From: a virus | Direction: 5' to 3' (one strand) | DNA length: 64,000 nucleotides | Virus record (IMG/VR): IMGVR_UViG_3300048903_000225 | Notes under the pieces: generated by a model | The model's database searches: none | The model's input: the letters and a program-made list of their open reading frames with translations, nothing else | What the model was told of the DNA's origin: nothing | Made by a program: the position numbers and the translations under genes | Part shown: positions 1-64,000 of the stretch, piece after piece | How the letters are laid out: each line of letters starts with the position of its first letter | Numbering within the stretch: position 1 is the first letter of the stretch

Positions 1-138
1 CCCTCGCCAGCTTGGCTACGTCCACGGCATGATGAATGGCTCCCGAACGCGGACCGGGAGACACGCGGCACCCAATGAAGCGGTGTCGCGTGCAGGAAGC
101 TCCATCAACGTGGTCCTAGCCAACAAAAGGAGACGCCT

Positions 139-219
139 ATGCCCGCGCCGGCCAAAACCGGCACCGCAAGCCAGCTTGCGGCAGGGAAGACCATGCGGAG
201 TGAGACCGCGCCACGATAG
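139..219 (+). CDS. Putative 26-aa micro-ORF (MPAPAKTGTASQLAAGKTMRSETAPR)
   Basis: AAAGGAG Shine-Dalgarno 6 nt before ATG139; stop TAG at 217-219. Confidence 0.35.
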   Translation: MPAPAKTGTASQLAAGKTMRSETAPR

Positions 220-269
220 GCAGATGGTAAGGCAGAATAGCGTCTGATGCCGACGCACACAGAGTATCT

Positions 270-391
270 AGCCCCTAAATGGCACCCGAAACCAAGTGCA
301 AGACCACGCTGCGCAAGTCACTGGTCTTAAACATTTAAGTCCTGATAAGACCTGAGCTGTGACTATACTGTCACAGCTCTAGCCTCATCAG
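270..391 (+). repeat. Structured composite repeat, copy 1
   Basis: AGCCCCTnnnTGGCACCCGAAACCAAGTGC (270-299), GTCCTGATAAGACCT (339-353), hairpin GAGCTGTGAC/GTCACAGCTC, TAGCCTCATCAG (380-391); same blocks recur in 501-725. Confidence 0.85.
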
Positions 392-399
392 GAGGTAAT

Positions 400-471
400 A
401 TGATCGACGACCATCAACGACATTTCGACGAGACCAGCCTGCATGTGTCGGCCCACGCCGGTAGCGCGTGA
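400..471 (+). CDS. Putative 23-aa micro-ORF (MIDDHQRHFDETSLHVSAHAGSA)
   Basis: GGAGG directly after repeat copy 1, ATG400, TGA 469-471. Confidence 0.4.
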   Translation: MIDDHQRHFDETSLHVSAHAGSA

Positions 472-500
472 TCATGCAGGGTGCGAAGGCCGTACATCAC

Positions 501-725
501 AGCCCCTGTTTGGCACCCGAAACCAAGTGCGAAGGGCGTTCCACCTGGTCCACGACGTATCCTACCGCCACAGCGCGGCTAGGCGTGAGTGGACAGCGTA
601 GGCTGACCCGAAATTTCTACCCGTCCTGATAAGACCTGACGGGCCTGCGAGCCAAAGCAAGCGCCCACGCCGTACTGAGCGTGGGTCGAGAATGCGGCAG
701 TATCAGACCCGTCTAGCCTCATCAG
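501..725 (+). repeat. Structured composite repeat, copy 2
   Basis: AGCCCCTgttTGGCACCCGAAACCAAGTGC (501-530), GTCCTGATAAGACCT (623-637), stem GACGGG/CCCGTC, TAGCCTCATCAG (714-725), then AAGGAG and ATG740. Confidence 0.85.
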
Positions 726-739
726 CCAAGGAGCATAAC

Positions 740-931
740 ATGCTGATCCACAAGGCTGTTTCCGGCAGCTATACCGGAATGGGTCCGACCCGCGCCGCGG
801 CGATGCAGGCGCTCCTCACCCAGCTCGACGTCGACTGCATCCCCGTCGTCACGATGCCGCTGCCCACGTTCTCCACCTGCGAGATCGTGCCGCACCGCGT
901 CGACAACATGATCGAGGTGATCCGTGTCTAA
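740..931 (+). CDS. Hypothetical early protein (63 aa)
   Basis: AAGGAG SD before ATG740; overlaps next gene. Confidence 0.65.
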   Translation: MLIHKAVSGSYTGMGPTRAAAMQALLTQLDVDCIPVVTMPLPTFSTCEIVPHRVDNMIEVIRV

Positions 932-1310
932 GCCCGAACCCACGTCGATCGACCACCACGTCCTTCGCAACGTCGAGCATATCGATAACACGAACGACCT
1001 GTGGCTCGCGGAGGCGACGCGCGCCGTGAAGAACCCCGGCAAGGGCGACTACATGGTCGTCCTCATCGGACCGGGCACGCACAACGACCGCCACACCACC
1101 TTCCTCGATGACGAGGGCAGCTACACGCTGCGCGGCTATCTCAAGCCGTTCGGCTTCCAGCGTTTCAAGGTCTCGGTCGAGTCGCCCAGCCGCAACTACG
1201 ACACGCCGTGGGTCGCCGCCCACCACGCCATTGTCTACGCGACCGACTTCGCCACGGCGCGCCGGCTGCTGATCGTCCTCGCGAAGGAGCTTTGCTATGA
1301 CAGAACTTAG
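924..1310 (+). CDS. Hypothetical protein
   Basis: 128-aa ORF with high GC3, overlapping neighbours. Confidence 0.75.
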   Translation: MSKPEPTSIDHHVLRNVEHIDNTNDLWLAEATRAVKNPGKGDYMVVLIGPGTHNDRHTTFLDDEGSYTLRGYLKPFGFQRFKVSVESPSRNYDTPWVAAHHAIVYATDFATARRLLIVLAKELCYDRT

Positions 1311-1785
1311 GCAGGGCAAGGGCGACACCCTTGTCAAGATCAAGGCGATCGGCAGCGGCTACCTCAATATCGACTCGCGCCGCATAGGCTATCCCATCAC
1401 AGTGCGCGTGGACGATGAGTTTTTGGAGTTCATCGCCTACAGTCGCTATGTTGATGGGGTCGTAGCGCGTGGTCCCCACAATGTGCTGACCTTCGAGAGT
1501 TGGCGCAACATGCCTAAGGGTACGAGCGAGCAATGGCGCAGCCAGTTTGACGCGATGCAGGCCCGCGCGATGCGCGCCGAAGAGCTGGGCATCAAGCTGC
1601 TCGATTTCGTCCTGCGCATCTCGGCATCCAACCCGGCCCACAACGCCAGCGCCGGTCTCGCAGCTCAGCTGCTCGAAGACCACGGCATCGAGCCGCGCGA
1701 GGGCTTCTTCCACACCCAAGACGCTGGCCTCGCCGACGCAAGGAGCAAGTTCTATGACGCTACACGTCCCCGACCGACTGGTTGA
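1297..1785 (+). CDS. Hypothetical protein
   Basis: AGGAG SD, 162-aa ORF in tandem array. Confidence 0.75.
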   Translation: MTELRQGKGDTLVKIKAIGSGYLNIDSRRIGYPITVRVDDEFLEFIAYSRYVDGVVARGPHNVLTFESWRNMPKGTSEQWRSQFDAMQARAMRAEELGIKLLDFVLRISASNPAHNASAGLAAQLLEDHGIEPREGFFHTQDAGLADARSKFYDATRPRPTG

Positions 1786-2134
1786 TCTGTTCGGCAGAGG
1801 CCAACCCACGCACACGCTGCGTGGCATCAACATCTCCAGCCGCTCCGGCCTTACCTATTGCGAGATCGCGCTGGGAACGTCGGGCAGGCAGAAAACATGG
1901 TATCCGGCCGCGCTCTACCGCGCCACGATCGACGATCCCGCCTACAGGGCGGAGCGTTGGGCGATTGTCGGCGAGGTGAAGCCGACGGTCCAATACCGCG
2001 GCCAGTTCAAGGTCTACGCCGTGAAGTGGTTCAACCCCGGTCGCCCTCTCGAAGCTCGGCTGACGCTCAATGACGACGCCCAAGCCTTTGCTTTCATGCA
2101 ACATATTCTGGAGGCATGGTATGTCCGCTCCTGA
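1754..2134 (+). CDS. Hypothetical protein (start MTLHVPDRL)
   Basis: AGGAG at 1741-1745 before ATG1754. Confidence 0.7.
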   Translation: MTLHVPDRLVDLFGRGQPTHTLRGINISSRSGLTYCEIALGTSGRQKTWYPAALYRATIDDPAYRAERWAIVGEVKPTVQYRGQFKVYAVKWFNPGRPLEARLTLNDDAQAFAFMQHILEAWYVRS

Positions 2135-2531
2135 ACCGTCCGAAGGACCGCTCCACCACCGCTGGGGTCCATACATCCGCAACATCCAGCTCATCGCCGA
2201 TGGCTACTGGCTCGTCGAGGGCCAGCGCGGGCGCAAGGGCACCGGCAAGGTCTGGTATCCGACGATCATCCGCGCCCACCGGCGCGCCGGCCAGCCGCTC
2301 CTCGATCACAACGGCAAGCCCTATACCACTGGCGCCGGCGACAGTATCCACCCCAATTTCGAGGACGTGGGCGTCGTCAAGCCGAGCCAGTCCGCCTACC
2401 GCGCCGACTGGAAGGCGCAGCTGTGGGGCGAGAACGCGGACGAGAAGCGCATCTACTGCGAAGCCTACTGCGCCACCGAGCTGGCCGGCATCCAGTTCCT
2501 GACGCGCAATTGTCCGGGGTTCTTCCTATGA
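2121..2531 (+). CDS. Hypothetical protein (start MSAPEPSEG)
   Basis: GGAGG SD before ATG2121; high GC3. Confidence 0.7.
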   Translation: MSAPEPSEGPLHHRWGPYIRNIQLIADGYWLVEGQRGRKGTGKVWYPTIIRAHRRAGQPLLDHNGKPYTTGAGDSIHPNFEDVGVVKPSQSAYRADWKAQLWGENADEKRIYCEAYCATELAGIQFLTRNCPGFFL

Positions 2532-2848
2532 ACACGCCACCGCCCAACAACCCGATCCGCTGGGCGCCGCAGAAGCGCAAGCACTGGGCCAACCCGCAAG
2601 AACTCAAGCCTCGCGTCTGGCTTGTCGAGGAAGGCTCCGGTCCCAAGGCCACTTCGCGCAGCCTGGCCGTCGTCCGAGAGACACCCCACGGCTGGATCTA
2701 TTTCGGCACCATCACGATCCGCTACCGCATGGCGAAGATGGAGGTGCCCTACCAGAACCTGCGCTCGTGGCGCATCGAGGGACCCCTCGACATCATCCCT
2801 GAGCTGCGCGCCGAGCTGCTCCGCATCGCGATGGAGTTCGCCCCATGA
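2528..2848 (+). CDS. Hypothetical protein
   Basis: ATGA overlaps at both ends. Confidence 0.7.
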   Translation: MNTPPPNNPIRWAPQKRKHWANPQELKPRVWLVEEGSGPKATSRSLAVVRETPHGWIYFGTITIRYRMAKMEVPYQNLRSWRIEGPLDIIPELRAELLRIAMEFAP

Positions 2849-3051
2849 TCTACCTCGTCATCGGCCCGAGCGAGCTGACCTACCACGACACGGCCACCGA
2901 GGCCGCGCTCAAGATCGGAAAGCCGAAGTGGGACTGCGCCGCAACCGCCATCGTCATCCGCTCGCTCAGCCCCGGCGACGAGCTGGACGTTGGCCCTGAC
3001 ACCTCGGTCATCTGTCTGACGGGGAAGAACGAATGCTTGCCGCCTTCCTGA
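2845..3051 (+). CDS. Hypothetical protein (68 aa)
   Basis: ATGA overlap with upstream gene. Confidence 0.6.
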   Translation: MIYLVIGPSELTYHDTATEAALKIGKPKWDCAATAIVIRSLSPGDELDVGPDTSVICLTGKNECLPPS

Positions 3052-3212
3052 TGGGCTTCGCCCTCAAGCTGATCATGACGATCAGCCACGTCGCCGATAA
3101 CGTCAACCGCGGACGCAAGCTGAAGCACGTCAGCGTGGGGACGATCCTCGGCACCGCAACCGCTTTCGGCCTGATCTTCATGGCCGTTCTCTATCTGTGG
3201 AGGCTCCTGTGA
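3033..3212 (+). CDS. Small membrane protein
   Basis: MLAAFLMGFALKL...FGLIFMAVLYLWRLL; C-terminal hydrophobic helix; GTGA overlap with next gene. Confidence 0.55.
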   Translation: MLAAFLMGFALKLIMTISHVADNVNRGRKLKHVSVGTILGTATAFGLIFMAVLYLWRLL

Positions 3213-3586
3213 ACCAGCTCTCATGGCTCATCTACCTCGCGGGCGTTGCGAACTACCTGTCCGGGTGGTTCATCGCCTTCGCGATCGTCACGTTCGTGCT
3301 GACCATCGCGGTGGTCGTGTGGACGCTGTCCTCGCTCGACCAGACCACCGGCAGGCCGCCGCGCGTGCTGTGGATTTCGGTCCCGCTCTTCATCTTCTTC
3401 CTGATCGGCAGCTGCATCGTGCCCGACCGCCAGACCGTGCTCGCCATAGCCGCGAGCCAGCTCGGCGAGGCCGCGCTGCACGACCCGCGCGTCAACACGA
3501 CCGCGAACAAGGCTTTCGACGCGCTCAACCACTGGCTCGACCAGCAGAGCAAGCCGGACACGCCTTCCAAGAAGGACGACGACTGA
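3209..3586 (+). CDS. Membrane protein (two or more TM segments)
   Basis: GGAGG SD, GTG start; hydrophobic WFIAFAIVTFVLTIAVVVW and LWISVPLFIFFLIGSCIV. Confidence 0.75.
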   Translation: MNQLSWLIYLAGVANYLSGWFIAFAIVTFVLTIAVVVWTLSSLDQTTGRPPRVLWISVPLFIFFLIGSCIVPDRQTVLAIAASQLGEAALHDPRVNTTANKAFDALNHWLDQQSKPDTPSKKDDD

Positions 3587-3903
3587 TGGACTACCATCGC
3601 ACCTCCAGCTGGCTCGGCATCGTTCGCCGCGTCGACAACGCCACCTGCAAGGCCGGGCACATCCGCGTGCTCGGCTCGCTGGTCTATTTCTACAACCAGA
3701 TCAACGCCGAGTGGGCGCTCCACCGCGTCTGGACGATCCTCGGCCTGATCGCCATTCACCACGTCGGCGAGGGTAAGTCGACCTGCGAACCCGGCTGGTA
3801 CTTCCGCCTCGCCGGCATGCGCTTCGAGCGCGGCTACCACCAGCTCTCGATCAAGTGGTTCCCGGCGGACATGTACAACGCGATCAAGCCGCGCTGGTAT
3901 TGA
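3586..3903 (+). CDS. Hypothetical protein (start MDYHRTSSW)
   Basis: TGATG coupling with upstream gene. Confidence 0.65.
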   Translation: MDYHRTSSWLGIVRRVDNATCKAGHIRVLGSLVYFYNQINAEWALHRVWTILGLIAIHHVGEGKSTCEPGWYFRLAGMRFERGYHQLSIKWFPADMYNAIKPRWY

Positions 3904-3928
3904 CATCTTCAACCGGAGTTCTAGAACT
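3900..3928 (+). promoter_or_regulatory. Candidate sigma70-type promoter
   Basis: TTGACA (3900-3905), 16 nt, TAGAAC(T); TTGACATCTnCAAC recurs at 23428. Confidence 0.45.
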
Positions 3929-3953
3929 CCCTCTCCAACCACAGGAGACCCTC

Positions 3954-4118
3954 GTGTCCAGTATGCTCCGCAACATGCAGCGCGCCGCCAATCGCAAGAC
4001 CGGCAAGGTCCACTTCGGCGACAAGCTGGGGTTCAAGAACCCCAACGCCACGACCAAGCTCCACAGCCACGCCCGTGCGATGGCTTCCCTCCGCTCCGTT
4101 CTGGAGAAGCGCCCGTGA
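3954..4118 (+). CDS. Small basic hypothetical protein
   Basis: CAGGAG SD before GTG3954. Confidence 0.55.
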   Translation: MSSMLRNMQRAANRKTGKVHFGDKLGFKNPNATTKLHSHARAMASLRSVLEKRP

Positions 4119-4255
4119 TCGTCTCGCCCTACCGCACCACCGTCACCGCCGAGCACCAGACGACGGGCAAGCGCATCGCGCCGTCCCTGCGCAACGGCCG
4201 CGCCTCTCCCAACCTCGCGCCGCACCACCGCGCGCTGGAGAAGAAGGATGCCTGA
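4115..4255 (+). CDS. Small hypothetical protein (46 aa)
   Basis: GTGA overlap; fills gap in operon. Confidence 0.45.
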   Translation: MIVSPYRTTVTAEHQTTGKRIAPSLRNGRASPNLAPHHRALEKKDA

Positions 4256-4481
4256 GCCGGCCATCCGCGTCCTGCCCCCCGCGCGCAACGTGCAGGGGGC
4301 AATCACCGCTGCCGAGAAGCAGGGCTTCACCGTCGCCAATCTCACGATGGTGAGCGGCAACAGTCACAAGGCCTTCCGCATTCGCGACGTCCTCGACGAC
4401 GCGCTGCTCGGTTCCGCGCCTGACGGCCGCCCGCTGATCGTCCTGCTCGTCAATGTCGAGACGATCGAGTTCGTGGCATGA
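4248..4481 (+). CDS. Hypothetical protein
   Basis: 77-aa ORF overlapping neighbours. Confidence 0.6.
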   Translation: MPEPAIRVLPPARNVQGAITAAEKQGFTVANLTMVSGNSHKAFRIRDVLDDALLGSAPDGRPLIVLLVNVETIEFVA

Positions 4482-4681
4482 GCACGATCGACGCCGCGCT
4501 GGAGTGTTTGGCGGCCATGCGCCGCCACAACGTCTCCGGCACCGGCGCGGTCCATGATCGGCACGGCGGCGTCGCGTTCGGCCGGATGGTCTGTCCTGCG
4601 CCGCCCCAGCAGCTTCCAAAAGCGCAGCGCGCTGCCGTTGTCTCTGACTTCACGAACGGAGGACTTCCTCCGGTCGATTAA
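4478..4681 (+). CDS. Hypothetical protein
   Basis: ATGA overlap; 67 aa. Confidence 0.5.
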   Translation: MSTIDAALECLAAMRRHNVSGTGAVHDRHGGVAFGRMVCPAPPQQLPKAQRAAVVSDFTNGGLPPVD

Positions 4682-4700
4682 TCTCCATCGGAGAAATCCA

Positions 4701-5117
4701 ATGATCTCCTTCGACCAAGCCCGCAAGGCACTCGACCGCTTGGGCATCACCATGTCCAACCTCCAGCTGAACAACCTGCTCAACGAGCTGCTCCCGAACC
4801 CGCAGTCCGGGTTCGGCTGCGGCGGCGTGAACGTGTGGGGCGACAGCAAGTCGATCGCCGCCGTCCAGCAGTGGCATCACGACAGCACTGCCGTCGTCCC
4901 TTCGCTGCGCACCTGCTTCGACCAGACGCGCGCCGGGCAGGCGATCGACATCGCGGTCCAGCATGGCGGCCACGACGGCGCGCACCACAAGGACTGGGTC
5001 ATCGACCAGATGGTTCGCGTCCTCGCAGGCGACGACTACGACAAGATCGTGGCTGATGCCTGTGCCGGTGAGGATGGGCCGAACACCTACACATGGGAAG
5101 TGGGGATTGCGCCATGA
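4701..5117 (+). CDS. Phage hypothetical protein (DGAHHKDWVIDQMVR motif)
   Basis: GGAGA SD before ATG4701; C-terminal motif resembles a recurrent phage family of unknown function. Confidence 0.75.
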   Translation: MISFDQARKALDRLGITMSNLQLNNLLNELLPNPQSGFGCGGVNVWGDSKSIAAVQQWHHDSTAVVPSLRTCFDQTRAGQAIDIAVQHGGHDGAHHKDWVIDQMVRVLAGDDYDKIVADACAGEDGPNTYTWEVGIAP

Positions 5118-5380
5118 CCGAGTATGTCGAGACCTTCCATATCAACGACGCCACTTACGGCATCGAAGATGTCGGCGATGGCTTCTTCAAGTGCTGGAAG
5201 AGCGGCTGTGCGATCTACACCGCCGATGATATCGCCGCAGCTCGTAAGATCCTGCACCAATACGCTTGCAGTCAGGCGAGGGCCGAGATCGGTACTTATC
5301 AGCGGCTCGTCGACCGCGCGACCAGCGCGCTGGAGAAGCTGGGGAATGATCCCTTTAACCTCGGAAGGTTCAGGGTGTGA
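5114..5380 (+). CDS. Hypothetical protein
   Basis: ATGA overlap. Confidence 0.65.
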   Translation: MTEYVETFHINDATYGIEDVGDGFFKCWKSGCAIYTADDIAAARKILHQYACSQARAEIGTYQRLVDRATSALEKLGNDPFNLGRFRV

Positions 5381-5580
5381 GCCAGTACGTCACCCTCATC
5401 GGCGTCGAGGACGTCAGCCGCGCCGGCCACAACATGCAGCACGCGGCGTCCGAGATGTCCTCCGCCGCGTCGTCGATCGCTCACACACTGGAAATGCACC
5501 AGCGCTTCATGGACGACTGGCTCGTCCGCTTCGAGGAGGTCATGAAGAATGGCAAAGATCTTCCTTCCGCCGCTGGATAG
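5377..5580 (+). CDS. Small helical hypothetical protein
   Basis: GTGA overlap; MSQYVTLIGVEDVSRAG... Confidence 0.65.
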   Translation: MSQYVTLIGVEDVSRAGHNMQHAASEMSSAASSIAHTLEMHQRFMDDWLVRFEEVMKNGKDLPSAAG

Positions 5581-6016
5581 CCGCTGGCGCCTCGTCCACG
5601 ACTGGACGCCGAGCGAGGCCTTCTTCGCGGACTTCGACAACAAGGAGACGTTGTGGGGCACCGAGAAATACGGTGATTACAACCGCTTCACCGAAGAGAC
5701 CGGTATCTCGACCGATGGCGATGCGGGCGGCCCGGACGGATGGGTCGCCAAGATGCAGCTCTGGGAAAAGCAGAAGCGCATCGAGCGCGGCTTCGACGGC
5801 ACCATCCCGGCCGGTACTATCATCCAGATCGAGCGCTACCACGTCAGCCGCTCCGGCGAGAACCAGATCACCATCAAGGTGCTGCTCTCGCCGAGCAAGT
5901 TCCTCACCCCCAAGAAGCAGAAGGGCGTGATGCGCGGAGCCGGCCGCCTGTATTTCAGGCTGGACGATTTCAACACGCTGCCCGAGCTGGAGGAGTTCAC
6001 CGATGTCCTTTCTTGA
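5549..6016 (+). CDS. Hypothetical protein
   Basis: GAGGAGG SD; 155 aa, high GC3. Confidence 0.75.
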   Translation: MAKIFLPPLDSRWRLVHDWTPSEAFFADFDNKETLWGTEKYGDYNRFTEETGISTDGDAGGPDGWVAKMQLWEKQKRIERGFDGTIPAGTIIQIERYHVSRSGENQITIKVLLSPSKFLTPKKQKGVMRGAGRLYFRLDDFNTLPELEEFTDVLS

Positions 6017-6605
6017 AGAGGTGCAGGCGCTGGCCGGTGCGCGTGGCATGTCGCCTTCGACTATGCTCGGCAACGGCACCGAGAGTCGTGCGGCGACGAT
6101 GATCCGTCACATGGAGGAAGCCGCTGGCCTCCAGCCGGACAAGCTCCAGCTCGGCGCCCGCTACCGCCGTCTCGCCGCTCTGCGCAAGCTGCCGCGCGCG
6201 AACCTGCTCCTCGTCACCGGCTTCTACAAGGTCGAGACGATGCGGGCCTATCCGCACGTCACCTTCGTCTTCGGCGACAACTGTCAGCGCGTCGGCAAGG
6301 GCGGTCAGGCGATCGTGCGGGACGAGCCGAACGTGCTCGGCGTCGCCACGAAGAAGTCGGGCGGTGAGTTCTTCATCGACGGCGACATCGCCGACATGGG
6401 CCAGATGTGCGAAGACCTGATCGCCGTCGAGAGCCTGCTCCTCGCCGGTCGCAAGGTCGGCATCCCGCTGACCGACGAGGGTCGCATCAGCCTTGGCTGC
6501 GGTCTCGCCGCGCTGCCCTACCACTTCCCCTCTGCGTATGCCTTTTTGGAGGCGTGGCTGCGCAGGATGACCAAGAAGTACCCGACCTCCACCCTCAAGC
6601 TGTGA
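6003..6605 (+). CDS. Hypothetical protein with FVFGDN...GxGGQA domain (macro/SLOG-like nucleotide-binding fold suspected)
   Basis: YPHVTFVFGDNCQRVGKGGQAIVRDEPNVLGVATKK. Confidence 0.7.
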   Translation: MSFLEEVQALAGARGMSPSTMLGNGTESRAATMIRHMEEAAGLQPDKLQLGARYRRLAALRKLPRANLLLVTGFYKVETMRAYPHVTFVFGDNCQRVGKGGQAIVRDEPNVLGVATKKSGGEFFIDGDIADMGQMCEDLIAVESLLLAGRKVGIPLTDEGRISLGCGLAALPYHFPSAYAFLEAWLRRMTKKYPTSTLKL

Positions 6606-6613
6606 GAATAGCC

Positions 6614-8581
6614 ATGACTTTCAAGACCTTCGCCGACGCTGTTCATCAGCGCTATCAGACGCTCACCTCCGGTGAGCTGTTCGTGGTCGATGTCTCCGAC
6701 ATCTTCGCGACCTACCTCGCCGCCTTCCCCGAGGGCACCAATCCGCTGTTCCGCAAGCGCACCGAGCACGATTGCAACTGCTGCAAGCAGTTCATCCGGC
6801 GCCTCGGTTGTGTCGTCGCCTTCGACGAGAGTGGCAACCGTCTGACGGTCTGGGACGATTTCAACACGCTCCCCGAACCCTACGGCACCGTGGCCCGCAC
6901 GCTCGCTGGCGTCGTTCGGCAGGCGCCGATCGTGAGCGTGTTCCGCTCGAAGGAGCGCGCCTACGGCCAGGCCCAGAACTTCGACACCGAGACCAACAAG
7001 CCGTGGCACCACTTCCACGGCCGGGTCGCGGACAAGCACTTCTCGCTCAAGCCCGACGAGGCGCGTGGCATCAAGAACACGATCGCCCACGTCCTGCGCC
7101 GCGGCCTCACCGAGCTGTCCAGCGAGGCGTTCGACACCGTGATCGACCTGATCGAGAGCAATTCGATCTATCGCGGCGCCGAGCACCTGCCGGCGATCAA
7201 GGCGTTCCGCACGCTGCAGCGCGCCCACGATGGTGAAGACTTCATCTGGGCCAATCTCGACAACCCGGCCGCCCGCTTCCGCAACACGGTGATCGGCACG
7301 CTGATCGTCGATCTGTCCGAGGGCACGCCGCTCGACGACGCCGTCCGCATGTTCGAGAGCAAGGTCGCGCCTCAGAACTACAAGCGCACCACGGCGTTGA
7401 TCACGCCGAAGATGATCGAGCAGGCGGTCGCCAAGCTCGGCGATCTGGGCCTCGAAGGCGCCGTCGAGCGTCGCATGGCCGTGATCGAAGACGTCAACGT
7501 GAACGATGTCCTGTTCGTCGACAACGCCGTGCGCGGTCAGATGCAGGGCGGCCTCACCGGCCTGCTGATGGGCGCGGCCAAGCCCAAGACCGTCGACCTC
7601 AAGAACGCCACGTCGATCTCGATCGACGACTTCTTCAAGCTCGACCTCAAGACCGTCGACATCGTCGTGCGCAACAGCCAGCTCGGCAACTTCGTCACGC
7701 TGACGGCGCCCGTCCACCCGGACACCGGCAAGCTGTTCAAGTGGCACAACGACTTCGCGTGGTCCTACGATGGCGAGGTGACCGACTCGATCAAGGCGCG
7801 CGTCAAGGCGGCCGGTGGCCGGATCGACGCCAAGCTGCGCGTCAGCCTTGCGTGGTCGAACTTCGACGATCTCGATCTGCACGTCCGTCACAACGAGACC
7901 GGCGAGCACATCTACTTCTCGTCGAAGCTCGGCGCCCGCACCGGCGGCCAGCTCGATGTGGACATGAACGCCGGCCATGGCTCGACGCGCAACGCGGTCG
8001 AGAACGTGTTCTGGAACGGTCGCCTGACCGACGGCACCTACATCGTCAGCGTCCACAACTTCGCCAAGCGCGAGAGCATCGACATCGGCTTCTCGATGGA
8101 GACCGAGTTCGCCGGGAACATCCAGCAGTTCAGCCATGCTGCCGGTGTTCGCGATCGTGACGAGGTCCATGCGCTCACGATGGTCGTCGCCAAGGGCGCG
8201 CTCGTCAGCGTCACGCCGGCCAAGGGCGTCGTCGGTGGCACCGCTTCCGTCGAGAAGTGGGGCATCCACACCGAGACGCTGGTGCCGGTCGACACGATCA
8301 TGCTGTCGCCGAACCACTGGGACGGCGCCGGAGCGGTCGGCAACAAGCACTGGTTCTTCATCTTGAAGAACTGCAAGAACCCTGATACCGTCCGCGGTAT
8401 CTACAACGAGTTCCTTCGCTCCGACCTCGATCAGCACCGCAAGGTGTTCGAGGTGCTCGGCGCGAAGACCAAGTGCCAGTCGTCGGCAGCGCAGCTGTCC
8501 GGCGTCGGGTTCTCGTCCACCCGTTCGGACGAGGTTACCGTCGTGGTCAATGGTGGCCGCGCCTACAACGTGAGGTTCTGA
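6614..8581 (+). CDS. Large phage protein with YfaP/DUF2135-like C-terminal domain
   Basis: LRVSLAWSNFDDLDLHV...LDVDMN...AVENV...Y.VSVHNF motif; N-terminal HDCNCC; 655 aa. Confidence 0.75.
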   Translation: MTFKTFADAVHQRYQTLTSGELFVVDVSDIFATYLAAFPEGTNPLFRKRTEHDCNCCKQFIRRLGCVVAFDESGNRLTVWDDFNTLPEPYGTVARTLAGVVRQAPIVSVFRSKERAYGQAQNFDTETNKPWHHFHGRVADKHFSLKPDEARGIKNTIAHVLRRGLTELSSEAFDTVIDLIESNSIYRGAEHLPAIKAFRTLQRAHDGEDFIWANLDNPAARFRNTVIGTLIVDLSEGTPLDDAVRMFESKVAPQNYKRTTALITPKMIEQAVAKLGDLGLEGAVERRMAVIEDVNVNDVLFVDNAVRGQMQGGLTGLLMGAAKPKTVDLKNATSISIDDFFKLDLKTVDIVVRNSQLGNFVTLTAPVHPDTGKLFKWHNDFAWSYDGEVTDSIKARVKAAGGRIDAKLRVSLAWSNFDDLDLHVRHNETGEHIYFSSKLGARTGGQLDVDMNAGHGSTRNAVENVFWNGRLTDGTYIVSVHNFAKRESIDIGFSMETEFAGNIQQFSHAAGVRDRDEVHALTMVVAKGALVSVTPAKGVVGGTASVEKWGIHTETLVPVDTIMLSPNHWDGAGAVGNKHWFFILKNCKNPDTVRGIYNEFLRSDLDQHRKVFEVLGAKTKCQSSAAQLSGVGFSSTRSDEVTVVVNGGRAYNVRF

Positions 8582-8582
8582 C

Positions 8583-8984
8583 ATGCCGGATCTTTTCGAA
8601 ATCGCCGCGCGGAAGAAGTTCCGCTTCCCGTCCAACAAGGGGCTGCTCACCGTCGAGCAGCTCTATGACCTGCCGCTGACCGGCGCCACCAGCCTCAACT
8701 CGGTCGCCATCGCGATCGACGATGAGCTGGAGACGACCGGCCGCCGCTCGTTCGTCAGCGAGGCCTGCACCAACCCTGGCCGGCGCGAGCTGGCGCTCAA
8801 GCTCGACATCGTCAAGCACGTCATCTCGACGAAGCAGGACGAGGCCGCGGCGCGCGCCGAAGCCGCCGAGCGCAAGGAGCGCAAGCAGAAGCTGCTGGCT
8901 GCGATTGAGGCCGCCGAGGGCCGCGAGCTGGGTGCGGCGTCGTCCGCCGACCTGCGCAAGCAGCTCGCCGCGCTCGACGACTGA
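8583..8984 (+). CDS. Coiled-coil partner of preceding gene
   Basis: FEIAARKKFRFPSNKGLLTVEQLYDLPL followed by charged helices. Confidence 0.8.
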   Translation: MPDLFEIAARKKFRFPSNKGLLTVEQLYDLPLTGATSLNSVAIAIDDELETTGRRSFVSEACTNPGRRELALKLDIVKHVISTKQDEAAARAEAAERKERKQKLLAAIEAAEGRELGAASSADLRKQLAALDD

Positions 8985-9163
8985 TGGCTGGACCCTTCCA
9001 TCAGGTAGGGTCTCGCTGTGTCTATGAGGGGAGCCTAGCTTCCCTCGTAGGCCGTCCGTGTCGGATCACTAAAGCGTGGCCTGTTTGCCTTGCCCTATTC
9101 GACCACGACGGAAGGGAGCGTGTGGTTGATATTCGTCATCTTACTCCCATGAAGGATTATCTC

Positions 9164-9559
9164 ATGTCCAAGCTCTCGAACTTCAAGACCACCGTGCAGT
9201 CGGCCATCGCCGCGCTGCTCAAGCCCCTCGACGCGGACAGCGCCAAGGAGCAGGCCGTGCGCCGGCTCGGCGTCGCTTCCGAAATCGTCCGCCTCGGTGA
9301 GGCCGACAAGAAGAAGGCCAAGACCGAGCTGACCACGCTGGGGATCATCACCGGCGGCGAGCAGAACGGCGTCGTCTTCGACAGCGGCCGCTACGTGATG
9401 ACCGCGACGACCAAGGCCGCGTCCTCGCGCCTCGACGCCGCTGCGCTCGACACGGCGCTCGATGCCGAGAAGATCTCGGCCGCCGCCAAGCGCCGGATCA
9501 TCGCCGCCGCGACCGTCACCAGCAAGGCCGCGACCAGCTTCTCGGTCGAGACCAAGTAA
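9164..9559 (+). CDS. Hypothetical Ala/Lys-rich protein (frame is open back to 8984)
   Basis: AAGGA SD before ATG9164; high GC3 from this point. Confidence 0.7.
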   Translation: MSKLSNFKTTVQSAIAALLKPLDADSAKEQAVRRLGVASEIVRLGEADKKKAKTELTTLGIITGGEQNGVVFDSGRYVMTATTKAASSRLDAAALDTALDAEKISAAAKRRIIAAATVTSKAATSFSVETK

Positions 9560-9563
9560 GGAG

Positions 9564-9572
9564 TACCCGGTA
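9564..9572. promoter_or_regulatory. TACCCGGTA palindromic motif between SD and start codon
   Basis: AAGGAG-TACCCGGTA-CT-ATG; same 9-mer at 29353, 30152, 41305, 43223. Confidence 0.5.
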
Positions 9573-9574
9573 CT

Positions 9575-9781
9575 ATGGCGCGACACCCGTTTACGATGTG
9601 GCATCGGCCTGTCATCAGGGCGGGTGTCGCACAGCCAGAGCCGGTCCCGCTCGGCGAGTGGACAAAATCGTGGCATGAAGCGGTGGCTACTCTGGCCGCC
9701 GCCAATCTCGCCACCGTCATTTACAACCTCGTCGTGATTGCACCGCACGCGACGATCGAACATGAGGTGACCTATGGGTAA
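9575..9781 (+). CDS. Hypothetical protein
   Basis: SD present; 68 aa. Confidence 0.5.
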   Translation: MARHPFTMWHRPVIRAGVAQPEPVPLGEWTKSWHEAVATLAAANLATVIYNLVVIAPHATIEHEVTYG

Positions 9782-10070
9782 GAGACAGTTCAAGAAGCTC
9801 AACGAGCTGCGCGTCAAGGCCGTTGCCGGCGACGTGATGGCGCAGAAGGCGCTGGAAGCGGCGATGTTCGTGCCGCACCACCTGCGCCGCCCGGACCGCC
9901 TCGGCTCGATCCATCGCCGGATGGGCACGAGGCTCGTCCAGTCGACGCACATCACGGCCAAGACGCACAAGGCCGTGCCCTGCTACGCTTCGGTCTCGAT
10001 CAAGATCGAGGATCGCGTCGCTCGCCTCCAGATGCTCAAGGATCGGAGGGAACGCCGTGAAGCTCTCTGA
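9774..10070 (+). CDS. Basic hypothetical protein
   Basis: GAGG SD; 98 aa. Confidence 0.6.
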   Translation: MGKRQFKKLNELRVKAVAGDVMAQKALEAAMFVPHHLRRPDRLGSIHRRMGTRLVQSTHITAKTHKAVPCYASVSIKIEDRVARLQMLKDRRERREAL

Positions 10071-10416
10071 CAGCTGCACCCTCGACGCCGGCTGGCCGAA
10101 GCTGCCCGGCGCGGACATCGCGGCCAGGATGCGCGATGCCATGCGCGCCGAGCATTGCGTGGCCTTCGCCTACGACGGCAAGTACCGTCTGGTCGAGGTC
10201 CACGCGATCGGTCGCTCGCCCAAGGACGGCTCGCTGGTGATGCGGGGCCTCCAGATCAGCGGCGAGGCCTCGCGGCCGCTGCCGCAGTGGACGCTCTTCA
10301 CCGTGGCGAAGATGGAGGGCTTCGACGAAGTGCCGCAGCACTCCAAGGCGCCGCGCGAGGGCTACGCGATGGGCGACAAGCAGATGGCGCCCGTCCTCAC
10401 CGAGCTGGCCTTGTGA
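10057..10416 (+). CDS. Stand-alone WYL-domain protein
   Basis: AMRAEHCVAFAYDGKYRLVEVHAIG...MRGLQ...WTLFTVAKMEGF matches WYL pattern; no HTH. Confidence 0.7.
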   Translation: MKLSDSCTLDAGWPKLPGADIAARMRDAMRAEHCVAFAYDGKYRLVEVHAIGRSPKDGSLVMRGLQISGEASRPLPQWTLFTVAKMEGFDEVPQHSKAPREGYAMGDKQMAPVLTELAL

Positions 10417-10595
10417 GCTACAAGCAGCCCTCTCGGCATCTGCGCAACATCTTCCGGCTCAACAGGGTTGGGCCGGAAGAAATCCCTGTCCTGATCGACT
10501 CGATGATCGACAAGGACTTCGATTACGTCCCCAACCACAAGGCCTTCACAAGCGAAGGCCTCGATTATTTCCACCGTCCCCTCCACCTCCAATAG
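10413..10595 (+). CDS. Small hypothetical protein
   Basis: GTGA overlap; 60 aa. Confidence 0.5.
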   Translation: MSYKQPSRHLRNIFRLNRVGPEEIPVLIDSMIDKDFDYVPNHKAFTSEGLDYFHRPLHLQ

Positions 10596-10606
10596 GAGCA
10601 TCCACC

Positions 10607-12676
10607 ATGCGCGTTGAAAATGTGAAGCGCGAAGTCACCGGCTCGACGACGATGCAGGTCGCCAAGGCGACCATCAAGGCGACGCCGAAGATCTTCGACA
10701 TGTTCGCCAACGACACCTACGCCAACAAGCCGCTCGCGATCATGCGCGAGCTGGTCGCCAACGGCATCGACGCCCACGTCGCCGCCGGCCGTGCCGATCG
10801 CCCGGTCGAGGTAGTCATGCCGACGTCGCTCGATCCGACCTGCCGCATCCGCGACTTCGGCACCGGCATGGCGCACGACTTCGTGATGGGGCCGTTCATG
10901 GCCTATACCGACGGCTCGACCAAGGACAAGGACGACGGCGCGATCGGCGGCTTCGGCATTGGCTCCAAGTCGCCGTTCGCCTATGTCGACCAGTACACGC
11001 TCCGCGTCGTCCATCAGGGCGTCCTGTCGATCTACACCATGTTCAAGGACGAGGACGGAATCCCCGCGATCGGCCTGCAGGCGCAGACGACGACCGACGA
11101 GCATGACGGTGTCGAGGTCAGCTTCCCGGTCGAGGACGCCGACATGCAGACGTTCCGTGACGCAGCGCAGGAAGCCCTCCAGTATTTCCGGCCGCTGCCG
11201 ATCGTCGAGGGTGGCGTGATCAATCCGCCGGAATATACCTACACCGGCGCGAGCTGGGCGATGCGGCCGAAGGCCGGCCCGCTCGGCATCATCATGGGCG
11301 GCGTCCGCTATCCGGCGGCGACGGCCAGCTTCTCTTGGGACTTGCGCAACGACAAGCGCTTGGCGCCGCTGCTCGAATATGGCCTCGACCTGACGATGCC
11401 GATCGGCTCGTGCGGCGTGGCGATGTCACGCGAGCAGCTCTCCTACATCCCCAAGACGTCGGAGAACGTCAAGAAGGCCCTCGAAGGCGTGATCGACGAC
11501 GTCGTCGCCACGTTCTCGACCTTCTTCGACAACTGCGACACCGAGTGGGAGGCGATGAAGCTGCTGGCCGACGAGACCGGCCTCGACAGCTACGCCCGCA
11601 CCGGCCGCGCCCAGCTGCTCATGGCGAACGCCAAGTACAAGGGCGTGAAGCTGGAGACCAGCTTCCGTCTGACCGACATGCCCGACACCCGTGCGTGGAT
11701 GATCGAGCCGCGTCAGAGCCGGCGCGGTCAGCGAGTGCCGCCGGCCAAGTGGGGTGGCCTGTCCGACATGTACGGCATCACGCCGGGTCGGATCGAGGAG
11801 GTCATCATCGACGATCTCCCGCAGTCGCCGAAGTCCAAGACGATGGCTCGCATCCGTGAGTATTGCGAGAGCCAGCCGCAGGTGAAGCAAATCCTCGTCA
11901 TCCGTGGCAAGGACGAGCATCAGACGAAGTTCCTCGTCGACCTGCTCAAGGGACCGAAGGATTACACCCTGACTTCCTCGCTGCCTGAGCCGGCCGCCGC
12001 TGTGCGCGGTCCGAAGGCGGTCCGCCCGCGTGTCCGCATGTTCGGCTTCAACGGCGGTCGCGATCGGTTCACGCACTCGAAGATTTCGAACCTGACGCCG
12101 TCGAACAGCAAGTCTGACGCCGTCCACGAGATCAAGTATGCTGACCAGCCGGCCACCGGTATCATGGTCGTCATGGATGCGTTCGACCTGCCGTCGGGCT
12201 TCTACGACAAGATGGAGAGCGGTCTCGTCCAGTACAGCGAGCTGTCCTTCATCAACAAGGCCGACGAGAGCAAGCTCAAGGCCACCTTCGAGCGCTTCGA
12301 CGACGTGTTTGCCAAGCGGCTCGCTGCCGCTCTGGCCGGCGCGGCGGACTTGCCGCAGCGCATCGCGCTGTCGAAAGACCCCCACATCAGCAAGTACACG
12401 CCTGCCTTCCGGCAGCTGTTCTACAGCCGGCTCACGTCGGCGCAGAAGCAGCGGCCGTTCGGCCAGCTGTTCAGCTTGTGGTATGAATATGTGCGGCCGC
12501 TCACCAACGACCAGCTCAAGCTGGCGCCGTTCGTGACCCCCGCACTCCCGAGAGGTGTGAACCCGCTGGCAATTGCCCAGCGCTTCACGAGCCAGCAGCC
12601 GGACGCGGTGATCCTGCACGAGGTCTTGGACCTCGACAAGAGCGCTCACGTCACGCTGTTCATGAAGAACCTGTAG
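10607..12676 (+). CDS. rIIA: rIIA-like protein (GHKL ATPase)
   Basis: YANKPLAIMRELVANGIDAH, RIRDFGTGM, GGFGIGSKSPFAY, GVEV; immediately upstream of rIIB. Confidence 0.9.
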   Translation: MRVENVKREVTGSTTMQVAKATIKATPKIFDMFANDTYANKPLAIMRELVANGIDAHVAAGRADRPVEVVMPTSLDPTCRIRDFGTGMAHDFVMGPFMAYTDGSTKDKDDGAIGGFGIGSKSPFAYVDQYTLRVVHQGVLSIYTMFKDEDGIPAIGLQAQTTTDEHDGVEVSFPVEDADMQTFRDAAQEALQYFRPLPIVEGGVINPPEYTYTGASWAMRPKAGPLGIIMGGVRYPAATASFSWDLRNDKRLAPLLEYGLDLTMPIGSCGVAMSREQLSYIPKTSENVKKALEGVIDDVVATFSTFFDNCDTEWEAMKLLADETGLDSYARTGRAQLLMANAKYKGVKLETSFRLTDMPDTRAWMIEPRQSRRGQRVPPAKWGGLSDMYGITPGRIEEVIIDDLPQSPKSKTMARIREYCESQPQVKQILVIRGKDEHQTKFLVDLLKGPKDYTLTSSLPEPAAAVRGPKAVRPRVRMFGFNGGRDRFTHSKISNLTPSNSKSDAVHEIKYADQPATGIMVVMDAFDLPSGFYDKMESGLVQYSELSFINKADESKLKATFERFDDVFAKRLAAALAGAADLPQRIALSKDPHISKYTPAFRQLFYSRLTSAQKQRPFGQLFSLWYEYVRPLTNDQLKLAPFVTPALPRGVNPLAIAQRFTSQQPDAVILHEVLDLDKSAHVTLFMKNL

Positions 12677-12738
12677 ACCTCGTCTGCAGGGTAGAGTAAG
12701 CGTAGCAGACCGAACTGAACCTGAACTGGAGAACTGAA

Positions 12739-13752
12739 ATGGGTATCCCCTACACGAAGACCGCCACGTCCCTCTCGCTGGTCGTGGACTTCCGCCCGAC
12801 GGTCATCCCGTCGTCCCACCCGAACTTCGCCAAGCTGGTCGAGCTGGTGAAGGATCCGAACACCACCGATCGTGACGTGAAGCCGCTGCTGGACATTCCG
12901 GCCGCGATCAACACGTTCACCGGTGGCAACGTCACTGTCGTCAACGGCCGCCTGTTCTATCGCGGTTTCGAGGTGACGGGCAACCTCGCGTCGGTCATCC
13001 TCGGCTTCGTCAAGGAAGGCGACACCGAGGCGGCGAAGCCCTTCGAGCGGTTCCTCGAAAAGGCGTTCCAGAACCCCGACCCGCGCGCCGCGCAGGGCCT
13101 GTACGACTGGGTCGTGGCCGGTGGCCTCCCCATCACGCCGGACGGCGACATCCTCGCGTGGAAGGCCGTGCAGGACGACTATTACTCGATCCGCGCCGGT
13201 CGTCGCGGCAAGCTGCGTCACCGCATCGGCGACGTGGTGGAGGAGCCGCGTCACGAGACCGACTCGAACCCGGATCAGACCTGCTCGGTCGGCATCCACT
13301 TCTGCTCGGTCGAGTACCTCAAGAACGGCGGCTATGCGTCGGGCGGTTCGCGTATCATGGCCGTCACCATCAGCCCGACCGACGTCGTCGCCTTCCCGAA
13401 GGACTACAAGCTGTCCAAGGGTCGGTGCTGCAAGCTGACCGTCGTCGGCGAAGTGCCGATGGCGCAGGTTCCGGAATACTATTCCGGCGCCCGCAAGGTC
13501 TACAGCGGCTGGTCGGCGCCGGCTCCCGTGTCGCCTCCGGTGAAGCGCACGCCGCGCAACACCTACGGCTTCGCGGTCGGCCAAGTCTGGGCGGCGCGTA
13601 ACGGTGATCGGGTGACGATCTCGTCCGTCTCCCGCAGCGGTTCCTACCCGGTCAAGGGTGGCACCGCCGTCTACACGGCGAGCGGCCGGTTCAACAGCGA
13701 GTCCTCGGTCTCGCAGTTCGACCTCGTCCGCCTCGTCACCGACGTCGCGTAA
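12739..13752 (+). CDS. rIIB: rIIB-like protein
   Basis: FLEKAFQNP...LYDWV...PITPDGDILAWKAV...VEEPR...CSVGIHF...DVVAFPKDY..KGRCCKLTVV. Confidence 0.9.
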   Translation: MGIPYTKTATSLSLVVDFRPTVIPSSHPNFAKLVELVKDPNTTDRDVKPLLDIPAAINTFTGGNVTVVNGRLFYRGFEVTGNLASVILGFVKEGDTEAAKPFERFLEKAFQNPDPRAAQGLYDWVVAGGLPITPDGDILAWKAVQDDYYSIRAGRRGKLRHRIGDVVEEPRHETDSNPDQTCSVGIHFCSVEYLKNGGYASGGSRIMAVTISPTDVVAFPKDYKLSKGRCCKLTVVGEVPMAQVPEYYSGARKVYSGWSAPAPVSPPVKRTPRNTYGFAVGQVWAARNGDRVTISSVSRSGSYPVKGGTAVYTASGRFNSESSVSQFDLVRLVTDVA

Positions 13753-13763
13753 GGTGTGACATT

Positions 13764-13793
13764 TCCTCGGACCTTGGCGACAAGGTCCGAGGA
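13764..13793 (+). terminator. 13-bp perfect hairpin (GCGA loop) after rIIB; terminator or processing stem
   Basis: TCCTCGGACCTTG-GCGA-CAAGGTCCGAGGA then TTTG; weak U-tract. Confidence 0.5.
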
Positions 13794-13812
13794 TTTGTAT
13801 CTGGAGAACAAT

Positions 13813-14064
13813 ATGCCAACAGTTGATCTCTCGCGGCGCGATATTGGCCGCCTGCTTGTTGGCGTCCGCGAGCGTCTCAGGAAGCTCGATCGGGGTCTTA
13901 GCAAATTCGGCGACAACTTCGACCCGTCGCTCGGCGCCAACATGACGGAGGCCCGCGAGGCCTACAGTCGCATCGAAACGGTCCTCAAGGAGGCGATCCG
14001 TGAAGAAAACGATCATCCACGTCGCGCAGGACGCGATCCGGCGCAACGCCAAGCTCGGCACTGA
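13813..14064 (+). CDS. Hypothetical protein
   Basis: GGAGA SD before ATG13813. Confidence 0.6.
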   Translation: MPTVDLSRRDIGRLLVGVRERLRKLDRGLSKFGDNFDPSLGANMTEAREAYSRIETVLKEAIREENDHPRRAGRDPAQRQARH

Positions 14065-14335
14065 CGAGCCGGCAATCATCGTCCGTCGTGGCAACAAGGC
14101 CACGCGGCACGGTGAGATCAAGCTGATGCACAAGGGCGAGGTAGTGGGCGTGTTCCACTACCAACCCCGCAACCCGCTGCCCTGCGGCGCCCGCGTGTGG
14201 CTCGAACTCGGCAAGGACGTCATCGCGTTCGAGGAAGAGGACGAGAAGCCCTGCGAGACCTGCGGCGGCACCCAGCTCATTCAGGCCGACCCCTACAACT
14301 TCGGGACGCCGGTCAGGTGCGGAGACTGCACATGA
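14000..14335 (+). CDS. Hypothetical protein with C-terminal CxxC...CxxC zinc motif
   Basis: IIHVAQDAIRRNAK...PLPCGARVW; CETC and CGDC. Confidence 0.7.
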   Translation: MKKTIIHVAQDAIRRNAKLGTDEPAIIVRRGNKATRHGEIKLMHKGEVVGVFHYQPRNPLPCGARVWLELGKDVIAFEEEDEKPCETCGGTQLIQADPYNFGTPVRCGDCT

Positions 14336-14550
14336 GCGACTTCCTGACCTACGAGGTCCGCTTCGGCCGTTCGATCTATGACGTGAGGGGTCACCCTCCG
14401 CTGGCGATCGACACCACCACGGTCGCCGTGCCCAACGTCAAGAATGCTCGCGGCATGGCGAAATATGCTGCTGCGGTCCAGCTCTACGGACGTCACCACG
14501 CAATATTCAAGTGCTGGTATCGATTCCTCGGAGCGAGGAGGGTCGGATGA
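14332..14550 (+). CDS. Hypothetical protein
   Basis: ATGA overlaps. Confidence 0.55.
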   Translation: MSDFLTYEVRFGRSIYDVRGHPPLAIDTTTVAVPNVKNARGMAKYAAAVQLYGRHHAIFKCWYRFLGARRVG

Positions 14551-14744
14551 CGCTTTGGCTCCCCGAGAAGAAAGGCGAGCGCCTGTTTCGCGTCGTCCAA
14601 CTCGACGGCACGGAGGACATCGTGTCCGCCCGCAGCCACACGGCGGCCAAATTGAAGGCCGCCAAATTCGGCATTCCGACGAATTGCCAATGGTTTCATA
14701 TACCTGCGGTGAAGTCGTGCCGACTGGTGAAAGGAGTCTACTGA
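14547..14744 (+). CDS. Hypothetical protein
   Basis: GAGGAGG SD. Confidence 0.55.
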   Translation: MTLWLPEKKGERLFRVVQLDGTEDIVSARSHTAAKLKAAKFGIPTNCQWFHIPAVKSCRLVKGVY

Positions 14745-15397
14745 TGAGAGTGCTCATTGCTTGCGAGTATTCCGGGCGCACCCGTCAGGCGTTCGCCGCG
14801 CGCGGACACCACGTCATCAGCTGCGACCTGCTGCCGGCCGAGGACAACTCGCTTGATCACGTCGTCGGCGACGTCTTCGACGTCATCCGCGACTACGGCC
14901 CGTTCGATCTGATGATCGCGCACCCGCCCTGCACCTATCTCGCCAATAGCGGCGTCCGGTGGTTGCGCGATGATAGCGTCGCTGGAGGCTTCAATGTTCA
15001 GCGCTATGTGCAGATGATTGCGGCTGGTCAGTTCTTCGCCGACCTATTGATGGCGAACATTCCACGCATCGCTGTCGAGAACCCGATTATGCACCAGCAT
15101 GGTCGTGACGTGATCAATGCCAATCTCTCGCGCTACAGCAACGTCGCGGTCTCCGGCCCGCACTATGTCCAGCCGTGGTGGTTCGGCGACGAGGCCTTCA
15201 AAGCGACCGGTTTCACCCTCAAGGGCCTGCAGCCGCTCGTCAAGCCGGCCGACGCGCTGGTCCCGCCCAAGCCGGGCACGCCGGAGCATAAGGCGTGGTC
15301 GGTCATTCACAACGCCTCGCCGGGGCCGAACCGCTGGAAGGATCGCAGTCGCACCTTCCCCGGCATCGCGAGAGCTATGGCGGAGCAGTGGGGATGA
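14744..15397 (+). CDS. Compact phage DNA (cytosine-5)-methyltransferase-like protein
   Basis: RVLIACEYSG, SCD, catalytic HPPC (motif IV), IAVENP (motif VI), RSRTFPGIARAMAEQWG. Confidence 0.75.
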   Translation: MRVLIACEYSGRTRQAFAARGHHVISCDLLPAEDNSLDHVVGDVFDVIRDYGPFDLMIAHPPCTYLANSGVRWLRDDSVAGGFNVQRYVQMIAAGQFFADLLMANIPRIAVENPIMHQHGRDVINANLSRYSNVAVSGPHYVQPWWFGDEAFKATGFTLKGLQPLVKPADALVPPKPGTPEHKAWSVIHNASPGPNRWKDRSRTFPGIARAMAEQWG

Positions 15398-15534
15398 AGA
15401 TTATCTGGGATAAGGGCACTCACCTGATGGTCGAGGAGACCAACTGGCAGGGGAAGCTCAAGCGTAGGCGGATCAACCGCTTCCTCTGCATCGGCGGCCC
15501 CACCACGGCCTTTATCGCGCCCGGTTCGAGCTGA
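15394..15534 (+). CDS. Small hypothetical protein
   Basis: ATGA overlap. Confidence 0.45.
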   Translation: MKIIWDKGTHLMVEETNWQGKLKRRRINRFLCIGGPTTAFIAPGSS

Positions 15535-15635
15535 TGGCCGAGCCGGAGAACTGGAAGCATTACGCGGAGTTCAACAATGCGGGGATTTCGGCCCATTCGG
15601 CCATCTTCGTGTGGATGAAGGAGTTCGAGGAATGA
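15534..15635 (+). CDS. Micro-ORF (33 aa)
   Basis: TGATG and ATGA coupling on both sides. Confidence 0.4.
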   Translation: MAEPENWKHYAEFNNAGISAHSAIFVWMKEFEE

Positions 15636-16150
15636 AGTTCTATGTCACCGTCGAATATCTTCGTGCAGACGGCACGAGCCACGATCGCGTGTTCGAGATC
15701 GACCGCTGTTCCGCCAGCGCGGCCGCCAACGCCGGCCGGATGCGCTTCAAGGCGGACGATCGTCACCGCAACAGCTCGATCAGTCGGGTGCGCGCCACGC
15801 CGGCCGTGCCGACACCGACGGTCAAGGTCTACGAACCGGACCTGATCCGTAACGGCGACCGCATCACGGTGCCGATCACCGGCACGGTCGAGCTGGAGAC
15901 TGGCGGCACCTGCATTCTCACTGGCACGCACGGCGCGCGCATCCGGCTCAATGCCCAGCAGGTCGAACGGCACACCGGCCGCCGCCTCGCGCCGGTCGAG
16001 CGTGTCGAATACTGGTCGGTGTATCCGAACGGCAACGTCTATCAGAGCGATCGGCGGATCAAGAACAGCCAGTATGACCTCGACACCGAGATCGTCCAGA
16101 TCAAGGTCATGAAGGTCAACGGCAAGATCGTTCGGAAGGAGTTCGTGTGA
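15632..16150 (+). CDS. Hypothetical protein
   Basis: GAGG SD; high GC3. Confidence 0.7.
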   Translation: MKFYVTVEYLRADGTSHDRVFEIDRCSASAAANAGRMRFKADDRHRNSSISRVRATPAVPTPTVKVYEPDLIRNGDRITVPITGTVELETGGTCILTGTHGARIRLNAQQVERHTGRRLAPVERVEYWSVYPNGNVYQSDRRIKNSQYDLDTEIVQIKVMKVNGKIVRKEFV

Positions 16151-16410
16151 TGGAAGGCAAGTTCCTCGGCAAGATCAAGACCAGCTGGTTCGGCTTTCGT
16201 GACAACGACCCGAGCCAAGATCTTGGTCTGACGGTCGATCTCCAGTTCGGCAGCGGCGGCGCGGGCGATTTCGTCGATCTCTCTGGCGTTCGCAAGCTCA
16301 TGCGCGATGCCGGGATCACCGACGTGACGAAGCTGCTCGGCAAGCCGATCGAGGTGAGCGTCAAGGGCAACGTGCTCCAGAGCTGGCGCATTCTCACCGA
16401 AGTGCTCTAA
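16147..16410 (+). CDS. Hypothetical protein
   Basis: GTGA overlap; 87 aa. Confidence 0.7.
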   Translation: MMEGKFLGKIKTSWFGFRDNDPSQDLGLTVDLQFGSGGAGDFVDLSGVRKLMRDAGITDVTKLLGKPIEVSVKGNVLQSWRILTEVL

Positions 16411-16466
16411 AATCCCGAAAAAATTTTTGCGGGAAATTAGGCCGTTTTTCAAAAAGGCGAAAAGTT
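16411..16466. promoter_or_regulatory. AT-rich intergenic segment with two inverted repeats
   Basis: TCCCG-AAAAAATTTTT-GCGGGA and GCC-GTTTTTC-AAAAA-GGC. Confidence 0.5.
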
Positions 16467-17603
16467 ATGGCGGAAATTCAATTTGAACTCGTCGGTGACG
16501 GCAGTCCTGCCGTCTACCACGGTCCCCTCCTTTACAAGCTGGACAGCCTCGGCAAGCTGCGGACGTGGCGTATGGAGCTGCTCGATGACGGGCGCTACGC
16601 CACCCTCGCCGGCCTGGCCGACGGCAAGCAGGCGCGCAGCGCCTACACCACGCCGGTGCCGGCCTCCAAGCCGACGCAGAAGGAGCAGGGCGAGTTCGAG
16701 GTGCGCAGCGCCTACAAGCACCAGCTCGATCGCGAGTATCACGACAGCCCCGACACCGTCGGCACGGCGAAGATGGTCGAGCCGATGCTCGCCAAGACCT
16801 ACGACAAGTGGCCGGGGATCGGTTACGCCCAGCCGAAGCTGGACGGCATCCGCTGCATCATGGACGCCAACGGCATGTGGACTCGCCAAGGTCAGCCGAT
16901 TACGGCTGTCCCGCATCTCCACGCCTATCTGGCGCCGCTGTTCGAGGCCGATCCCGACCTGATCCTCGACGGCGAGCTATACAACCACGATCTGCGCGAG
17001 GATTTCGGTGCGATTAGCTCGATCGTGCGGAAGAAGAACCCGACCGCAGATGATCTGGTTAAGGCCGAGGCCGTCATGCAGTACCATGTCTATGACATCG
17101 TCGATCCGGCGACGTCGTTCGTGGATCGCAACAAGCGCCTCAAGGATCTCCTGATCCCGCTGCAGGGCTGGGCAGTGATCGTTCCGACGCGGGTCTGCCT
17201 CACCGAGGCCGAAGCGGACGAGGCCTACGGCGAGTTCGTCTCGCTCGGCTACGAGGGCGGCATGTACCGGCTCGACAAGCCCTACGAGCTGGGCCGGCGC
17301 TCGAAGGCGCTGCTCAAGCGCAAGGACTTCATCACCGAGGAGTTCCCGGTGGTGCATATCGAGGAAGGCAACGGCAACTGGGCCGGCGCCGCCAAGCGCT
17401 TCACGCTGGAGCTTCCGGACGGCCGTCATTTCGGCGCCGGCGTGCGCGGCAGCTACGCTCAGATGGCAGAGCTGCTCAAGCGCTACGACCCAGCGGCCGT
17501 GCCGCAGCCGGTGGCGACGCTGCGCTATTTCATGCTGTCGCCGGACGGCGTACCCCGCTTTCCGGTCGTCATCGACTTCCATCCTTTTGGGCGTAAGGAC
17601 TAG
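16467..17603 (+). CDS. ATP-dependent DNA ligase
   Basis: QPKLDGIRC (motif I), LDGELY, YHVYDI, YEGGMYR, LLKRK, C-terminal OB fold RFPV. Confidence 0.95.
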   Translation: MAEIQFELVGDGSPAVYHGPLLYKLDSLGKLRTWRMELLDDGRYATLAGLADGKQARSAYTTPVPASKPTQKEQGEFEVRSAYKHQLDREYHDSPDTVGTAKMVEPMLAKTYDKWPGIGYAQPKLDGIRCIMDANGMWTRQGQPITAVPHLHAYLAPLFEADPDLILDGELYNHDLREDFGAISSIVRKKNPTADDLVKAEAVMQYHVYDIVDPATSFVDRNKRLKDLLIPLQGWAVIVPTRVCLTEAEADEAYGEFVSLGYEGGMYRLDKPYELGRRSKALLKRKDFITEEFPVVHIEEGNGNWAGAAKRFTLELPDGRHFGAGVRGSYAQMAELLKRYDPAAVPQPVATLRYFMLSPDGVPRFPVVIDFHPFGRKD

Positions 17604-17605
17604 CC

Positions 17606-17803
17606 ATGAAGAACTGTCCCGTTTGTGGTTCGATCAAGGTCGCACCCAACAACCTCGGCGGAGACACCTGCCTGCGTGAAGGCTGCGGCCACACCAGCTC
17701 GAAGCGCTTCCGCGATCTCAATCAGGACACCATGCAGCAGGTGCCCGGCGTTGCGATCGGCGCCGGCTGCTACTGGATCCGCCCGCACACGTCGGCCTAC
17801 TGA
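17606..17803 (+). CDS. Small zinc-ribbon protein
   Basis: CPVC...CLREGCGH. Confidence 0.55.
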   Translation: MKNCPVCGSIKVAPNNLGGDTCLREGCGHTSSKRFRDLNQDTMQQVPGVAIGAGCYWIRPHTSAY

Positions 17804-18075
17804 TGTTCGCTATCCTCGACAATCAGACCGGCTATTTCCTGCCGTGGCGACGCCGCGGCGGGACGTGGGCCGAGTTCACCGACAAGCAGCCGCCCCGGCT
17901 GTTTGTGCGGAAGGCGTCGGCCGATCAGGCGCTCTCGTGGTGGCTCGATGGGCCGTTCCTCTCCGACTACGAGGGTGTCATCTTCCAGAACCGAGACTGC
18001 CGCAAGACGTCCAAAGCGAGAAAGGCAGAGGCCCACCGCTACGAGGTGATTGAAGTTCGCTTGGACCGCGTGTAG
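17803..18075 (+). CDS. Hypothetical protein
   Basis: TGATG coupling. Confidence 0.6.
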   Translation: MFAILDNQTGYFLPWRRRGGTWAEFTDKQPPRLFVRKASADQALSWWLDGPFLSDYEGVIFQNRDCRKTSKARKAEAHRYEVIEVRLDRV

Positions 18076-18108
18076 AAGCTGCGCGTTATCCCCGCGAAGG
18101 AGACTGCC

Positions 18109-18414
18109 ATGGCCGACGAACTTCTCTCCCCCGATGAGCACCCCGCGACCGGCGATCAGCCGGTGGCGCTTCCGTCGCCCGACGAGCCGCTTCCGGTTCA
18201 TGAAGGTGAGCCGAAGTTCGTCGACCATCAGCCCGAATACAAGGTCGCCGAAGTGCGTGACGGCCTTGTGATCGTGGAGATGGAGGACGGGCGCATGTTC
18301 CCGGTGCCGCTTCCCGACACCGATCTCAAGCTGCGGAAGGGCAGCAAGATCGAGCTGAGCCATGACGGCCTCGACAAGGAAGGCGTGCCGGCCAATCCGA
18401 CGATCACGTCGTGA
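18109..18414 (+). CDS. Acidic hypothetical protein
   Basis: AAGGAG SD; followed by terminator. Confidence 0.7.
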   Translation: MADELLSPDEHPATGDQPVALPSPDEPLPVHEGEPKFVDHQPEYKVAEVRDGLVIVEMEDGRMFPVPLPDTDLKLRKGSKIELSHDGLDKEGVPANPTITS

Positions 18415-18438
18415 TCCGGCTTCCCATCAAAGACGACT

Positions 18439-18464
18439 AGGGCGCCTTCGGGCGCCCTTTCTTT
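18439..18464 (+). terminator. Rho-independent terminator
   Basis: AGGGCGCC-TTCG-GGCGCCCT-TTCTTT. Confidence 0.8.
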
Positions 18465-18475
18465 GGAGAAAGATC

Positions 18476-19444
18476 ATGAGACCTGTGAAGCAGCTCGCGC
18501 GCGTGGCGCACGGCTCGCACCTGTACGGCACCTCCACGCCGATGTCCGACCACGACTTCAAGGGTGTCCACCTCCCGTCCGGGCGTGGCATCATCCTTGG
18601 CCGCGCCGAGGACCACATCAAGCGAGACTTCGTTTCGAAGATCGACGGCACGGACAAGAACGCCGCGGACGCGATCGACGAGGAGAGCTTCTCGCTCCAG
18701 AAATTCTTCGACATGCTGATGAAGGGGGACACGGTCGCCACCGAGATCCTCTTCGCGCCGACGCTGGAGCAGTCCGCGCTGTGGGGCGAGGTGCAGGCGA
18801 CCGGCAAGCTGCTGCTCAATCGCCAATGCAAGGGCTTCGTCGGCTACTGCGTGCGCCAGGCCGCCAAGTATGGCATCAAGGGATCGCGGATGCGAGCTGT
18901 CAAGGACGTTCTGGAGTTCCTCAAGCAGGAAGATCCGAACGCCAAGCTCTCGACGATCGAGGTCAAGCTGCATAACTGGTCGGCAGGTCGCGAGCACATC
19001 CTGTGGGAGAACATTCCCAGCCCGAACGGCACTGACCTGTGGCATCTCGACGTCTGCGATCGGAAGATGCCGATGACGACCACGATCGGCGCGGCGCGTG
19101 ACGTGTGGGCGAAGGTGTGGCAGAACTACGGCGAACGCGCCCGGCAGGCCGAGCAGAACGACGGCATCGACTGGAAGGCCATGAGCCACGCTGTCCGCGT
19201 CGCCGAGCAGGCGATCGAGCTGCTGACGACCGGCGAGATCACCTTCCCGCGCCCGCACGCCGGTCTCCTGCTGGAGATCAAGCTCGGCCGCCACGGCTAC
19301 GATCACATCAGCGCCCGGCTGGAGTGGCTTGTCGAGGAGGTGAAACGGGTGAGCGAGCATTCGATCCTGCCCGCCGAAAGCGATCGTTCGATCGCGGATC
19401 GGCTCGTCGAGCGGTTCTATCTCAATCAGGTCACGATGTCGTGA
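18476..19444 (+). CDS. Pol-beta superfamily nucleotidyltransferase (RlaP-like phage family)
   Basis: HGSHLYGTSTPMSDHDFKGV (GS...DxD); DWKAMSHAVR. Confidence 0.85.
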   Translation: MRPVKQLARVAHGSHLYGTSTPMSDHDFKGVHLPSGRGIILGRAEDHIKRDFVSKIDGTDKNAADAIDEESFSLQKFFDMLMKGDTVATEILFAPTLEQSALWGEVQATGKLLLNRQCKGFVGYCVRQAAKYGIKGSRMRAVKDVLEFLKQEDPNAKLSTIEVKLHNWSAGREHILWENIPSPNGTDLWHLDVCDRKMPMTTTIGAARDVWAKVWQNYGERARQAEQNDGIDWKAMSHAVRVAEQAIELLTTGEITFPRPHAGLLLEIKLGRHGYDHISARLEWLVEEVKRVSEHSILPAESDRSIADRLVERFYLNQVTMS

Positions 19445-19587
19445 GAACAGCAGTTCTTGTGTCGAACGACGGGGAGCACACGTTCGACGGCGTCCGAACC
19501 CACGACGGAAAGCCGGTTGATCGATCCAAAACTTGGATCAGGATGGAATGGAAGAATGGCAAAGCCATTCCGATTGAGGAGAAATGA
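19441..19587 (+). CDS. Small hypothetical protein
   Basis: GTGA overlap; 48 aa. Confidence 0.4.
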   Translation: MRTAVLVSNDGEHTFDGVRTHDGKPVDRSKTWIRMEWKNGKAIPIEEK

Positions 19588-19588
19588 C

Positions 19589-20338
19589 ATGACCAACCCG
19601 AACGGGGTGATCCTTTACGAGGGTCCGTCCCAACTCGATGGCGCGCCGATCGTCGTCATCGCCACCGGCCTCAAGCAGGGGTCGACCAACGTCAAGACCG
19701 GCGCGATGGTGCAGACCTACATCTTGCGCAGCGACGTCGCGCCGATAGACGCCGTCAAGCAGGGCGCCGACGCCAGCATCTGCGGCGGCTGTCCTCACCG
19801 CGGCGACGGCACCGGCAAGGGCCGCAGCTGCTACGTCACGTTGATGCACGGCCCGCGCGGCGTCTATGCGGCCTACAAGCGGGGCAGCTACCTCAAAGCC
19901 GTCGAGATCGCAAACAGCCCCTACAAGATCGGCGAGCTGTTCGATGCGCGCATGGTGCGGCTCGGCACCTACGGTGATCCAGCGGCATGCCCAACCGGCG
20001 TGTGGCGCGAGGTGCTGCGGCTCGCCGCCGGCTGGACCGGCTACACCCATCAGTGGGCCAAGCTGGACCCGAAGGTCTGGGCGCCGCTCGTGATGGCCTC
20101 GGTCGACAGCGAGGATGAGATGTGCGATGCACACGACATCGGCTTCCGCACTTTCCGCGTGACGCCCGGCCCGCACGAGAATATCAAGGGCGTCGAGGTG
20201 GTCTGTCCCGCGAGCCACGAAGCCGGCCAGAAGGTCGAGTGCATCGATTGCAAGGCGTGCATGGGCACGTCGGCCAAGGCGCGTGTCTCGATCCAGATCG
20301 CCGCGCACGGCACTGGGAGGAGGTATGTCGAAAGCTGA
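19589..20338 (+). CDS. Cys-rich putative Fe-S protein (Gp88 / degenerate radical-SAM-like phage family)
   Basis: CGGCPHRG...RSCYV, RLGTYGDPAA, WTGYTHQW, VVCPAS, CIDCKAC. Confidence 0.65.
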   Translation: MTNPNGVILYEGPSQLDGAPIVVIATGLKQGSTNVKTGAMVQTYILRSDVAPIDAVKQGADASICGGCPHRGDGTGKGRSCYVTLMHGPRGVYAAYKRGSYLKAVEIANSPYKIGELFDARMVRLGTYGDPAACPTGVWREVLRLAAGWTGYTHQWAKLDPKVWAPLVMASVDSEDEMCDAHDIGFRTFRVTPGPHENIKGVEVVCPASHEAGQKVECIDCKACMGTSAKARVSIQIAAHGTGRRYVES

Positions 20339-20786
20339 TCGTGAGGCGCTGCTCGAACAGCGGCGCCTGAACATCGTCGACCACATCCGCGCCGGCCACA
20401 CATCTGACGAGATCAGCGATGCGGAGGGCATGGATCGTGACGACGCGCGCAAGCAGCGCAAGGCCATCGCCGATGCGGAAGGTCTCGACGTTCACACGAT
20501 CGGCCGCAGCGGCTTCGACCCTGTCGGTCTGATCGAGGAGCGCTCCGGCTTTCGCAATCGCCTCGGCGACGAGCTGGAGCGGCTCCGGCGGACGCACCAT
20601 GCGTTGGAGATCGCGAAGATGACCGGCCTGACCCAGTCGCAGCAGCGCGCGGCGACGCAGCCCGTGCCGAAGCACAATTGGACCGTGTCGCAGATCAAGC
20701 GACTGGCAGACGCTCGCGGGCGCACATTCGAGGAGATGATCACTTTCTGCAACACGAGACAGAATATCGGATTTAGGAGCAGCTGA
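20325..20786 (+). CDS. Putative HTH DNA-binding protein
   Basis: GGAGGAGG SD; IVDHIRAGHTSDEISDAEG helix-turn-helix-like; second EIAKMTGLTQS. Confidence 0.6.
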   Translation: MSKADREALLEQRRLNIVDHIRAGHTSDEISDAEGMDRDDARKQRKAIADAEGLDVHTIGRSGFDPVGLIEERSGFRNRLGDELERLRRTHHALEIAKMTGLTQSQQRAATQPVPKHNWTVSQIKRLADARGRTFEEMITFCNTRQNIGFRSS

Positions 20787-21010
20787 TGATTTTGTACGAG
20801 CAGGGCAAGGATTATTGGATCATCGCCCGCCGCTTCCACGCCAACCGCGATGCGCCGCAGATGAAGCCCACCGCGGTGCGTGACATGATCCGTCTGCAGC
20901 AGGAGACACGCAGCAAGGCAGTGCTCAAGCGTGTCAACGGATTTATTGCCAAGCACCGTGCGCAACCACCCGGTAACAACGGCGGGAACGATGGACCGCG
21001 CTACGCCTAG
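20786..21010 (+). CDS. Small basic hypothetical protein
   Basis: TGATG coupling. Confidence 0.55.
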   Translation: MILYEQGKDYWIIARRFHANRDAPQMKPTAVRDMIRLQQETRSKAVLKRVNGFIAKHRAQPPGNNGGNDGPRYA

Positions 21011-21016
21011 CGCGTA

Positions 21017-21045
21017 GCAGGGTTTCCCTTTCAAGGAGACCCTGC
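21017..21045 (+). promoter_or_regulatory. Hairpin sequestering the nrdJ Shine-Dalgarno
   Basis: GCAGGGTTTCC-CTTTCAA-GGAGACCCTGC immediately before ATG21046. Confidence 0.6.
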
Positions 21046-23415
21046 ATGCTTTCCCAGATTGCTTCCGCTCGCGCCTTTCACCCTGGCATGGGAAAGGCGG
21101 TGGCGGATCGAACTATCCTGCGACCGGGTGAGGATTGGGGCGACGTTGCCGACCGCGTGTCGCTCGGCAACACCCTGCTCCACCCGACCGGCGCCGATGA
21201 TCTGCCCGGCTTCCGCAACCACCTGCGCAACGCCACCATCCTGATGAGCGGCCGCCACCTCCAGCACGGCGACGAGAACCAGCCGAGCCGGAACCTCGAA
21301 GTGTTCTCGAACTGCTCGACCAGCGCGGCCAGCTTCCTCCTCTTCTACCTGCTGCTCAACGGCTCCGGCGTGGGCCGGTCCTACGACGACGACATGATGG
21401 TCGTGAACTGGGACGACATGCCGACCGTGCGCTGCGTCCTCGACGAGGCGCACGCCGACTATGTGTGGGGCGCCGACGAGAGCCTGCGCGATGCGCAGCA
21501 CAAGTACGGGCAGGGCGAGAACGTCCATTGGTTCGACGTGCCCGACAGCCGCGAGGGCTGGGGCATGGCGATCGAGCGTATCGAGACGATGGCCTTCCAG
21601 AAGGCGTTCCGCGACGACCTCCTCGTCCTGAATTTCTCCGGCGTGCGCCCGAAGGGATCGCCGATCATGGGCATGCAGGGCCGGCCGTCGTCCGGTCCGA
21701 AGCCGATGATGGACGCGCTGCACAAGATCGCCACGCTCAAGGGCGCCGGCATGCCGCGCTGGAAGCAGGCGATGTACGTCGATCACTATCTCGCCGAGCC
21801 GGTGCTCGTCGGCGGCGCGCGGCGCGCGGCGCGCATGGCGGTGAAGTCGTGGCGCGACAAGAGCGTGCTCGGCTTCATCACCGTGAAGCGTCCGCTGGAG
21901 CTGGACGGTCTGGATGTCGAAGGCATCATCGCCCGCAAGGCCGAGGGCAATCTGCCCTTCCCGTTCCTGTGGTCGTCGAACAACTCGATCGGCGTCGATG
22001 CCGACTTCTGGCGCCGGCTGGCGCTGCAGCCGGGCGATCAGGGCTACAACTCCGAGATGACGCGCCACGCCCGCGACGTCCACCGCCTCGCGTCCGCCTG
22101 CGCCTATGCCGATGGCACCGGCGAGCCGGGCTACCTCAACCTCGACCAGTTGACCCAGAAGGACAAGGGCCAGCAGTCGCTGCTGGACGGCAGCTTCGTC
22201 GGCTCGAAGCGCTATCAGGTGATGGACGAGAGCCGCATCCTGCTGGCGGCGGTCGCCAAGCGGGCGGCTAGCAAGAAGTATTACACGATCGTCAACCCGT
22301 GCGGCGAGATCCCCCTCGCCTGCTACGGCGGCTATTGCGTGATCGCCGATCTCGTCCCCTTCCACGCCGAGTCGTTCGAGGAGATCATCGAGTCCGGCGG
22401 CCACGCCGCCCGCGCGCTGATCCGCGTCAACCTCATGGACAACCTCTATGGCAAGGAGACGGCGCGGACCAACCGCATCGGCGTCGGCCAGACGGGCGTC
22501 CACGAGTTCGCGTGGAAGTTCTTCCAAGTCGGCTTCCGCGATCTGGTGGCGCCGGACTTCCAAGAATACGACCGGGCGACCTGCCACTTCGATCCGTTCG
22601 ATCTGCCACTCCAGATCATCCAGCACGCCGCTGACCATGCCGACCCCGGCGTGCGCGCCGCGGCGTTCTGGGAGTTCCAAGGCTATTTCGCCCGGCAGAC
22701 GATGAGGGCTGCGTTCGCCTACGCCGACCAGATCGGCGTCAGCCGGCCGCACACGGTCACCACCGAGAAGCCTGCCGGCACGACCAGCAAGCTGTTCGGC
22801 CTGACGGAAGGCTGGCACCTTGCGGCGATGGCTTGGTACATGCGCTGGGTTCAGTTCCGGTCCGACAGCCCGCTCGTCGGCGACTACAAGGCGCAGGGCT
22901 ATCCGACCCGCGAGCTGCAGACCTATCAGGGCACGACTATCGTGGGCTTCCCGACGGAGCCGACGATCGCGACGCTCGGCATGGGCGACAAACTGGTGCT
23001 GGCCGGTGACGCCACGCCGCAGGAGCAGTACGACTGGCTCAAGCTGGGCGAGTTCTTCTGGATCGAGGGCGGGTCGGTCAGCGACTATCTGGCCGGCAAC
23101 GGGCCGCGCCCCGGCGAGGAGCGGCACGGCGGCCAGATCAGCTACACGCTCAAGTACAAGTTCGAGGACACCTCCTACGAGCAGTTCGTCGAGACGCTGA
23201 ACGCCAACCAGTCGGCGGTGCGGGCCTGCTCGGTCATGCCGCAGACGGACGCCAGCTCGTCGGCCTACGAGTACCTGCCGGAAGAGCCTGTCACCAAGGC
23301 GCAGTTCGAGGCCATCGCCCGGTCTATCGCCGGCCAGATGGAGGAGGACATCGGACGAGAGCATGTCGATTGCTCGTCCGGCGCCTGCCCGATCGACTTC
23401 AAAGCCGCTGCATAG
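21046..23415 (+). CDS. nrdJ: Class II (adenosylcobalamin-dependent) ribonucleotide reductase
   Basis: FSNCS, VNPCGEI thiyl-radical motif, RIGVGQTG, TTEKPAGTTSKL, C-terminal CSSGACPI; no small subunit gene seen. Confidence 0.92.
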   Translation: MLSQIASARAFHPGMGKAVADRTILRPGEDWGDVADRVSLGNTLLHPTGADDLPGFRNHLRNATILMSGRHLQHGDENQPSRNLEVFSNCSTSAASFLLFYLLLNGSGVGRSYDDDMMVVNWDDMPTVRCVLDEAHADYVWGADESLRDAQHKYGQGENVHWFDVPDSREGWGMAIERIETMAFQKAFRDDLLVLNFSGVRPKGSPIMGMQGRPSSGPKPMMDALHKIATLKGAGMPRWKQAMYVDHYLAEPVLVGGARRAARMAVKSWRDKSVLGFITVKRPLELDGLDVEGIIARKAEGNLPFPFLWSSNNSIGVDADFWRRLALQPGDQGYNSEMTRHARDVHRLASACAYADGTGEPGYLNLDQLTQKDKGQQSLLDGSFVGSKRYQVMDESRILLAAVAKRAASKKYYTIVNPCGEIPLACYGGYCVIADLVPFHAESFEEIIESGGHAARALIRVNLMDNLYGKETARTNRIGVGQTGVHEFAWKFFQVGFRDLVAPDFQEYDRATCHFDPFDLPLQIIQHAADHADPGVRAAAFWEFQGYFARQTMRAAFAYADQIGVSRPHTVTTEKPAGTTSKLFGLTEGWHLAAMAWYMRWVQFRSDSPLVGDYKAQGYPTRELQTYQGTTIVGFPTEPTIATLGMGDKLVLAGDATPQEQYDWLKLGEFFWIEGGSVSDYLAGNGPRPGEERHGGQISYTLKYKFEDTSYEQFVETLNANQSAVRACSVMPQTDASSSAYEYLPEEPVTKAQFEAIARSIAGQMEEDIGREHVDCSSGACPIDFKAAA

Positions 23416-23427
23416 TTCAAGAACTTC

Positions 23428-23466
23428 TTGACATCTACAACACGGCCACCGCATGGTGGCCGTGTT
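23428..23466 (+). promoter_or_regulatory. TTGACA followed by a 12-bp perfect hairpin
   Basis: TTGACA-TCTAC-AACACGGCCACC-GCAT-GGTGGCCGTGTT. Confidence 0.45.
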
Positions 23467-23482
23467 CGTATGGGAGACCACG

Positions 23483-23677
23483 ATGAAATCGGACGACCGC
23501 AACAAGCTGCACGAGCTGGTCGTGCCGGCGCTGCAACACAGCTTCGAGCACGGCATGGCGTACCAGCGCCTGCTCGACGCCCAAGCCGACGAGGAATTCG
23601 CTGAGCAGCAGGCCAAGGCTTCGGTCAAGGCGGTGCTCGATCTGATCAATATCCCTGAGAAAGAGGAGTTGAATTGA
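23483..23677 (+). CDS. Small hypothetical protein
   Basis: GGGAG SD. Confidence 0.6.
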   Translation: MKSDDRNKLHELVVPALQHSFEHGMAYQRLLDAQADEEFAEQQAKASVKAVLDLINIPEKEELN

Positions 23678-23678
23678 C

Positions 23679-23837
23679 ATGAGCCTCTTCAAGGCAGTGG
23701 CCGGCATCATCACGATGCCGGTCGACGTCGTCGCCGACGTCATCACGCTGGGTGGGGCGCTGACCGACAAGCAGCGGCCCTACACGGCAGAGAAGGCGCG
23801 CAGTGTTATGCGCAACATCGAGAAGGCTACGAAATGA
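23679..23837 (+). CDS. Small phage protein (LFKAVAGIITMPVDVVADVITLGG)
   Basis: GAGGAG SD; ATGA overlap with next gene. Confidence 0.65.
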   Translation: MSLFKAVAGIITMPVDVVADVITLGGALTDKQRPYTAEKARSVMRNIEKATK

Positions 23838-24388
23838 CCCGTCGTCCCAGCATCCGCTTGCAGAGCGGCAACCACTTCTTCTATGACGATCCGGAAGGCA
23901 GTCAGTGGCTGATGACCGACATCACCCACAACCTGTCCAAGGAGCCGCGCTTCCACGGCGCGACCGACGGTGACCTCGCCTACACGGTGCTCCAGCACGA
24001 GGTGAATGCCTCGTACATCGTCGAGCAGCGGTTCGCGTTGGAGGCCCTGCAGCACGACAATCCCGAGGCCTTCTACAAGGACGTCTCGACGTGGCTCAAG
24101 GGCCTGTGCCCCGACTACAAGGCGCAGCTGGAGCGGGGCGAGCGCGCCTACTGCAGCCGCATGAAGCTGCCGTGGCCGATGTCGCCTGAGGTCAAGGTCG
24201 CCGACTACCAGATGCTCAAGCTGGAGAAGATGGCGCTCTTCCAGTCGCACCCGACCGATGAGGGCTACCAGTTCCTCGATGACATCGACGTGACCGGGCT
24301 GGAGCATCTGGTCGATCTCAATCCGTGGCCGCCGCGCGTCGCCAAGCTGCGCTGGCACGAGCGTTATGAGGAGCTGACCCGTGGTTGA
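23834..24388 (+). CDS. YfbR-like HD-domain 5'-deoxynucleotidase
   Basis: DITHNLSKEPRFHGAT...YTVLQH...ALQHDNPEAFYKDVSTWLK...VKVAD. Confidence 0.75.
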   Translation: MTRRPSIRLQSGNHFFYDDPEGSQWLMTDITHNLSKEPRFHGATDGDLAYTVLQHEVNASYIVEQRFALEALQHDNPEAFYKDVSTWLKGLCPDYKAQLERGERAYCSRMKLPWPMSPEVKVADYQMLKLEKMALFQSHPTDEGYQFLDDIDVTGLEHLVDLNPWPPRVAKLRWHERYEELTRG

Positions 24389-24701
24389 GCTGCGCAAGGG
24401 CGACATCGTCACGTTCAAGGCCGTCGTCGAGAGCGTCGCGGCCTACGACGGTGGTCAGCAGATCATGGCCAAGATCTTGCCGAAGGGCGCCCACATCGGT
24501 TGGTGCCTCCAGCACGAGAATGGCTTCGAGCCACACACCTTGACGCTCAAGGTGGGTGATATGGTCAGGATGACTGACCGGCCCGGCCACACGGAGCCGT
24601 GGGAGGTGATGGCGCTGTTCGATAACAAGCAGGCGGCGGTCAAGAAGCGCGGAGAGTGGCCGGTTCAAATGGCCAACACCGATAATCTGCGGAGGATCTG
24701 A
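24381..24701 (+). CDS. Hypothetical protein (SH3-like repeats suspected)
   Basis: LRKGDIVTF and LKVGDMVRM. Confidence 0.65.
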   Translation: MVELRKGDIVTFKAVVESVAAYDGGQQIMAKILPKGAHIGWCLQHENGFEPHTLTLKVGDMVRMTDRPGHTEPWEVMALFDNKQAAVKKRGEWPVQMANTDNLRRI

Positions 24702-25075
24702 TGACCCAGCTCTATATTCCTGCCCTCAAGGATCGCATCCGGCTGCTCGAACCCCTCTTCGTCGAGGTGACCGAGGACAGCGTGTGGGGTCTCCACAGCA
24801 CAGCGTGGGCAATCGAGCGGCCGGGCGAGCCGTGGAATTATCTCGCGAGCAAGACGCTGCCCGGCTTCACGCTGGAAGCGGGAACGGTGCTGGAGTTCAA
24901 GCGCTACTTCATCAGCACCCATGCGAAGGAAGATCGCGTGAAGGTGGTGATCTTCGCCAGCCCTCGCCGCGACCTGTTCCCGCGCTCCCGAGGCGGCACC
25001 GGCCAGACGATCGACATGGACCTCTCGGTCGCGGTCCTGAACCGGATCGAATACGAGAAGATGGAGGAAGTATGA
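24701..25075 (+). CDS. Hypothetical protein
   Basis: GGAGG SD; TGATG coupling. Confidence 0.7.
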   Translation: MTQLYIPALKDRIRLLEPLFVEVTEDSVWGLHSTAWAIERPGEPWNYLASKTLPGFTLEAGTVLEFKRYFISTHAKEDRVKVVIFASPRRDLFPRSRGGTGQTIDMDLSVAVLNRIEYEKMEEV

Positions 25076-25623
25076 CCATCTGGAAGCAGCTCGATAGCGC
25101 CATTGCGTTCGCCGCGACGGCGCATGCCGGGCAGGTGCGCAAATACAGCGCCCTGCCTTACATCGTTCACCCGATCGAGGTCATGGAGATCGTTCTGACG
25201 CGATCGGTCCTGCCGGTTACGGAGGACCAGCTGGTCGCCGCCGTGCTGCACGACGTCGTCGAAGACACGCCCGTCGGCTTGCGCGACATCACGCGGCGCT
25301 ACGGTCCCGAGGTGGCCCGTCTGGTCTACGAGCTGACGGATCAGTTCACCGATCCCAAGCTCGGCAACCGGGCGGCGCGCAAGGCGATGGAGCGCGAGCG
25401 GCTCGCCACGATCTCCGCGGAGGCGCAGACCATCAAGTACGCCGATTTCATCTCCAACACGAAATCGATCGTCGAACACGATCGCAATTTCGCTCGCGTC
25501 TACCTCGCCGAGAAGGAAGCGATCCTCAAGGTGATGCGCGAGGGAGACGAGGCGCTGCTGAGCGCCGCCGAGCTTTCCCTGCAATGGGGACAAACCCAAC
25601 TGGTACAGGAGGCATTGCGATGA
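25072..25623 (+). CDS. Mesh1/SpoT-type HD hydrolase (small alarmone hydrolase family)
   Basis: FAATAHAGQVRKYSALPYIVHPIEV, AAVLHDVVEDT, VYELTD, IKYADFISN. Confidence 0.88.
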   Translation: MTIWKQLDSAIAFAATAHAGQVRKYSALPYIVHPIEVMEIVLTRSVLPVTEDQLVAAVLHDVVEDTPVGLRDITRRYGPEVARLVYELTDQFTDPKLGNRAARKAMERERLATISAEAQTIKYADFISNTKSIVEHDRNFARVYLAEKEAILKVMREGDEALLSAAELSLQWGQTQLVQEALR

Positions 25624-26336
25624 CCTTTCGCTACTCGCTGGTCTCGGACCTGCATCTCGACTTCCCGCATCCGAAGACGCCTGCGATGGAGCAGTTCGTC
25701 ATCGTCGCGGGCGATTGCGCCAACGGCTTGCTAGGGTTGAAATACTTGAGCAAACTCAAGCGGAAAGGCCATACGGTCTTCGCGGTCGACGGCAACCACG
25801 AGCACTATGCGAACCGCGCGCAGGGCCGGACGATCGCCGATACAGAGAAGGCGTTCTACATCGGCCTGGATCAGGCGCTGTTTTATGATGTACCCGACGA
25901 ACCGCTCCGGATCATCGGCTGCAACGGCTGGTACAACGTCGAGGACGAGCGCCACTGGCTTGGCTACATGAACGACGGTCGGAACTGTGCGGCCGATGCT
26001 GTAATGGTCAACGAGAAGGCGCGCGAGCAGGCGCTGTGGATGGAAGCGCAGCTGGCGATGGTGCCGACCGGCGCTCGCGCGATCGTCGTGACGCACACGG
26101 CGCCGTGCGAGGAGTCGCTGGATCCCAAATACGTGGGATCATCCGGCAACGACTACTACGTCAACAAGCTGATGACGCCGCTGCTCGCCGGCTTCCGTGA
26201 GAAGATCGCGATCTGGCATCACGGCCACACCCATGCCGCCGTGGACGTCGTCAAGGACGGTGTCCGCATCGTCACCAACCCGCGTGGTTATCCGAGGGAG
26301 AATCCCGAATGGCAGCCCCTAACCGTGGAGGTCTGA
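25620..26336 (+). CDS. Calcineurin-like metallophosphoesterase
   Basis: SDLH, AGD, GNHEHY, THTAP, HGHTH, NPRGY. Confidence 0.9.
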   Translation: MTFRYSLVSDLHLDFPHPKTPAMEQFVIVAGDCANGLLGLKYLSKLKRKGHTVFAVDGNHEHYANRAQGRTIADTEKAFYIGLDQALFYDVPDEPLRIIGCNGWYNVEDERHWLGYMNDGRNCAADAVMVNEKAREQALWMEAQLAMVPTGARAIVVTHTAPCEESLDPKYVGSSGNDYYVNKLMTPLLAGFREKIAIWHHGHTHAAVDVVKDGVRIVTNPRGYPRENPEWQPLTVEV

Positions 26337-27274
26337 ACGACCTCGAAGACATCCCGAAGCCGTGGCGTCATGCGCTCGCCGCGGTGCAGGTCTGCTGCCC
26401 CGACTCGATGATCGCCGGTGGTTGCCTGCGCGACCGCGATCACGGCGTGAAGGTCAAGGACATCGACATCTTCGTGTCCTCTCGATCGAACGAGAGCTAC
26501 CATCAGGTCGAGAACGTGCTCAAGGATCTGCGGCGCGGCGGCTGGAAGGATGCTCAGGTCGACGACGAGAAGACCTACACCAGCACCGACCGCTATATCT
26601 CTGGCCTGATCAACGCGCGCTTTCCCGGTGCGCCGCCGATCCAGATCATCGTCGGCACCTTCGACATCGGCAAGGTGCTGGACGAGATCGACTTCGGCAT
26701 CTGCCAGATCGGCTATGACGGGCGCCGCATCATGCGGACCCGCTGGTACAATGACGGAGCATCGGCTCACGAATTTCGCCTGATCCCGAAGGTGAACGAC
26801 GAGGGCTTCATCCGCTCGATCAACCGGTGGGCGCGCCTCAAGGAGAAGTATCCGGAATGGAAGCTGCACCTCGGAAGTCGAGCCGAGCAGGCGTCGGGCG
26901 GTTGGGTGGACGTTTCCAGCCGTCCGGACATAGTGAACGTCCAAGGCGTGGTCAGTCAGAAGGCCGCAAGGCTGCTCAGCAAGCAGGTCATGTTGCAGGC
27001 GCTCGGAAACCGCGAGTTCGTGGTGCCGAAGGCTGCAGCGGAACGGCTTGCGCGGGAGCTGCGGAGCGGCGTGATCCTGCATCAGCACGTTCAGCATCCG
27101 GACAAGTTCGCGATCGAGGTTCGCGATCCGAACGACCGGCCGAAGGCGTTGTCGCTCCTGAACGAGATCGTCAAGGAGCGGGAGGTCATGATGGACGCCG
27201 TCCGTCGCCGAGCGCTCTCAAGTCCGGCCGGCTCGACTGGCATCTTGAGCAAGAGTACGACCGTGCCCATCTAA
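26309..27274 (+). CDS. Class II nucleotidyltransferase (CCA-adding / poly(A) polymerase head domain) with C-terminal extension
   Basis: IAGGCLRD...KDIDIF; IDFGICQIGYDG; 3' end possibly frameshifted. Confidence 0.75.
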   Translation: MAAPNRGGLNDLEDIPKPWRHALAAVQVCCPDSMIAGGCLRDRDHGVKVKDIDIFVSSRSNESYHQVENVLKDLRRGGWKDAQVDDEKTYTSTDRYISGLINARFPGAPPIQIIVGTFDIGKVLDEIDFGICQIGYDGRRIMRTRWYNDGASAHEFRLIPKVNDEGFIRSINRWARLKEKYPEWKLHLGSRAEQASGGWVDVSSRPDIVNVQGVVSQKAARLLSKQVMLQALGNREFVVPKAAAERLARELRSGVILHQHVQHPDKFAIEVRDPNDRPKALSLLNEIVKEREVMMDAVRRRALSSPAGSTGILSKSTTVPI

Positions 27275-27344
27275 GGGAAATCCTGCGCACCGCCAAGGCG
27301 CCCGCGCTGCGGCGGCGCGTAGGACTCCTGCTGGAGAACATGAA

Positions 27345-27626
27345 ATGATCACCGACTGGTCAGACATAGAGGCTCGCGTAGCCAGTTTCTTCGCGCCGAA
27401 CGGCGGCGTCAGGATCAGCGCCGCGAAGCGTGCAATGTTCATGCGAATGTACGGCGGACGGGCGACCGGGCCGCTGACGCCAGAGGAGGCCTATGATGGG
27501 CGAGTACGCGGACATGGAGATCGATCGGTGGATCGGGGACTGCAATTGGGGCAGTCGCCGACGGGTCGCCTCCGCTCCTCGGATCCCGAAATGCAAGTGC
27601 TGCGGCCACCCCGGCGCGGGCTATAA
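27345..27626 (+). CDS. Mini-protein carrying PolA-like motif A and motif B sequences
   Basis: DWSDIEARV and AKRAMFMRMYGG in first 40 aa; ATGA coupling; 3' half overlaps next gene. Confidence 0.5.
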   Translation: MITDWSDIEARVASFFAPNGGVRISAAKRAMFMRMYGGRATGPLTPEEAYDGRVRGHGDRSVDRGLQLGQSPTGRLRSSDPEMQVLRPPRRGL

Positions 27627-27711
27627 CCTGCGCGGCCAGCTGATGGAGGCCAACAACACCATCCATCGCTGTCCGATGCCTGCTGGACCACCAAGATTGG
27701 ATTGCAAATGA
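27493..27711 (+). CDS. Small Zn-binding hypothetical protein
   Basis: GAGGAGG SD; MGEYADM start; CKCC...HRC. Confidence 0.6.
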   Translation: MMGEYADMEIDRWIGDCNWGSRRRVASAPRIPKCKCCGHPGAGYNLRGQLMEANNTIHRCPMPAGPPRLDCK

Positions 27712-29336
27712 CCCAGCCGTTGATGCTGCGCGATAAGCAGATCGAGCAGCTCGCCTTCTACATCGCCCACCCGAAGTGCCTGGATCTGTCCGATCCGGGC
27801 ACCGGGAAGACGCCGCCCTGCTGCCTCTATGCCTACTATATGTGGGATCGCGGGCAGCGGCGCACGCTCTGGTCGATGCCCAAGTCCTTGCTCAAGAAGA
27901 ACAAGAAGGAGCTTCACCGCTTCACGGAGTTCAAGGACGAGGACGTCGTGATCATGCGGACCGATCGCGCGAACCTGACCAAGAACTGGACGGGCGCCAC
28001 GATCGATGCCACGCGCCGGGTGGCGACGTGGCGGCTCAAGGACGGGCGCCAGACGCACGAGATTGATGCCGGCGGCCGGAAGCTCTACTATTTTGATGCC
28101 AGCAACACCGCTATCGTGCTGCGCACTGGCAAGGCTGTGCCGATGCCGGCGTCGAAGGACGATTGGTATCCGGTGGACCCCCTATTCGGCCCGGACGGTA
28201 AGACGCCCGTGAAGGAGTGGGTCGACGTCCCCGAGACGTTCAAGGATCTGATCGTCGAGGAGGCGAAGAAGGCGAAGGTCTTCATCTGCACCTTCGCGTT
28301 CATGAGTGCTCACTGGAAACGCCTGCTCCAGGCAGCACCCGACATTGATCTGCTCCTCGTCGACGAGCTGCACATGGGCTATGGCGGCCCCGAGTCGGCT
28401 CAGACGAAGTCGTTCTATTGGGTCAATCGCCATGTGTCTCGTTTCGTCGGGATGACCGGCACACTGATCAACGGACGGCTGGACAGCGCCTACCCCGCGA
28501 TCAGTGTAATAGAACCGCGCTATTATGGTTCCCTGCAGGGCTTCATGTATGAGCACGCCGCCGTCGTGGACGACTACGGCCGCGTGGTCGTGTGGAAGAA
28601 CGAGTCCAAGCTCAAACAAATCATCGAGAAGCACTCTATCCGGCGGACCTTCGAGGAGGTCTACGGCAAGGAGGACGTGGTGTTCTTCACCGAGACGGTG
28701 GAGATGGAAGACAAGGTTCAGGAGCAGTACGACCAGTTCGTGCAGCAGGCGCTGCTGGAGCTGGAGGACGGCCGTGTCCTCGACGGTTCGATGCCGGGCG
28801 TCAACGCGATCCGCTGCCGCCAGCTCATGAGCCACCCGGAGACCATGCTGACCGGCATCGGCAACTGGACGCCCAAGGACGAGCGGTTGCAGGTCCACTT
28901 GTCCAATGGCAAGAAGGCCCTGCTGTTCGCCTCGCTCAAGCCTGAGCAGGAGCGTCTCCTGCGCCTGGCGCAGGACATGGGGCTGCGCGCCGCGCTGATC
29001 AACAGCGACGTCAGCGGGCCTGCGCGGGCACGCATCGACGAGATGGCGCAGGCCGGCGAGCTGGACGTGATCGTGGCGTCGGGACCGACCGTCGCCGTCG
29101 GGTTCAACTGGGAGATGTTCGATCTCGTCGCCTTCGTGTCGATCGATTATCAGGACGTCAACATCCTGCAGGCCTACCGGCGCGCCTCGCGCGGCACCCG
29201 CACTCGAACCCTCTACGTCCTGTTCCTGCGCTACGAGAGCCGGGTGGAGGATCGGATGTACGACATCGTGAAGGCGAAGAGCCAGCTGGCCAATCGGGTT
29301 GATCCGACGCGGCCGGTCCTCGACTTTTCTTCCTAA
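27708..29336 (+). CDS. Superfamily 2 (SNF2-like) helicase
   Basis: DPGTGKT (Walker A), VDELH (Walker B), MTGT, GFNW, QAYRRASR. Confidence 0.9.
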   Translation: MTQPLMLRDKQIEQLAFYIAHPKCLDLSDPGTGKTPPCCLYAYYMWDRGQRRTLWSMPKSLLKKNKKELHRFTEFKDEDVVIMRTDRANLTKNWTGATIDATRRVATWRLKDGRQTHEIDAGGRKLYYFDASNTAIVLRTGKAVPMPASKDDWYPVDPLFGPDGKTPVKEWVDVPETFKDLIVEEAKKAKVFICTFAFMSAHWKRLLQAAPDIDLLLVDELHMGYGGPESAQTKSFYWVNRHVSRFVGMTGTLINGRLDSAYPAISVIEPRYYGSLQGFMYEHAAVVDDYGRVVVWKNESKLKQIIEKHSIRRTFEEVYGKEDVVFFTETVEMEDKVQEQYDQFVQQALLELEDGRVLDGSMPGVNAIRCRQLMSHPETMLTGIGNWTPKDERLQVHLSNGKKALLFASLKPEQERLLRLAQDMGLRAALINSDVSGPARARIDEMAQAGELDVIVASGPTVAVGFNWEMFDLVAFVSIDYQDVNILQAYRRASRGTRTRTLYVLFLRYESRVEDRMYDIVKAKSQLANRVDPTRPVLDFSS

Positions 29337-29345
29337 GAGAAATTT

Positions 29346-29373
29346 TGGAAACTACCCGGTACTTACCATAAAA
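29346..29373 (+). repeat. 28-bp regulatory repeat, copy 1 (candidate phage promoter/operator)
   Basis: TGGAAACTACCCGGTACTTACCATAAAA, identical at 41298-41325; AT-rich intergenic context. Confidence 0.85.
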
Positions 29374-29406
29374 TCACATTCATGAATTTATATATAGGAG
29401 ACTCCC

Positions 29407-29697
29407 ATGGGACAGAATGAAACCTGGAATGCCTCGCCGAGCGCGAGCCTGCGCACTGAGGCCCTGAACCGCAAGCTTGCCGAGGCTGGCGGCATCACGA
29501 TCGGCAGCGGCTGGCTGCACAAGAAGGGTGGCCGCTACATCGTCACCGGCAAGGCGATCGACACGGACACCGGCGACGTCCGCATCCAGTACAAGCGGTT
29601 CGGCGGCCCCGGCTACGATCCGATCGCGGAGCGCGACATCACTTTTTCTCGTCCGCTGTCTGAATGGACGGTTGACCGCTTCATCGAGCTTCGCTAG
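29407..29697 (+). CDS. Small SH3-like hypothetical protein (DUF1653-like)
   Basis: AGGAG SD; WLHKKGGRYIVTGKA...IQYK...FSRPLSEW. Confidence 0.7.
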   Translation: MGQNETWNASPSASLRTEALNRKLAEAGGITIGSGWLHKKGGRYIVTGKAIDTDTGDVRIQYKRFGGPGYDPIAERDITFSRPLSEWTVDRFIELR

Positions 29698-29918
29698 GCG
29701 AGTTCTTCCAGCTTCGGCTGGGCGGTGCGTTCGGACCCGGCTTCGATGCCGGCGCCTCCACCATTGCTGGTGCCCAACACCGGCATTGACGGGGGCGACA
29801 GGGATTCGACGGGCGCTCTGTAGACTGAAACGCGAATGACAACGACGAGGGCTTCGCCCTCCGCCTGGCGGCGTAAATGCACAGGGGTCTGGCCCACCTA
29901 GCAACAGAACGGGCCACG
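29698..29918 (+). ncRNA. ssrA: Circularly permuted two-piece tmRNA
   Basis: T-arm CCGGC-TTCGAT-GCCGG + CGCCTCC-A-CCA (ends 29763) lies upstream of GGGGGCG...GGATTCGAC (starts 29791); 7-bp acceptor stem with G3.U70; tag frame 29832-29876 ANDNDEGFALRLAA*; outer ends approximate. Confidence 0.92.
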
Positions 29919-29929
29919 AGTTTTACAGT

Positions 29930-30066
29930 CAGGCGGGTTCGATTCCCGCTCGCTGGCCGAGATTTGGTGAAGGAGCGCGGGTTCGACTCCCGACAGAGGG
30001 CGAAAGCCTTCATGCCAGTGCTTCCGGCGGTAGGAAGCGGCCCGACTGACCGCCGTAAGCGGTCAC
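29930..30066 (+). ncRNA. Unassigned structured RNA with two T-loop hairpins
   Basis: GCGGG-TTCGATT-CCCGC (29933-29949), CGGG-TTCGACT-CCCG (29978-29992), GNRA hairpin, closing stem CGCTGGC/GCCAGTG, two further hairpins. Confidence 0.5.
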
Positions 30067-30071
30067 CTTGG

Positions 30072-30148
30072 TGCGGGGTAGAGCAGCCCGGTAGCTCGTC
30101 TGCCTCATAAGCAGAAGGTCACCAGTTCAAAACTGGTCCCCGCAACCA
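30072..30148 (+). tRNA. tRNA-Met (CAT) on an fMet-like scaffold, CCA encoded
   Basis: Acceptor TGCGGGG/CCCCGCA, D stem GAGC/GCTC, anticodon stem TCTGC/GCAGA with loop CTCATAA, T-arm ACCAG-TTCAAAA-CTGGT; 77 nt. Confidence 0.95.
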
Positions 30149-30252
30149 AGATACCCGGTAACTTCTAAAAGGAGCTTTGCATGGCGCGAACATGAGCCTA
30201 TGACGGCTCCGTGCTTCGGCACGAACGACCTCGAACTTGGAAAGACATCCTT

Positions 30253-30906
30253 ATGACCCAGTCCTCTGCTCTCGCTTCCGTGATGGATCAGGCCGCCGCT
30301 GCTTCGGCCGCCTTCGAGCCGGGCACCGCCCTTGCTCCTGCCGGTGGCACGGCCGTTGCCCCCGCGGCGGAGTCGACCCGTCCCTCGCTCGACGACATGG
30401 CCGACAACGCCGGCATCCAGGTCGATGCCTATCTGTCCGTGAAGGAGGCTGGCCTCCGCATCGACAAGGCCGACTACTTCAAGGAAGCCAAGGTCACCAT
30501 CGACCTCACCGAATGCACCCCGATCTTCTCGGTGCGCGCCAACCGCGGCGGCCAGACGACCTTCATCAAGTCGTATGACGGCCGCATGACCTCGCAGGGT
30601 CAGAACTTCCAGCAGGCGACCGCCCAGCTGGCGGCGACCCACGACAAGGTCGACGGCCCCTACCAGACCGTCGAAGTGCCCGTCACGCTCCTGCAGGATG
30701 TGCCCGGCGCCAAGAAGGGCCAGCGTCTCGGCATCACCCCGGCGATCACCGGCGTGAAGTTCTGGACGAAGTTCTACAACGAGCTGCGCGCCGCCAACCT
30801 GCAGCGCTCCAAGGTCGAGGCCAAGATCGTCTGCGTCCCGCAGACGAACAAGAACGGCAACGAGTGGGGCGTCGTCGGCTTCGAGCTGATCGGCGAGGCG
30901 AAGTAA
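30253..30906 (+). CDS. Replication-module protein, possibly ssDNA-binding
   Basis: Strong codon bias, own terminator, position before flap exonuclease and polymerase; function inferred from context only. Confidence 0.6.
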   Translation: MTQSSALASVMDQAAAASAAFEPGTALAPAGGTAVAPAAESTRPSLDDMADNAGIQVDAYLSVKEAGLRIDKADYFKEAKVTIDLTECTPIFSVRANRGGQTTFIKSYDGRMTSQGQNFQQATAQLAATHDKVDGPYQTVEVPVTLLQDVPGAKKGQRLGITPAITGVKFWTKFYNELRAANLQRSKVEAKIVCVPQTNKNGNEWGVVGFELIGEAK

Positions 30907-30928
30907 CGCGCCTGCGCGTTGCGACACG

Positions 30929-30955
30929 AGGGCCGGCCGCAAGGTCGGCCCTTTT
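30929..30955 (+). terminator. Rho-independent terminator
   Basis: AGGGCCGGCC-GCAA-GGTCGGCCCT-TTT. Confidence 0.8.
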
Positions 30956-30969
30956 CGTAGGAGGTTTCT

Positions 30970-31137
30970 ATGAACCCGATCACGACGATTATCGCCTGCG
31001 TAATCAACCTCGTTCTGACCCTCGCGGCGCTGGAATTGTGGCAGTGCGGTAAGAAAGCCTTGGCCATCAGCATGGTGATCCCGGCGGTCTGCGTGTGCTT
31101 CACGCTAGGCATCCTCGGCGCGGCGATGATGTCATGA
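30970..31137 (+). CDS. Small membrane protein
   Basis: AGGAGG SD; two hydrophobic segments. Confidence 0.6.
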   Translation: MNPITTIIACVINLVLTLAALELWQCGKKALAISMVIPAVCVCFTLGILGAAMMS

Positions 31138-31301
31138 ACACCTTCCTCGGCATTGTCGCGCTCATCAGCTTTCTCGTCCTGATGACCTCGCTCCCGACAG
31201 CGTTCAATCCCTACGAGTATCAGTGGCAGCGCGACGGCGCCGCCGCTTGGTCGGTGATTGCGCTTATCGTGTTCTTGCTCAGCACATGGTTCATATCATG
31301 A
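31134..31301 (+). CDS. Small membrane protein
   Basis: ATGA overlaps; two TM segments. Confidence 0.6.
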   Translation: MNTFLGIVALISFLVLMTSLPTAFNPYEYQWQRDGAAAWSVIALIVFLLSTWFIS

Positions 31302-32062
31302 TCGATATCTATGACGGCAACAACGTGATGCGCCGGGCGATGGAGAAGCACGCCTTCGGCCCTCCGGCCATGTCGCTCCGCATGCGCTTCGAGCAGACCT
31401 GCGCCGCCGCGCCCGGAACCCAGTTCTGGGTGTGGGACGGCCGGCAGCACAATGAGCGCCGTCAGGATATCTATCCGCTGTACAAGGCCAATCGCGAGCC
31501 GTGTCCGGAGGACATCTTCGCGCAGATCTGCCTGTGGCGCGACGTGCTCAAGCACAGCCACGCGATCCAGATCGAGGTCCACGGCTGGGAAGCCGACGAC
31601 GTCATCGGCACGCTGGTCCGCAAGATGCCCGGCAAGTTCAAGGTCCACACCAACGACATGGACTATGGACAGGTCCACCACCTGTGCCAGCTCGACGGCG
31701 TGAACCTCAAGGGGGTGCCGCCGCGGTGGGTCGCTCTCTATAAGGCGATGGTCGGCGACACGAGCGACAACATCAAGGGCATCCCCGGCTTCGGTCCGAA
31801 GCGCTGGGTCGAGCTGGAGGACTACTGGCCCCAGATCGAACGCGCGATCGTAGCCGGGGCGCCGGAGGGCTTCATGGGCTTGCCGTTCAAGCCCGCTGTC
31901 GCCGCGTGGCTGACAGTGCCCGACAACATCGACCTGCTGCAGCGGATGCTGCTGGTCACCCACTTCCAGAACGTCCCTGACGACGAGATCGAGGGCGGCC
32001 TGTCGGTCGGCACGGTAAATCGTCCGGCCGCCCATGAGATGCTTTCGGAGTTCTTTTTATGA
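31298..32062 (+). CDS. 5'-3' exonuclease / flap endonuclease
   Basis: IYDGNN, VWDG, YKANR, EADDVIGTL, TNDMD, GDTSDNIKGIPGFG. Confidence 0.92.
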   Translation: MIDIYDGNNVMRRAMEKHAFGPPAMSLRMRFEQTCAAAPGTQFWVWDGRQHNERRQDIYPLYKANREPCPEDIFAQICLWRDVLKHSHAIQIEVHGWEADDVIGTLVRKMPGKFKVHTNDMDYGQVHHLCQLDGVNLKGVPPRWVALYKAMVGDTSDNIKGIPGFGPKRWVELEDYWPQIERAIVAGAPEGFMGLPFKPAVAAWLTVPDNIDLLQRMLLVTHFQNVPDDEIEGGLSVGTVNRPAAHEMLSEFFL

Positions 32063-34707
32063 GTGAGATCAAGAGCGTCCTCGTCGACAACCGCAACGTC
32101 AAGGACGTGCTGCCGGCGATGCTCGAAGAGCTGCGCGGCGCCAAGCTGTGGGGTCTGGACTGCGAGACGCAGGACGAGGGCCGGCACGACGGTCTGAACG
32201 TCTACAACACCGCAGTGCGCCACGTCTTCGATCACCGCCGCACGGTGATGACCGGCTTCTCGACCTACGTCGAGGGCAGTGACACCGCCTACTACTTCAA
32301 CCTCGCTCACGCCGACGTCGCCAACCGGCTGGCGCCGGCGATCGTGCAGGTGGTGCTGGAGGCGGTGCCGGACAGCGCGATCGGCGTTGCGCACAACCTG
32401 CCGTTCGAGCTGGTGATGTTCAAGCAGTGCCACGGCGTGGACCTGCAGAACTTCGTCTGCACGCTGCAGATGGCGGTGTCGCATCACGGCCCGGACGAAT
32501 ACGACCTGAACATGTTCCACAACACGCCGCTGCCGAGCGCCTTCCACAAGGTCGCGAAACAGGTGATCGTCGACTGGGCCTCCTACGAGGGTGGCCGGCC
32601 GACCGGCGTGCAGCAGGAGCTGCTCGGTAAGTTCATCGCCAAGGAGTCGAAGGCGGAGCACAGCTACAACGGCTACGTCAAGTCGATCGCCAAGGGCTAC
32701 GCCCTCAAGGCGCTGACGAAGAGCCGCTTCGGCGTCAGCCAGACGACCTTCAAGGAAGTGCTCAACGGCAAGGACCACATGGGTGAGCTGACCGGCGAGG
32801 AAGTCGTCGCCTACGGCGCCGACGACGCCTACTGGGCCGTCAAGCACTATCGCTGGATGTTCGACGAGATGCTGCGGTACAATCCGCACGCCCTAAAGGC
32901 GTTCTTCGAGACCGAAAACCCGATGGTCTACCTCTACGCCGATGCGTGGCGCGAGGGGATCCGCCTGGATCTGGAACAGGTCTTCGAGCGCCGCGACGTC
33001 GAGCGCAAGGACATGGCCGAGCTGCTGCGCGGCTTCAAGGCCAAGATCCGTGCCCTGTTGCCCTTCGATCCCGAGCCGCATCCGAAGCTCTTGGAGAAGG
33101 AGCTGAGCTGGTATCCGAAGGGCTGGCAGAAGAAGCGCAAGCAGATCGCCGAGTGGGCCGTCTCGCCGGATAGCGCCGACGATTTCACGCAGGTCTTTCA
33201 GGTCTCGAACCCGATCGGCAATGCGTGGGCCGAGGAGCAGGGCAAGAAGGTGCCAAGCGCCGGCAAGCTGAACCTAGTCTACTACCATGGCATGCGGACG
33301 ATCATGTACGATCTGATGCGCTGCCCGATCCAGTACGACGAGGGCAGCGTCGCCTCGGACAAGGAGGCGCGCGGCCGCATCCGTGAGAAGCTGGAAGCCC
33401 AGCTGCCGACGACCACGACCCCGATGGATATGGACGATCCGGCGACGAAGCGGCTGAAATTGTGCATGGGCGTGATGGGCGACCTGCAGACGATGGCTGA
33501 CATCGAGCAGCGGATGAAGCTATACCTGACGCCCTACACCCAGCTCATGGATCCGGAGACCGCTCGTGTTTATCCCTCGCTCTCTTCCCAGCTGGCTACT
33601 CGCCGGCTCGCTACTTCTTTTCCCAACCCCATGCAGCTCGCGAAGTCCGGCAACAGCGCCTACATCCGTTCTTTCTACCTCGGCGACGATGACGACTGTG
33701 TGGTCGTGTCGGCAGACTGGAGCGCGATCGAACTCGTCCTCATCGGCGACCAGTCCGGCGACCCCGGCTTCGCCAAAGTCTACGGGCAAATCCCCTACGG
33801 CGACATGCACTCCGGAGCTGCCGTTGATGCGCTGTCCGTCAAAACCCTCCCCGGCCTCACCGAGGAAGAGTTCCGAGAGTTCAAGTTCGGGCGCAACCCT
33901 AACAACCGAGTGCTACGAGATTTTTCCGGACGGGATCTGACGCCGTCCGACTATCACAAGTTCATGCGCGGCACCCCGGTCGGCAAGGGCGTGAACTTCT
34001 CGTACTGGTACTCGGGCGCGCTGTCGACGGTGGCGAACAATCTCAGCCTCTCCGACGAGGAACACTGGGAGCTGGTCGAGAACTACCGCAATCGCTTCCC
34101 GATCGCGGAGGCATGGCGCGTCGGCGTGCAGGACATGGCCGCCGTGCATGGCTTCATCGTGCTGCCCGACGGCCACCGTCGCGTGAAGTACGAGGTGACG
34201 CGGGACTGGGCCGAGGCGATGCGGAAGAAATTCAGCGACCTCTCGGCGGCTCCCGGTCTGGTCGCCTACGGCGATGTGGCGATCAAGCGCCTGCAGGGTC
34301 GCGGTCGCAATCAGGTCGTCAACGCCATGATCCAGGGCACCTGCGCCACGCTGGCGAAGCGCTCGCTGCTGCGGCTCAAGGAGCTGTGCGGCGACGCGCC
34401 GTACCGCCTGATGATGCCGATCCACGACGAGCTGGTCTTCTCGGTCCACAAGGACTACGTCATGGACTTCATCCCGCTGCTGCGGAAGGCGATGACCGAG
34501 CACCCGACGATCGTGAAGACGCTGCCGCTGCACTGCACGGTGGCGATCGGGCGGACGTTCAGGCCCTTCAACAAGAAAGATCCGAAGCTGTCACAGATCG
34601 AGCTGGACGAGGCGCAGAAGATTGACGGCATCGTCGGTGATGATCTAGAAGGTAAACCGCTCCCCGACGAGAAGGTCCGCGAGCTTCTGGAGTTTATGTT
34701 CTCATGA
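32059..34707 (+). CDS. polA: Family A DNA polymerase with 3'-5' exonuclease
   Basis: LDCET (ExoI), HNLPFEL, YGADDA (ExoIII), ADWSAIEL (motif A), GKGVNFSYWY (motif B), PIHDEL (motif C). Confidence 0.95.
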   Translation: MSEIKSVLVDNRNVKDVLPAMLEELRGAKLWGLDCETQDEGRHDGLNVYNTAVRHVFDHRRTVMTGFSTYVEGSDTAYYFNLAHADVANRLAPAIVQVVLEAVPDSAIGVAHNLPFELVMFKQCHGVDLQNFVCTLQMAVSHHGPDEYDLNMFHNTPLPSAFHKVAKQVIVDWASYEGGRPTGVQQELLGKFIAKESKAEHSYNGYVKSIAKGYALKALTKSRFGVSQTTFKEVLNGKDHMGELTGEEVVAYGADDAYWAVKHYRWMFDEMLRYNPHALKAFFETENPMVYLYADAWREGIRLDLEQVFERRDVERKDMAELLRGFKAKIRALLPFDPEPHPKLLEKELSWYPKGWQKKRKQIAEWAVSPDSADDFTQVFQVSNPIGNAWAEEQGKKVPSAGKLNLVYYHGMRTIMYDLMRCPIQYDEGSVASDKEARGRIREKLEAQLPTTTTPMDMDDPATKRLKLCMGVMGDLQTMADIEQRMKLYLTPYTQLMDPETARVYPSLSSQLATRRLATSFPNPMQLAKSGNSAYIRSFYLGDDDDCVVVSADWSAIELVLIGDQSGDPGFAKVYGQIPYGDMHSGAAVDALSVKTLPGLTEEEFREFKFGRNPNNRVLRDFSGRDLTPSDYHKFMRGTPVGKGVNFSYWYSGALSTVANNLSLSDEEHWELVENYRNRFPIAEAWRVGVQDMAAVHGFIVLPDGHRRVKYEVTRDWAEAMRKKFSDLSAAPGLVAYGDVAIKRLQGRGRNQVVNAMIQGTCATLAKRSLLRLKELCGDAPYRLMMPIHDELVFSVHKDYVMDFIPLLRKAMTEHPTIVKTLPLHCTVAIGRTFRPFNKKDPKLSQIELDEAQKIDGIVGDDLEGKPLPDEKVRELLEFMFS

Positions 34708-34922
34708 ACGAACAAGCCGTAGGAGAGGCCCTCGGCCTCGTGATTGTCACCGTCCTGAGCTTCTTCATCGGCTACGCCGTGATGGCGTTCGGCATCGGTG
34801 CTCTGAACCCAATGTCATGGTCCGTCGCCGCGCGCTTCCTTATGGTCGGCCTCGGCGGTTTGGTTCTTGCGATCTGGACCGGCAAGCTGACGTGGTATGA
34901 GCAGCGCCCGGAGGCGAAATGA
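34704..34922 (+). CDS. Small membrane protein
   Basis: Two TM segments; ATGA overlaps. Confidence 0.65.
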   Translation: MNEQAVGEALGLVIVTVLSFFIGYAVMAFGIGALNPMSWSVAARFLMVGLGGLVLAIWTGKLTWYEQRPEAK

Positions 34923-35332
34923 AGAACGACGGCAAGGACGCCGAGCGCGCTTTCGTCGACCACTGGGAGAGCGTCGGCCACTGCCAACGCCTGCGGGATA
35001 AGAAAGACCTCGTCGGTCTGAACCGCGGCGCCCCGGTGGCCGACTTCGCCAAACCCTCGGACTTCGTGGTCTCGTCGCATCTGATTGCCCTCCACTACGC
35101 CGAGGTGAAATCGACGACGGACGGCACCAGCTTTGCCTTCGGCAAGATCCAGAAGGGCCAGTCGGCGGCCGCGCTGATGGAGGCGCGCCGCGGCAGCGGC
35201 TCCTACATCTTCTACATCTTCTCTTATCCGCTCGGCCAGTGGTTCATTCTCGACTGCCTGGCTTATTCCAAACTCGTCGACAGCGGCGCGCGGTCGGTGA
35301 AATTCAAGGATCTTCCCGAATGGCACAAATGA
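34919..35332 (+). CDS. PD-(D/E)xK nuclease, RecU/Holliday junction resolvase-like
   Basis: GKDAERAF, PSDF, AEVKST, IQKGQ. Confidence 0.75.
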   Translation: MKNDGKDAERAFVDHWESVGHCQRLRDKKDLVGLNRGAPVADFAKPSDFVVSSHLIALHYAEVKSTTDGTSFAFGKIQKGQSAAALMEARRGSGSYIFYIFSYPLGQWFILDCLAYSKLVDSGARSVKFKDLPEWHK

Positions 35333-35895
35333 CCCACGTCATGGTCGACAGCGAGACAACCGACACTGATCCGGCGCGCGGCGGCATCATCCAGCTCTCC
35401 GGTATCAAGTTCAATCTGAAGACGCTGGAGGTCGGCGAGATGTTCGACGGCTATCCGTCGCTGCTGCCGACACGACGCTGGTCCGAGAGCACCCGCAAGT
35501 TCTGGCGCGTCGACCACAAGGACGTCTACGCGGACATCATCGCGCGCGAGCAGCCGGCGCGGACGGTCTATCAAGCCTTCGCCGACTTCTGCTCGAAGGA
35601 CGCGCCGTTCGGCGGTTACGTCTTCGTCGCCAAGCCGCTCAAGTTCGACTGGCCGTTCGTCGAGAGCCAGATGATCGAGCTGGGAATCCCCTTCCCGTTC
35701 GCGCACGGCAAGTACCTCGATATGCACAGCTATATCTCGGGCCTGCGCGGCCTGTCGGAGAAGTCGACGATCGAGGACGAGGTGCCGTTCCCGGTCGGCG
35801 GCAAGCAGCACAACGCGCTGCATGACTGCGCGTGGCAGCTCGACTGTCTCTTCCACGCCAAGCGTGGCCACATCAAGGTGGAGGTTCTGCAATGA
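35329..35895 (+). CDS. DEDDh 3'-5' exonuclease
   Basis: VMVDSET, KFDWPF, YLDM, HNALHDC. Confidence 0.85.
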   Translation: MTHVMVDSETTDTDPARGGIIQLSGIKFNLKTLEVGEMFDGYPSLLPTRRWSESTRKFWRVDHKDVYADIIAREQPARTVYQAFADFCSKDAPFGGYVFVAKPLKFDWPFVESQMIELGIPFPFAHGKYLDMHSYISGLRGLSEKSTIEDEVPFPVGGKQHNALHDCAWQLDCLFHAKRGHIKVEVLQ

Positions 35896-36269
35896 TCGAT
35901 TTCAACAACGACCGCGTCAAGGGCTGGCTCCAGACGGTGTGGCCCGAGCAGGCCCTCGATGTCGAGGAGCGATCGCTACGCTTCATCGAGGAAGCGCTGG
36001 AGCTGGGCGAGAGCCTCTGTGTCTCCAAGGAGCAGGCTGTGGCCCTCGTGGAGCAGGTGTACGGCAAGGGACGGCCCGGAGAGCCTATGCAGGAGCTGGG
36101 CGGCACCTGCGTCACGCTGGCGGCCCTGTGCGTGGTTGCCAAGCTCGACGCTGACGTCGCCTACGAGCGCGAGTTTACGCGCTGCGAGGATCCTGCGGTC
36201 ATAGCCCGTATTCAGGAGAAGCACCGAACCAAGGCGGTGGTCTCCTCGATCTACAAGGATCGGAAATGA
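35892..36269 (+). CDS. MazG-like nucleotide pyrophosphohydrolase
   Basis: RFIEEALEL...MQELGG..VTL all-alpha NTP-PPase pattern. Confidence 0.6.
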   Translation: MIDFNNDRVKGWLQTVWPEQALDVEERSLRFIEEALELGESLCVSKEQAVALVEQVYGKGRPGEPMQELGGTCVTLAALCVVAKLDADVAYEREFTRCEDPAVIARIQEKHRTKAVVSSIYKDRK

Positions 36270-36442
36270 CCGAGCGTCGCTACTTCATCGGCGGAGATCA
36301 GAGCGGCCACCAGTACGCCGTGCCGGTCGAGCTTCGAGAGGAGTGGTTCGCGTGGCTGAACCTCGATGAGGATGACGAGGTGCCCACCGGAGCACTGCGG
36401 ATCGATGGAGATTTCACCTTCACCGATCCACAATTCGGTTGA
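36266..36442 (+). CDS. Small acidic hypothetical protein
   Basis: ATGA overlap; RYFIGGDQSGHQYAVP. Confidence 0.6.
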   Translation: MTERRYFIGGDQSGHQYAVPVELREEWFAWLNLDEDDEVPTGALRIDGDFTFTDPQFG

Positions 36443-36499
36443 CGTTCTATATCTAGGACTTATTGAACTCACCGTGCAGTCCCGCACAGGAGAACATCA

Positions 36500-36670
36500 A
36501 TGAGCAACGCCCCCACCGACCACGCCATCGGCTCGACCGTTTCCTTCCTCGCCGGCCCGACGCGCGTGCCCGTGACGGCGACCGTGACCGGCCACGAGGG
36601 CCAGTTCGTGGTCACCAAGGACTCCGAGGGCAAGGTGCGCAAGACGCGCCCCGGCGCCATCAAGGGCTGA
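36500..36670 (+). CDS. Small SH3/KOW-like protein
   Basis: CAGGAG SD; 56 aa; high GC3. Confidence 0.65.
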   Translation: MSNAPTDHAIGSTVSFLAGPTRVPVTATVTGHEGQFVVTKDSEGKVRKTRPGAIKG

Positions 36671-36678
36671 TGATCGTT

Positions 36679-36711
36679 ATATCAGGCACGAACCAGTTTC
36701 GTGCCTGATAT
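36679..36711 (+). terminator. 14-bp perfect hairpin; terminator or processing stem
   Basis: ATATCAGGCACGAA-CCAGT-TTCGTGCCTGATAT followed by TTC. Confidence 0.5.
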
Positions 36712-36729
36712 TTCAGACAGGAGAGCGCC

Positions 36730-36909
36730 ATGACCACGACCGTCACCATCGAGACCCACGATTGGCCCGTGCAGGCCCACCGCATTAACCCGAAAACCGG
36801 CGAGGACATCGTCGGCCCGGAGCGCGTCGAGCCGCACAGCAAGTTCGTGTTCCATCTGCACGACACCCTCGGTCTCCGGGTGATCGAGCTGGAGAAGCCC
36901 AATGACTGA
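36730..36909 (+). CDS. Small hypothetical protein
   Basis: CAGGAG SD. Confidence 0.6.
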   Translation: MTTTVTIETHDWPVQAHRINPKTGEDIVGPERVEPHSKFVFHLHDTLGLRVIELEKPND

Positions 36910-37198
36910 CGTCTACGCCGAGATCCGCGCCGAGCGCGAGTATCAGCAGGGCCGCTGGGGCAACGACACCGACGACGTGAAGAACACGCCGTGGATGTTC
37001 GCGGCCTACATCGCCCAGTATGCGACGCGCTGGATGGCCGGCACGTTCGCACCGCTCGGTCCCGAGACCACTGATGCTTTCCGCAAGAGCATGGTCAAGG
37101 TAGCGGCCATCGCGATTGCCGCCGTCGAGAGCCTCGATCGCCAGCGTGCCGCCAAGGGCGCTGCTTTCTATGAGCAGGACCAGTCCCATGAAGGATGA
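36902..37198 (+). CDS. Hypothetical protein (all-alpha)
   Basis: EIRAEREYQ...FRKSMVKVAAIAIAAVE. Confidence 0.7.
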   Translation: MTDVYAEIRAEREYQQGRWGNDTDDVKNTPWMFAAYIAQYATRWMAGTFAPLGPETTDAFRKSMVKVAAIAIAAVESLDRQRAAKGAAFYEQDQSHEG

Positions 37199-37433
37199 CC
37201 CCGTGCCGCTGCATGAGCAGCTCACTCCCGCCGACATCACCTCCGAGGAGTATCGGGAATACCGGTACGCCAACGGCGGTGTCCTGCGCATCATGGCGCC
37301 GAAGCACCTCTATGTGCTGGCCAATGGTTCGCATCGGATCGTCGACGAGGACGGCATGACCCACCGGCCGACGCCGGGCTGGCTGTGCCTTTCGTGGAAG
37401 CCGCGCCCCGGTCAGCCGCCGTTCGTCGCATGA
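37188..37433 (+). CDS. Hypothetical protein
   Basis: EEYREYRY...SHRIVDEDGMTH...GWLCLSWKP. Confidence 0.65.
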   Translation: MKDDPVPLHEQLTPADITSEEYREYRYANGGVLRIMAPKHLYVLANGSHRIVDEDGMTHRPTPGWLCLSWKPRPGQPPFVA

Positions 37434-38395
37434 CCGACTTCACGCTCGCCGACGGTCGGCGCGTCCACCTGATCGGAGACCCCCATCTCGGCAAGAAGTT
37501 CGAGACGGGGGTTCCTGCGCATCGGCGCGGCGAGCGTGAGCTTTCCCAAGCGGCCCATTTCGTGGCCGAGCTGGACACGGATGCTGACATCATCGTTCAG
37601 GTCGGCGACCTGTTCGACAATCCCAACGTCAGTCGAGAGGTCGTTCTGAGCGCCGCGTGCGCCGCGCTGGCCGCCGCCGAGCGAAATCCTGACGTCCTGT
37701 TCTTCCACATGGCTGGTAACCATGACCAGCCTCGCAACCTTGGCACCGTCGGTGCCTGGCCCCTCTTCAAGAAGATGATCGAGAGCCGACATGAAAATCT
37801 CTTCGCAGTGGATCGCCCGACATGCGCGGAGGGCATCGCGCTCTTCCCTTGGGAATGGGATCGCACCGCTGCCGAGCAAGTCGCCGACCTCGAAGGATGC
37901 AGGTATGAGGTGGCTGTCGGCCATTGGGATCTGTCTATCTTCGATGGCAAGGACGATCATCTCGTTCCTGTGGCTGCACTGCGTGGCGTCCCCATCTACT
38001 CGGGCCACTACCACAAGCCCGGTGCATATACCGTCGCCGATGTCGAGGTGATCTGTACCGGCTCGATGGAGCCGTATGCCCACGGTGAGGGCGACATGTA
38101 CGTCACCGTCACGCGAGCCGAGGCGCTGGAGCGCGACGATCTACATGATAAGGTCGTGCGCGTGATCCTTGCGCCGGGCGAGGAGACACCCGAAATCGAC
38201 TGCCTCGCGTTGACGCACGTGCGCTCACGCGATGACGCCGACGAAGAAGATACCGTGTCCCTTGACGATTTCGACTTCCATCGTATCGTGCGAGAGCGCA
38301 TCCAGGATCGCGACCCACAGGTCCGTGATTTTATTGAGGAAAGGATGTCTCTTGAACCCGAGAAACAGCGCGGAGGTAGCGATCAAGCTACTTGA
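37430..38395 (+). CDS. sbcD: SbcD/Mre11-like nuclease subunit
   Basis: IGDPHLG, VGDLFD, AGNHD, VGHW, SGHYH, GS. Confidence 0.85.
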   Translation: MTDFTLADGRRVHLIGDPHLGKKFETGVPAHRRGERELSQAAHFVAELDTDADIIVQVGDLFDNPNVSREVVLSAACAALAAAERNPDVLFFHMAGNHDQPRNLGTVGAWPLFKKMIESRHENLFAVDRPTCAEGIALFPWEWDRTAAEQVADLEGCRYEVAVGHWDLSIFDGKDDHLVPVAALRGVPIYSGHYHKPGAYTVADVEVICTGSMEPYAHGEGDMYVTVTRAEALERDDLHDKVVRVILAPGEETPEIDCLALTHVRSRDDADEEDTVSLDDFDFHRIVRERIQDRDPQVRDFIEERMSLEPEKQRGGSDQAT

Positions 38396-38870
38396 TGTGG
38401 CCAGATCCTTGGGAATCCCGGCGACGATCCAGTCCAGTCTGGTCGCCCACTCCGACAGCCGATATCTGAAACTCTTCCCGCACACCCCGAACGAGCGCGT
38501 GATCCGCATCAGCAGCCACCGTCCGTTCGAGAACCGCTACGCCCTGTGCTTGGGCGTGCATCGGCCTGACCTGCTTCGGTCGGCCGTCACCGTAGGCACG
38601 AACTGGTTGGAGAAGAACTATGGCAGTGATCAAGTTCATGCGTCTGCCGCACGGGCAGGATCTGGAACTCCCGAGCTATGCGACGCCGGGGGCGGCGGGG
38701 ATGGACATCAGGTCGGCGGAGACCTTCAAGCTGTATCACGGCCAAACAAAGATCTTCACCACCGGCATCGCCGCCGAGGTGCCGGCCGGGTACGAGCTGC
38801 AGATCAGAAGCCGAAGCGGCCTCGCGGCAAAGCATGGTATCTTCGTCACGAATGGGATCGGGACGATTGA
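38352..38870 (+). CDS. Possible hypothetical ORF filling the sbcD-dut gap (long overlap with dut)
   Basis: Open frame with protein-like composition over 38352-38620; start and end uncertain. Confidence 0.3.
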   Translation: MNPRNSAEVAIKLLDVARSLGIPATIQSSLVAHSDSRYLKLFPHTPNERVIRISSHRPFENRYALCLGVHRPDLLRSAVTVGTNWLEKNYGSDQVHASAARAGSGTPELCDAGGGGDGHQVGGDLQAVSRPNKDLHHRHRRRGAGRVRAADQKPKRPRGKAWYLRHEWDRDD

Positions 38871-39060
38871 CAGCGACTACCGCGGTGAGCTGCTGGTGAT
38901 CCTGTCGCATCTCGGTCGCGAAGGCTACGAGATCGAGCGCGGCGAGCGCATCGCGCAGCTCGTCCTCAGCCCTGTGCTCCAGCACGCGGTCGAGGAAGTC
39001 TCAGGGCTGTCGGTCACCGACCGTGGCGTCGGCGGGCTGGGCAGCACCGGGCGCCGGTAG
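38620..39060 (+). CDS. dut: Trimeric dUTPase
   Basis: AGMDI, RSGLA, GTIDSDYRGE, GERIAQLV, RGVGGLGSTG. Confidence 0.95.
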   Translation: MAVIKFMRLPHGQDLELPSYATPGAAGMDIRSAETFKLYHGQTKIFTTGIAAEVPAGYELQIRSRSGLAAKHGIFVTNGIGTIDSDYRGELLVILSHLGREGYEIERGERIAQLVLSPVLQHAVEEVSGLSVTDRGVGGLGSTGRR

Positions 39061-39420
39061 GCGCGACAGCACCTCCTGACGATACTGCATACGCTGGGCC
39101 TCCTGCGCCTTGAGGAGGTCCAGCTGCTGCTGCATGTCCTTCTTCTGCGCCTCGTTGGCATTGATCTGCTGGACGAGCGCCCAGCCCAGCACGGTCAGCA
39201 TGAGCGACACGATCAAACCGCCGGCCCACTTGAGCGCGCTCTCCAGCTTGTTGACAGCCCCCTCCAGCACCGAATGCTTGGTCTCGACAACGTCGACGAG
39301 TGCCGCGTGGCGATCCTCACCCTTCTTGTCCAGATTATCCAGCTTGATCTGGGTGATCTGGATGTGGTTGTTGAGGAGGTGCCGGGTCTCGTGGCTGTAC
39401 TGAGAGCCGTCGTCGCCCAC
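39001..39420 (-). CDS. Membrane protein at end of lysis cassette
   Basis: Coiled coil, TM WAGGLIVSLMLTVLGWALV, coiled coil. Confidence 0.65.
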   Translation of the reverse strand: MGDDGSQYSHETRHLLNNHIQITQIKLDNLDKKGEDRHAALVDVVETKHSVLEGAVNKLESALKWAGGLIVSLMLTVLGWALVQQINANEAQKKDMQQQLDLLKAQEAQRMQYRQEVLSRLPAPGAAQPADATVGDRQP

Positions 39421-39708
39421 TTACTTGCTACTCCCTCGCGGACAGCCGGCCACAACCGGCTCCAGTTCGTTGAGACGCGCCTCGCGCTGCGCGCGGCCCG
39501 CCCACAGAAGCTGATAACGCTCGGCGGCGTCCTTCGCCGCCTTGAGCGTGTCCTTCGTGTCGGCGTAGTCCGGCGCCGGTCCAAGGGTTTCGGGGACACA
39601 GCCACCGGCGATCGGCTTCACCACCTCGACAGGCGCGACGATCGGCTCGGGAGCCGGTGTCACATGAGCGCAGCCGGCAAGAAAGAGAAGCGGGATCAGA
39701 TACTTCAC
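39421..39708 (-). CDS. Outer-membrane spanin (Rz1-like lipoprotein)
   Basis: Lipobox LAGC after short signal; Pro-rich; follows i-spanin. Confidence 0.8.
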   Translation of the reverse strand: MKYLIPLLFLAGCAHVTPAPEPIVAPVEVVKPIAGGCVPETLGPAPDYADTKDTLKAAKDAAERYQLLWAGRAQREARLNELEPVVAGCPRGSSK

Positions 39709-40142
39709 TGGAGCAACTCCTGCAACGCGCGGTTGTCGATATCCTGGATACGGTCCTCAAGGGTAGCCCCTTGAGGTTCGGTTGCCAGAAAACCGTCGAC
39801 CTTCTTCTCCATCGCGCGGGTCTGCGCCTGCGCGGTAGCGAGCTGCTTCTCGGTCGCGGCGAGTCGCGCTTGGCTGTCAGCCGACAGCTTGGTGTAGGCC
39901 GCGTTCTGCGACGCCACCTCGACCTTGAGGGTCTCAACGTTGGTCCGCGCCTGCGCCAGCTGCGCGATGTAGCCGGTCTTCGGATCGTTGATCGACGCCG
40001 TCAGCGTGTTGCGCTGGCTGATGAGCTGTCGGTTCTCGAAGTAGGTCGACATCAGCAGGGCCGACAAGACCAAGGCGACGAGGGCGGCGCCGCCGGTGGC
40101 GATCTTCCACAGCTGGCCGGTGAAAGGAGCGAGCAGGTCCAT
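39705..40142 (-). CDS. Inner-membrane spanin (Rz-like)
   Basis: N-terminal TM, long periplasmic coiled coil; start MDLLAPF. Confidence 0.8.
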   Translation of the reverse strand: MDLLAPFTGQLWKIATGGAALVALVLSALLMSTYFENRQLISQRNTLTASINDPKTGYIAQLAQARTNVETLKVEVASQNAAYTKLSADSQARLAATEKQLATAQAQTRAMEKKVDGFLATEPQGATLEDRIQDIDNRALQELLQ

Positions 40143-40144
40143 GT

Positions 40145-40453
40145 CTATTCCTTGTTGTCGGGAGGCGGCGGAGCGGGCGCGGACGTGCCATCCCGCGTCT
40201 GGATCGCGGCCGCGACATTGCGATCCTTGAGGGCGATTGAGCCGGCAACCGCGCCGACGGCAACGCCAAGACCTGCCGGGTATGCAGCACAGAAACCTAC
40301 CACGTCGAAGTGGTTGTTGTGGAGAACGTCCCACAAGGTGAAAACCGGAGCGCTCACCACGTAGGTCAGGACGCCGGCCGCGCCGAGCAGACGGCTCAGT
40401 TCGTACTCACCGCCGATGCCCTTGAGGGCGTTCTTGAGGTTGTTCAGGTCCAT
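40145..40453 (-). CDS. Holin candidate
   Basis: Two TM segments, charged C-terminus; between endolysin and spanins. Confidence 0.65.
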   Translation of the reverse strand: MDLNNLKNALKGIGGEYELSRLLGAAGVLTYVVSAPVFTLWDVLHNNHFDVVGFCAAYPAGLGVAVGAVAGSIALKDRNVAAAIQTRDGTSAPAPPPPDNKE

Positions 40454-40653
40454 CACCACAGCTTCACATGGAGGATGCCCACGGACACGACCGCGGCGAT
40501 CAAGTTGGAAGAGAGCATGATCAGGCACACGACCAGCAGCACGCGACGCACCAGCTCGCGCGGCGCGTCGGTGAAGATCAGCCATAGGATCGAGCAGGCC
40601 ATCAGCGCGATCCGACCGAGGTTCATGGCGAGAAGGAACTGAAAGACCGTCAT
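40453..40653 (-). CDS. Small membrane protein (holin/antiholin candidate)
   Basis: Two TM segments; coupled to endolysin stop. Confidence 0.55.
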   Translation of the reverse strand: MTVFQFLLAMNLGRIALMACSILWLIFTDAPRELVRRVLLVVCLIMLSSNLIAAVVSVGILHVKLW

Positions 40654-41273
40654 GCGGACGCCTTCCACCACTTGGTGCCGGGCAGGAAATCCTGCGAGCG
40701 GTTGTTCCAGCCGTTGAGGAAGATGCGATCGTGGTCATTCGGCCCCTGATCGGTGGCGAGGCCGGTGTCGAACTTGATCCGGGCCTGGCAGTAGGAGCGC
40801 GCGCACGCTTCCTCGCCGAATTTGGCAATCCACGCGGCGTATTTCTGGACAGTCTCACCGCCCTTGCCGATCTTGCCATCGTCATTCGCACCGATCAGCC
40901 GCTGCAGCAGCTTAATCGCCTGGCCGGGGCCAGAGATGTAGCCCTTGTCGATCACCGACAGCGTGACGCGGTTCTGCGCGAGGAAGCCGAGGCCGGGGCG
41001 ATCGACATACTGGTCGACCGCAATGTCCACGGCTTCGTCGAAGGCGATGCTGGCGATGTCAGCAGCGGTGACGTTGGCCAGCTTGCGATGCTGCGCCAGC
41101 GCGTAGGCCGTGACGCCGAACTTCGAGCCGACGAGCTTGCCCATGTTCCGCTTCTGCGGAAGGCCCTGCTTGTACCGGGTAGGGTCGAACCAGTTGCCGT
41201 TGTCGCTGGCGTTCAGGGAGAGGCCACCTTCGTGGGCCTTGAGCGAGGCAGCGAGGAAATCACGAGGCGTCAT
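40650..41273 (-). CDS. Endolysin, glycoside hydrolase family 108 with PG-binding domain
   Basis: AHEGG...DNG, SKFGVT, AIKLLQRLIGANDDGKIG, FLNGWNNR. Confidence 0.88.
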   Translation of the reverse strand: MTPRDFLAASLKAHEGGLSLNASDNGNWFDPTRYKQGLPQKRNMGKLVGSKFGVTAYALAQHRKLANVTAADIASIAFDEAVDIAVDQYVDRPGLGFLAQNRVTLSVIDKGYISGPGQAIKLLQRLIGANDDGKIGKGGETVQKYAAWIAKFGEEACARSYCQARIKFDTGLATDQGPNDHDRIFLNGWNNRSQDFLPGTKWWKASA

Positions 41274-41297
41274 GGCTTTGCCCTATAGCAGAAAATA

Positions 41298-41325
41298 TGG
41301 AAACTACCCGGTACTTACCATAAAA
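41298..41325 (+). repeat. 28-bp regulatory repeat, copy 2
   Basis: Identical to 29346-29373; lies in divergent endolysin/sbcC gap. Confidence 0.85.
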
Positions 41326-41363
41326 CCAAATGAATGATTATAGAAGGGTACTAGGGAGAGAAC

Positions 41364-43232
41364 ATGATCGAACGCCTCACATGCTCCGCCCATTTCCCGA
41401 TCAGCCGTGCGACGGTAATCGGAGATTTTCAACCCAGAACCGGCATCACCGCCGTGGTTGGGAAGAATGGAGCTGGCAAGACGTTCAGCACGATCGAGAC
41501 AGCACGTTGGCTGCTCTATGGAAAGCCAGCCCTGCGCGGCGCGGCGCCCGACTACAAGACGGCTGAGGCCAGCGGTGTGTTCGTCATCCGCGGCGCGCGC
41601 TACGAGATCAGCCGGGGCAAGCACGAGTGGGTCAAGGACAGCACCGGCAAGACCGTGGCTGTCGGCGCCGAGAAGGTCACCGAGTATCTGACGCAGGCGA
41701 TGGGCTACGGCCTCGACGTCTTCGATCTCTGCAACGCGGCGACGCAGGGCAACGTACAGAAGCTGGGCGAGATGCGGCCGGCCGAGCGCAAGGCGATGAT
41801 CGATAAGGTGCTGCGCCTGACCGACGCCGAGCGCGCCGAGAAGGACTGCCGCGAGGAGGCGAAGGGTCACCGCCGAGAGGCAGAGACCCTGACCAAGACG
41901 CTCATCGCGCCGGGCGATGCGCCGCAGCCGCCGGCCGGCTACATCTCCTCGACCAGCCTCCGCGGCGCCTTGATGGCAATGCGCAAGATCCGTGACGAGC
42001 ATGAGGCGCTTGTCGCGCGCCGTGTCAATCTGCAGGAGCCGACACCGCCGGCCACGGATATGCCTGCCAGCGTCGACGTGGCGGCTCTGGAGCAGCACGA
42101 GCGCGATCGGGTGGCACTGGACGCCCGGCACGCCCTCGTGCGTCCCTGCGAGGCCTACACGGGCGAGGAGCTTGATGCCGCCCAGCTCCGACTGGAACAC
42201 GCGACCGAGACGCGCCGTCGCGGTCCGAAGCCGACCATGCCGATCGGTGACGTGCTGGCACAGAAGGATATCTGGGACGAGATCGCCTTCACCTCGAAGA
42301 TCAATCGTGAGCAGGTGACCTGTCCGAAATGTGCCCACGAATTTCTGACAGGCCGGCCGGTGCCGCCGACGCCTGTTACCAGTCTCGCGGAACTGGGCAG
42401 ACAGGAGAATGAGCATCGCGCTTGGGCAACCCCGTTGGCCGATCCTCCGGCCGGTCCTGACCTGACCGCCGAGCAGATCACGCTGGCGCGGGAAGCCCTG
42501 TTGGCGCCGCCTCTGCCGCCTCGTCTGGCCGATCGCAGCGAGGAGCTGGCCGTCGCGCGCCGGGCGCAGGCAGCATGGCAGGTCTATGTCGAGGCCAAGG
42601 CGTCCTACGACAAGCAGGTCGAGATCAACGCGGAGATCGATCGCGAGATCGAGGCGCTCGGCCCGGTCTCACCGCCGTCGGTCCTCGACTCACAGGCCGA
42701 TGCGCTGAACCAGGCGGTCGCCTATGAGCACGCCGTACAGACACATGACGCGGCTACGTCTGTATGGAAGGAGACGAGCGCCAAGATCGCCGAGGCCTTG
42801 CGGCTGGCCGAGGAATATACGCTCGGCGCCAAGGGCATCGCCGACGCGCGCGCCGTGATCAAGGCGCTGATCGCGCCGCGCATCAGCCGCATCGCTTCCG
42901 CCCTGCTCGCCGACATGACGATGGGAGAGCTGCGCGACGTCGTCGTGGACGAGGACATGGACATCACGATCGGCGGCCAGCGGATCGAGACCCTGTCCGG
43001 CGCCGGGAAGACCGTCGCCAATCTTGCCCTGCGTGTGGCAATGGGCCAAGCGCTGGTGGCTCACACCTTCCCAGTCTTCCTCGCAGACGAGATCGATGGT
43101 GATCTCGATGCCGAGCGCCGCGAAGCGACCCTCATGGCGATTGCCTCTCTCAAGAAGCACCTCAAGCAGATCATCCTGATCACGCACCGCGGCGCTGACA
43201 TCGCCGATCAAGTTCATGATGTTACCCGGTAG
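41364..43232 (+). CDS. sbcC: SbcC/Rad50-like ABC ATPase
   Basis: GKNGAGKT, zinc hook CPKC, LSGAGK signature, FLADEIDGDLD, LITH. Confidence 0.92.
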   Translation: MIERLTCSAHFPISRATVIGDFQPRTGITAVVGKNGAGKTFSTIETARWLLYGKPALRGAAPDYKTAEASGVFVIRGARYEISRGKHEWVKDSTGKTVAVGAEKVTEYLTQAMGYGLDVFDLCNAATQGNVQKLGEMRPAERKAMIDKVLRLTDAERAEKDCREEAKGHRREAETLTKTLIAPGDAPQPPAGYISSTSLRGALMAMRKIRDEHEALVARRVNLQEPTPPATDMPASVDVAALEQHERDRVALDARHALVRPCEAYTGEELDAAQLRLEHATETRRRGPKPTMPIGDVLAQKDIWDEIAFTSKINREQVTCPKCAHEFLTGRPVPPTPVTSLAELGRQENEHRAWATPLADPPAGPDLTAEQITLAREALLAPPLPPRLADRSEELAVARRAQAAWQVYVEAKASYDKQVEINAEIDREIEALGPVSPPSVLDSQADALNQAVAYEHAVQTHDAATSVWKETSAKIAEALRLAEEYTLGAKGIADARAVIKALIAPRISRIASALLADMTMGELRDVVVDEDMDITIGGQRIETLSGAGKTVANLALRVAMGQALVAHTFPVFLADEIDGDLDAERREATLMAIASLKKHLKQIILITHRGADIADQVHDVTR

Positions 43233-43299
43233 TTTCAGATTATCGCGTTGAGGTACGCCCATCGCGTACTAAGGGCATAAACTTCAAAGGAGAACGTCT

Positions 43300-43698
43300 G
43301 TGGCCCTAACCCCCGAGATCGAGGCGGCGGTCTTGCGCATCTATCGCGCAAACCCGAAGCGCTTTTCCCCGTTCAAGACCGCGAAGTCGGAAGGCATCTC
43401 GATCGCCGAGGTGAACTCCGTGATCGCGAAGAACCGCCACGAGCTAGCCAGCGGCGCCGAGCACAGCAACGGCGCAGGACGCCCGGACCTGCAGGAATAT
43501 ATCGTGGCCACGCGGCGCGCGATCGATAGCGGCTGGGACAATCAGGATATCGGTGTGGCCCGCGCCCGCTCGCTGTTCGCGTCCGGCACGCACACGATGG
43601 CGACCCATCGCGACGGCGCGTGGCTGCATCTGTGCCTGTTCCCCCTCGCCAAGCCGATCCCGGCTCGCCCCAATTATTTCGCCACAGGTGCCGCATGA
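43300..43698 (+). CDS. Hypothetical protein with N-terminal HTH-like segment
   Basis: AAAGGAG SD; [18 protein letters not shown]. Confidence 0.7.
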
Positions 43699-44624
43699 GC
43701 TACGACCTGATCCTTGGACACGGCACGACGATCGTCTCTCCGGGCGACGGGACCGTGACGCCGATGGGCGGTAGCGCCGTCCTCAAGGTCGGTGTCCAGT
43801 CGCTCGTCCAGCCCTACCACGGCGAGCTGCAGTATCTCGGGCTGCTGCAGGAGCTGGTCGACAAGACCGAAGGCGCGGTGCGCGAGGACCGCACCGGAAC
43901 CGGCACGTACAGCGTGTTCGGGCGCCAGATCCGCTTCGATCTCTCGCGCGGCTTCCCGCTGCTCACCACCAAGAATGTGTGGTGGAAGGGCGTTGTCGCC
44001 GAGCTGCTGTGGATGTTGTCCGGTGACACCAACATTAAGGCCCTGACTGATCAGGGCGTTCACATTTGGGACGAGTGGGCCGAGCCGATGGCGGGAAATC
44101 TCGGCCCGGTCTACGGCAAGCAGTGGCGCTCGTGGGAAGGCTACGAGGGCCATATCGATCAAATCAGCATGGTCATCGATCGGCTTCGCGAGAAGCCCAA
44201 CGATCGCGGGCACATCGTCTCGGCGTGGAACGTAGCCGATCTCGATAAGATGGCACTCCGCCCGTGTCACTGCCTCTTCCAGTTCTATGTCGAGGATGGG
44301 AAGCTGTCATGCCAGCTCTACCAGCGAAGCGCCGATATTTTCCTTGGCGTGCCCTTCAACATCGCCAGCTACGCGCTGCTCACGCATCTGATCGCGCGGG
44401 AGCTGGACCTCGACGTGGGCGATTTCGTCCACACCTTCGGGGACTTGCACTTGTACTCGAACCATGTCGAGCAGGCGAAGGAGCAGCTGACGCGCACTCC
44501 GCGTCCGTTCCCGACGCTGGACATCGACACCGAAGCTCCCAGCATCTTCGAGATCACGGCTGATCAGATCGCGATCACCGGCTACGATCCCCATCCTGCG
44601 ATCAAGGCGGAGGTTTCTGTATGA
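43695..44624 (+). CDS. thyA: Thymidylate synthase
   Basis: [50 protein letters not shown]; ~40-aa N-terminal extension. Confidence 0.97.
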
Positions 44625-45298
44625 GCGACCACACCCACTTCCATCTCGGCGCCGAGGCGGCGCCTGAGTTCGATCCGATCGCGGCGCTCGCCGCCGAGGG
44701 GATCGCTGCGCCGGAGCCGGTTCAGCTGCCAGCCGCGCCGTCCTACTCCATCAACACGATGGAGGATTTCTTCATGTGGCTGTCCGATCAGCCGCCCGAG
44801 GGCGGCAAGCTGCCGGTCGAGCAGGTGAACCCAGACATTCTTCCGACGATCCTGTTCGGCGAGGGCAATCTCACGCCGGTCTCGGCCGATGATGCTGCGG
44901 AGATTCTTGGCAGCGGTTCGCTTGCCGCCGGCATCAACCCCAAGGACGCGCTCGGCATGAAGAAGCCGGACTTGTCGGTCGTGCCCCCGGCCGCCGAGCT
45001 GCATCTGGCTTCTGCGATGATGGACGGCGCGCGCAAGTACGGCGCCTTCAACTGGCGCGACAACGCCGTGCTCGCTCGCGTCTATATTGCCGCCGCACGC
45101 CGGCACCTGCTCCAGTTCCTCGACGGCGAGAACATTGACCCGACGTCCGGCGTCCACCACCTCGGCCACGCGATGGCCTGCTGCGCGATCATTCTCGATG
45201 CGCAGGAGACTGGCAATCTGTCGGACGATCGGCCGAAGCCCGGTGCCGCCGGAGACATGATCCGGCGATGGTCCGAAGACACCAAGTTCGCAGGTTAA
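44621..45298 (+). CDS. dATP/dGTP diphosphohydrolase (DUF5664-like) with N-terminal extension
   Basis: [17 protein letters not shown]...[11 protein letters not shown]...AARRHL...[12 protein letters not shown]. Confidence 0.85.
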
Positions 45299-45300
45299 GA

Positions 45301-45324
45301 GAAAGGCCCCGGAAGGGGCCTTTC
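45301..45324. terminator. Bidirectional terminator between convergent modules
   Basis: GAAAGGCCCC-GGAA-GGGGCCTTTC. Confidence 0.8.
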
Positions 45325-48300
45325 TTATACCAGCTTCACGTCAACCCATGCCAGCTGCAACGGATCTGAAACAGCACTGATCCGAATATCGCAATTGGCA
45401 AGATACGGCGGAAGAACCGTCCGGAAGCAGACGTCACGCCACCAGAGGCCGACTCGCTTGGTGACCGACGCGATGACCGCGTTATTCGTGTTAATGATCT
45501 CGATCTTGATCTGCCGCCAGTCGAAGCTGTCGATCGTGATCGTACCGGCGTTCTCGACCGGATAGAACCGAGGCCAGACCCGCACCTCGATTTCCCGATC
45601 GCGATCGTAGGCCGCCGTGAAGTTCAACGACTGACGAACCTTGTCGGTCTGGCTGATGACCACTGCGCTCGGCATCTGGAAACCAGTGAGAGGATTCGAC
45701 GGAGGATCGATCAGCGGCGTCGAGTCGGTCTTGCTGACAACCTGCGGCGATCCTTCGGTCGTCCAGCCCGACAATCCGGTGACGAAGTTGTTGGTCGACA
45801 GCAGAGAAGCACCGGTCGCTCGCTTGCGATAATCCTGAGAGAAATACTCAGGCTTGCCAAAGCGATCAGCAGTGTAGGTTATCGTCGGCTGGCCGAGCGA
45901 GTACGCCCCACCGGCCTTGTAGACGAGGAACGACACCTTGTCGAAATCAAGGATACCCTGCAGCGCGGCACCGGTCAGGGCGAACTGACCGCCAGAACCG
46001 GTCAACGCCAGCCAGTGGCCGGGGACTTTGCCCTGCAGGCTATAGTAGGTAAGGTCGAAGGCGGTGCCGGCGGCCGTGAAGTTCACCGAAGCGGGGCCGG
46101 TGCCGCCGGTCTTCGTAAGAACACCACTGCCGCCACCGTTGCCCTGATAATACCGAGGCGAGAAGATTGCCTTGCCTCCGGCATATCCGACGAACGTGAA
46201 GGTCTGACCCGTCGTGTTCCCCTCGTTCGAGGTGTAAGTCGCCCCGACCGAAATGCCGGGGTCCGCCGCCATCGTGAATCCCTGATACAGGGTGTTCGAC
46301 GGGTAAGGCTGTGCCGTCGAGGTCTTGACGTAGACAGTCGCCGCCGGATCCGAAATTGTCAGCGTCAGAGCCGAGAGGCTCTTCTGCTGGACGTCGAGGA
46401 TACCCTCGATCAAGGCGTAATCCTGAACCGAGATGGTGCCGCCATTCTCCAGCGAGCGATACTCGTCAGTGTAGCCGGTCGTCGTATAAGTGCCGCTCGC
46501 GAGGCGATCGTATTTCGTCTGGCTGTTGTCCGACGTCGTCAGCGCGCGCTGACCGCAGGTCAGCTCGACGAAATTCTGAGCACGGGTGAACTCTCCGCTG
46601 TAGAGCAGGTCATCGACCGTAGACACGGCAACGCCGGGGCGCTTACGGAACATCTTGATCGCCTGACGCGGGCGCCCGATCGAGGCAATGAACTCGTCCA
46701 TCGGTCCGGAAATCAGTTCGTTCGTCCGGACACCGGGGTGACCCGAACCGTAGAACTCGGAATACTGGGTCGGCCCCAGATTGCGTGAAGACTGGCGAAC
46801 GTCGATGAAACCGACGTTCTTCTGCTCAGCGAGATTGCGCAGGGCGAAGCTATAGCCGGTGTTCCACGCCTCCACCCACTCGGTGGCGAGGTAGGGCTTC
46901 ATGCCCAACGAGCGAGCGGTATCCACCCAGACGGAGGCATTCTGCAGAGACTCGTCGAGGGTGTTCTTGCTCGGCTCGTTGGTCTCGGACATACCCACCA
47001 TGTGGACAATCCCGGCGTCCTGCGGAGGCTGGCCGTTGTAGGTGTAGTTCGACCGGAGCTTGAAGGTCATTGCCTCCCACCAGTCGCCCGACGTGCCGAA
47101 GTTGCGAACCGGCCAATCCGTGAACATGCCGACCTTCGAGATCCAGCACTTGCCATAAGGCGAGTAGATGCTCTCGCTATAGCTGTCACCGTTGAAGCCG
47201 ACCTTCTCCGAGTTGGCGATCGTCAGGGTCCGGGTATTGCTGCTGGAGGCAGCACCGGCCGCGGCGGTCACCAGATCGTTGTCGTTGAGATAGGTTTTCG
47301 TCGTGTCGATCGTCGCACCGGCGATGCACGCGGCACGACCGACCTGAAACTGGCCAGTCGTCAGAGTGTTGTCGGCTTGGAAGCCGAAGAAAAGAAGGAT
47401 GATAGCGGTCAGCGGAATGCCGTTGAAAGTGGCCGGCACCGAGACATTCTCGCGCGCCCAGCCTGCAGCGATCTGGCTGTCGGTGAAAGCTCGACCAGTC
47501 GTGCTCGTGAACCGGCTGTCGCCGCCGCCTGCATAGCTCGGGTGGGGTGACGAACCAGTGTTCGTCAGCACGATGTCATGAGTGGAGTCGCCATAGGAAG
47601 GAATGGCGCCCTGCGTTCCGCCGTATCGAAGGATCGTCCACATCTGCAGCGACCCGGCCGTCTGATTGACCTGGTTGGCTGCCAGAATACCGCCCATCAG
47701 CGAAATCTTGGGTGGCGTCGTGTCGTCCGGAACCACGCCGATCGCGGCGAGGTCAGACGGAAGGATCACATAACCGCCGCACGGCCGGTAGGTGCCGTTC
47801 AGAACAGCATTGAGCTGCATGACATTCGGCTCGCCGGTTGCGAGATAGAACGCCTTGTTCCCCACATTGGTCGCCGCCGAGCCGGCCTGCGCGCCGTGAG
47901 GTGCCGTGACACTCGACGTGGCCGTGAACCGACCACGGATAGCGTTGATATAGGTCGGCGTGATCATCGGCGGAAGGTAGGTGACCTTCGACGCCAGAGC
48001 GGTCGTGTTGAGGGCGATGCTCGACACTGCCGAGAGAAGGGCCAGACGAAGCTGGATGACCGAGGAGTCGGACGGGTTGTAGATCTGCTTGGTCACGTCG
48101 AGATTGTTGCCCGCCACCACGGTGCACTTTCCGACGTGCATCTTGACCGGCCCCGCCGCCAGCGCCTTGCCGATCGCAACGATCACCACGCCGGTCAGTG
48201 CCTTGCCGTTGAACGTCGCGGGGATCGGGATACCCTTGCGGGCCACGCAGATTTCGTCACCGTTAACGTAGCCACTCTCGGCAATGCCAGTCCAGCGCGG

Positions 48301-49488
48301 GTCCGTGCTACCGGCATATCCGGAGTTTGCACCGTTCGTGCCCTGAACGAACACGATATTCTCGGGGTCGTTGTTGGGGGGATACGAGATCGTCTGGGTG
48401 CCGCCCGCGCCCGAATAGCGCAGCTGAATGAAGAACCGGGTCTTGTAGACAGCCGGGTTTAGTGTCGTCGTATCGACATCGAGGTTGGTCATCCCCGAGG
48501 TGTACATCGACGCTTGGATAGAAATCGTCGGAGGCGTGGTGTCGTTCGGCGTCACGCCGATTGCCGCCAGCTGGGCCGGAGAAATGAACCAGCCGCCAAC
48601 CGGACGCAGGTTGCCTGCAGCATTGGCCGTGTCCGTCAGCTGAAGAACGTTCTTCTCACCGTACTTCGCCTTGGCGAAAGCGTTGAACACGTAAGAGGCA
48701 ACGGCCGAGCCTGTGCTGCCCTGACCGTTGGGAACGAGAGTGGTCGCATCCTTGGGATACTGCGCGGTGATCGCGTTCTTGACCGTGAGCGGATCGAACG
48801 GACCGATGTCATCGGCCTTGAGTGCGATCTGCGTGCCCAGCCCCTGAACGTAGGCGGACATCGGGATCGTCATCTGCGTCAGGCCGTCGGCGAGCAGCTC
48901 CTTCTGAGGCGTCGCCGTTCCGTTGTTGTACCAGCGAGCCAGATTGATACCGTCACCAGCGTCGGTCCAGTAGCGTCCCTGCACCGGGATAATGCTGCCG
49001 ACCGTCGCGACCGGCACTGTAGCGCCGGTAATGTTGCCGCCGGCCGCCCCGCTCTGGTAGGCATAGGTCGGGGCCGTCGAGGAAACCGACACGCCGGGGT
49101 TGTCGATGCGAACCGACGAGACCTTGCCGTCAGAACCGATGAAATAGGACGCAGCATGACCGGCCGGACCGCCAGTCACGGTGAAAGCATAGGGACCGCT
49201 GCTGGCCGTTCCGCCGGACCCAGTGCCGACCGCGGCGTTGGACAGGGCGGTGACACCCTTGGGCAGCGTGGTCGAATAGGCGAACGTGTAGGCTCCAGCG
49301 GTCAGCGCTGCGGTAAGCGCTTGGCTGGCGTAGCTCTGAGCGGTTGCAACGGCATTCGCAATCGCGAGACCAGCGACATCCTGATTGAGGAAAGAGGACA
49401 GATCGCCGGTGTTCCCCTGCGACAGCCACAGCTCGTAAGCGCTCATGCCCGCCGGGGGGTCGATCTTTACGGTGAAGTCTTGGCTCAC
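45325..49488 (-). CDS. Tail fibre / receptor-binding protein with tandem duplicated module and SGNH hydrolase domain
   Basis: SAYELWLSQGNTG; two ~270-aa repeats (LAAIGVxPxDTTPP); GDS, NFGTSG, SETNE, GHP blocks. Confidence 0.8.
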   Translation of the reverse strand: MSQDFTVKIDPPAGMSAYELWLSQGNTGDLSSFLNQDVAGLAIANAVATAQSYASQALTAALTAGAYTFAYSTTLPKGVTALSNAAVGTGSGGTASSGPYAFTVTGGPAGHAASYFIGSDGKVSSVRIDNPGVSVSSTAPTYAYQSGAAGGNITGATVPVATVGSIIPVQGRYWTDAGDGINLARWYNNGTATPQKELLADGLTQMTIPMSAYVQGLGTQIALKADDIGPFDPLTVKNAITAQYPKDATTLVPNGQGSTGSAVASYVFNAFAKAKYGEKNVLQLTDTANAAGNLRPVGGWFISPAQLAAIGVTPNDTTPPTISIQASMYTSGMTNLDVDTTTLNPAVYKTRFFIQLRYSGAGGTQTISYPPNNDPENIVFVQGTNGANSGYAGSTDPRWTGIAESGYVNGDEICVARKGIPIPATFNGKALTGVVIVAIGKALAAGPVKMHVGKCTVVAGNNLDVTKQIYNPSDSSVIQLRLALLSAVSSIALNTTALASKVTYLPPMITPTYINAIRGRFTATSSVTAPHGAQAGSAATNVGNKAFYLATGEPNVMQLNAVLNGTYRPCGGYVILPSDLAAIGVVPDDTTPPKISLMGGILAANQVNQTAGSLQMWTILRYGGTQGAIPSYGDSTHDIVLTNTGSSPHPSYAGGGDSRFTSTTGRAFTDSQIAAGWARENVSVPATFNGIPLTAIILLFFGFQADNTLTTGQFQVGRAACIAGATIDTTKTYLNDNDLVTAAAGAASSSNTRTLTIANSEKVGFNGDSYSESIYSPYGKCWISKVGMFTDWPVRNFGTSGDWWEAMTFKLRSNYTYNGQPPQDAGIVHMVGMSETNEPSKNTLDESLQNASVWVDTARSLGMKPYLATEWVEAWNTGYSFALRNLAEQKNVGFIDVRQSSRNLGPTQYSEFYGSGHPGVRTNELISGPMDEFIASIGRPRQAIKMFRKRPGVAVSTVDDLLYSGEFTRAQNFVELTCGQRALTTSDNSQTKYDRLASGTYTTTGYTDEYRSLENGGTISVQDYALIEGILDVQQKSLSALTLTISDPAATVYVKTSTAQPYPSNTLYQGFTMAADPGISVGATYTSNEGNTTGQTFTFVGYAGGKAIFSPRYYQGNGGGSGVLTKTGGTGPASVNFTAAGTAFDLTYYSLQGKVPGHWLALTGSGGQFALTGAALQGILDFDKVSFLVYKAGGAYSLGQPTITYTADRFGKPEYFSQDYRKRATGASLLSTNNFVTGLSGWTTEGSPQVVSKTDSTPLIDPPSNPLTGFQMPSAVVISQTDKVRQSLNFTAAYDRDREIEVRVWPRFYPVENAGTITIDSFDWRQIKIEIINTNNAVIASVTKRVGLWWRDVCFRTVLPPYLANCDIRISAVSDPLQLAWVDVKLV

Positions 49489-49877
49489 TGGACCACTCCG
49501 GCGCGCAGGATGAAGGGACCGTAGAGAGTCACTTCCTTGGATGTGCCATTGACGATCTGAAAATCGTAAGCAAGGACAACATCTTCATTGTTCGTGTCGG
49601 TTGACAAATTTCGGATGCTGGCCTCGGTGATGAACACCCCAATCTTGCTGATCGGAGTGCCGTCGGTGTCGTTCGAGAACGACATGAAACGAACACCGTT
49701 GATGCCAGAGGCGGTCACTGATGGAAGATCGACCAGCGCCGCGCCGGGGGCATTGGGGGCCGCTCGGACCTGCATGTGATAGGAACGGGAGCGAAGATCC
49801 AGCCCACGGAAAGTCAACGTCGCCGCAAACTCGGTGAAGCGATCGGCCTTCATTGAAAGATAGGCTGGACTTTGCAT
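49485..49877 (-). CDS. Putative baseplate/fibre attachment protein
   Basis: Beta-rich 130 aa; YDFQIVNGTSKEVTLYGPF.LRAGV pattern; directly precedes fibre. Confidence 0.55.
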   Translation of the reverse strand: MQSPAYLSMKADRFTEFAATLTFRGLDLRSRSYHMQVRAAPNAPGAALVDLPSVTASGINGVRFMSFSNDTDGTPISKIGVFITEASIRNLSTDTNNEDVVLAYDFQIVNGTSKEVTLYGPFILRAGVVQ

Positions 49878-49921
49878 TCTGCACCTATGGATGCGTGGTT
49901 CCCAAGGTCAAGGGCTTTCAA

Positions 49922-50500
49922 TTACACCGTCCAGTTGACGTTCGCAGCGGCAATCGCAGCGGCTGTGGTTGTGGCGGCGTTCACTCCTCGCTTCGCTCGC
50001 TGGGCCAGCGCCTCAATCTTGTAGGCTTTCGTGTTCGCGCTATCGGCACCTGCGCTGAACCGGGCCATCACTGTCGCGAGGGTATCGCCCGTCAGATCCA
50101 TCTCGGCAAACGCCGCGGGAAAGCGAGTGCGTTGGTCCTGCAGATTCAGCAAAGCCACTGCGGCTGAGCCGATGCTTCGGTAGTTGATGATCTCATAAGC
50201 CTTCTGGTTGTAGATCATTTTCTTGGCGCCGCCGGTCGTCAACCACATCATCTGGTTGTTTTCTCGCTGTGTGTCGATCGTCGTCAAGAGATTGGCCTTC
50301 ACGAAGGCTAGGTTATCCGACCAAGTCCCGGCAGTGAGGTTGGGAATCTCATTGTCCATGTCGCCGCGACGGACCATCTGGTAGCCGGTCTTGCCGGTCA
50401 TGTCCTCGCCGACCGTGCTTGGATCACCTCCGGTCGTGACCAGCACTTGGCGCAAGGCGCCGCTGGTGTTGTCCTTGATGATCCACCACTGATTGGCCAT
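49922..50500 (-). CDS. Tail-associated protein (DUF4376-like C-terminus)
   Basis: KAYKIEALAQRAKRGVNAATTTAAAIAAANVNW. Confidence 0.6.
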   Translation of the reverse strand: MANQWWIIKDNTSGALRQVLVTTGGDPSTVGEDMTGKTGYQMVRRGDMDNEIPNLTAGTWSDNLAFVKANLLTTIDTQRENNQMMWLTTGGAKKMIYNQKAYEIINYRSIGSAAVALLNLQDQRTRFPAAFAEMDLTGDTLATVMARFSAGADSANTKAYKIEALAQRAKRGVNAATTTAAAIAAANVNWTV

Positions 50501-53500
50501 TACGGAGTCCCCGATGCGTTCACCGCGCCGTAGAGCGACGTTGCCGAAGCGCCGGCCGCAATGCGCAGCAAGATTCCATACTCGTAATTGGAGCCGGCGG
50601 TAAGCCCCGAGACGGTCGTGTTGGCGATCCCGAGATGACCGGCCGTCGTGCCCGGCGACGGGTAGCCAGTCGACGTTGCCGTGGTGTCACAGATGGTCTC
50701 GGGACCAGCGTCGGTCCACGAGGTGCCGCCCACGAGCCGATAGACGATCTTGCCGTAGAGGGTGCAAGTCGAGGTGCCGCTGCTCACCGACGGGGTGTTG
50801 AAGGTGATGTCGGCGTTGAAGGTAGCATTGCCGCCCGAGCTGGCCGTCACGCTGGAGGTCGCCGTCGGCGATGAGGCGTAGCTGGTCGACACCACCGACG
50901 ACGGAAAGGCGCTGACGCTGGAGCTGCTGCCGGAGCCGCCTCCCGCGCCTCCGGTGATGTTCTTGTTGATTGTCACCCGCTTCTTCTGAGCCACGCCGTT
51001 GTAGGTGCCGGTGATGTCGATCCATCCCGAGACGCCGCTGCCCGTCGCCGTAATCTGGAAAACGCCCCCGGAGTTGATCGTCGCGGTGCAGTTCGTGGCA
51101 GCGAGCGTCCACGTCGTCGTTGCCGAGACGTCGGAGTTTGCGACAACGAGGGTCGCCTTGCCGCTGACCGGCAGCTGGCCGGGCATGGCGTTGCCTGAGG
51201 AGTCCGCGTTGATGCTGAAACTGGCGTTGTCCACCGAGATCGAGGTGGTGTTGGGGTTCTTCACCTGCCGCCAGAAATCGTTCTCCTCGGACGGAAGAGT
51301 CGGCGGAGGCGTGCCGTCCCACGGGAGATCAGAGGTATAGATCCAGGTCGCTCCCTGGTCGACGGCCAGCTCGCCCTTGCTGTAGCTGTGACCGGGGTCG
51401 AGCGCAGCGCCGTCCCTCCAGATCTGACCCATCGACGGGCGCGTCTGATCCGGGCCGAAGGCTACCGTGAAGTCGGCCTTGAGCGGCTCGGAGTAGAGGC
51501 CGCCACGACTGATCGTGCAGATTTCAACGTGATGCGCGCCGGGCGCGGCATTCACCAGCTCCCAGATCGGCAGCTGAGTCTTCTCGATCACCGTGTTCAG
51601 GGCACCGCCATTGATGCTGTGCTGGACGCGGAAGCCGGAGATGTAGGCACCCGGCGGTCGCTGCCATTGCGCCATCAGGGTGGTGATGACGCCCGTGTCC
51701 GACGGCGTGCTGATCTGTGTCAGGACCGTACCCGACTCCGGCAGTAGCGGCATCGGCACCGCACCACGAAGATCCTGAAATACGGTGTCGTCGTTGGTGA
51801 CGTTGTCGGCAGCGTCGTATTTTCCGGTGTCGATATTGATGGCGCTGATCGCGATCTTCTCACCGTCATCCTGCGGCGAAACGCCCGTCACCCGGAACAG
51901 CCGAGGGAGCGTGACAAGATTGGTAGCCTCCAGCGCGATCGTCAGGTTCTCGTCCACGTCCGTCGGAAGAGCGGTGTCGAGATAGATGATCTTGACGTTG
52001 CCACGCTGGCTGGAGCTGTTGGTGATGTTGCGGCTGACCACCAGCGTCGGCTTCGTCCAGTCGATGCTGGTCGGCTGCGTCGGTGCTTCGGGCGTATAGG
52101 CCGCGTTCGGCATCGCGAACTTCATGGTGTAGTCGACGCCGACCTCAAGCCGCAGCGGATCGCGAACGGTGATGGTCTTGCGATCGGCGGAGATCGCGAT
52201 CATTCGCCCGGTGGTGCGCTTGTCACTGTCACCGAGATCGCCGTCGGCGATCAGGATGGTGGACAGCGGCTCGACATTACGGCCACGCCGATTGGTGGTG
52301 AAGTTGACGATCTTCGTCTCATTGACCGTGCTCCGCAGACGGAGCTTCACACGGCGCAGAGCCTCCTGCCGTCCGGTGCAGCCGACCAGCGCAATGGTCG
52401 TTGGCTTGCGGCCAATGTTGGCGATCGAGGGGCTGTCGAACAGGCGCACCGCATCCTGCCGGTAATCCATCTCGGCGTTGAGGAACTGGCCGATGATGTC
52501 GTTGAACCGGGTGTCGACATCCGTGTGGCTGTAGACGAACTCGTCGATGATGTTGTCGAGCGTGAAGATGTCGACCGGATTGTCCGGCTTGTCGACCTTG
52601 CAGCGCCACTCGCCGTCGCCCTGATCCCACACCAGAGCGCCGACGCCGCCCGCGAGATACCGAATGAAATCTTCCGCCTTCTGCGGCTGAGAGATCGCGA
52701 TGTTGATCGAGTAGCGAGGCTCCATGCCGCCCTTGCCGTCGGGCACCAGTGTCGAGCACCACTTCGAGAGATCGAGGGCATCCCACTTGTTGAGGTAGGA
52801 GCCGGTCGCGATCAGCGAGAGGCCGGACAACGAGTCTGAAATGGCATCGTTGATCACCCACGCCGGATCATTGACGAACGCCTTCGACCACGAGCCATCC
52901 CAAAGACCGGCCGTGTATTGTCGAGTGTCCGGGTTGTAGATCGTAGGCGGTGGGACCGAGACCACCTTGGTATCCCATTCGCCAGTGATCTCGGGAACGC
53001 CGGTCAGCTGATCCGAAGCCTTGCCGTAGAGCTGGAGCCACGACAGACCACGCCAGTCTTCCTGACTGCCCATCGTGTTGCCGTAGACGGCCGCCGCCGA
53101 CTCCCACTGAACGGTGCGCTTCTCCTGATCCTCGCCATCGTCGCCGCCGGTATAGGTCTCGCGCTCGATCAGACGGCAACGCAAATCCCATGCGGTATTC
53201 GCGTAGGCCCCCTCGTTCGGAACGGAGAGGCGCAACTCGTAGACGGCCGCGCTGGTCGTCTTGCCGGTGATGGCGAAGTTCTGATTGCCTGGCTTCCAGT
53301 TGCCGGAGGCGTCGTAATAGCTCCGCGGAATGAGCGTCCGAACGATGTCCGCCTTCGTGCCGCCCTGCTCGTTATAGGTGCCGGTTGGTGTCGTCAGGGT
53401 TGGATTGATCCACGTCGCTGAGCCGACCGGCTTGAGCTGAACCTCGATCGTGAGGGTCTCTTCATAGATGCCCTTCTTATCCTGCCGATACAGCTGCTCG

Positions 53501-53919
53501 ACGATGAAGCGAAGATCGATGAACTGGGCACCGGTATTGGCCAGCGTTCGCGTGACCCACGGGCCGGGGCCGGTCGGTGGCGTTGGATTGCCGCTGGAGT
53601 CGTTCGGGCCGTTCGGGTTGGACAGAGTCAAGCCGATCTGCATCGGAGCGGCGCCGGTCCCCATCTTGAGAGTGATGATCTGAGGAAATTTTGCAGGGTC
53701 ACCGTCGCCCAGCTGCGCAACGAAATCTCCATAGTTCAGGTCGCCGCTATCGTTTTCGATCGCGGTGCCATCCAGCTTGATAGACTTGAGACCGTTGGTC
53801 GGCCCCTTCACTGGGCCGATGCAAACGCCCAGCACGCCCTCGAACGTGTCGATCGAACGGAGATTATCCGGGGTCTGTTTGAAGGAAGAGCTTCCGCCCT
53901 TCGCGCCCGAAAGGATCAT
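50500..53919 (-). CDS. Tail tip / host-specificity protein J-like
   Basis: GAKGGSS...PDNLRS, WSKAFVNDPAW, EPRYSIN, TRFN, GCTGRQEALR; FnIII-like C-terminal region. Confidence 0.9.
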   Translation of the reverse strand: MILSGAKGGSSSFKQTPDNLRSIDTFEGVLGVCIGPVKGPTNGLKSIKLDGTAIENDSGDLNYGDFVAQLGDGDPAKFPQIITLKMGTGAAPMQIGLTLSNPNGPNDSSGNPTPPTGPGPWVTRTLANTGAQFIDLRFIVEQLYRQDKKGIYEETLTIEVQLKPVGSATWINPTLTTPTGTYNEQGGTKADIVRTLIPRSYYDASGNWKPGNQNFAITGKTTSAAVYELRLSVPNEGAYANTAWDLRCRLIERETYTGGDDGEDQEKRTVQWESAAAVYGNTMGSQEDWRGLSWLQLYGKASDQLTGVPEITGEWDTKVVSVPPPTIYNPDTRQYTAGLWDGSWSKAFVNDPAWVINDAISDSLSGLSLIATGSYLNKWDALDLSKWCSTLVPDGKGGMEPRYSINIAISQPQKAEDFIRYLAGGVGALVWDQGDGEWRCKVDKPDNPVDIFTLDNIIDEFVYSHTDVDTRFNDIIGQFLNAEMDYRQDAVRLFDSPSIANIGRKPTTIALVGCTGRQEALRRVKLRLRSTVNETKIVNFTTNRRGRNVEPLSTILIADGDLGDSDKRTTGRMIAISADRKTITVRDPLRLEVGVDYTMKFAMPNAAYTPEAPTQPTSIDWTKPTLVVSRNITNSSSQRGNVKIIYLDTALPTDVDENLTIALEATNLVTLPRLFRVTGVSPQDDGEKIAISAINIDTGKYDAADNVTNDDTVFQDLRGAVPMPLLPESGTVLTQISTPSDTGVITTLMAQWQRPPGAYISGFRVQHSINGGALNTVIEKTQLPIWELVNAAPGAHHVEICTISRGGLYSEPLKADFTVAFGPDQTRPSMGQIWRDGAALDPGHSYSKGELAVDQGATWIYTSDLPWDGTPPPTLPSEENDFWRQVKNPNTTSISVDNASFSINADSSGNAMPGQLPVSGKATLVVANSDVSATTTWTLAATNCTATINSGGVFQITATGSGVSGWIDITGTYNGVAQKKRVTINKNITGGAGGGSGSSSSVSAFPSSVVSTSYASSPTATSSVTASSGGNATFNADITFNTPSVSSGTSTCTLYGKIVYRLVGGTSWTDAGPETICDTTATSTGYPSPGTTAGHLGIANTTVSGLTAGSNYEYGILLRIAAGASATSLYGAVNASGTP

Positions 53920-54467
53920 GTCAGCGTGCCTATCGCAAGACCGAGCTGCTTGTCCACCTTGGTGACAGCCCGGTTGTCAACAAGATCGTCAACCTTCACG
54001 GCAGCGCCTGTGATCAGGCGCTGCTGCGGAAAGGTGACGCGCATCTCGCGATCGTCCTGTGTCCGATCAAGCGGCTCCAGCGCCGCCCAGATCGTGCCCA
54101 TCGGCTGGAGAGGGCCTTCCTTGTACTGCTTGGCGATCGGATCCATCACCTTCGTTCGACGCTGCCACAGATACTGGCCAGTCGGCTCGAACAGCCGAAA
54201 GCTCTGCCAGAGGGTGCCGATGTGCTGTTCCGAGGGGCCGTTGTCGCCGACGATGAAGGGCGCGCCGCTCGGCGCGCGCAGCACCATGCCGGATTTCACG
54301 GCGGTCAGCGGCAGGGTGCGAAGCACATGGCGAGGCTGCACGAAGACGTAGCTGGGCTGCGAATTCTGGTCGGTCTCGGAAAGGATGCCAGTAACAATGC
54401 CCGAACCTCCCTCGATCACGGTGAACGTGACCTCGAACCGTTTGCCGACCGTCTTGAGCGAGACCAT
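53916..54467 (-). CDS. Virion structural protein (head-closure/adaptor-like fold suspected)
   Basis: 183 aa between Dit and J; function from context only. Confidence 0.55.
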   Translation of the reverse strand: MVSLKTVGKRFEVTFTVIEGGSGIVTGILSETDQNSQPSYVFVQPRHVLRTLPLTAVKSGMVLRAPSGAPFIVGDNGPSEQHIGTLWQSFRLFEPTGQYLWQRRTKVMDPIAKQYKEGPLQPMGTIWAALEPLDRTQDDREMRVTFPQQRLITGAAVKVDDLVDNRAVTKVDKQLGLAIGTLT

Positions 54468-54469
54468 GA

Positions 54470-54877
54470 TCAATACCCCGGATTGTGCTCGATCAGCTGT
54501 ACTTCGAGCGGCGCGAGAAGGCCACCGGAGTTCTGCTGACCCGCAGGGACGTTGAGGGTCGTCGCGAAGCGACAGCGGATGGGCATGAAGCCGAGATGCT
54601 GATGCACGAAATTGAACGGCTTCCACTGCTCGTGTTCTTGATAGAACAGCTCCAGCCGACGGGCGTTGAATTTCGGATTGTAGAACGGATCGTAGAAGCC
54701 GCTCTTATCATCAAGATACCAGCGGATGCCGTGCAAGGTCAGCTTGAACTTGCGCTGATAAGGCGTCGTCGGCTTGGCAACGAACTGCCACCCGTTCATG
54801 GTGATCGCGGTTGCCGTCGCGTCGCGCGCCAGCGTCTCCGGCACATAGCGCTCGGGAGAGAAATCGAACGTCTCCAT
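54470..54877 (-). CDS. Distal tail protein (lambda gpM-like)
   Basis: Follows tape measure; LELFYQEHEQWKPFNFVH...CRF. Confidence 0.75.
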   Translation of the reverse strand: METFDFSPERYVPETLARDATATAITMNGWQFVAKPTTPYQRKFKLTLHGIRWYLDDKSGFYDPFYNPKFNARRLELFYQEHEQWKPFNFVHQHLGFMPIRCRFATTLNVPAGQQNSGGLLAPLEVQLIEHNPGY

Positions 54878-57800
54878 TAGCTGTCCTTCGCGATATGCTG
54901 GATCAGCCGCTTGCTGTCGCCATTCATCATGTCGTCGTTCATGATGACGAGAACGTCGTTCTTCGAGAGCGTCGGCTTCTGCTCCGGCGGCACCACGTAC
55001 ACGTTCGTCTCCGTGTGGTTCTTCATGTCGATCGAGGGCATCGACCCTAGCGTGTCGAGCGCCTTCGCGCCATGCTGATTGAGGCGAGCCATGAACTGGT
55101 TGCCGACGCTGTCGACGGCCTTCTTCTGGACGACCCACTCGCCCATCGCCAGCTTGGTGCGGACGCTATCGGCCGTGGGCGAGCCATTGGTGACTTCACC
55201 GCCCTTGAGCCGCTCGATCGGCAGGTCGGGGTCACCGATACGGCCGCCCTCGAACGTCATCACGGCACCGCCGCCACCGCCGATCGAACCAGAGGCTGTT
55301 GACCAACCGCCGCTACCGCCCGCGCCGGCCGCACCGATGCCCACGAGATTGAACAGCAGGCTCAAGATCTTCGTCGCAGCAGCCTTGGCCACGATCTGGA
55401 GCATGTACTGGATGATGCCCTTGGCGAAATTGCCGAAAGCCTGCAGCGCCGTCTGAGAGCCGTCGAGGATGTTGGTAAACATCGTCGCCAGACCGTCGCT
55501 AACATTCTGCAGCGCGCCGCCGAGGCTCATCTGAAGGTCTTGCGCGAAGGTGTTGCTGGCGCCGTTGGCGTGCTCGAAGGCAGTTGCCGCCTGATTTATG
55601 GCGTCCGTCCACGTCTTCGGGATCAGACCGTCGGCGCCGAGCTGGGCGTCAAGCGCGTCCTTCGTCGCCTGCAGATCCTTGAGCTGGGTCGTCAGCTTGG
55701 TGATCTCGTCGTTCACCGACGCAATCGCGGTCGGATCAGTCAAGGTGCCGAGCTTGTCTTGCGCCGAAGTCAGCGCGCCCTGCACCGAGGCGATGCGTGC
55801 AGGAAGCGCCGCCTGCGTCGCACGGTCGAGCGCTTCCTGCGCCTGCGCGGCACGATCTTGCGCCAGCTGCTTGGTGTAGTCCGGCACCTTGTTGCGCAGC
55901 GAATAGGCGTCGAGGCCAGTGACCTGCCCCTGCGCCAGCTTGAGATTGGCGTTCGCCGAGGAGGTGGCCAGCTCGAACGCTCGATCGGCCGCAGTGAGCT
56001 GCTTCTCGACGCTCTTGTTGATGTTGTCGGCGATCTTCTGCTGGAAATCGGCGACATTCTGGGCGATCTCCTGATCAACCTGCTGCATCCGCGCCTGATA
56101 CTGCGGGCTATTCGGACCGAATCCCTTTGCTGCCAGCTCGTCCAGAGCTTGGTTCTTGATATCGGCATTGACCTTGGTGAGCGCGTCAGTCGCCGCCTGC
56201 ACCGCCGCATTGAAGGTGCCAGTCGTGGTTGCCTTCGAGACGTCCTTGAGCTTCTTGGTCAGGTCGCTCTGGTCAAGCGTCGTCTGCGCCGCCGACAGGT
56301 CGGCGTCATAGGCGTCAGCCTGCTGATCGGTCTTGTCCTTCGAAAAGCGCGTGCCGGGGCGAACCGAAACGTGGATATGCCGGCCGGTGCCCTGATTTTT
56401 GCCGACGCCGGTCTCGAACTGGACCAGCGCGTCGATGCCCATCGCCTGCAGCTGCGCACGGATTGTCGCCGCCATGCGATTGGCTTGTGCATCGGACAGG
56501 CCCTGAACACCAAAGTCACGGGCCACGCCTCCGGTGATCGTGTGGGCAGAGGTGTCCCCAGTTGCCGGGGTTAGCCCGCGCGCGTGCAGCGCGTTCTCGC
56601 GCGCCTTCGCGGCCGGTGAGCTGTCATTGCCGCGCCCGAGGGTCAGACCAAGCGCCTGACCCACGCTGTCGATGTCGGACTGCTGAATGAGCGGACGCTT
56701 GCGAAGCTCGGCCTCCTGCCGGCGCTGCTCGGCGGCGTCGGCCTTCGCCTGCTTGATCTCTTCCTGCGACGGCTTAATCGCCGCCGCGACCTGATTGAGA
56801 AGTCCCCGCAGCGTGTTGATCGCATCCTGAACGAACTGCTTCCCGGCGCCGCTGGTCGCAGGCAGCCTGGCATTCAGCTGGCCGATGAAACTGTTGATGT
56901 CGTTGGTCAGGGCGCCGCCAGCCTTGGTGCGATCGCCCTGCGTCAGCGTGCTCAGCGCATCGAGACGAGTCGAGAAATCCTGAGACTTCTCAGTAACTTG
57001 CTGACCAAGACCCGTGCTGGCGGCAAGCGCCTGACCGCCCTGCTGCTTATCACGCTCGACTTCGCGCCGGCCGATCGCAAGACGCGACGAGTAGGTCGCC
57101 GCATCATTGAGCTTGTCCGCGGCAGCGCCAATGCGGTCGGCTGCCTCCGCCATCCGACGCGGGAAGTTGAGATCGTTCGGGTTATTGAGCGCCGACTTCT
57201 CCTGCGGCGTTAGCTTGGCCATCAGGTTGGGGTCGGCCTTGATCGCCGCGACCGTCGAGTTGAGGCTGTTCTGGTCGAGATTATTCTGCTTCTGCTGAAC
57301 GGCAACCTGACCGAAATAGGACGAAGAGAGCAGCCGGCTTTCCTCGCCGCGATACTGCCCCATCGCATTGATGAGGTCGAGATATGCGTTCTTGGTGGTG
57401 CCGAGATACTTGACAAGCCCCTCGAAGCGCGCGGTCAGCGTCACCGTTTCGGCCTGCGATCGGGTCGTGTTATTGATCAGGCTGGACTGCTGGCCCTTGA
57501 GGCGCTCCATCTCCTTGTCAACTTCGGTGATAATCTGGCCGTGCTTGTCGACCTCATCGCTCGCGTGCTTGAGGGAGTCGGCATAGACCTCCATGGACGC
57601 GCTGGTGTTCTTCGCATCCTTGTCGAGATTGCGCAGCCACGTCCCGAGCTGGAGCTTCTGGGCAATGCCGCCAACGCCATTGTTATAACCGCCATCGAGG
57701 AGCTTCTGGAGGAAATCTTCCGTCGGCTTGCTGATGTCGGTATTATACCAAGCGGCCGTACCGTTGGCATTCTGCGCCTTGATATCTTCGGCGGCCTGCC

Positions 57801-60024
57801 GAGCCTTGATCATGCGATCCGTGATCTGCTCCAGCAGGTTCTTGAGAACCGTCATCGGCCCTTCAAGATCGCCGGCAACGTCCTCTTCCACGACGTTCTT
57901 GAACCGCGTCCACTGCGCGGTGAGCGAGTTCATCGACCGCTCATTGGCAATCGCCGCCGCGCCCTGCTGGGCGAAGGAGAGCTGCAGCTCATCCATCACG
58001 TCGGTATTATTCTTCGCGACGAGATAGAAGGCCGCCGCGCGCGTCTCCAGACCATCATAGGCCTGAACCGCGCCAAAGCCCTTCTCCTTGAGGGTGTCGA
58101 GAACCGCCGCGAGACCGCGCGTCTTGATGTTGACATCATCCTGCGTGATGCCGAGCTTCTTCAGCTCGAACTCCAGCTTCTCGCTCGGGGTCTGAAGATC
58201 AACAAGGAACTGGCGAAAACCGGTGCCGATCGTCGAACCGGATTTGACACCGCCCTGCGCAACCGCACCGATCGTCGCGAGCAGCGTCTCCAGCGAGATG
58301 TTCTGCTCGTAGGCCGTGGCACCGACATACTGGATGGCCTGGCCGACCTGCGTGACCGTCAGCTTGGTGCGGTTCAGGGCCTCGGTCATGAGGTCGGCGA
58401 CGCGCGCCGCCTCGCTGGCCTGCAGCTGGAAAGCACCGAGCGCAGACGTGACCAGCTGAACCGCTTCGTCAGGGGTAGATCCCGACGCGGTGGCAAGGGT
58501 CGTGACCGCCTGCAGCACCTTGGTCATGTCGGCGGCGCTGACGCCGGCCTGCGCCAGCGTCTGAGCGATCTTCACCAGATCATTGACCGCGAAGCGCGAC
58601 GTCTCGCCAATCCCAAGGATGCTCGCCTTGAGGCTCTGCATCTCTGTGTCGGTCGAGTTCGAGATGCCCTGCAGCTTGGCCAGCTCGTCCTCAAGCGCGA
58701 CGACGTCGGTGATTTCCTGCTGCGCGGCGTTGAAGGCGCCGAAGCCGACGCCCGCGACAAGACCGTAGAGAGCGGTGTTCTGGATCGCGGTCTGCGCCCG
58801 GCCGGCGAGCGTCCGCCGATTGGCAGCGGCCTGCTCGTTTCCGATATTCTCCACGGCGCGCAGCCGGGCGCGCTCGACTTCGAGATCGGAGAGGGCGGCG
58901 TTGCGCGTCGCGTTCGTTGCGGCGGCGACCTTCTCTTCGGCGGCCGCGACCCGCGTCTTGGCCTCTGCGCGCGCTGCATCGATACCGAGATCGGCAACCT
59001 GCTGGGTCGCGAACGGACGCGCGAGAGAGACGTTCGCCTTGGTCTCGCCGCGCGCATTGGCATCGGCGATCTGCCGCTCGACGCGAAGGGTGTTCTCTTC
59101 CTGCTGGACGAGGCGCTGCGCCGCCGTGACGCGCGCCTCGGCGATCCGCAGGTTCTCACGGGCAACCTGCTGCGCTTCGTAGTCGCCTGCCGCCTGCGCC
59201 TTGCGCAGCTCGGCCAGCTGCAGCTCACGCTGAAACTGCTCGCCGATCAGAACCGTGCTGGCGTCGGCACCGGAATTGACCGTGTTGCGGACATCGGAGG
59301 CGGCCAGCGCCAGCCGGGTCTTGAGGTCGCCGCCAGTCTGCCGCGCCTCGGTCGCGGCCTTCTGCGCAGCGAGCTTGCGGCCGACATTATCCAGCTCACG
59401 GCCGAGCGACTTTTCCAGCGCAATGCGATCTGCGATACCGCGCGCTGCGGCGGCGTCGTTGCTGGCGGTCGCCTCCCGCTCACGACGAAGGTTGGCGAGC
59501 CGCGCGTCGCTGGCCACTTTGGCTTCTCGCGCGTCATCGACGTTGGTGATCCCACGCGCCTTGGCGGTGACGGCGGCGAGCGCCGCCTCGCGCCGGGCGG
59601 CGGCAACTTCCTTGGCACGCGCGATCGACGCGCGATCCTGCGACGCCTCGTAATCGGCGATTTCCTTGGCGATCTGCTTTTCGATGCTGGCCGCCTCGCG
59701 ATCCAGCTGGGCGCGCTGACCGTAGTAGGTCTTCGCCTCGATCAGCCGCTGGCGATTGGCATCCTTCTCGGCCTTGCCGTAGTCGGTGCCGCGAACGCCG
59801 CCACCTTCCTGCAGGGTCTTGAGATCGGCACGAGCCTGCCTCAGCGCCTTGATGTTGGCGTCGACGATCGTCTGGATCTGCTTGACGTCGGCGACGGTGT
59901 CCTTGCCGATCGTCTTGAGCGAGGTGGCGAACTGGTCGATACGCCGCTGGACGATGGTCATCGCGTCGTAGATCGGCTGACCCGCGACGTCGAGAATTAC
60001 GTCCTGTTCATACGGCTGGACCAT
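54877..60024 (-). CDS. Tape measure protein with embedded M15-like peptidase domain
   Basis: 1715 aa, Ala/Gln-rich helical; TP901-like core (LAQAG, ADLMTEALNRT, GTGFRQ); SAH...ARD...HIH motif. Confidence 0.92.
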   Translation of the reverse strand: MVQPYEQDVILDVAGQPIYDAMTIVQRRIDQFATSLKTIGKDTVADVKQIQTIVDANIKALRQARADLKTLQEGGGVRGTDYGKAEKDANRQRLIEAKTYYGQRAQLDREAASIEKQIAKEIADYEASQDRASIARAKEVAAARREAALAAVTAKARGITNVDDAREAKVASDARLANLRREREATASNDAAAARGIADRIALEKSLGRELDNVGRKLAAQKAATEARQTGGDLKTRLALAASDVRNTVNSGADASTVLIGEQFQRELQLAELRKAQAAGDYEAQQVARENLRIAEARVTAAQRLVQQEENTLRVERQIADANARGETKANVSLARPFATQQVADLGIDAARAEAKTRVAAAEEKVAAATNATRNAALSDLEVERARLRAVENIGNEQAAANRRTLAGRAQTAIQNTALYGLVAGVGFGAFNAAQQEITDVVALEDELAKLQGISNSTDTEMQSLKASILGIGETSRFAVNDLVKIAQTLAQAGVSAADMTKVLQAVTTLATASGSTPDEAVQLVTSALGAFQLQASEAARVADLMTEALNRTKLTVTQVGQAIQYVGATAYEQNISLETLLATIGAVAQGGVKSGSTIGTGFRQFLVDLQTPSEKLEFELKKLGITQDDVNIKTRGLAAVLDTLKEKGFGAVQAYDGLETRAAAFYLVAKNNTDVMDELQLSFAQQGAAAIANERSMNSLTAQWTRFKNVVEEDVAGDLEGPMTVLKNLLEQITDRMIKARQAAEDIKAQNANGTAAWYNTDISKPTEDFLQKLLDGGYNNGVGGIAQKLQLGTWLRNLDKDAKNTSASMEVYADSLKHASDEVDKHGQIITEVDKEMERLKGQQSSLINNTTRSQAETVTLTARFEGLVKYLGTTKNAYLDLINAMGQYRGEESRLLSSSYFGQVAVQQKQNNLDQNSLNSTVAAIKADPNLMAKLTPQEKSALNNPNDLNFPRRMAEAADRIGAAADKLNDAATYSSRLAIGRREVERDKQQGGQALAASTGLGQQVTEKSQDFSTRLDALSTLTQGDRTKAGGALTNDINSFIGQLNARLPATSGAGKQFVQDAINTLRGLLNQVAAAIKPSQEEIKQAKADAAEQRRQEAELRKRPLIQQSDIDSVGQALGLTLGRGNDSSPAAKARENALHARGLTPATGDTSAHTITGGVARDFGVQGLSDAQANRMAATIRAQLQAMGIDALVQFETGVGKNQGTGRHIHVSVRPGTRFSKDKTDQQADAYDADLSAAQTTLDQSDLTKKLKDVSKATTTGTFNAAVQAATDALTKVNADIKNQALDELAAKGFGPNSPQYQARMQQVDQEIAQNVADFQQKIADNINKSVEKQLTAADRAFELATSSANANLKLAQGQVTGLDAYSLRNKVPDYTKQLAQDRAAQAQEALDRATQAALPARIASVQGALTSAQDKLGTLTDPTAIASVNDEITKLTTQLKDLQATKDALDAQLGADGLIPKTWTDAINQAATAFEHANGASNTFAQDLQMSLGGALQNVSDGLATMFTNILDGSQTALQAFGNFAKGIIQYMLQIVAKAAATKILSLLFNLVGIGAAGAGGSGGWSTASGSIGGGGGAVMTFEGGRIGDPDLPIERLKGGEVTNGSPTADSVRTKLAMGEWVVQKKAVDSVGNQFMARLNQHGAKALDTLGSMPSIDMKNHTETNVYVVPPEQKPTLSKNDVLVIMNDDMMNGDSKRLIQHIAKDS

Positions 60025-60077
60025 CGCTCACCTGTGTGGTGGTCCGTGGTGGGATGCAAGTCTTTCGACGTCAACCG

Positions 60078-61340
60078 CTAGACGGAGTAGGCTCGCTGAA
60101 CGGGAGCGATATAATGCTTCGACCCGTGAGCCGTCGAACGGATGCGATCCTGAACCTGCCGCAGCGGCAGCATCCGACGGCCGATCTCACCGTAGGTGCG
60201 GCTGCGGAAGACCATGCTGATCGACTGGCGCGAACGATACCCACTGTCCATCGCCCACTTGTCCTTCGCCGCGAGCTGGTTCCAGCTCTCGATGACGACG
60301 CCGGGGTGCTCCTTGAGCACCATATTGTGGTGGATGTGTCCGATGTCGATGTAGCGATAATCGGTCTCGCCCCAGTCGGCGGCGAAGTCGGTCGACATGA
60401 CAGAGGCCAGCCGGTGCGGCTTGCACTTGTCGGAGTGGTGGCACATCACGAATGTGCGGCCCATTCGATAGCCAATGAACGGGGTGTGGTTATTGAGCAC
60501 GTTGACGCGCCCGGTGCTCTCGTAGACGGACCGGATCAGGACGGCCATCCAGATGTCGTTCGTTCGGCTGTGATTGCCCTGATTGATGATGACGTCGACC
60601 ATGTGGGCCTTGGTCAGCGCCTTGTCGACGATACGGCGCATCAGTCGCGCATAGACATCGACCATCTTCGGGAAGCGGCCGTCGAAATCGAGCGGATGAC
60701 CGCTCGCTTCGGTAACGCCGGCCATATTCTCGTAGTGGGTGAAATCGCCGACATCCTGGATCACCAGCCGTTCGACCATCGGCAGCTCATCGATCAGCAT
60801 GTCGATCGCGGTCGCCAGCTCCAGCTCGGCAATCTTGAGGTCGAAATTGGCACCAGTCTCCGCCTCGTGCGCGAGCATGCCCAAGTGCGCGTCGCCGATC
60901 TGGATCCACGGGATGACATCGCCATCCAGCTGGCCAAGAGGCTTGCCGGGGTTGGTGATTGGCGCCTGCTCCGCAACAAAAGCCGAGACGCCGGACTTGA
61001 TCGCTTCCAGCCACTCGATATCGTCGAGCCGGGTCTTGTTCCATTCGAGGATCATCGACCGTTCGCCGGTCTCCGGGTTCACCCGTGACAGCGTGCTCTG
61101 TCCCTTCACCACGAATGGCGCAGGGACCGGGCTGTTCATGTTGTGCTCCGGGCTGTAGCCGTGCGCAGCTGCAGCGATCCGGACATTCGCAATCGCTTCC
61201 TGCAGGGTCGAGTGGTGCTTGCCGAGATGGCGCGCCGCCTTGCGGATGCTGCCTTTGGAAGCGAGGATGGCGTCGATGTAGGTGGCTTGGACGGGCGTAG
61301 CCCATGCCTTCAGCTCCTCGGTGACAGTGGAATTGCTCAT
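60078..61340 (-). CDS. Metallophosphoesterase with N-terminal HTH
   Basis: SIRKAARHLGKHHSTLQE; IGDAHLG, VGDF, GNHS, HHSD, GHIHH. Confidence 0.8.
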   Translation of the reverse strand: MSNSTVTEELKAWATPVQATYIDAILASKGSIRKAARHLGKHHSTLQEAIANVRIAAAAHGYSPEHNMNSPVPAPFVVKGQSTLSRVNPETGERSMILEWNKTRLDDIEWLEAIKSGVSAFVAEQAPITNPGKPLGQLDGDVIPWIQIGDAHLGMLAHEAETGANFDLKIAELELATAIDMLIDELPMVERLVIQDVGDFTHYENMAGVTEASGHPLDFDGRFPKMVDVYARLMRRIVDKALTKAHMVDVIINQGNHSRTNDIWMAVLIRSVYESTGRVNVLNNHTPFIGYRMGRTFVMCHHSDKCKPHRLASVMSTDFAADWGETDYRYIDIGHIHHNMVLKEHPGVVIESWNQLAAKDKWAMDSGYRSRQSISMVFRSRTYGEIGRRMLPLRQVQDRIRSTAHGSKHYIAPVQRAYSV

Positions 61341-61351
61341 GGACGTTATCC

Positions 61352-62302
61352 TTATGCGTAGAGGAGCTGGACAAGAACATCGTTCGCGGCAACCGCGGTT
61401 GTGTCGCTGTCAGCGAAGGCGCCGGTAATGGCGATCGAGATTCCGGAAGAGAAGTAGAGTCCAACAGCTGCCACAATCGAGGCCAGATCGGCCTTGGAAT
61501 TGGCTGCAATCGGGATAGTCAGCAGCGGCGTGTCAGTTCCAACTGTGGGAGCCGTCGCCTTGTTATAGAGCTTCACGAACTTGGTAGCTGCGCTGGTATT
61601 GAAAAGGATGCCGCCATAAATCCGGCCGGCGGTGGCCTTCACGTTGTTGGCGTTCGTGGTCGCAGCGGATGCCAGAGAGTAGCGAGTGAGCGCACCGGCC
61701 GTGCTGCTGGGGCTGGTTGCCAAAATGGCTGCGCCGATGACGTTGCCGCCACCATTCAGCACGGCACTGACCGTGGCCTGCCCTGGAGCAACGATCTCGT
61801 CGATGAGATAAACCGAAGAAGTGATGCTTCCCGAGGTATAGGCCGAGACCCTCACCCGAATGTATCGGCATAGCGACGCGATGAAGTACATGCCGGGCGC
61901 GCTGGCCCCGGTGGTCGACGTACCGCTTGCAAGGCTGTTGCCTGTGACAGTCGACCAGTTGACGTTATCGTTGCTGCCTTCGAAGGTGACGGTTCCGACA
62001 AAGGTGCCGAGAATCTGGACCGAGACAGCCGCAAAATTCGTGGTGTCAGCCGTGAAGAGGATCGCATTCAGCGCGGCACCAGCCGTGGTTGTGACTGCGG
62101 TCATGTCCACGCCACCGCTCGCGGCAAGGATACCGGCAAGGCTGGTGTTTCCGGTGTCCTGTTTCGCCGCGGTGGACAGCGCCGCGCCGCCCGGCCCCTG
62201 CGCGCGGTGAACCGGGATTTTGTCGGAGGTGCCGCTCTGCTCCGTAACGAGCGTTTGGGCGGTCCCATCGGCGTCAAGAACTTTGAGAAGAACATCGGCC
62301 AT
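61352..62302 (-). CDS. Ala/Thr/Ser-rich beta-structured virion-associated protein
   Basis: Start MADVLLKVLD; composition typical of structural or decoration proteins. Confidence 0.6.
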   Translation of the reverse strand: MADVLLKVLDADGTAQTLVTEQSGTSDKIPVHRAQGPGGAALSTAAKQDTGNTSLAGILAASGGVDMTAVTTTAGAALNAILFTADTTNFAAVSVQILGTFVGTVTFEGSNDNVNWSTVTGNSLASGTSTTGASAPGMYFIASLCRYIRVRVSAYTSGSITSSVYLIDEIVAPGQATVSAVLNGGGNVIGAAILATSPSSTAGALTRYSLASAATTNANNVKATAGRIYGGILFNTSAATKFVKLYNKATAPTVGTDTPLLTIPIAANSKADLASIVAAVGLYFSSGISIAITGAFADSDTTAVAANDVLVQLLYA

Positions 62303-62901
62303 CAGATCACTCCCAAATAGCCGGACCACCGGCGTGCGTTGAAGCCGAAATTGGCCGAGCTGTCTACCGTGTTCGGGAATACGCCGAACGAAAGATTGTT
62401 GCTGTCCGACTGGAGGCTAAGCCACTGGCCGGCAACGGCAATACGCCCCCATGCCATTGTCATCGGCGTGCCGACGGCGGTGGTGTTCTTGTTGACGGCA
62501 AGATATTTGGAGGCATCCGGATCGTCAACACCCTTCATTTTTGGGGATTTCATGAAAAGGCCGATGATCCCCTGCGCGATCATGAGGCCGCCGCTGATGA
62601 TCAGCGGAATACCCCACGGCGTGGAGAGCAGAAGAACACCCGCAACCACGAGGATCGTCCCGAGGATGATCGAACCGAACTTGCCGCCACCGCCGTGCAT
62701 CGCCGGCATCAGGTGGACTGCTTCGGCATAGCTTTTGAGCTTCTCGACGGTGTCGAAACCGACAACATCAACCAGCATATCTCGCGGCCAATTGTCCTGC
62801 TGTCGAGAGAAACCTTCGAGCGCCTCCGCCACGGTAGCCGCGTGCATGACGGCCTGACGACCGTACAGCTCCTGCAGCTTTCCGTGGAAGATCAGTCGCA
62901 T
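62302..62901 (-). CDS. Tail assembly protein I-like
   Basis: LIFHGKL...HLMPAMHGGG, TM hairpin, GTPMTMAWGRIAVAG. Confidence 0.85.
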   Translation of the reverse strand: MRLIFHGKLQELYGRQAVMHAATVAEALEGFSRQQDNWPRDMLVDVVGFDTVEKLKSYAEAVHLMPAMHGGGGKFGSIILGTILVVAGVLLLSTPWGIPLIISGGLMIAQGIIGLFMKSPKMKGVDDPDASKYLAVNKNTTAVGTPMTMAWGRIAVAGQWLSLQSDSNNLSFGVFPNTVDSSANFGFNARRWSGYLGVI

Positions 62902-63224
62902 GCAATCACCAATCCGTCTTCGACGCGGTAGCGAAGGACCGTCGCCTTGCCGTTGCGCCAGCCGACGATGCTATGCTCCAAGTCCGGCCATCCGAGGAAC
63001 CCCGAATAGTCTTCACCACTCAAATTCGGATCCGTGTCGGGATGCGTATGCCAAGTCCCGGCCACCAATCCTTCCTCGACGAACGGAAGCACGCTGAGCG
63101 GCGACATTTGGTAGCCCAGCGTCTTGTCAGCGGCGACGTTCTCGACTTCGATGATCGTCCCATCCTTGAGGATGAGACCGCATCGCTCGTTCGTTTCACC
63201 CGGTCGGAGGAAGGTTTCGAGCAT
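62892..63224 (-). CDS. JAB/MPN domain protein (gpK N-terminal part)
   Basis: ERCGLI...WHTHP...LSGED. Confidence 0.85.
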   Translation of the reverse strand: MLETFLRPGETNERCGLILKDGTIIEVENVAADKTLGYQMSPLSVLPFVEEGLVAGTWHTHPDTDPNLSGEDYSGFLGWPDLEHSIVGWRNGKATVLRYRVEDGLVIACD

Positions 63225-63675
63225 TCAGCAATTCCGCGATAGTGACATCCGGATATACGGGCCGCATATCAGGGACATCAGGATGACGAAGCACGTAGCA
63301 GGTCGAGTTGCGCCAGAAATCTCGGAACTCCTCCTTGCTCGACAGCCGGCCGTACAGGTGATGGAGGATATCACCATCACCGATGTTGATGGAGAAGTGG
63401 TTCGGGTTGCTCTCGCCGATCGCCATACACAGAACATCGGCCGGACGCAAAGTCTTCGGCTTCCAGTCGGTGATCATCTCGAAACCCTCGCGTTCGTAGC
63501 AGAGTCGCATGAGATCGAGCTTGTCGGAGGACCAGCCCTCTGGACGCGCGTAGTTTCGGATCTTGATGCCGAAATTCACATCATAGAAGTTGCGGAAGAG
63601 CGACAAGCAGTCCTGCGTCCCGAAGATCATTGGGTTTCCCACAAGATGATCGTATTTGAGATCTTCGATCTTCAC
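63196..63675 (-). CDS. NlpC/P60 tail tip protein (gpK C-terminal part)
   Basis: GTQDCLSL, PADVL, NHFSI..GD..ILHHLYGRLS. Confidence 0.88.
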   Translation of the reverse strand: MKIEDLKYDHLVGNPMIFGTQDCLSLFRNFYDVNFGIKIRNYARPEGWSSDKLDLMRLCYEREGFEMITDWKPKTLRPADVLCMAIGESNPNHFSINIGDGDILHHLYGRLSSKEEFRDFWRNSTCYVLRHPDVPDMRPVYPDVTIAELLNARNLPPTG

Positions 63676-64000
63676 ATCTGCACCGAGGGGAAGGCCGGCG
63701 GCAGGAACTGACGGTAGGGCAGGGAGAAGCCCATCGAGTCCGAGACGGTGGCAAGCTGGAGGATGATCTGGGTGCGAGAATACTGCTCGACCCGCTTGAC
63801 CCGATAGGTCGTGACCTCGCGGATCAGTCGGTCGTTGATCAGGTTATCGAGCAGAACGGTGATCTTGAGGATGATCGCATTGTCGAGATAACCGTCGTAG
63901 ATCAAGGCCTTGAACTGCGACAGATCTATATTGTCCTGACCGATCTGGAGTTTCGGCATCGAAAGGCCGGTGTCGGAGGTCTTCTTCTCACCGCTCAGCG
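63672..64000 (-). CDS. Minor tail protein L-like (5' end lies beyond window)
   Basis: Frame open to window edge; PKLQIG...LPYRQFLPPAFPSV. Confidence 0.7.
   Translation of the reverse strand, partial: LSGEKKTSDTGLSMPKLQIGQDNIDLSQFKALIYDGYLDNAIILKITVLLDNLINDRLIREVTTYRVKRVEQYSRTQIILQLATVSDSMGFSLPYRQFLPPAFPSVQM

Follow-up and report, generated by a model that had tools for sequence, protein, structure and literature searches.

A small hairpin, P3, which precedes two small early genes of a soil phage of sphingomonad bacteria and recurs in related phages, is a real structured element that is uncatalogued in Rfam. It was located in a stretch of 64,000 nucleotides (the window; IMG/VR record IMGVR_UViG_3300048903_000225), for which a first-pass annotation had described two copies of a structured element of 120–225 nt each. 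The conserved unit was found to be smaller than this, consisting of the 3′ hairpin of each copy alone. P3 is most likely an mRNA processing or stability hairpin of the sense strand, a form of control of an ordinary kind in phages, with an internal loop whose invariance is unexplained.

The window belongs to a siphophage of 63% G+C with genes for a tape measure, tail protein J, rIIA, ribonucleotide reductase and DNA polymerase, the last of which is approximately 40% identical to the polymerases of Caulobacter phage Seuss, Achromobacter phage JWF and Xylophilus phage Lumi. An 8-kb IMG/VR contig (L001) is identical to window positions 1–800 and extends 7 kb further upstream, where it carries, on the same strand, a P4-type primase-helicase gene, small ORFs and a 167-aa ORF. 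The copies therefore do not lie at an end of the genome, and the ORFs downstream of them are not the first of their transcription unit, contrary to the earlier description of these as the first early ORFs. Gene callers leave 756 nt empty around the copies; within this space are two mini-ORFs with good Shine-Dalgarno sequences, at 139–219 (26 codons) and 400–471 (23 codons), which make each copy an element between cistrons. The early ORFs beside the copies had no match to any Pfam or PHROG family. In L039, a complete relative (Table 1), an ORF of seven codons (14244–14267) was observed at the place matching the window mini-ORFs; all of these could be leader peptides or chance ORFs.

Relatives of the primase found in bacterial assemblies all lie in Sphingomonadaceae, which is for this reason the likely host group. 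Those on contigs of Sphingopyxis, Sphingomonas and Sphingosinicella (L122–L125, L128–L130) are 49–67% identical. Several related records are labelled as provirus in IMG/VR, and part of the phage group may be temperate, or may have been carried along with the host in assemblies.

Using a repeat finder, the three sequence blocks that the first-pass annotation had reported as common to both copies were all located again: a 30-nt block at 270–299 and 501–530 (27/30 identical), a 17-nt block repeated identically at 339–355 and 623–639, and a 14-nt block repeated identically at 378–391 and 712–725. Each block occurs exactly twice in the 64 kb, even when two to three mismatches are allowed, with 0–0.3 occurrences expected by chance. 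Copy 1 (270–400) folds at −46.9 kcal/mol (z −5.6 against shuffled sequences); copy 2 taken whole is of ordinary stability (z −1.45).

Table 1. Coordinates of the two copies in the window, of neighboring features, and of the homologous elements of related phages (positions in the window unless a relative is named).
Feature	Position	Strand	Remarks
Block 1 of copy 1	270..299	+	exact repeat; small hairpin P1, 282–285 with 296–299, 10-nt loop (fold)
P2 hairpin of copy 1	300..328	+	300–306 with 322–328, 15-nt loop (fold)
AT-rich 14-bp palindrome CTTAAACATTTAAG	326..339		joins P2 to P3; only copy in the window
P3, short type, copy 1	341..392	+	lower stem 341–349/384–392, A.C mismatch 347/386; internal loop 350–353/380–383
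23-codon ORF after copy 1	391..471	+	Shine-Dalgarno GGAGG 391–395, ORF 400–471; skipped by the JGI gene caller; putative coding
Block 1 of copy 2	501..530	+	exact repeat
Variable middle of copy 2	531..622	+	long hairpin ~549–595, sequence unrelated to P2; AU-rich linker (fold)
P3, long type, copy 2	623..725	+	lower stem 626–633/718–725; internal loop 634–637/714–717
63-aa ORF after copy 2	729..931	+	Shine-Dalgarno AAGGAG 729–734, ORF 740–931; gene called in this phage's JGI contigs
Element of L039	14430–14581		complete 83-kb relative, primase 74% identical; single copy
Element of L049	5082–5134		Logan contig; short-type hairpin in a 58-nt gap; GGAG 2 nt after
Element of L084	21484–21543		primase only 51% identical, genome 55% G+C; same 7+7 invariant nt, new stems
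Element of L040	19118–19169		diverged, 18.9 bits, E 0.019; different loop, two-part hairpin kept

The P3 hairpin is built in two parts. Its lower stem is of 8 bp (8–10 bp across instances), with a mismatch fixed at the sixth position (A.C, A.C, C.U) that is followed by a G-C pair and sits two pairs below the internal loop. This loop is an invariant 4x4 loop, with ACCU opposite UAGC, bounded by G-C below and by invariant G-C and A-U pairs above. The upper helix is free in sequence and has 10–12 bp in total in every instance, with a cap consisting of either a loop of 4–6 nt or a branched insert of 64 nt. In copy 1, the upper stem (354–363 with 370–379) is closed by a hexaloop (364–369), and P3 folds at −28.2 kcal/mol (z −5.9 against shuffles). 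In copy 2, where P3 is of the long type, 6 bp (638–643 with 708–713) are followed by a C.A mismatch and 3 more bp, the total still being within 10–12 bp, and the 6-bp stem encloses the branched insert (644–707); this hairpin folds at −41.3 kcal/mol (z −3.5).

Much of this architecture had been anticipated by the first-pass annotation. The pairing that it proposed across a fixed loop is present as a lower stem CUGAUAAG/CUCAUCAG with one A.C mismatch, which brackets the loop of ACCU and UAGC. The stem said to be swapped between copies is a 10-bp stem in copy 1 and a 6-bp stem around the 64-nt insert in copy 2, and the copies do end at a Shine-Dalgarno sequence and a start codon (ATG at 400 and at 740). 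A further helix, proposed from a variable triplet (AAA or GTT) with a covarying partner, forms in copy 1, where UAAAUG (276–281) pairs with CAUUUA (332–337), and is unsupported outside it: in the minimum-energy fold of copy 2 the proposed partner is taken by a stronger helix, and no partner was found in the stretch of the L039 homolog that was inspected.

To extend the comparison, relatives were gathered by protein similarity, because pattern scans gave very little. Exact and relaxed scans of IMG/VR matched only the 8-kb contig of this same phage and L039, the scan of JGI metagenomes gave L039 again and one chance match (L044), and scans of species genomes for P3 gave no match. A blastn search of 50,697 phage records gave no real match to the element either. 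In all, P3 was identified at six places in five phages, namely twice in the window phage and also in L039, L049, L084 and the diverged L040. A covariance-model search, as suggested in the first-pass annotation, recovered copy 2 of the window, L039, L084 and L040, with pairs that covary among the homologs. Copy 1 scored 74.6 bits and copy 2 scored 39.9 bits (E 1e-8), and the matches in relatives had E values of 6e-6 (L039), 6e-4 (L084; 1.08 Mb searched) and 0.019 (L040).

The orientation of P3 is that of the flanking genes in all six instances, and in the conserved cases (window phage, L039, L049 and L084) it lies in an intergenic gap. The hairpin adjoins the Shine-Dalgarno sequence of the next gene (GGAG or AGGAG), which follows the stem by 0–10 nt (~6 nt in L040) and which five of the six hairpins do not include. 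The lower stem contains the stop codon of the upstream ORF in both L049 and L084. Five instances, from four phages, have the same seven plus seven nucleotides around the loop, whereas both stems vary freely. Between copy 1 and L049 all 17 pairs are kept, seven of them with both sides changed, and sliding of the partner strand reduces pairing to 29–43%. Between copy 2 and L039, both sides have changed in 5 of 25 consensus pairs, some of which are within the insert. Across four sequences of the basal stem, pair 10–106 is A-U or U-A and pair 13–103 is A-U, C-G or G-C, with the position next to the latter mismatched in all four. Coming from only four independent lineages, this covariation is good qualitative evidence to which no statistical value is attached.

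The element is sporadic among relatives. Approximately 55 related phage records, 14 of them at least 90% complete, were without P3. Of these, 50, including 13 with a completeness of 90% or more, were without the short-spaced GACCTGA...TCTAGCC hairpin. The loop motif was absent at both spacings from the complete genome of L040 and from L038, L041 and L042, and the covariance model run with filters off on the five closest element-free relatives gave only noise (12 bits or less). Copy number is two in the window, one in the complete 83-kb relative and zero in 14 near-complete relatives. A search for a partner gene common to the P3-carrying phages found none; the neighbors of P3 are small orphan ORFs which differ in every phage. 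With regard to host mimicry, a GACCTGA...TCTAGCC hairpin with a gap of 8–38 nt was absent from five Sphingomonadaceae genomes, in which a reversed control matched a few times.

At one gap, following the same small membrane-protein gene, two-part hairpins followed by GGAG were also observed in L040 (19118–19169), L050 (439–484) and L053 (1579–1629). These have a lower stem, an internal loop of 2–4 nt and an upper stem of 10–12 bp and are unrelated in sequence, so that at this gap the hairpin architecture is more conserved than the sequence.

With regard to known RNA families, the earlier statement that the element belongs to none of them was borne out. Rfam searches gave only tRNA and tmRNA for the whole window, only miRNA-like hairpin noise for window positions 1–1500 at E values up to 10 (22 bits, with 96 required), and no match at the homolog loci at E values up to 1. 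Of the functions that had been offered for the element, a cis-acting structured RNA on the coding strand is favored by the compensatory changes, the orientation in all six instances and the G.U pairs on the sense strand, whereas nothing was found in support of a ribozyme, for which even the most permissive Rfam search gave no match. The hammerhead has a core of CUGANGA and GAAA around three stems. The minus strand of the window copies reads CUGAUGAG, but no GAAA follows the stem, CUGAUGA is lost in L039, L049 and L084, and no hammerhead family was detected in the Rfam scans of window and homologs. Sites for single-stranded DNA of the integron attC or IS200 type were considered and rejected, as the GTTRRRY/RYYYAAC cores are missing from the hairpin by eye, and there was no recombinase or transposase family match near the copies. 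A sigma-54 promoter at TGGCAC of block 1 was likewise rejected, by eye, with GC located 15 nt after GG and not 10. Scans for sigma-70 promoters and terminators found nothing conserved.

The reading that we favor, tentatively, is that P3 directs processing or stability of the sense-strand mRNA in the manner of T7 R1.1. The latter hairpin, of 60 nt, separates early genes 1.0 and 1.1, contains an internal loop of 4/5 nt and is a substrate of RNase III (PMC6121014). Starting from what was observed of P3, namely the hairpin with its covariation and invariant loop and the way in which it is placed and oriented, this model supposes transcription through the hairpin, its cleavage and the identity of the nuclease. 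P3 would sit in the sense mRNA of the early operon, in the gap between cistrons and 0–10 nt before the next ribosome-binding site, and would form two helical turns interrupted near the middle (a lower helix of 8–10 bp, the internal loop and an upper helix of 10–12 bp). An endonuclease specific for double strands, for which the host RNase III is the simplest candidate, would nick the RNA in or beside the internal loop, upon which the upstream RNA would retain a protective 3′ hairpin and the downstream cistron would begin with a short unstructured leader bearing its Shine-Dalgarno sequence. In substrates with an internal loop, RNase III makes a single cut, and the 3′ hairpin that remains guards against exonucleases (PMC1540722). 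An enzyme that gauges the length of a helix would agree with the constant 10–12 bp of the upper segment, and the unrelated two-part hairpins at the homologous gap in L050 and L053 support the model.

The likeness to R1.1 extends to size (~50–60 nt), to the two helical segments and to the loop (4/5 nt in R1.1, 4/4 nt in P3), and the two-turn, split hairpin of such signals is present in all five conserved instances of P3. R1.1 is located between cistrons of an early mRNA, shortly before the next ribosome-binding site, and the same is predicted for P3 from the same-strand ORFs around it. However, P3 has no sequence relation to R1.1, its cleavage is only predicted, and it has one to two sites per genome with none in most relatives. 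The absence of P3 from about 55 related records indicates that it is dispensable. There is also no excess of two-part hairpins in the window (11, against 5–10 in shuffles), which argues against a genome-wide processing system like that of T7, with its ten processing sites. Also against the model stands the loop, around which the 7+7 nt are invariant among distant phages, even in L084 with a primase of 51% identity. Such invariance points to sequence-specific recognition, which RNase III, to our knowledge, does not need, and it is unexplained by the generic recognition of this enzyme. Furthermore, the host of P3 is alphaproteobacterial, and RNase III of this group acts differently on R1.1, that of Sinorhizobium cutting it atypically and preferring longer duplexes, so the rules derived from Escherichia coli may not hold (PMC6121014).

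Owing to the invariance of the loop, the rarity and dispensability of P3, the lack of a hairpin excess and the differing RNase III of a rhizobium, the main rival is a phage or host RNA-binding protein that reads the ACCU/UAGC loop specifically, with P3 as its operator controlling translation or decay of the downstream gene. This would account for a constant loop between freely varying stems, for the fixed mismatch two pairs below it and for the short distance from the hairpin end to the ribosome-binding site, and an apical part that varies, even to the extent of a 64-nt insert, is what would be expected if only the basal part is read. We nevertheless consider it somewhat unlikely, as no candidate protein emerges among neighbors that differ in each phage and early ORFs without Pfam or PHROG family, the Shine-Dalgarno sequence is outside the hairpin in all but one instance, and L040 has lost the loop sequence yet keeps the two-part hairpin. 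It is less probable still that the functional fold is on the other strand, either in an antisense RNA over the ribosome-binding site or in a hairpin of the template DNA with a role in replication, priming or as a hairpin promoter. The minus strand does fold better in five of the six instances by about 9–17 kcal/mol (copy 1, −37.5 vs −28.2; copy 2, −58.2 vs −41.3; three others, −37.4 vs −29.0, −43.8 vs −35.0 and −33.0 vs −24.3), because nearly all non-pairs of the plus strand are A.C, which are G.U on the complement, where the P3 loop reads G.U, C-G, U.G, A.A. However, the G+U-rich minus strand gains 1–5 kcal/mol by composition alone (shuffle means), and A.C is the only mismatch that one transition makes from a Watson-Crick pair, from which a loop selected on the plus strand would also look rich in A.C. 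In L084 it is the plus strand that folds better (−34.3 vs −31.7 kcal/mol), with two U.G pairs in its lower stem; L049 has a G.U pair on the plus strand, and the fixed mismatch of L039 (C.U on plus, A.G on minus) is unpaired on both. No U-tract follows the minus-strand hairpin in copy 2, L049 or L040, and an antisense promoter conserved downstream is ruled out by the sequences after P3, which are unrelated in each case. Together with the orientation of the genes, these observations favor the plus strand.

Turning to readings in which P3 is chiefly a mobile or transcriptional element, we regard as improbable that it is mainly a recombination cassette, with intergenic blocks serving as crossover points that shuffle small accessory genes. 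The precedent is the promoter-stem-loop cassette (PeSL) of T4-type phages, conserved intergenic stem-loop blocks located before small orphan ORFs of a variable early region and showing chimeric exchange (PMC2839356), which P3 resembles in its identical blocks around unrelated inserts in the window copies, in the chimeric element of L039, in its changing neighbors and in its sporadic occurrence, which includes the phage with 51% primase identity. PeSLs, however, combine a strong sigma-70 promoter with a terminator hairpin and number about 50 per genome, whereas the sole promoter-like match for P3 is private to the loop of copy 1, with no conserved promoter consensus and no U-tract after the hairpin, and the one to two copies per genome reported above are far from this number. 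Covariation and an invariant asymmetric loop indicate selection on the folded strand, which recombination alone would not need; a role in recombination is compatible with the mRNA-processing reading, and the two may coexist. We think it very unlikely that P3, with P1 and P2 in this phage, is an RNA of the HK022 put type, which acts by binding the zinc-binding domain of the RNA polymerase beta-prime subunit and suppressing termination (PMC9378689), and which would here antiterminate across the early operon. The putL and putR elements are also two similar structured and covarying cis-acting elements of ~70 nt in early transcripts, with stems, bulges and indents and, in most phages, without catalogued relatives (PMC9378689), and such elements are sporadic among related phages; the two copies of the window lie near the start of the early operon, and in L039, L049 and the window phage an AT-rich region that resembles a promoter precedes P3 by 0.8–1.3 kb. 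Yet put is a V-shaped pair of stem-loops (~70 nt in all) right after the early promoters of two divergent operons, whereas P3 is one hairpin, with tandem copies in one operon and homologs between coding regions, and in L049 and L084 the single hairpin is wedged between coding sequences. The L084 element is also 6.5 kb from the AT-rich region, and neither sequence likeness to put nor downstream terminators to be overcome were identified. A bolder and rather doubtful reading is that of P3 as a mobile, sequence-specific recognition module, the invariant asymmetric loop of which would be read by a phage or host factor on RNA or template DNA. In sphingomonad phages the module would move from one intergenic site to another and place the following gene under a new control, such as factor-independent antitermination or a defense decoy.

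If the mRNA-processing reading is true, P3 would provide an RNA processing or stability signal for a large, unstudied group of ~80-kb siphophages of Sphingomonadaceae. It opens no long-standing question; the RNA motif is new and tidy, and its type is a familiar one. Its core is small and sharply defined, and the invariance of the loop across phages with primases of 51% identity points to a specific partner that is worth seeking. The chimeric copies show how short structured blocks can move between the gaps before small accessory genes.

In the two window copies, identical blocks flank wholly unrelated inserts. These look like products of recombination between hairpins of this kind, a reading based on the single element of L039, which has the 5′ half of copy 1, with P2 and the palindrome, followed by a hairpin of the long type in which the 64-nt insert matches the one in copy 2. 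The 5′ parts of the window copies (block 1 with P1, P2 and the AU-rich linker) are lineage-specific leader sequence. Block 1 had no match in about 80 relatives (up to 3 mismatches, blastn-short) and was seen only in this phage, and the middle part of copy 2 had no homolog in the relatives searched; the P2 helix is kept between copy 1 and L039 (14433–14466 region) through one exchange of C-G to A-U. These parts may add a second layer of control, with the palindrome as an operator, for example, or with a site of the RNase E type. The palindrome CTTAAAYRTTTAAG was also observed at four to five sites each in L038, L039 and L040, on both strands; in relatives these sites precede or overlap start codons, apart from one that lies within the 167-aa ORF and encodes LKCL. 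It is probably the operator of a dimeric regulator. Between the two copies, an 8-bp inverted repeat (CCTGCATG ... CATGCAGG, with a 27-nt loop, 437–479) spans the stop codon of the 23-codon ORF.

The AT-rich region referred to above is a non-coding stretch of ~300 bp on L001 (6130–6450), about 0.5–0.85 kb upstream of window position 1. It has four repeats of the TACCGGGTA type, which are inverted, are of 15 nt, and flank and interrupt it. Corresponding stretches were observed in L039 (13650–13780), L040 (18090–18200), L049 (4250–4360) and L041 (14810–15170), on the opposite side of the 167-aa ORF. The stretch resembles either a replication origin or a cluster of early promoters and operators. 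Elsewhere in the window, a perfect hairpin of 13 bp that is unrelated to P3 occurs in an intergenic position at 13758–13801, directly before GGAG and ATG, and may be a terminator or a stabilizer.

Follow-up and report, generated by a model that had tools for sequence, protein, structure and literature searches.

A two-piece tmRNA, a two-T-loop RNA and three accessory enzymes in a Seuss-like siphophage: probably a loose toolkit of separable parts

Introduction

Phages are known to counter tRNA-cleaving defences with tRNAs of their own. A wider set of phage counter-measures, comprising tRNAs, RlaP, CCA-adding enzymes, HD alarmone phosphodiesterases and phosphoesterases, was catalogued by Iyer, Anantharaman, Krishnan, Burroughs and Aravind (2021, Viruses 13:63, PMC7824862), in whose text the term tmRNA occurs 0 times. 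tmRNA genes were found in 402 of 18,146 phage genomes, and 53 of the 133 unique tmRNA structures were two-piece (Buchholz et al. 2022, PMC9004378). The Salmonella phage SSU5 protein PaSpo is a reported neutraliser of toxSAS toxins (PMC9712102) and is reported to remove the FaRel2-made tRNA modification, a 3' pyrophosphate (10.1101/2024.07.05.602228). Gad2 (Gabija anti-defence protein 2) comes from Bacillus phage SPbetaL7 (Yirmiya et al., 10.1101/2023.05.01.538930).

Here we describe a locus with counterparts of these systems in the window, that is, the whole 64,000-nt stretch of record IMGVR_UViG_3300048903_000225. The original prediction was that a small alarmone hydrolase, a phosphoesterase, a CCA-like nucleotidyltransferase, a two-piece tmRNA, a double-T-loop RNA and an atypical tRNA-Met form a single integrated counter-defence module. 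All of the listed parts do lie on one strand within about 5 kb (25072-30148); a single module they probably do not form, as parts are lost separately within the clade and occur alone elsewhere.

Results

Phage lineage and layout of the locus

The source is a virulent Seuss-like siphophage of Alphaproteobacteria, its PolA being 42% identical to that of Caulobacter phage Seuss. Eight metagenomic relatives (contigs of ~83 kb, a mid-sized lineage) have a common gene order, in which square brackets mark optional parts, SAH is the small alarmone hydrolase and MPE the metallophosphoesterase: ligase, RlaP, RNR, dNMPase, x, x, [SAH], [MPE], NTase, helicase, [DUF1653], [tmRNA], [tRNA], gp071-like, exonuclease, PolA. 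The enzyme trio is located directly 3' of the class II RNR and dNMP phosphatase genes, and RlaP (18362-19444 in the window), joined by an RNA ligase in some relatives, lies 6-8 kb upstream of it; no RNA ligase was found in the window. The RNA-repair theme of RlaP and an occasional RNA ligase thus extends over more of the region than might be expected by chance, a point that weighs against a merely loose toolkit. In Seuss, the gp071 gene directly follows the helicase, with no RNA block between them, and the equivalent region holds a MazG-like pyrophosphatase.

The helicase that was expected between the two halves of the region is indeed there. It matches Pfam Helicase_C and SNF2-rel_dom, each slightly under its cut-off, and phrog_62 (7e-56), and is 35% identical to Seuss gp072 and 60-65% identical to the helicases of all relatives. 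For the small ORF preceding it, an overlapping 93-aa frame gave no family match in Pfam and PHROG searches. The layout (Table 1) is best read as two accessory sets adjoining inside a long co-directional early/replication operon and split by a core helicase gene.

Table 1 Features of the locus with their positions in the window.
Feature	Position	Strand	Basis or remark
Small alarmone hydrolase, single HD_4 domain, 183 aa, Mesh1/PaSpo type	25072..25623	+	Pfam, PDB, PaSpo, phrog_990
Calcineurin-like metallophosphoesterase, 238 aa	25620..26336	+	Pfam, phrog_1649, fold match
Nucleotidyltransferase, Gad2 / small phage PolyA_pol-head family, 321 aa	26309..27274	+	Precomputed Pfam, motifs, fold
Small ORF, 71 aa	27496..27711	+	Gene call on L022/L023, 100% identical to the window here
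SNF2-type helicase, core replication gene	27708..29336	+	Pfam, phrog_62, relatives
Sigma-70-like promoter TTGGAA-18-TAAAAT	29345..29374	+	TACCCGGTA box at 29353-29361 in spacer
DUF1653-like ORF, 96 aa	29407..29697	+	First gene of the predicted small-RNA unit
Alpha-type circularly permuted tmRNA gene	29698..29920	+	Rfam RF04321
Two-T-loop structured RNA	29925..30068	+	Covariance model R1, motif
tRNA-Met (CAU)	30072..30148	+	ARAGORN; Rfam tRNA 63.5 bits
Second TACCCGGTA box, A/T-rich stretch, GGAG and 4-codon mini-ORF (30181-30195)	30152..30195	+	Precedes gp071-like gene (30211-30906)

The enzyme trio

The start of the hydrolase gene overlaps the upstream gene's stop. The enzyme is assigned by Pfam HD_4 (2.2e-14, 53.9 bits), phrog_990 (5e-37) and PDB Mesh1 3nqw (E 4.8e-15, with the HDVVEDT motif aligned). 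PaSpo likewise has a single HD_4 domain and is 41% identical to it (84% of the query, E 2e-22); the surroundings differ, as no nucleotidyltransferase, phosphoesterase or tmRNA is annotated beside the SSU5 gene. The same is true of the OLIVR5 homologue, one of the homologues found in 240 phage records.

An ATGA overlap joins the phosphoesterase gene to the hydrolase gene. Its product matches Pfam Metallophos_2 (28.5 bits) and Metallophos (25.5 bits) as well as phrog_1649 (3.5e-32), and more than 421 homologues were found. With the AlphaFold2 model (pLDDT 93.8), the best Foldseek match is Mycobacterium tuberculosis PptH (6unc, E 7e-10, TM 0.68-0.70), followed by Rv0805 and GpdQ, and the top 50 structural matches include neither Pnkp nor lambda-phosphatase. 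The modelled fold thus places the protein closest to the PptH and Rv0805 phosphodiesterases and not to RNA-end healing enzymes; the gene was correctly predicted, whereas the proposed part in tRNA-end repair finds no specific link to RNA-end healing.

In the nucleotidyltransferase, the N-terminal ~190 aa are conserved (motifs GGxLRD...DIDIF and DFGICQ in alignment A1) and the C-terminal part is variable. The precomputed table of the collection assigns it to PF26128 Gad2 (E<=1e-5), and its match to the PolyA_pol head is sub-threshold (16.7 vs 23 bits). Class II CCA-adding enzymes (e.g. 3h3a, 5hc9, 4x4w) are its best PDB folds (E 1.6e-3, ~190 columns) and share motif A (GGxLRD...DxD) and a DF(T/G)I(N/C)-like second motif; however, only about 190 residues, the head and neck, are aligned, with TM 0.29-0.36 and E ~1e-3. 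The best matches in BFVD are small phage nucleotidyltransferases (Cd1, Lullwater, LKD16; E 4e-7). A full CCA-adding enzyme is ruled out by the missing tRNA-binding body and tail and by the placement in the Gad2 family, so that of the CCA-like assignment the catalytic head is what stands. Gad2 of SPbetaL7 is also a phage-encoded predicted nucleotidyltransferase (10.1101/2023.05.01.538930), but it is a 400-aa protein of a Firmicute phage, and the variable C-terminus of the 321-aa window protein is unrelated to it. As the three genes of this first set (25072-27274) overlap, some functional coupling within the set is conceivable.

The RNA genes

The two-piece tmRNA is present as predicted. It scores 51.4 bits with Rfam RF04321 (gathering score 47) and 36.4 bits, under the gathering score, with RF01849, both models matching only its tRNA-like domain; ARAGORN missed it. 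The acceptor piece runs to an encoded CCA at 29763 and is followed by a 27-nt intervening segment (29764-29790) and by the coding piece from G1 at 29791, whose tag ORF (29832-29876) reads ANDNDEGFALRLAA plus stop. A G3.U70 pair can be read from the sequence and the 3' hairpin carries a CAACAGAA motif. At the same locus, five relatives (L002, L004, L006, L009, L020) have a tmRNA at or above the gathering score, with conserved tags of the form ANDN...(L/I)AA. The two-piece tmRNAs of OM43 phage Melnitz (PMC9004378) and Caulobacter (Keiler, Shapiro & Williams 2000) share this permuted layout, in which the acceptor piece comes first and the intervening segment is excised, and they likewise encode the CCA and carry an alpha-type ANDN... 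tag with AA at its end; the window tmRNA differs in coming from a soil or freshwater-type high-GC siphophage lineage and in having no riboswitch. Judged by sequence, it possesses all the features of a working rescue RNA.

The most interesting item of the region is the two-T-loop RNA, a member of a covarying phage RNA family outside Rfam, where no family matched it. Both predicted T-loops (GGTTCGAnTCC) are present, at 29933-29950 and 29967-29985, and the elements follow in the order T-arm, invariant CTCGYTGGCCGAG, T-like hairpin, GNRA/UUCG hairpin, D-arm-like hairpin, GGCCCGA and terminal CGUAA hairpin. Exact copies of a 26-nt motif occur in 22 contigs of IMG/VR and in 6 bacterial genomes, and model R1 scores the window copy at 134 bits and a further 22 loci at 33-151 bits. 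Over these 23 loci, 96% of cells are paired vs 39-57% with slid partners, double-sided changes number 64 vs at most 15 with slid partners, and three hairpins besides T-arm 1 strongly covary. YrlA bacterial Y RNAs (Chen et al. 2014, PMC4201824; Wang et al. 2018, 10.1101/312249) resemble it in passing from a canonical T-arm through a closed acceptor-like region to a D-arm-like hairpin whose loop contains GG, in the T, AS, D order as described for YrlA, and the two-T-loop RNA has no free CCA. In contrast to YrlA, two additional hairpins lie in its acceptor-like region. The GNCGAA motif for Ro binding could not be recognised, and four phage records carrying the RNA revealed no Ro60/TROVE gene.

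The tRNA-Met has an initiator-like body with U1-A72, A11-U24 and an encoded CCA, and an anticodon stem without the run of three G-C pairs. It is 87.8% identical to the tRNA-Met of Sinorhizobium phage phiM12; in an alignment with five other phage tRNA-Met genes, four also start with TG and all five end in GCA(A/T)CCA. Its description as atypical does not hold among phages, where the U1-A72 initiator-like type is also found in phiM12, CcrColossus and others.

Promoter boxes

The RNA block is flanked by TACCCGGTA boxes at 29353 and 30152 as noted originally, although they are not peculiar to it: the window holds six exact copies, and 15 sites at one mismatch or fewer vs 3.2 expected. These boxes appear to mark promoters, not cassette edges, because the upstream box sits in the spacer of the only sigma-70-like site within 27200-30400, because ~45 nt of this element recur at 41305, upstream of an SMC-like gene (at 41364), and because the downstream box alone is retained before the next gene in the tmRNA-less L011 and L021. 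Boxes equivalent to that at 29353 follow the helicase in L006, L009, L011, L020 and L021, and the downstream arrangement of box, TTYTAnAA, GGAGnTTTGCATG and a 2-6-codon ORF is repeated in L002, L004, L006, L009 and L020. A protein gene also lies inside the block between the boxes, the DUF1653-like ORF (GC3 0.82, ribosome-binding site GGAG, Pfam DUF1653 E 0.018), which shares 44-54% identity with the DUF1653 genes that L004, L006, L009, L011 and L021 carry in this position.

Distribution of the parts

Presence and absence were compared across the eight syntenic relatives, few and related genomes that underlie conserved adjacency and independent loss alike. The hydrolase is absent in one of the eight (L011), the phosphoesterase in L004, L006, L020 and L021, and the tmRNA in L011 and L021; a tRNA is confined to the window (Met) and L002 (Leu), and the two-T-loop RNA in the window only. 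The hydrolase and nucleotidyltransferase genes are direct or near neighbours in seven of the eight, which, like the gene overlaps, makes some coupling within the first set conceivable. Farther afield, phosphoesterase homologues of 53-62% identity sit among unrelated genes, three complete phage genomes with the two-T-loop RNA show no HD_4, permuted tmRNA or A1-type nucleotidyltransferase, and tblastn detected neither hydrolase nor phosphoesterase near the distant nucleotidyltransferase homologues L012-L014. The independent distribution that was to count against a module was therefore observed in part, as separate absences in the eight relatives and solo occurrence in unrelated phages.

Discussion

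With a probability of about 0.7, the parts are auxiliary phage functions that were gained and lost independently of one another, and the locus is a loose translation-support/counter-defence toolkit and not a co-inherited or mechanistically coupled module. This reading is built on the identity of the parts, their synteny, their separate presence and absence and the promoter-like boxes. If the six parts were instead one co-selected counter-defence module, the phosphoesterase and nucleotidyltransferase would repair tRNA 3' ends, the hydrolase would remove alarmones and tRNA pyrophosphate, the tRNA-Met would replace a targeted tRNA and the tmRNA would free stalled ribosomes. The single strand and 5-kb span, the retention of the SAH-NTase neighbourhood and the tmRNA locus in most relatives, the homology of the hydrolase to PaSpo, reported reverser of a toxSAS tRNA modification (10.1101/2024.07.05.602228), and the CCA-enzyme-like head are in keeping with this. 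Yet the losses within the clade and solo occurrences, a nucleotidyltransferase filed as Gad2 and devoid of tRNA-binding body and tail, a phosphoesterase resembling PptH/Rv0805 with neither Pnkp nor lambda-phosphatase in its top 50 structural matches, the core helicase between the halves and the general nature of the promoter motifs make it quite improbable.

The first set could alternatively serve host take-over and nucleotide metabolism in place of counter-defence: by keeping down (p)ppGpp, the hydrolase would let host transcription and translation go on, the phosphoesterase and nucleotidyltransferase would act on nucleotides or small molecules, and the tmRNA would mainly recycle ribosomes and amino acids while host mRNA decays. 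The position directly downstream of class II RNR and dNMP phosphatase, the MazG-like pyrophosphatase of Seuss, the small-molecule or cyclic-nucleotide phosphodiesterases matched best by the phosphoesterase, and a review in which alarmone destruction by phages blunts the stringent response (PMC13728456) point this way. We consider it unlikely, given that the nucleotidyltransferase family is defined by an anti-Gabija protein (10.1101/2023.05.01.538930) and that a homologous phage hydrolase reportedly neutralises a defence toxin (PMC9712102), though the take-over and counter-defence readings are not mutually exclusive. It is very improbable that the two-T-loop stretch consists only of decayed tRNA genes or a tRNA-derived attachment site and is not a functional RNA. 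A tRNA followed by a partial T-arm/acceptor copy is seen in many IMG/VR contigs, contig L158 has a tRNA-Glu-like 5' part fused to T-arm 1 of a family member, and one provirus has the element 1.4 kb from an end and the integrase at the opposite end; against this stand the strong covariation beyond T-arm 1, the occurrence in phages that lack an integrase, among them the lytic phage of the window and one with terminal repeats, and another complete genome in which element and integrase are 27 kb apart.

For the toolkit of separable parts, translation support and counter-defence is a reasonable theme for both sets, and the predicted activities, co-transcription and RNA processing are as follows. 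The hydrolase would remove the 3' pyrophosphate of (p)ppGpp/(p)ppApp and perhaps also that of tRNA ends altered by toxSAS toxins, alongside a putative PptH/Rv0805-like phosphodiesterase and a Gad2-family nucleotidyltransferase with a CCA-enzyme-like head and no tRNA-binding body. The second set (29345-30160) would be one transcription unit from promoter box to promoter box, with the DUF1653-like protein, the two-piece tmRNA, the tRNA-mimicking two-T-loop RNA and the initiator-like tRNA-Met, the RNAs probably being cut from a single precursor by host tRNA-processing enzymes. Host AlaRS is expected to charge the tmRNA through its G3.U70 pair, and together with host SmpB the tmRNA would free stalled ribosomes and tag peptides with ANDNDEGFALRLAA.

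Overall, the locus resembles the gene sets of Iyer et al. (PMC7824862) in its tRNA gene, Pol-beta-type nucleotidyltransferases (RlaP, CCA-like), HD alarmone phosphodiesterase and phosphoesterase; those are from jumbo phages, whereas the present lineage is mid-sized and has, besides a single tRNA, both a two-piece tmRNA and an additional tRNA-mimic RNA. The toolkit is thus of a kind already catalogued for large phages.

Genomic setting of the window

The window has a G+C content of 61-66% across most of its length, and the + strand carries nearly all genes up to ~38 kb. It encodes an rIIA-like protein, an ATP-dependent DNA ligase, an RlaP nucleotidyltransferase, a class II RNR and a dNMP phosphatase, as well as a 5'-3' exonuclease, a family A polymerase and an SMC-like protein. 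The polymerase shares 42% identity with its counterpart in Caulobacter phage Seuss (85 kb) and matches those of Xylophilus phage Lumi and Achromobacter phage JWF more weakly, while a DNA-level search against known phage records gave no close phage and a tRNA as the sole match. Because of the polymerase similarity and the want of any phage close at the DNA level, the window is read as belonging to a virulent siphophage, Seuss-like and uncultured, that infects an alphaproteobacterium. The best guess for the host order is Sphingomonadales, as a Caenibius MAG carries the closest T-loop RNA and Sphingopyxis and Sphingomonas have close homologues of the phosphoesterase. The RlaP enzyme, an RNA-repair Pol-beta type, is encoded near the ligase, and most relatives keep it; in two relatives an RNA_ligase (PF09414) gene also lies between those for RNR and dNMP phosphatase.

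Features of the window and related loci. Positions are those of the window unless a contig is named.
Feature	Position	Description
ATP-dependent DNA ligase	16467-17603
RlaP nucleotidyltransferase	18362-19444
Small alarmone hydrolase (SAH)	25072-25623	183 aa, single-domain HD_4
Calcineurin-like metallophosphoesterase (MPE)	25620-26336
Nucleotidyltransferase (NTase)	26309-27274	321 aa
SNF2 helicase	27708-29336	downstream of NTase
Sigma-70-like promoter	29345-29374	TTGGAA-18-TAAAAT; first TACCCGGTA box within spacer
DUF1653-like ORF	downstream of 29345 promoter	96 aa; good ribosome-binding site, high GC3
tmRNA acceptor piece, 3' end	29763	CGCCUCC-A-CCA
tmRNA coding piece, start	29791	GGGGGCG
tmRNA tag ORF	29832-29876	GCG resume codon at 29832; TAA at 29874-29876
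tmRNA 3' hairpin, end	near 29920	alpha-type CAACAGAA motif
Two-T-loop RNA	29925-30068
T-loop RNA family (23 loci)	29918-30074; L065, L066, L080, L090, L125, L144-L166
tRNA-Met	30072-30148	Rfam 63.5 bits
gp071-like leader	30152-30195; L002 14363-14400; L004 ~13905-13945; L006 ~9180-9225; L009 ~5465-5520; L020 ~13995-14035
Promoter element, first copy	29345-29385
Promoter element, second copy	41282-41325	upstream of SMC-like gene at 41364
Inverted box	41173	inside divergent gene
RNA_ligase gene	L004 7480-8106
T-arm hairpin in tmRNA intervening segment	L004 13708-13722
U1-A72 tRNA-Met in other phages	L170 1504-1580; L171 305-381; L154 3456-3531; L166 3446-3521

Enzyme genes upstream of the helicase

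Hydrolase-only enzymes of the Mesh1/PaSpo class were taken to be proteins of ~180-200 aa with an HD_4 domain above the Pfam cut-off and no synthetase domain. The SAH scores 53.9 bits for HD_4 against a cut-off of 27.2, is devoid of a synthetase domain and is of a size that fits this class. Among solved structures it comes closest to Mesh1 of Drosophila and of human (E 5e-15), and in the catalytic HD...ED its LHDVVEDT lines up with the same motif in Drosophila Mesh1 (3nqw); on these grounds the small alarmone hydrolase named in the original prediction is borne out. The SAH is 41% identical to PaSpo, a protein of Salmonella phage SSU5 that was used against CapRel and FaRel2 to neutralise them and that reportedly removes the tRNA modification made by these toxins (PMC9712102; 10.1101/2024.07.05.602228). 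The most likely substrate of the SAH, going by homology, would be alarmone 3' pyrophosphates, with toxSAS-modified tRNA perhaps a further one.

PDB sequence searches with the neighbouring phosphoesterase were uninformative, while its structure prediction was confident (pLDDT 94). The model best matches the M. tuberculosis phosphopantetheinyl hydrolase PptH (E 7e-10, TM ~0.7), followed by Rv0805 (a cyclic-nucleotide phosphodiesterase), GpdQ and purple acid phosphatases, and neither Pnkp nor lambda-phosphatase is among its best 50 structural matches. A calcineurin-like enzyme is indeed present as claimed, but the model, being PptH/Rv0805-like, places it outside the Pnkp/lambda-phosphatase type and gives it no specific tie to RNA-end healing.

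In the NTase, described earlier as CCA-like, the N-terminal ~190 residues are conserved, with GGxLRD...DIDIF as class II signature and DFGICQ as a further motif (alignment A1 of NTase homologues), and the C-terminal 100 aa are variable and unrelated. Motif A of a PolyA_pol head is present, at a sub-cut-off Pfam score (16.7 vs 23 bits) and with a weak PDB profile match (E 0.55). The best PDB folds are CCA-adding enzymes (E ~1e-3), superposing at low rmsd over ~190 columns that cover head and neck only. Class II CCA-adding enzymes were defined by a total length of ~370-450 aa and by neck, body and tail domains binding the tRNA acceptor/T-arm; neither sequence alignment nor fold matches revealed the tRNA-binding body and tail domains in the NTase. 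The top viral models are small head-only NTases of Caulobacter phages Cd1 and Lullwater and Pseudomonas phage LKD16, and the collection's precomputed Pfam table assigns PF26128 (Gad2) to the window's NTase (E<=1e-5) and to the homologues P0018 and P0026, the match being weak or faint in other homologues. Gad2 is the anti-Gabija nucleotidyltransferase of SPbetaL7, its mechanism not known, and Gabija inhibition is known solely for this protein and a Brevibacillus homologue (10.1101/2023.05.01.538930). Because the PolyA_pol score is sub-cut-off, the folds stop at head and neck, the viral models are head-only and the protein is filed as Gad2, the term CCA-like can be kept for the class II catalytic head alone; at 321 aa and with no body or tail, the protein is judged from its sequence not to be a CCA-adding enzyme.

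Distribution of the parts among relatives

A single-protein search for NTase relatives in IMG/VR returned none, an alignment query found 7 NTase loci there, and a metagenome scan added little. Eight syntenic relatives were reached via NTase homologues, and presence or absence across the clade was scored by tblastn, Rfam and ARAGORN. Their common order, with variable members in parentheses, is ligase, RlaP, RNR, dNMPase, two small genes, (SAH), (MPE), NTase, small ORF and helicase, followed by (125-aa gene), (DUF1653), (tmRNA), (tRNA), gp071-like gene, exonuclease and PolA. SAH is missing in contig L011, MPE in L004, L006, L020 and L021, and tmRNA in L011 and L021; a tRNA occurs only in the window (Met) and L002 (Leu-CAA), and the two-T-loop RNA, within the clade, in the window only. 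Seuss holds no part of the RNA block at the equivalent position.

The MPE family is large (>421 homologues), and in phages outside the clade its members have unrelated genes as neighbours. For the SAH, 240 phage records contain a homologue; the annotated neighbours of the SAH genes in SSU5 and OLIVR5 include none of the NTase, MPE or tmRNA type, and tblastn detected no SAH or MPE near more distant NTase homologues. The sole persistent link is the SAH-NTase neighbourhood, within one syntenic lineage. Since the parts are absent separately within the clade and travel separately outside it, their distribution is, on sequence evidence, largely independent with that one exception, and the proposal of one integrated translation-rescue counter-defence module at 25072-30148 is not supported. 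The parts listed for it were mostly correct as observed, including the helicase gene between the two halves. In a dense phage operon whose genes run the same way, thematic co-location argues only weakly for a module.

The probable small-RNA transcription unit

The DUF1653-like ORF, absent from the earlier parts list, is a positional and sequence homologue of DUF1653 genes in the relatives. In the tmRNA locus downstream, the Rfam model tmRNA_permuted (RF04321) scores 51.4 bits against a gathering score of 47; the older RF01849 model reaches 36.4 vs 50 bits in the window and 50-69 bits at the same locus in five relatives. The acceptor piece ends with discriminator A and an encoded CCA, an intervening segment of 27 nt follows, and the start of the coding piece places G3.U70 in the acceptor stem. 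The tag ORF runs from its resume codon through ANDNDEGFALRLAA to the stop, and the tags of the relatives are conserved at the protein level. The gene, missed by an ARAGORN run on the window, thus combines the covariance score, the G3.U70/CCA acceptor and the GCN-resume tag frame with hydrophobic ...AA end and stop of alphaproteobacterial permuted tmRNAs, and the claim of a two-piece tmRNA gene holds. A canonical T-arm hairpin lies inside the excised intervening segment of some phage permuted tmRNA genes (L004, L029 and L052). An MFE fold of the RNA block (z = -2.4) was set aside since the T-arms were not preserved in it.

In bacterial initiator tRNA-fMet, positions 1 and 72 do not pair, the anticodon stem has a run of three G-C pairs, and A11-U24 is present. 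Tested against this pattern, the window's tRNA-Met has a paired U1-A72 and an anticodon stem (UCUGC/GCAGA) with no run of three G-C pairs, its initiator-like traits being A11-U24 and overall sequence only. Sinorhizobium phage phiM12 (88% identity), CcrColossus and other phage contigs have a tRNA-Met of this type too, and it is therefore a recurrent phage tRNA and no oddity; among phages the label atypical does not fit it. U1-A72 initiator-like tRNA-Met genes recur in alphaproteobacterial phages (four further loci in the table), and such a tRNA-Met directly adjoins a T-loop RNA in L154 and L164, as in the window.

The TACCCGGTA box said to flank the RNA block has 6 exact copies in the window and, allowing <=1 mismatch, 15 sites against 3.2 expected. 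A promoter-like sequence of ~45 nt is common to box sites 29353 and 41305, the two copies of the promoter element being ~91% identical over 44 nt; a further, inverted box lies in a divergent gene. In the relatives, the first box comes after the helicase gene and the second ahead of the gp071-like gene, with an A/T-rich stretch, GGAGnTTTGCATG and a mini-ORF of 2-6 codons after it, and the second box is present in L011 and L021. Owing to this repertoire and promoter context, and to the second box being kept in these two tmRNA-less contigs, the boxes are best described from sequence as transcription-unit boundaries. They are present as claimed but do not mark a cassette, and the small RNAs would form the 3' end of the DUF1653 unit. 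The box was also considered as a target motif of GajA, for which the pattern is TNNNCGGGNNA, and this was dropped as the box does not fit it. The leader before the gp071-like gene is conserved as a TTACCCGGTAAC box, TTYTAnAA, GGAGnTTTGCATG, the mini-ORF and then a hairpin, and may be a regulatory leader peptide.

A family of two-T-loop RNAs

A scan of viral contigs for two T-loops close together returned at least 119 contigs, a few of them closely like the window; in the 119 (IMG/VR L025-L143) two GGTTCGANTCCC T-loops stand 20-45 nt apart. In many, the pair resembles a tRNA with a partial T-arm/acceptor/CCA copy behind it, and such copies could have arisen as duplicated attachment sites or could be minihelix RNAs. 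Exact matches to the 26-nt motif GGTTCGANTCCCGCTCGNTGGCCGAG occur in 22 IMG/VR contigs and in only 6 of 185,579 species genomes (Caenibius, Phenylobacterium, Silanimonas, Variovorax, a Rhodobacteraceae MAG and a Rhodospirillaceae MAG). Aligned, the RNA shows a T-arm and the invariant CTCGYTGGCCGAG plus GGUGAAGG, after which come a T-like hairpin and a hairpin of GNRA/UUCG type; next are a conserved AGU, a D-arm-like hairpin whose loop contains GG(G)UA, and GGCCCGA, and a subset of the family adds a terminal hairpin with a CGUAA loop.

Covariance model R1, built on this RNA, scores 134 bits in the window and 33-151 bits at 22 other loci, and found no T-loop RNA in the relatives of the window phage. 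On the model-derived alignment, which is fitted to R1 and so favours the structure, 96% of cells pair against 39-57% with slid partners, and double-sided changes number 64 against <=15 in slid controls. The double-T-loop RNA of the original prediction is upheld by this score and covariation, and it belongs to a covarying, phage-borne, structured family, for which an Rfam search gave no match.

The order of T-arm, closed acceptor-like region and D-arm, with no free CCA, is that of the YrlA tRNA-mimic Y RNAs (PMC4201824; 10.1101/312249), but a TROVE/Ro60 search had no match in four phage records carrying the RNA, where controls matched, and the GNCGAA Ro-binding stem motif was not recognised in the alignments. 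It is thus described, by its sequence features, as YrlA-like in architecture and is not called a member. Its neighbours vary, with methylase/ParB and UDG-PolA in some contigs and HNH and terminase in another, and three complete genomes that carry it contain no HD_4, permuted tmRNA or A1-type NTase.

Linkage to an integrase was inconsistent across genomes and was discarded. A long-range CGYTGGC/GCNAGUG helix had partial support by eye, RNAalifold preferring a GGCC/GGCC pairing whose invariance leaves no room for covariation. Where ARAGORN called 'tRNA-Ser(cga)', 'tRNA-Tyr' and 'tRNA-???' across members of the family, the calls were judged artefacts in which a T-loop is read as the anticodon loop, and L022 and L023, near-identical to the window, offered no variation usable for covariation. 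In L158, a 6-kb contig, the RNA of L145/L148 is joined upstream, at T-arm 1, to the 5' part of a tRNA-Glu-like gene, either as a prophage integration junction or as an assembly chimera.

We give a chance of roughly one in four to the reading that an undescribed family of phage tRNA mimics, YrlA-like in topology and with no Ro60 link, has in the window's T-loop RNA the first member seen within a tmRNA/tRNA operon. On this reading the RNA could divert host defences aimed at tRNA, or enzymes of tRNA processing, as a decoy or sponge, and it would form a small-RNA counter-defence operon together with the tmRNA and the U1-A72 tRNA-Met.

Proposed working and significance

The three enzymes upstream of the helicase would act as early auxiliary enzymes: the SAH removing 3' pyrophosphate from alarmones and perhaps from toxSAS-modified tRNA, the Gad2-family NTase transferring a nucleotide to some acceptor, and the MPE serving as a PptH/Rv0805-like phosphodiesterase. 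Transcription of the small-RNA unit most likely starts from the 29345 promoter and yields a single precursor, which host RNase P and 3' processing enzymes would cut; the partners of the tmRNA would be SmpB, AlaRS and EF-Tu of the host, the tRNA-Met would supplement the host tRNA pool, and the T-loop RNA is possibly a tRNA mimic. No evidence points to cooperation between the two sets.

Toolkits of this sort have been described before (PMC7824862), as have two-piece tmRNAs of phages (PMC9004378); the component of interest here is the T-loop RNA family, which has no Rfam match, the toolkit being otherwise of known kind. Testable candidates are the PaSpo-like SAH, against toxSAS/CapRel defences, the Gad2-family NTase in an alphaproteobacterial phage, from a family whose mechanism is still not known, and the two-piece tmRNA at one locus across a whole phage lineage. 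If the T-loop RNA is a tRNA mimic, it would be a new RNA player in the contest between phage and bacterium over tRNAs.

What the first reader, a model, noticed from the sequence alone, without database searches (positions are those of the whole stretch)
29698..29918. Phage-encoded circularly permuted (two-piece) tmRNA
Seen: the acceptor piece (T-arm, CGCCTCC, A, CCA ending 29763) precedes a 27-nt intervening segment with its own hairpin (TGCTGGTG/CACCGGCA), then the coding piece starting GGGGGCG at 29791. The acceptor stem has the G3.U70 alanine determinant; CGGGCGC (29810) pairs with GCGTTCG (29727) across pieces; the tag reads ANDNDEGFALRLAA*; a GGCCC/GGGCC stem follows. Established: permuted ssrA is typical of alphaproteobacteria, and ANDN...AA tags direct ClpXP degradation. 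The phage tmRNAs I know of are mostly one-piece, so a permuted one is unusual (novelty unverified). No smpB is in the window, so it would use host SmpB. Inference: the phage supplies its own ribosome rescue, perhaps resistant to host toxins or with altered degradation kinetics.
Basis: partly seen in the sequence, partly recalled or inferred. Interest (0 to 1): 0.85.

Follow-up and report, generated by a model that had tools for sequence, protein, structure and literature searches.

The report
Compact two-piece tmRNA gene in phage
This root-metagenome phage carries a real, rearranged ("two-piece") copy of tmRNA, the bacterial ribosome-rescue RNA; such genes are already known in phages, and this one stands out only for having lost the usual pseudoknot and long helix.

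Summary
Rfam's permuted-tmRNA model scores 51.4 bits (cut-off 47) at 29727-29823. The G3.U70 pair, A73, encoded CCA, 27-nt intervening hairpin, tag ANDNDEGFALRLAA* and GGCCC/GGGCC stem are all present.

The gene lies in the replication module of a Seuss/JWF-like siphophage, between the helicase and DNA polymerase genes. The closest relative, an 82.7-kb IMG/VR phage, has a tmRNA at the same site. Of 18 shared base pairs, 6 changed on both sides and none is broken. Both tags have 14 codons, start ANDND and end AA. So the gene is under selection and is not a recent host fragment. No close copy turned up in 401 sampled alphaproteobacterial genomes.

The novelty premise fails. A published survey counted 53 of 133 distinct phage tmRNAs as two-piece, including those of Caulobacter and Pelagibacter phages.

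What is less ordinary is the size. Only 41 nt separate the coding-piece start from the resume codon, against 80-89 nt in 62 of 64 bacterial genes. That leaves no room for pseudoknot 1, and helix 2 is 6-7 bp. About a fifth of parsed IMG/VR permuted tmRNAs share this compaction. This scan noted pseudoknot-free two-piece tmRNAs before, in Bacteroidota phages.

Function, processing and benefit to the phage are untested.

The parts
29345..29374 (+). Promoter-like site (TTGGAA, 17-18 nt, TAAAAT) with a TACCCGGTA box in its spacer. Candidate start of the transcription unit: 96-aa ORF, tmRNA, spacer, tRNA-Met.
   Evidence: Consensus scan: 2 overlapping sites against 0.2 expected. The box and the repeat at 41298 are. 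Function is inferred only.
29407..29697 (+). 96-aa ORF of unknown function just upstream. It sets the earliest possible 5' end of the acceptor piece.
   Evidence: Conserved in relatives L121 (44% over 61 aa) and L355. No Pfam or PHROG family at the cut-off.
29698..29763 (+). Acceptor piece at its maximal extent. 5' UUCG hairpin 29708-29721; helix 2a strand 29727-29733; GAC; T-arm 29737-29752 with a 6-nt loop; acceptor 3' strand 29753-29759; A73 and encoded CCA 29760-29763.
   Evidence: Rfam RF04321 and RF01849 alignments; coordinates. The 5' hairpin corresponds to the small hairpin at positions 40-52 of the alpha model. The true 5' end is unknown.
29764..29790 (+). 27-nt intervening segment, removed on maturation. 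Hairpin UGCUGGUG / CACCGGCA, ending UUGAC just before the presumed RNase P site.
   Evidence: The relative L355 has a 45-nt segment that also ends UUGAC. Cleavage is inferred from the Caulobacter two-piece tmRNA (Keiler et al. 2000, cited in PMC9004378).
29791..29816 (+). 5' end of the coding piece. Acceptor 5' strand GGGGGCG (G3 pairs with U70); D-loop-like ACAGGGAUUCGA 29798-29809; helix 2a strand CGGGCGC 29810-29816.
29817..29831 (+). 15-nt single-stranded linker in place of helices 2b-d and pseudoknot 1. A29828 lies 4 nt before the resume codon, the equivalent of E. coli A86.
   Evidence: Sequence. Distance distribution. The role of A86 is from PMC2481249.
29832..29876 (+). Tag reading frame: 14 codons plus UAA, ANDNDEGFALRLAA*.
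   Evidence: The relative encodes ANDNDTSEVYARAA*, also 14 codons.
29877..29918 (+). 3' end of the coding piece: 14-nt spacer, then the hairpin GGCCC / GGGCC (29891-29915) with the conserved loop ACCUAGCAACAGAAC.
   Evidence: Equals the last conserved element of the alpha_tmRNA model. A 19-nt motif spanning the last two stem bases, the loop and the first two bases of the closing strand is shared with 96 IMG/VR stretches and at least 120 bacterial loci, among them Bradyrhizobium, Afipia, Tardiphaga and Kordiimonas. The stem covaries in L355.
29919..30071 (+). Spacer with two T-arm-like hairpins (29934-29950, 29978-29994) and three further hairpins. Probably not part of the tmRNA.
   Evidence: Absent from the relative's locus. 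Weak local T-arm hits. Fold z-score -2.4. Unexplained.
30072..30148 (+). tRNA-Met (CAU), probably co-transcribed. Its 5' processing would also free the upstream RNA.
   Evidence: ARAGORN and Rfam, 63.5 bits. Absent from L355. Caulobacter phage CcrSC has the same order, tmRNA then tRNA-Met about 270 nt later.
30152..30160 (+). TACCCGGTA box before the 231-aa gene. It marks the downstream edge of the RNA insertion.
   Evidence: The same box precedes the homologous gene in L355 and L353.

Best explanation
The region 29698-29918 is a phage-encoded, alpha-type, circularly permuted tmRNA gene in a stripped-down form.

Proposed mechanism, with the basis for each step:
1. Transcription (inferred). It is transcribed with the upstream 96-aa ORF and the downstream tRNA-Met.
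2. Folding (shown by sequence and covariation). The acceptor stem, 29753-29759 with 29791-29797, closes the 27-nt intervening hairpin.
3. Processing (inferred from the Caulobacter two-piece tmRNA). RNase P cuts before G29791 and the 3' end is trimmed to the encoded CCA at 29763. This gives an acceptor piece of at most 66 nt and a coding piece of about 128 nt, held together by the 7-bp acceptor stem and the 6-7-bp helix 2a.
4. Charging and delivery (inferred). G3.U70 and A73 direct charging by host AlaRS, and host SmpB delivers the RNA to stalled ribosomes. No phage smpB was found.
5. Tagging (inferred). Translation resumes at GCG 29832, positioned by the A four bases upstream. It adds ANDNDEGFALRLAA, whose ...LAA end is a ClpXP-type degron.
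6. Benefit (inferred). The likely benefit is more ribosome-rescue capacity while host and phage mRNAs are being degraded during infection.
For: - Detection: RF04321 scores 51.4 bits against a cut-off of 47, E = 3.7e-07. The tRNA-like domain aligns to the alpha_tmRNA model.
- Conserved 3' end: the 3' hairpin equals the last conserved element of alpha tmRNAs.
- Syntenic relative: phage G003 / L355 scores 65.9 bits at the same site. Of the 18 pairs in the acceptor stem, T-arm and helix 2a, 12 are identical, 6 changed on both sides and 0 are broken. The G3.U70 pair, GGAC, UUGAC before the cleavage site, AAAC before the resume codon, the ANDND start, the 14-codon length and the terminal Ala-Ala plus stop are all kept.
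- Frame-setting base: there is an A at -4, the base that sets the frame in E. coli (PMC2481249).
- Not at a prophage edge: the gene is flanked by helicase and polymerase genes, and the 99%-complete relative has no integrase.
- Not a recent host copy: the best matches in 401 sampled alphaproteobacterial genomes are 24-88-nt fragments.
- Reproducible sequence: it is identical in contigs from other runs.
- Precedent: two-piece tmRNAs are common in phages of Alphaproteobacteria.
Against: - No RNA data exist. None of the 13 runs that hold the sequence is on record as RNA, so transcription, cleavage into two pieces, charging and tagging are all unshown.
- Pseudoknot 1 and helices 2b-d are missing. 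Pk1 is reported in nearly all bacterial tmRNAs (PMC1168896).
- The T-loop has 6 nt rather than 7. That was seen in only 6 of 229 parsed permuted tmRNAs.
- The alpha_tmRNA model stays below its cut-off and ARAGORN misses the gene.
- Three other relatives (Seuss, G001, G002) lack any tmRNA, so it is dispensable for this phage type.
- The covariation rests on a single relative.
Confidence: 0.8

Rival explanations
1. It is an SmpB (or AlaRS, EF-Tu) decoy. The tRNA-like domain titrates host SmpB and shuts down host trans-translation, and the tag frame is not used. This would resemble the domain-only RNA of mycobacteriophage DS6A.
For: A tRNA-like-domain-only molecule strongly inhibits tmRNA, perhaps by titrating SmpB (PMC4131195). 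Here the pseudoknot and long helix that position the message on the ribosome are missing. The tRNA-like domain is the best-conserved part.
Against: The resume context, the ANDND start, the 14-codon length, the terminal Ala-Ala plus stop and the 3' hairpin are all kept in the diverged relative. A pure decoy would not need them. Other compact viral forms also keep full ...LAA tags.
Confidence: 0.08
2. It is a decaying passenger: a tmRNA captured long ago that is losing parts (pseudoknot, helix 2, one T-loop base) and no longer works.
For: The gene is reduced compared with bacterial genes. The T-loop is odd. Three related phages lack a tmRNA. The neighbouring RNA content differs between relatives.
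Against: Six two-sided compensatory changes and no broken pair across the 18 compared pairs. An intact tag of equal length in both phages. The same reduction recurs in many unrelated viral contigs with intact tags, which points to selection for small size rather than to decay.
Confidence: 0.07
3. It is a tRNA-like cis element without rescue function. It could be a processing signal that separates the upstream mRNA from the tRNA-Met, or a leftover attachment site for integration into a host ssrA gene.
For: It sits directly after an ORF and before a tRNA in one likely transcript. tmRNA genes are common integration targets (PMC4383910 abstract).
Against: No tyrosine integrase in the 99%-complete relative. 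The position is inside the replication module. A processing signal or attachment site needs neither a conserved tag frame nor the 3' hairpin. No near-identical host gene was found.
Confidence: 0.03

Closest known systems
Two-piece (circularly permuted) tmRNA of Alphaproteobacteria, e.g. Caulobacter crescentus (Keiler, Shapiro and Williams 2000; Rfam RF01849, RF04321)
   Same: Gene order: acceptor piece, intervening segment, coding piece. Also shared are the G3.U70 acceptor stem, the encoded CCA, the helix 2a pairing across the pieces, the small 5' hairpin, an AND... tag ending in AA, and the terminal hairpin with the CC-AGCA-CAGAA loop.
   Different: No pseudoknot 1 and no helices 2b-d. The distance from the coding-piece start to the resume codon is 41 nt, against 80-89 nt in 62 of 64 bacterial genes. 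The coding piece is about 128 nt, against 160-220. The T-loop is UUCGAU (6 nt) rather than the alpha-type GGCRGUA. It scores below the RF01849 cut-off.
Permuted tmRNAs of cultured phages: Caulobacter phages phiCbK and CcrSC, Pelagibacter phages HTVC008M and Mosig, OM43 phage Melnitz, Sphingobium phage Lacusarx, Roseobacter phage DSS3_MAL1 (Buchholz et al. 2022, PMC9004378, Table S1)
   Same: A phage-encoded two-piece tmRNA of alphaproteobacterial type, apparently with no phage smpB. In CcrSC the tmRNA is likewise followed by a tRNA-Met gene.
   Different: The CcrSC gene spans the full RF04321 model (1-213, 75.8 bits, 306 nt) and has about 80 nt between helix 2 and the tag. This gene matches only positions 26-119. 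No DNA similarity to any of the 50,697 phage records outside the tRNA-Met. The phage backbone is a different type, Seuss/JWF-like at about 82 kb, whose type members carry no tmRNA.
Compact permuted tmRNAs in uncultured viral contigs (IMG/VR L051, L053, L198, L212, L015, L055, L058, L073, L089, L117; syntenic relative L355)
   Same: The pseudoknot 1 region is deleted, leaving 41-57 nt to the resume codon. Tags are intact (ANDNF...LAA). The 3' hairpin is the same. ARAGORN missed L051 and L053, the two of these that were tested.
   Different: Except for L355, they lie on unrelated, mostly low-G+C contigs and share only short stretches of sequence with this gene. This gene has the shortest linker of those parsed.
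Engineered E. coli tmRNAs with pseudoknot 1 replaced, and mycobacteriophage DS6A tRNA-like-domain-only RNA
   Same: They show that tmRNA tolerates loss of pseudoknots (PMC2481249), and that phages carry reduced tmRNA derivatives (PMC4131195).
   Different: The first are laboratory constructs in a one-piece RNA. DS6A lacks the tag frame altogether, whereas this gene keeps it.

Membership tests
Permuted (two-piece) tmRNA, Rfam RF04321 | tRNA-like domain in permuted order (T-arm and acceptor 3' strand upstream, acceptor 5' strand and helix 2a downstream) scoring at or above the curated cut-off | tested here: met
   51.4 bits against 47, E = 3.7e-07. The relative L355 scores 65.9 bits.
Permuted (two-piece) tmRNA, Rfam RF04321 | Alanine identity elements: G3.U70 pair, A73 discriminator, CCA end | tested here: met
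   GGGGGCG pairs with CGCCUCC, followed by ACCA. The G3.U70 pair is kept in L355 while pair 5:68 is swapped.
Permuted (two-piece) tmRNA, Rfam RF04321 | Tag reading frame: Ala resume codon, A at -4, hydrophobic Ala-Ala end, stop codon | tested here: met
   GCG at 29832, A at 29828...RLAA, UAA at 29874-29876.
Permuted (two-piece) tmRNA, Rfam RF04321 | Helices maintained by compensatory change in relatives | tested here: met
   6 two-sided changes and 0 broken among 18 pairs compared with L355. Only one relative was available.
Permuted (two-piece) tmRNA, Rfam RF04321 | Canonical 7-nt T-loop | tested here: not met
   The loop is UUCGAU, 6 nt. It is rare (6 of 229 parsed) but recurs in other viral contigs (L077, L140 and others), and contigs from other runs carry the identical sequence.
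Permuted (two-piece) tmRNA, Rfam RF04321 | Precursor cleaved into two mature RNAs; alanylation; SmpB binding; tagging of stalled peptides | not testable with these tools
   No RNA run holds the sequence. These need bench work.
Alphaproteobacterial tmRNA, Rfam RF01849 | Full-length match at or above the cut-off, including helices 2b-d and the pseudoknot 1 region | tested here: not met
   Local match only, model positions 82-175 of 355, 36.4 bits against 50. Only 15 nt lie between helix 2a and the resume codon.
Alphaproteobacterial tmRNA, Rfam RF01849 | Terminal conserved hairpin of the coding piece (loop CC-AGCA-CAGAA) and small 5' hairpin of the acceptor piece | tested here: met
   Alignments to L049, L051 and L053 and to the model consensus. 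A 19-nt motif spanning the loop and two bases of each stem strand is shared with Bradyrhizobium, Afipia, Tardiphaga and Kordiimonas genomes.
Phage-encoded (not host or prophage-edge) tmRNA | Lies among phage genes, not next to an integrase or host flank, and is not a near-identical host copy | tested here: met
   Helicase upstream, 5'-3' exonuclease and polymerase downstream. Gene order matches Caulobacter phage Seuss. No integrase in the 99%-complete relative. No close match in 401 sampled alphaproteobacterial genomes.

The most novel reading that the evidence does not exclude
The gene may be a working, naturally minimal tmRNA. It would be two RNAs of at most 66 nt and about 128 nt, with no pseudoknot, a 6-7-bp helix 2 and a 15-nt linker, functioning with the host's SmpB.

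The same stripping-down would then be a recurrent, phage-specific adaptation. It appears in 22 of 118 parsed IMG/VR permuted tmRNAs and in 0 of 64 bacterial ones. That would mean the pseudoknot ring is dispensable for rescue in vivo. Phages might discard it for gene economy, or to escape host controls that act through it.
Probability: 0.45. Interest if true: 0.55.

Novelty: new variant of a known kind. Interest (0 to 1): 0.38.

Why it matters
Phage-borne two-piece tmRNAs are known but unstudied at the bench. Nobody has shown what a phage gains from one.

This gene and its relative give a natural minimal design. It has a tRNA-like domain, a short linker, a tag frame and one hairpin. That design could test which parts of tmRNA are really needed for ribosome rescue, a question so far addressed only with engineered E. 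coli mutants.

There is also a practical point. ARAGORN at default settings misses this gene and similar compact ones, so phage tmRNAs are under-annotated. The newer Rfam model RF04321 finds them.

Tried and rejected
- ARAGORN: finds no tmRNA at default settings. At relaxed thresholds it finds the right tag but builds false one-piece tRNA-like domains from neighbouring T-arm-like hairpins. I did not use these models.
- Loop-to-hairpin pseudoknot: I asked whether the loop of the 3' hairpin pairs with the acceptor piece's 5' hairpin. The pairing is possible here and in L355, but only 7 of 144 genes with the same loop have a complementary site. Rejected.
- Metagenome scan with the resume and tag motif: 11 hits, all chance matches in unrelated DNA.
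- IMG/VR scan for the tRNA-Met plus box junction: 0 hits.
- IMG/VR scan for the shared resume motif: only the relative G003.
- blastn against 50,697 phage records: only the tRNA-Met matches.
- BLAST of the gene against 401 alphaproteobacterial genomes: fragments only, so no host could be named.
- RNA evidence: no RNA run holds the sequence.
- Soil relative in run X11: it has 732 nt instead of 370 between the upstream ORF and the tRNA-Met. Its sequence could not be retrieved for comparison.
- The two T-arm-like hairpins downstream: I considered them as part of the tmRNA or as a second tRNA-like end. They are absent from the relative's locus, so I left them out.

Full report
**Observation**

- T-arm CCGGC / UUCGAU / GCCGG at 29737-29752.
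- Acceptor 3' strand CGCCUCC at 29753-29759.
- ACCA ending at 29763.
- A 27-nt intervening segment with an 8-bp hairpin.
- GGGGGCG at 29791, giving a G3.U70 pair and an A73 discriminator.
- The cross-piece helix, 29727-29733 with 29810-29816.
- The frame GCG...UAA at 29832-29876, encoding ANDNDEGFALRLAA*.
- The GGCCC / GGGCC stem at 29891-29915.

Rfam's permuted-tmRNA model RF04321 scores 51.4 bits (cut-off 47, E = 3.7e-07 for the whole window). The older alpha_tmRNA model matches the same tRNA-like domain locally at 36.4 bits, below its cut-off of 50. ARAGORN misses the gene at default settings. At relaxed thresholds it finds the tag but assembles false one-piece models. Contigs from two other runs, together spanning 29405-30019, cover the gene without a single difference.

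**Context**

The window is a phage. It encodes a helicase (27702-29336), a 5'-3' exonuclease (31223-32062), a family A DNA polymerase (32059-34707), a class II ribonucleotide reductase, an SbcC-like protein, a DNA repair exonuclease and a J-type central tail fibre.

The nearest cultured phages are siphophages of 78-85 kb: Caulobacter phage Seuss (42% polymerase identity), Xylophilus phage Lumi and Achromobacter phage JWF. Gene order around the polymerase matches Seuss. The DNA occurs in root and soil metagenomes, and no RNA run holds it.

The tmRNA lies in the replication module, directly after a conserved 96-aa ORF. After it come a 153-nt structured spacer, a tRNA-Met (30072-30148), a TACCCGGTA box and a 231-aa gene. 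A promoter-like site carrying the same box lies at 29345-29374. The ORF, tmRNA and tRNA therefore probably form one transcript, but this is inferred.

**Relatives**

Seuss and two IMG/VR relatives, 97% and 92% complete, have no permuted tmRNA.

The closest relative does have one. It is IMG/VR contig 3300017689_000001 (82.7 kb, 99% complete), with 73% identity in the 231-aa protein. Its tmRNA sits at exactly the same place, between the 96-aa ORF homologue and the TACCCGGTA box. It scores 65.9 bits, and the locus has neither the tRNA-Met nor the spacer.

The two genes have the same layout:
- 5' hairpin, helix 2a, GGAC, T-arm, acceptor strand and ACCA;
- an intervening segment of 27 or 45 nt, both ending UUGAC;
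- the acceptor 5' strand, a D-loop-like segment and helix 2a;
- a linker of 15 or 18 nt ending AAAC;
- a 14-codon tag;
- a 14-nt spacer and a hairpin.

Across the 18 pairs of the acceptor stem, T-arm and helix 2a, 12 are identical, 6 differ on both sides and none is broken. The G3.U70 pair is retained and the 3' hairpin stem also covaries. The tags are ANDNDEGFALRLAA and ANDNDTSEVYARAA.

This is the pattern expected of a structured RNA under selection. It argues against a dead host fragment. A BLAST of the gene against 401 sampled alphaproteobacterial genomes gave only 24-88-nt partial matches. No smpB was found in the window or in the relative. The relative has no tyrosine integrase.

**What is and is not new**

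Two-piece tmRNAs in phages are established. Buchholz et al. 2022 (PMC9004378) found 53 two-piece forms among 133 distinct phage tmRNAs. Their Table S1 lists phiCbK-type and CcrSC-type Caulobacter phages, Pelagibacter phages, Sphingobium phage Lacusarx, Roseobacter phage DSS3_MAL1 and cyanophages.

I confirmed the CcrSC gene (75.8 bits, full model). It lies about 270 nt upstream of a tRNA-Met, the same order as here. A simple acceptor-stem pattern hit the 120-locus limit in IMG/VR.

**The compact architecture**

The distance from the 5' end of the coding piece to the resume codon is 41 nt here and 44 nt in the relative. It is 80-89 nt in 62 of 64 parsed bacterial genes. That leaves no room for pseudoknot 1 or helices 2b-d. 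The coding piece is about 128 nt, against 160-220 nt in bacteria.

Pseudoknot 1 was reported present in nearly all tmRNAs compared by Burks et al. 2005 (PMC1168896). However, E. coli experiments show it can be replaced (PMC2481249). The base that matters most for frame choice in E. coli, A86 at -4, has its equivalent here at A29828.

The same compaction occurs in 13 of 70 and 9 of 48 parsed viral genes in my two IMG/VR samples, with various intact ...LAA tags. It occurs in none of the 64 bacterial genes. Rfam alignments of two such genes show a clean deletion of the pseudoknot region.

The 6-nt T-loop is also rare (6 of 229), and all six other cases are on viral contigs.

These counts come from regular-expression parsing of loci chosen by sequence patterns. 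They are indicative, not a census. Earlier reports of this scan described pseudoknot-free two-piece tmRNAs in Bacteroidota phages. I did not test those.

**Mechanism**

Shown by sequence, model score and covariation:
- a permuted tRNA-like domain with alanine identity elements;
- a tag frame with a proper resume context;
- a conserved terminal hairpin.

Inferred from the Caulobacter two-piece tmRNA and general tmRNA biology:
- RNase P cleavage before G29791;
- trimming to the encoded CCA;
- alanylation by host AlaRS;
- delivery by host SmpB;
- tagging with a ClpXP-type degron.

The benefit to the phage is unknown. The simplest idea is extra rescue capacity while mRNAs are being degraded during infection.

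Rival readings are a decoy for SmpB, a decaying passenger, or a cis processing or attachment element. All three are disfavoured by the conserved tag frame and by compensatory changes with no broken pair. None is excluded without RNA and protein data.

**Verdict**

It belongs to a kind already known in phages. It is a structurally reduced variant that may be of some interest to tmRNA specialists. Interest is moderate to low.

Noticed in passing
window 29919-30071: A 153-nt spacer between the tmRNA and the tRNA-Met holds two T-arm-like hairpins (GCGGG / UUCGAUU / CCCGC at 29934-29950, and a weaker one at 29978-29994), a GAAA-tetraloop hairpin and two more hairpins. It is absent from the closest relative's locus, and Rfam gives only weak local T-arm hits. 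These could be decayed tRNA genes or an unknown structured RNA.
   Followed up: partly
window 30072-30148: The tRNA-Met (CAU) looks, from my memory of the E. coli sequences, like an initiator-type body. But it has a U1:A72 pair and only part of the G:C run in the anticodon stem. It is 77-88% identical to tRNA-Met genes of Sinorhizobium, Caulobacter, Aeromonas and other phages. Caulobacter phage CcrSC also places a tRNA-Met just after its tmRNA.
   Followed up: partly
window 29353, 30152, 41305, 43223, 9564; L355:2920; L353:2895: A palindromic TACCCGGTA box precedes the 231-aa gene in three related phages. In this window it also sits inside a repeated promoter-like element (TGGAAACTACCCGGTACTTACCATAAAA) at 29346 and 41298. 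It is likely a phage promoter or operator motif.
   Followed up: partly
window 24784-27274: Three adjacent genes upstream of the helicase: an HD_4 (RelA/SpoT-type hydrolase) domain protein (E = 8e-14), a calcineurin-like phosphoesterase (E = 2e-06), and a protein with a weak poly(A) polymerase / CCA-adding head-domain hit (E = 0.009, below the cut-off). Possibly a tRNA-end repair or alarmone-hydrolase set near the RNA genes.
   Followed up: partly
window 29470-30200, run X11: A soil-metagenome contig of a related phage is about 90% identical over the upstream ORF and nearly identical (1 difference in 131) over the tRNA-Met and box. It has 732 nt instead of 370 between them, with only the tRNA-like domain of the tmRNA aligning. 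The RNA cluster is mosaic among close relatives.
   Followed up: no
L051, L053, L043 (IMG/VR): ARAGORN at default settings reports no tmRNA in these three loci, although Rfam scores 81.6 and 84.6 bits for L051 and L053 (RF04321) and only 39.7 bits, below cut-off, for L043 (alpha_tmRNA). Two-piece tmRNA counts for phages based on ARAGORN are probably underestimates.
   Followed up: partly
window 29700-29705 and 29917-29922: The hexamer CGAGTT occurs at both edges of the tmRNA gene. This may be chance or a trace of how the cassette was inserted.
   Followed up: no
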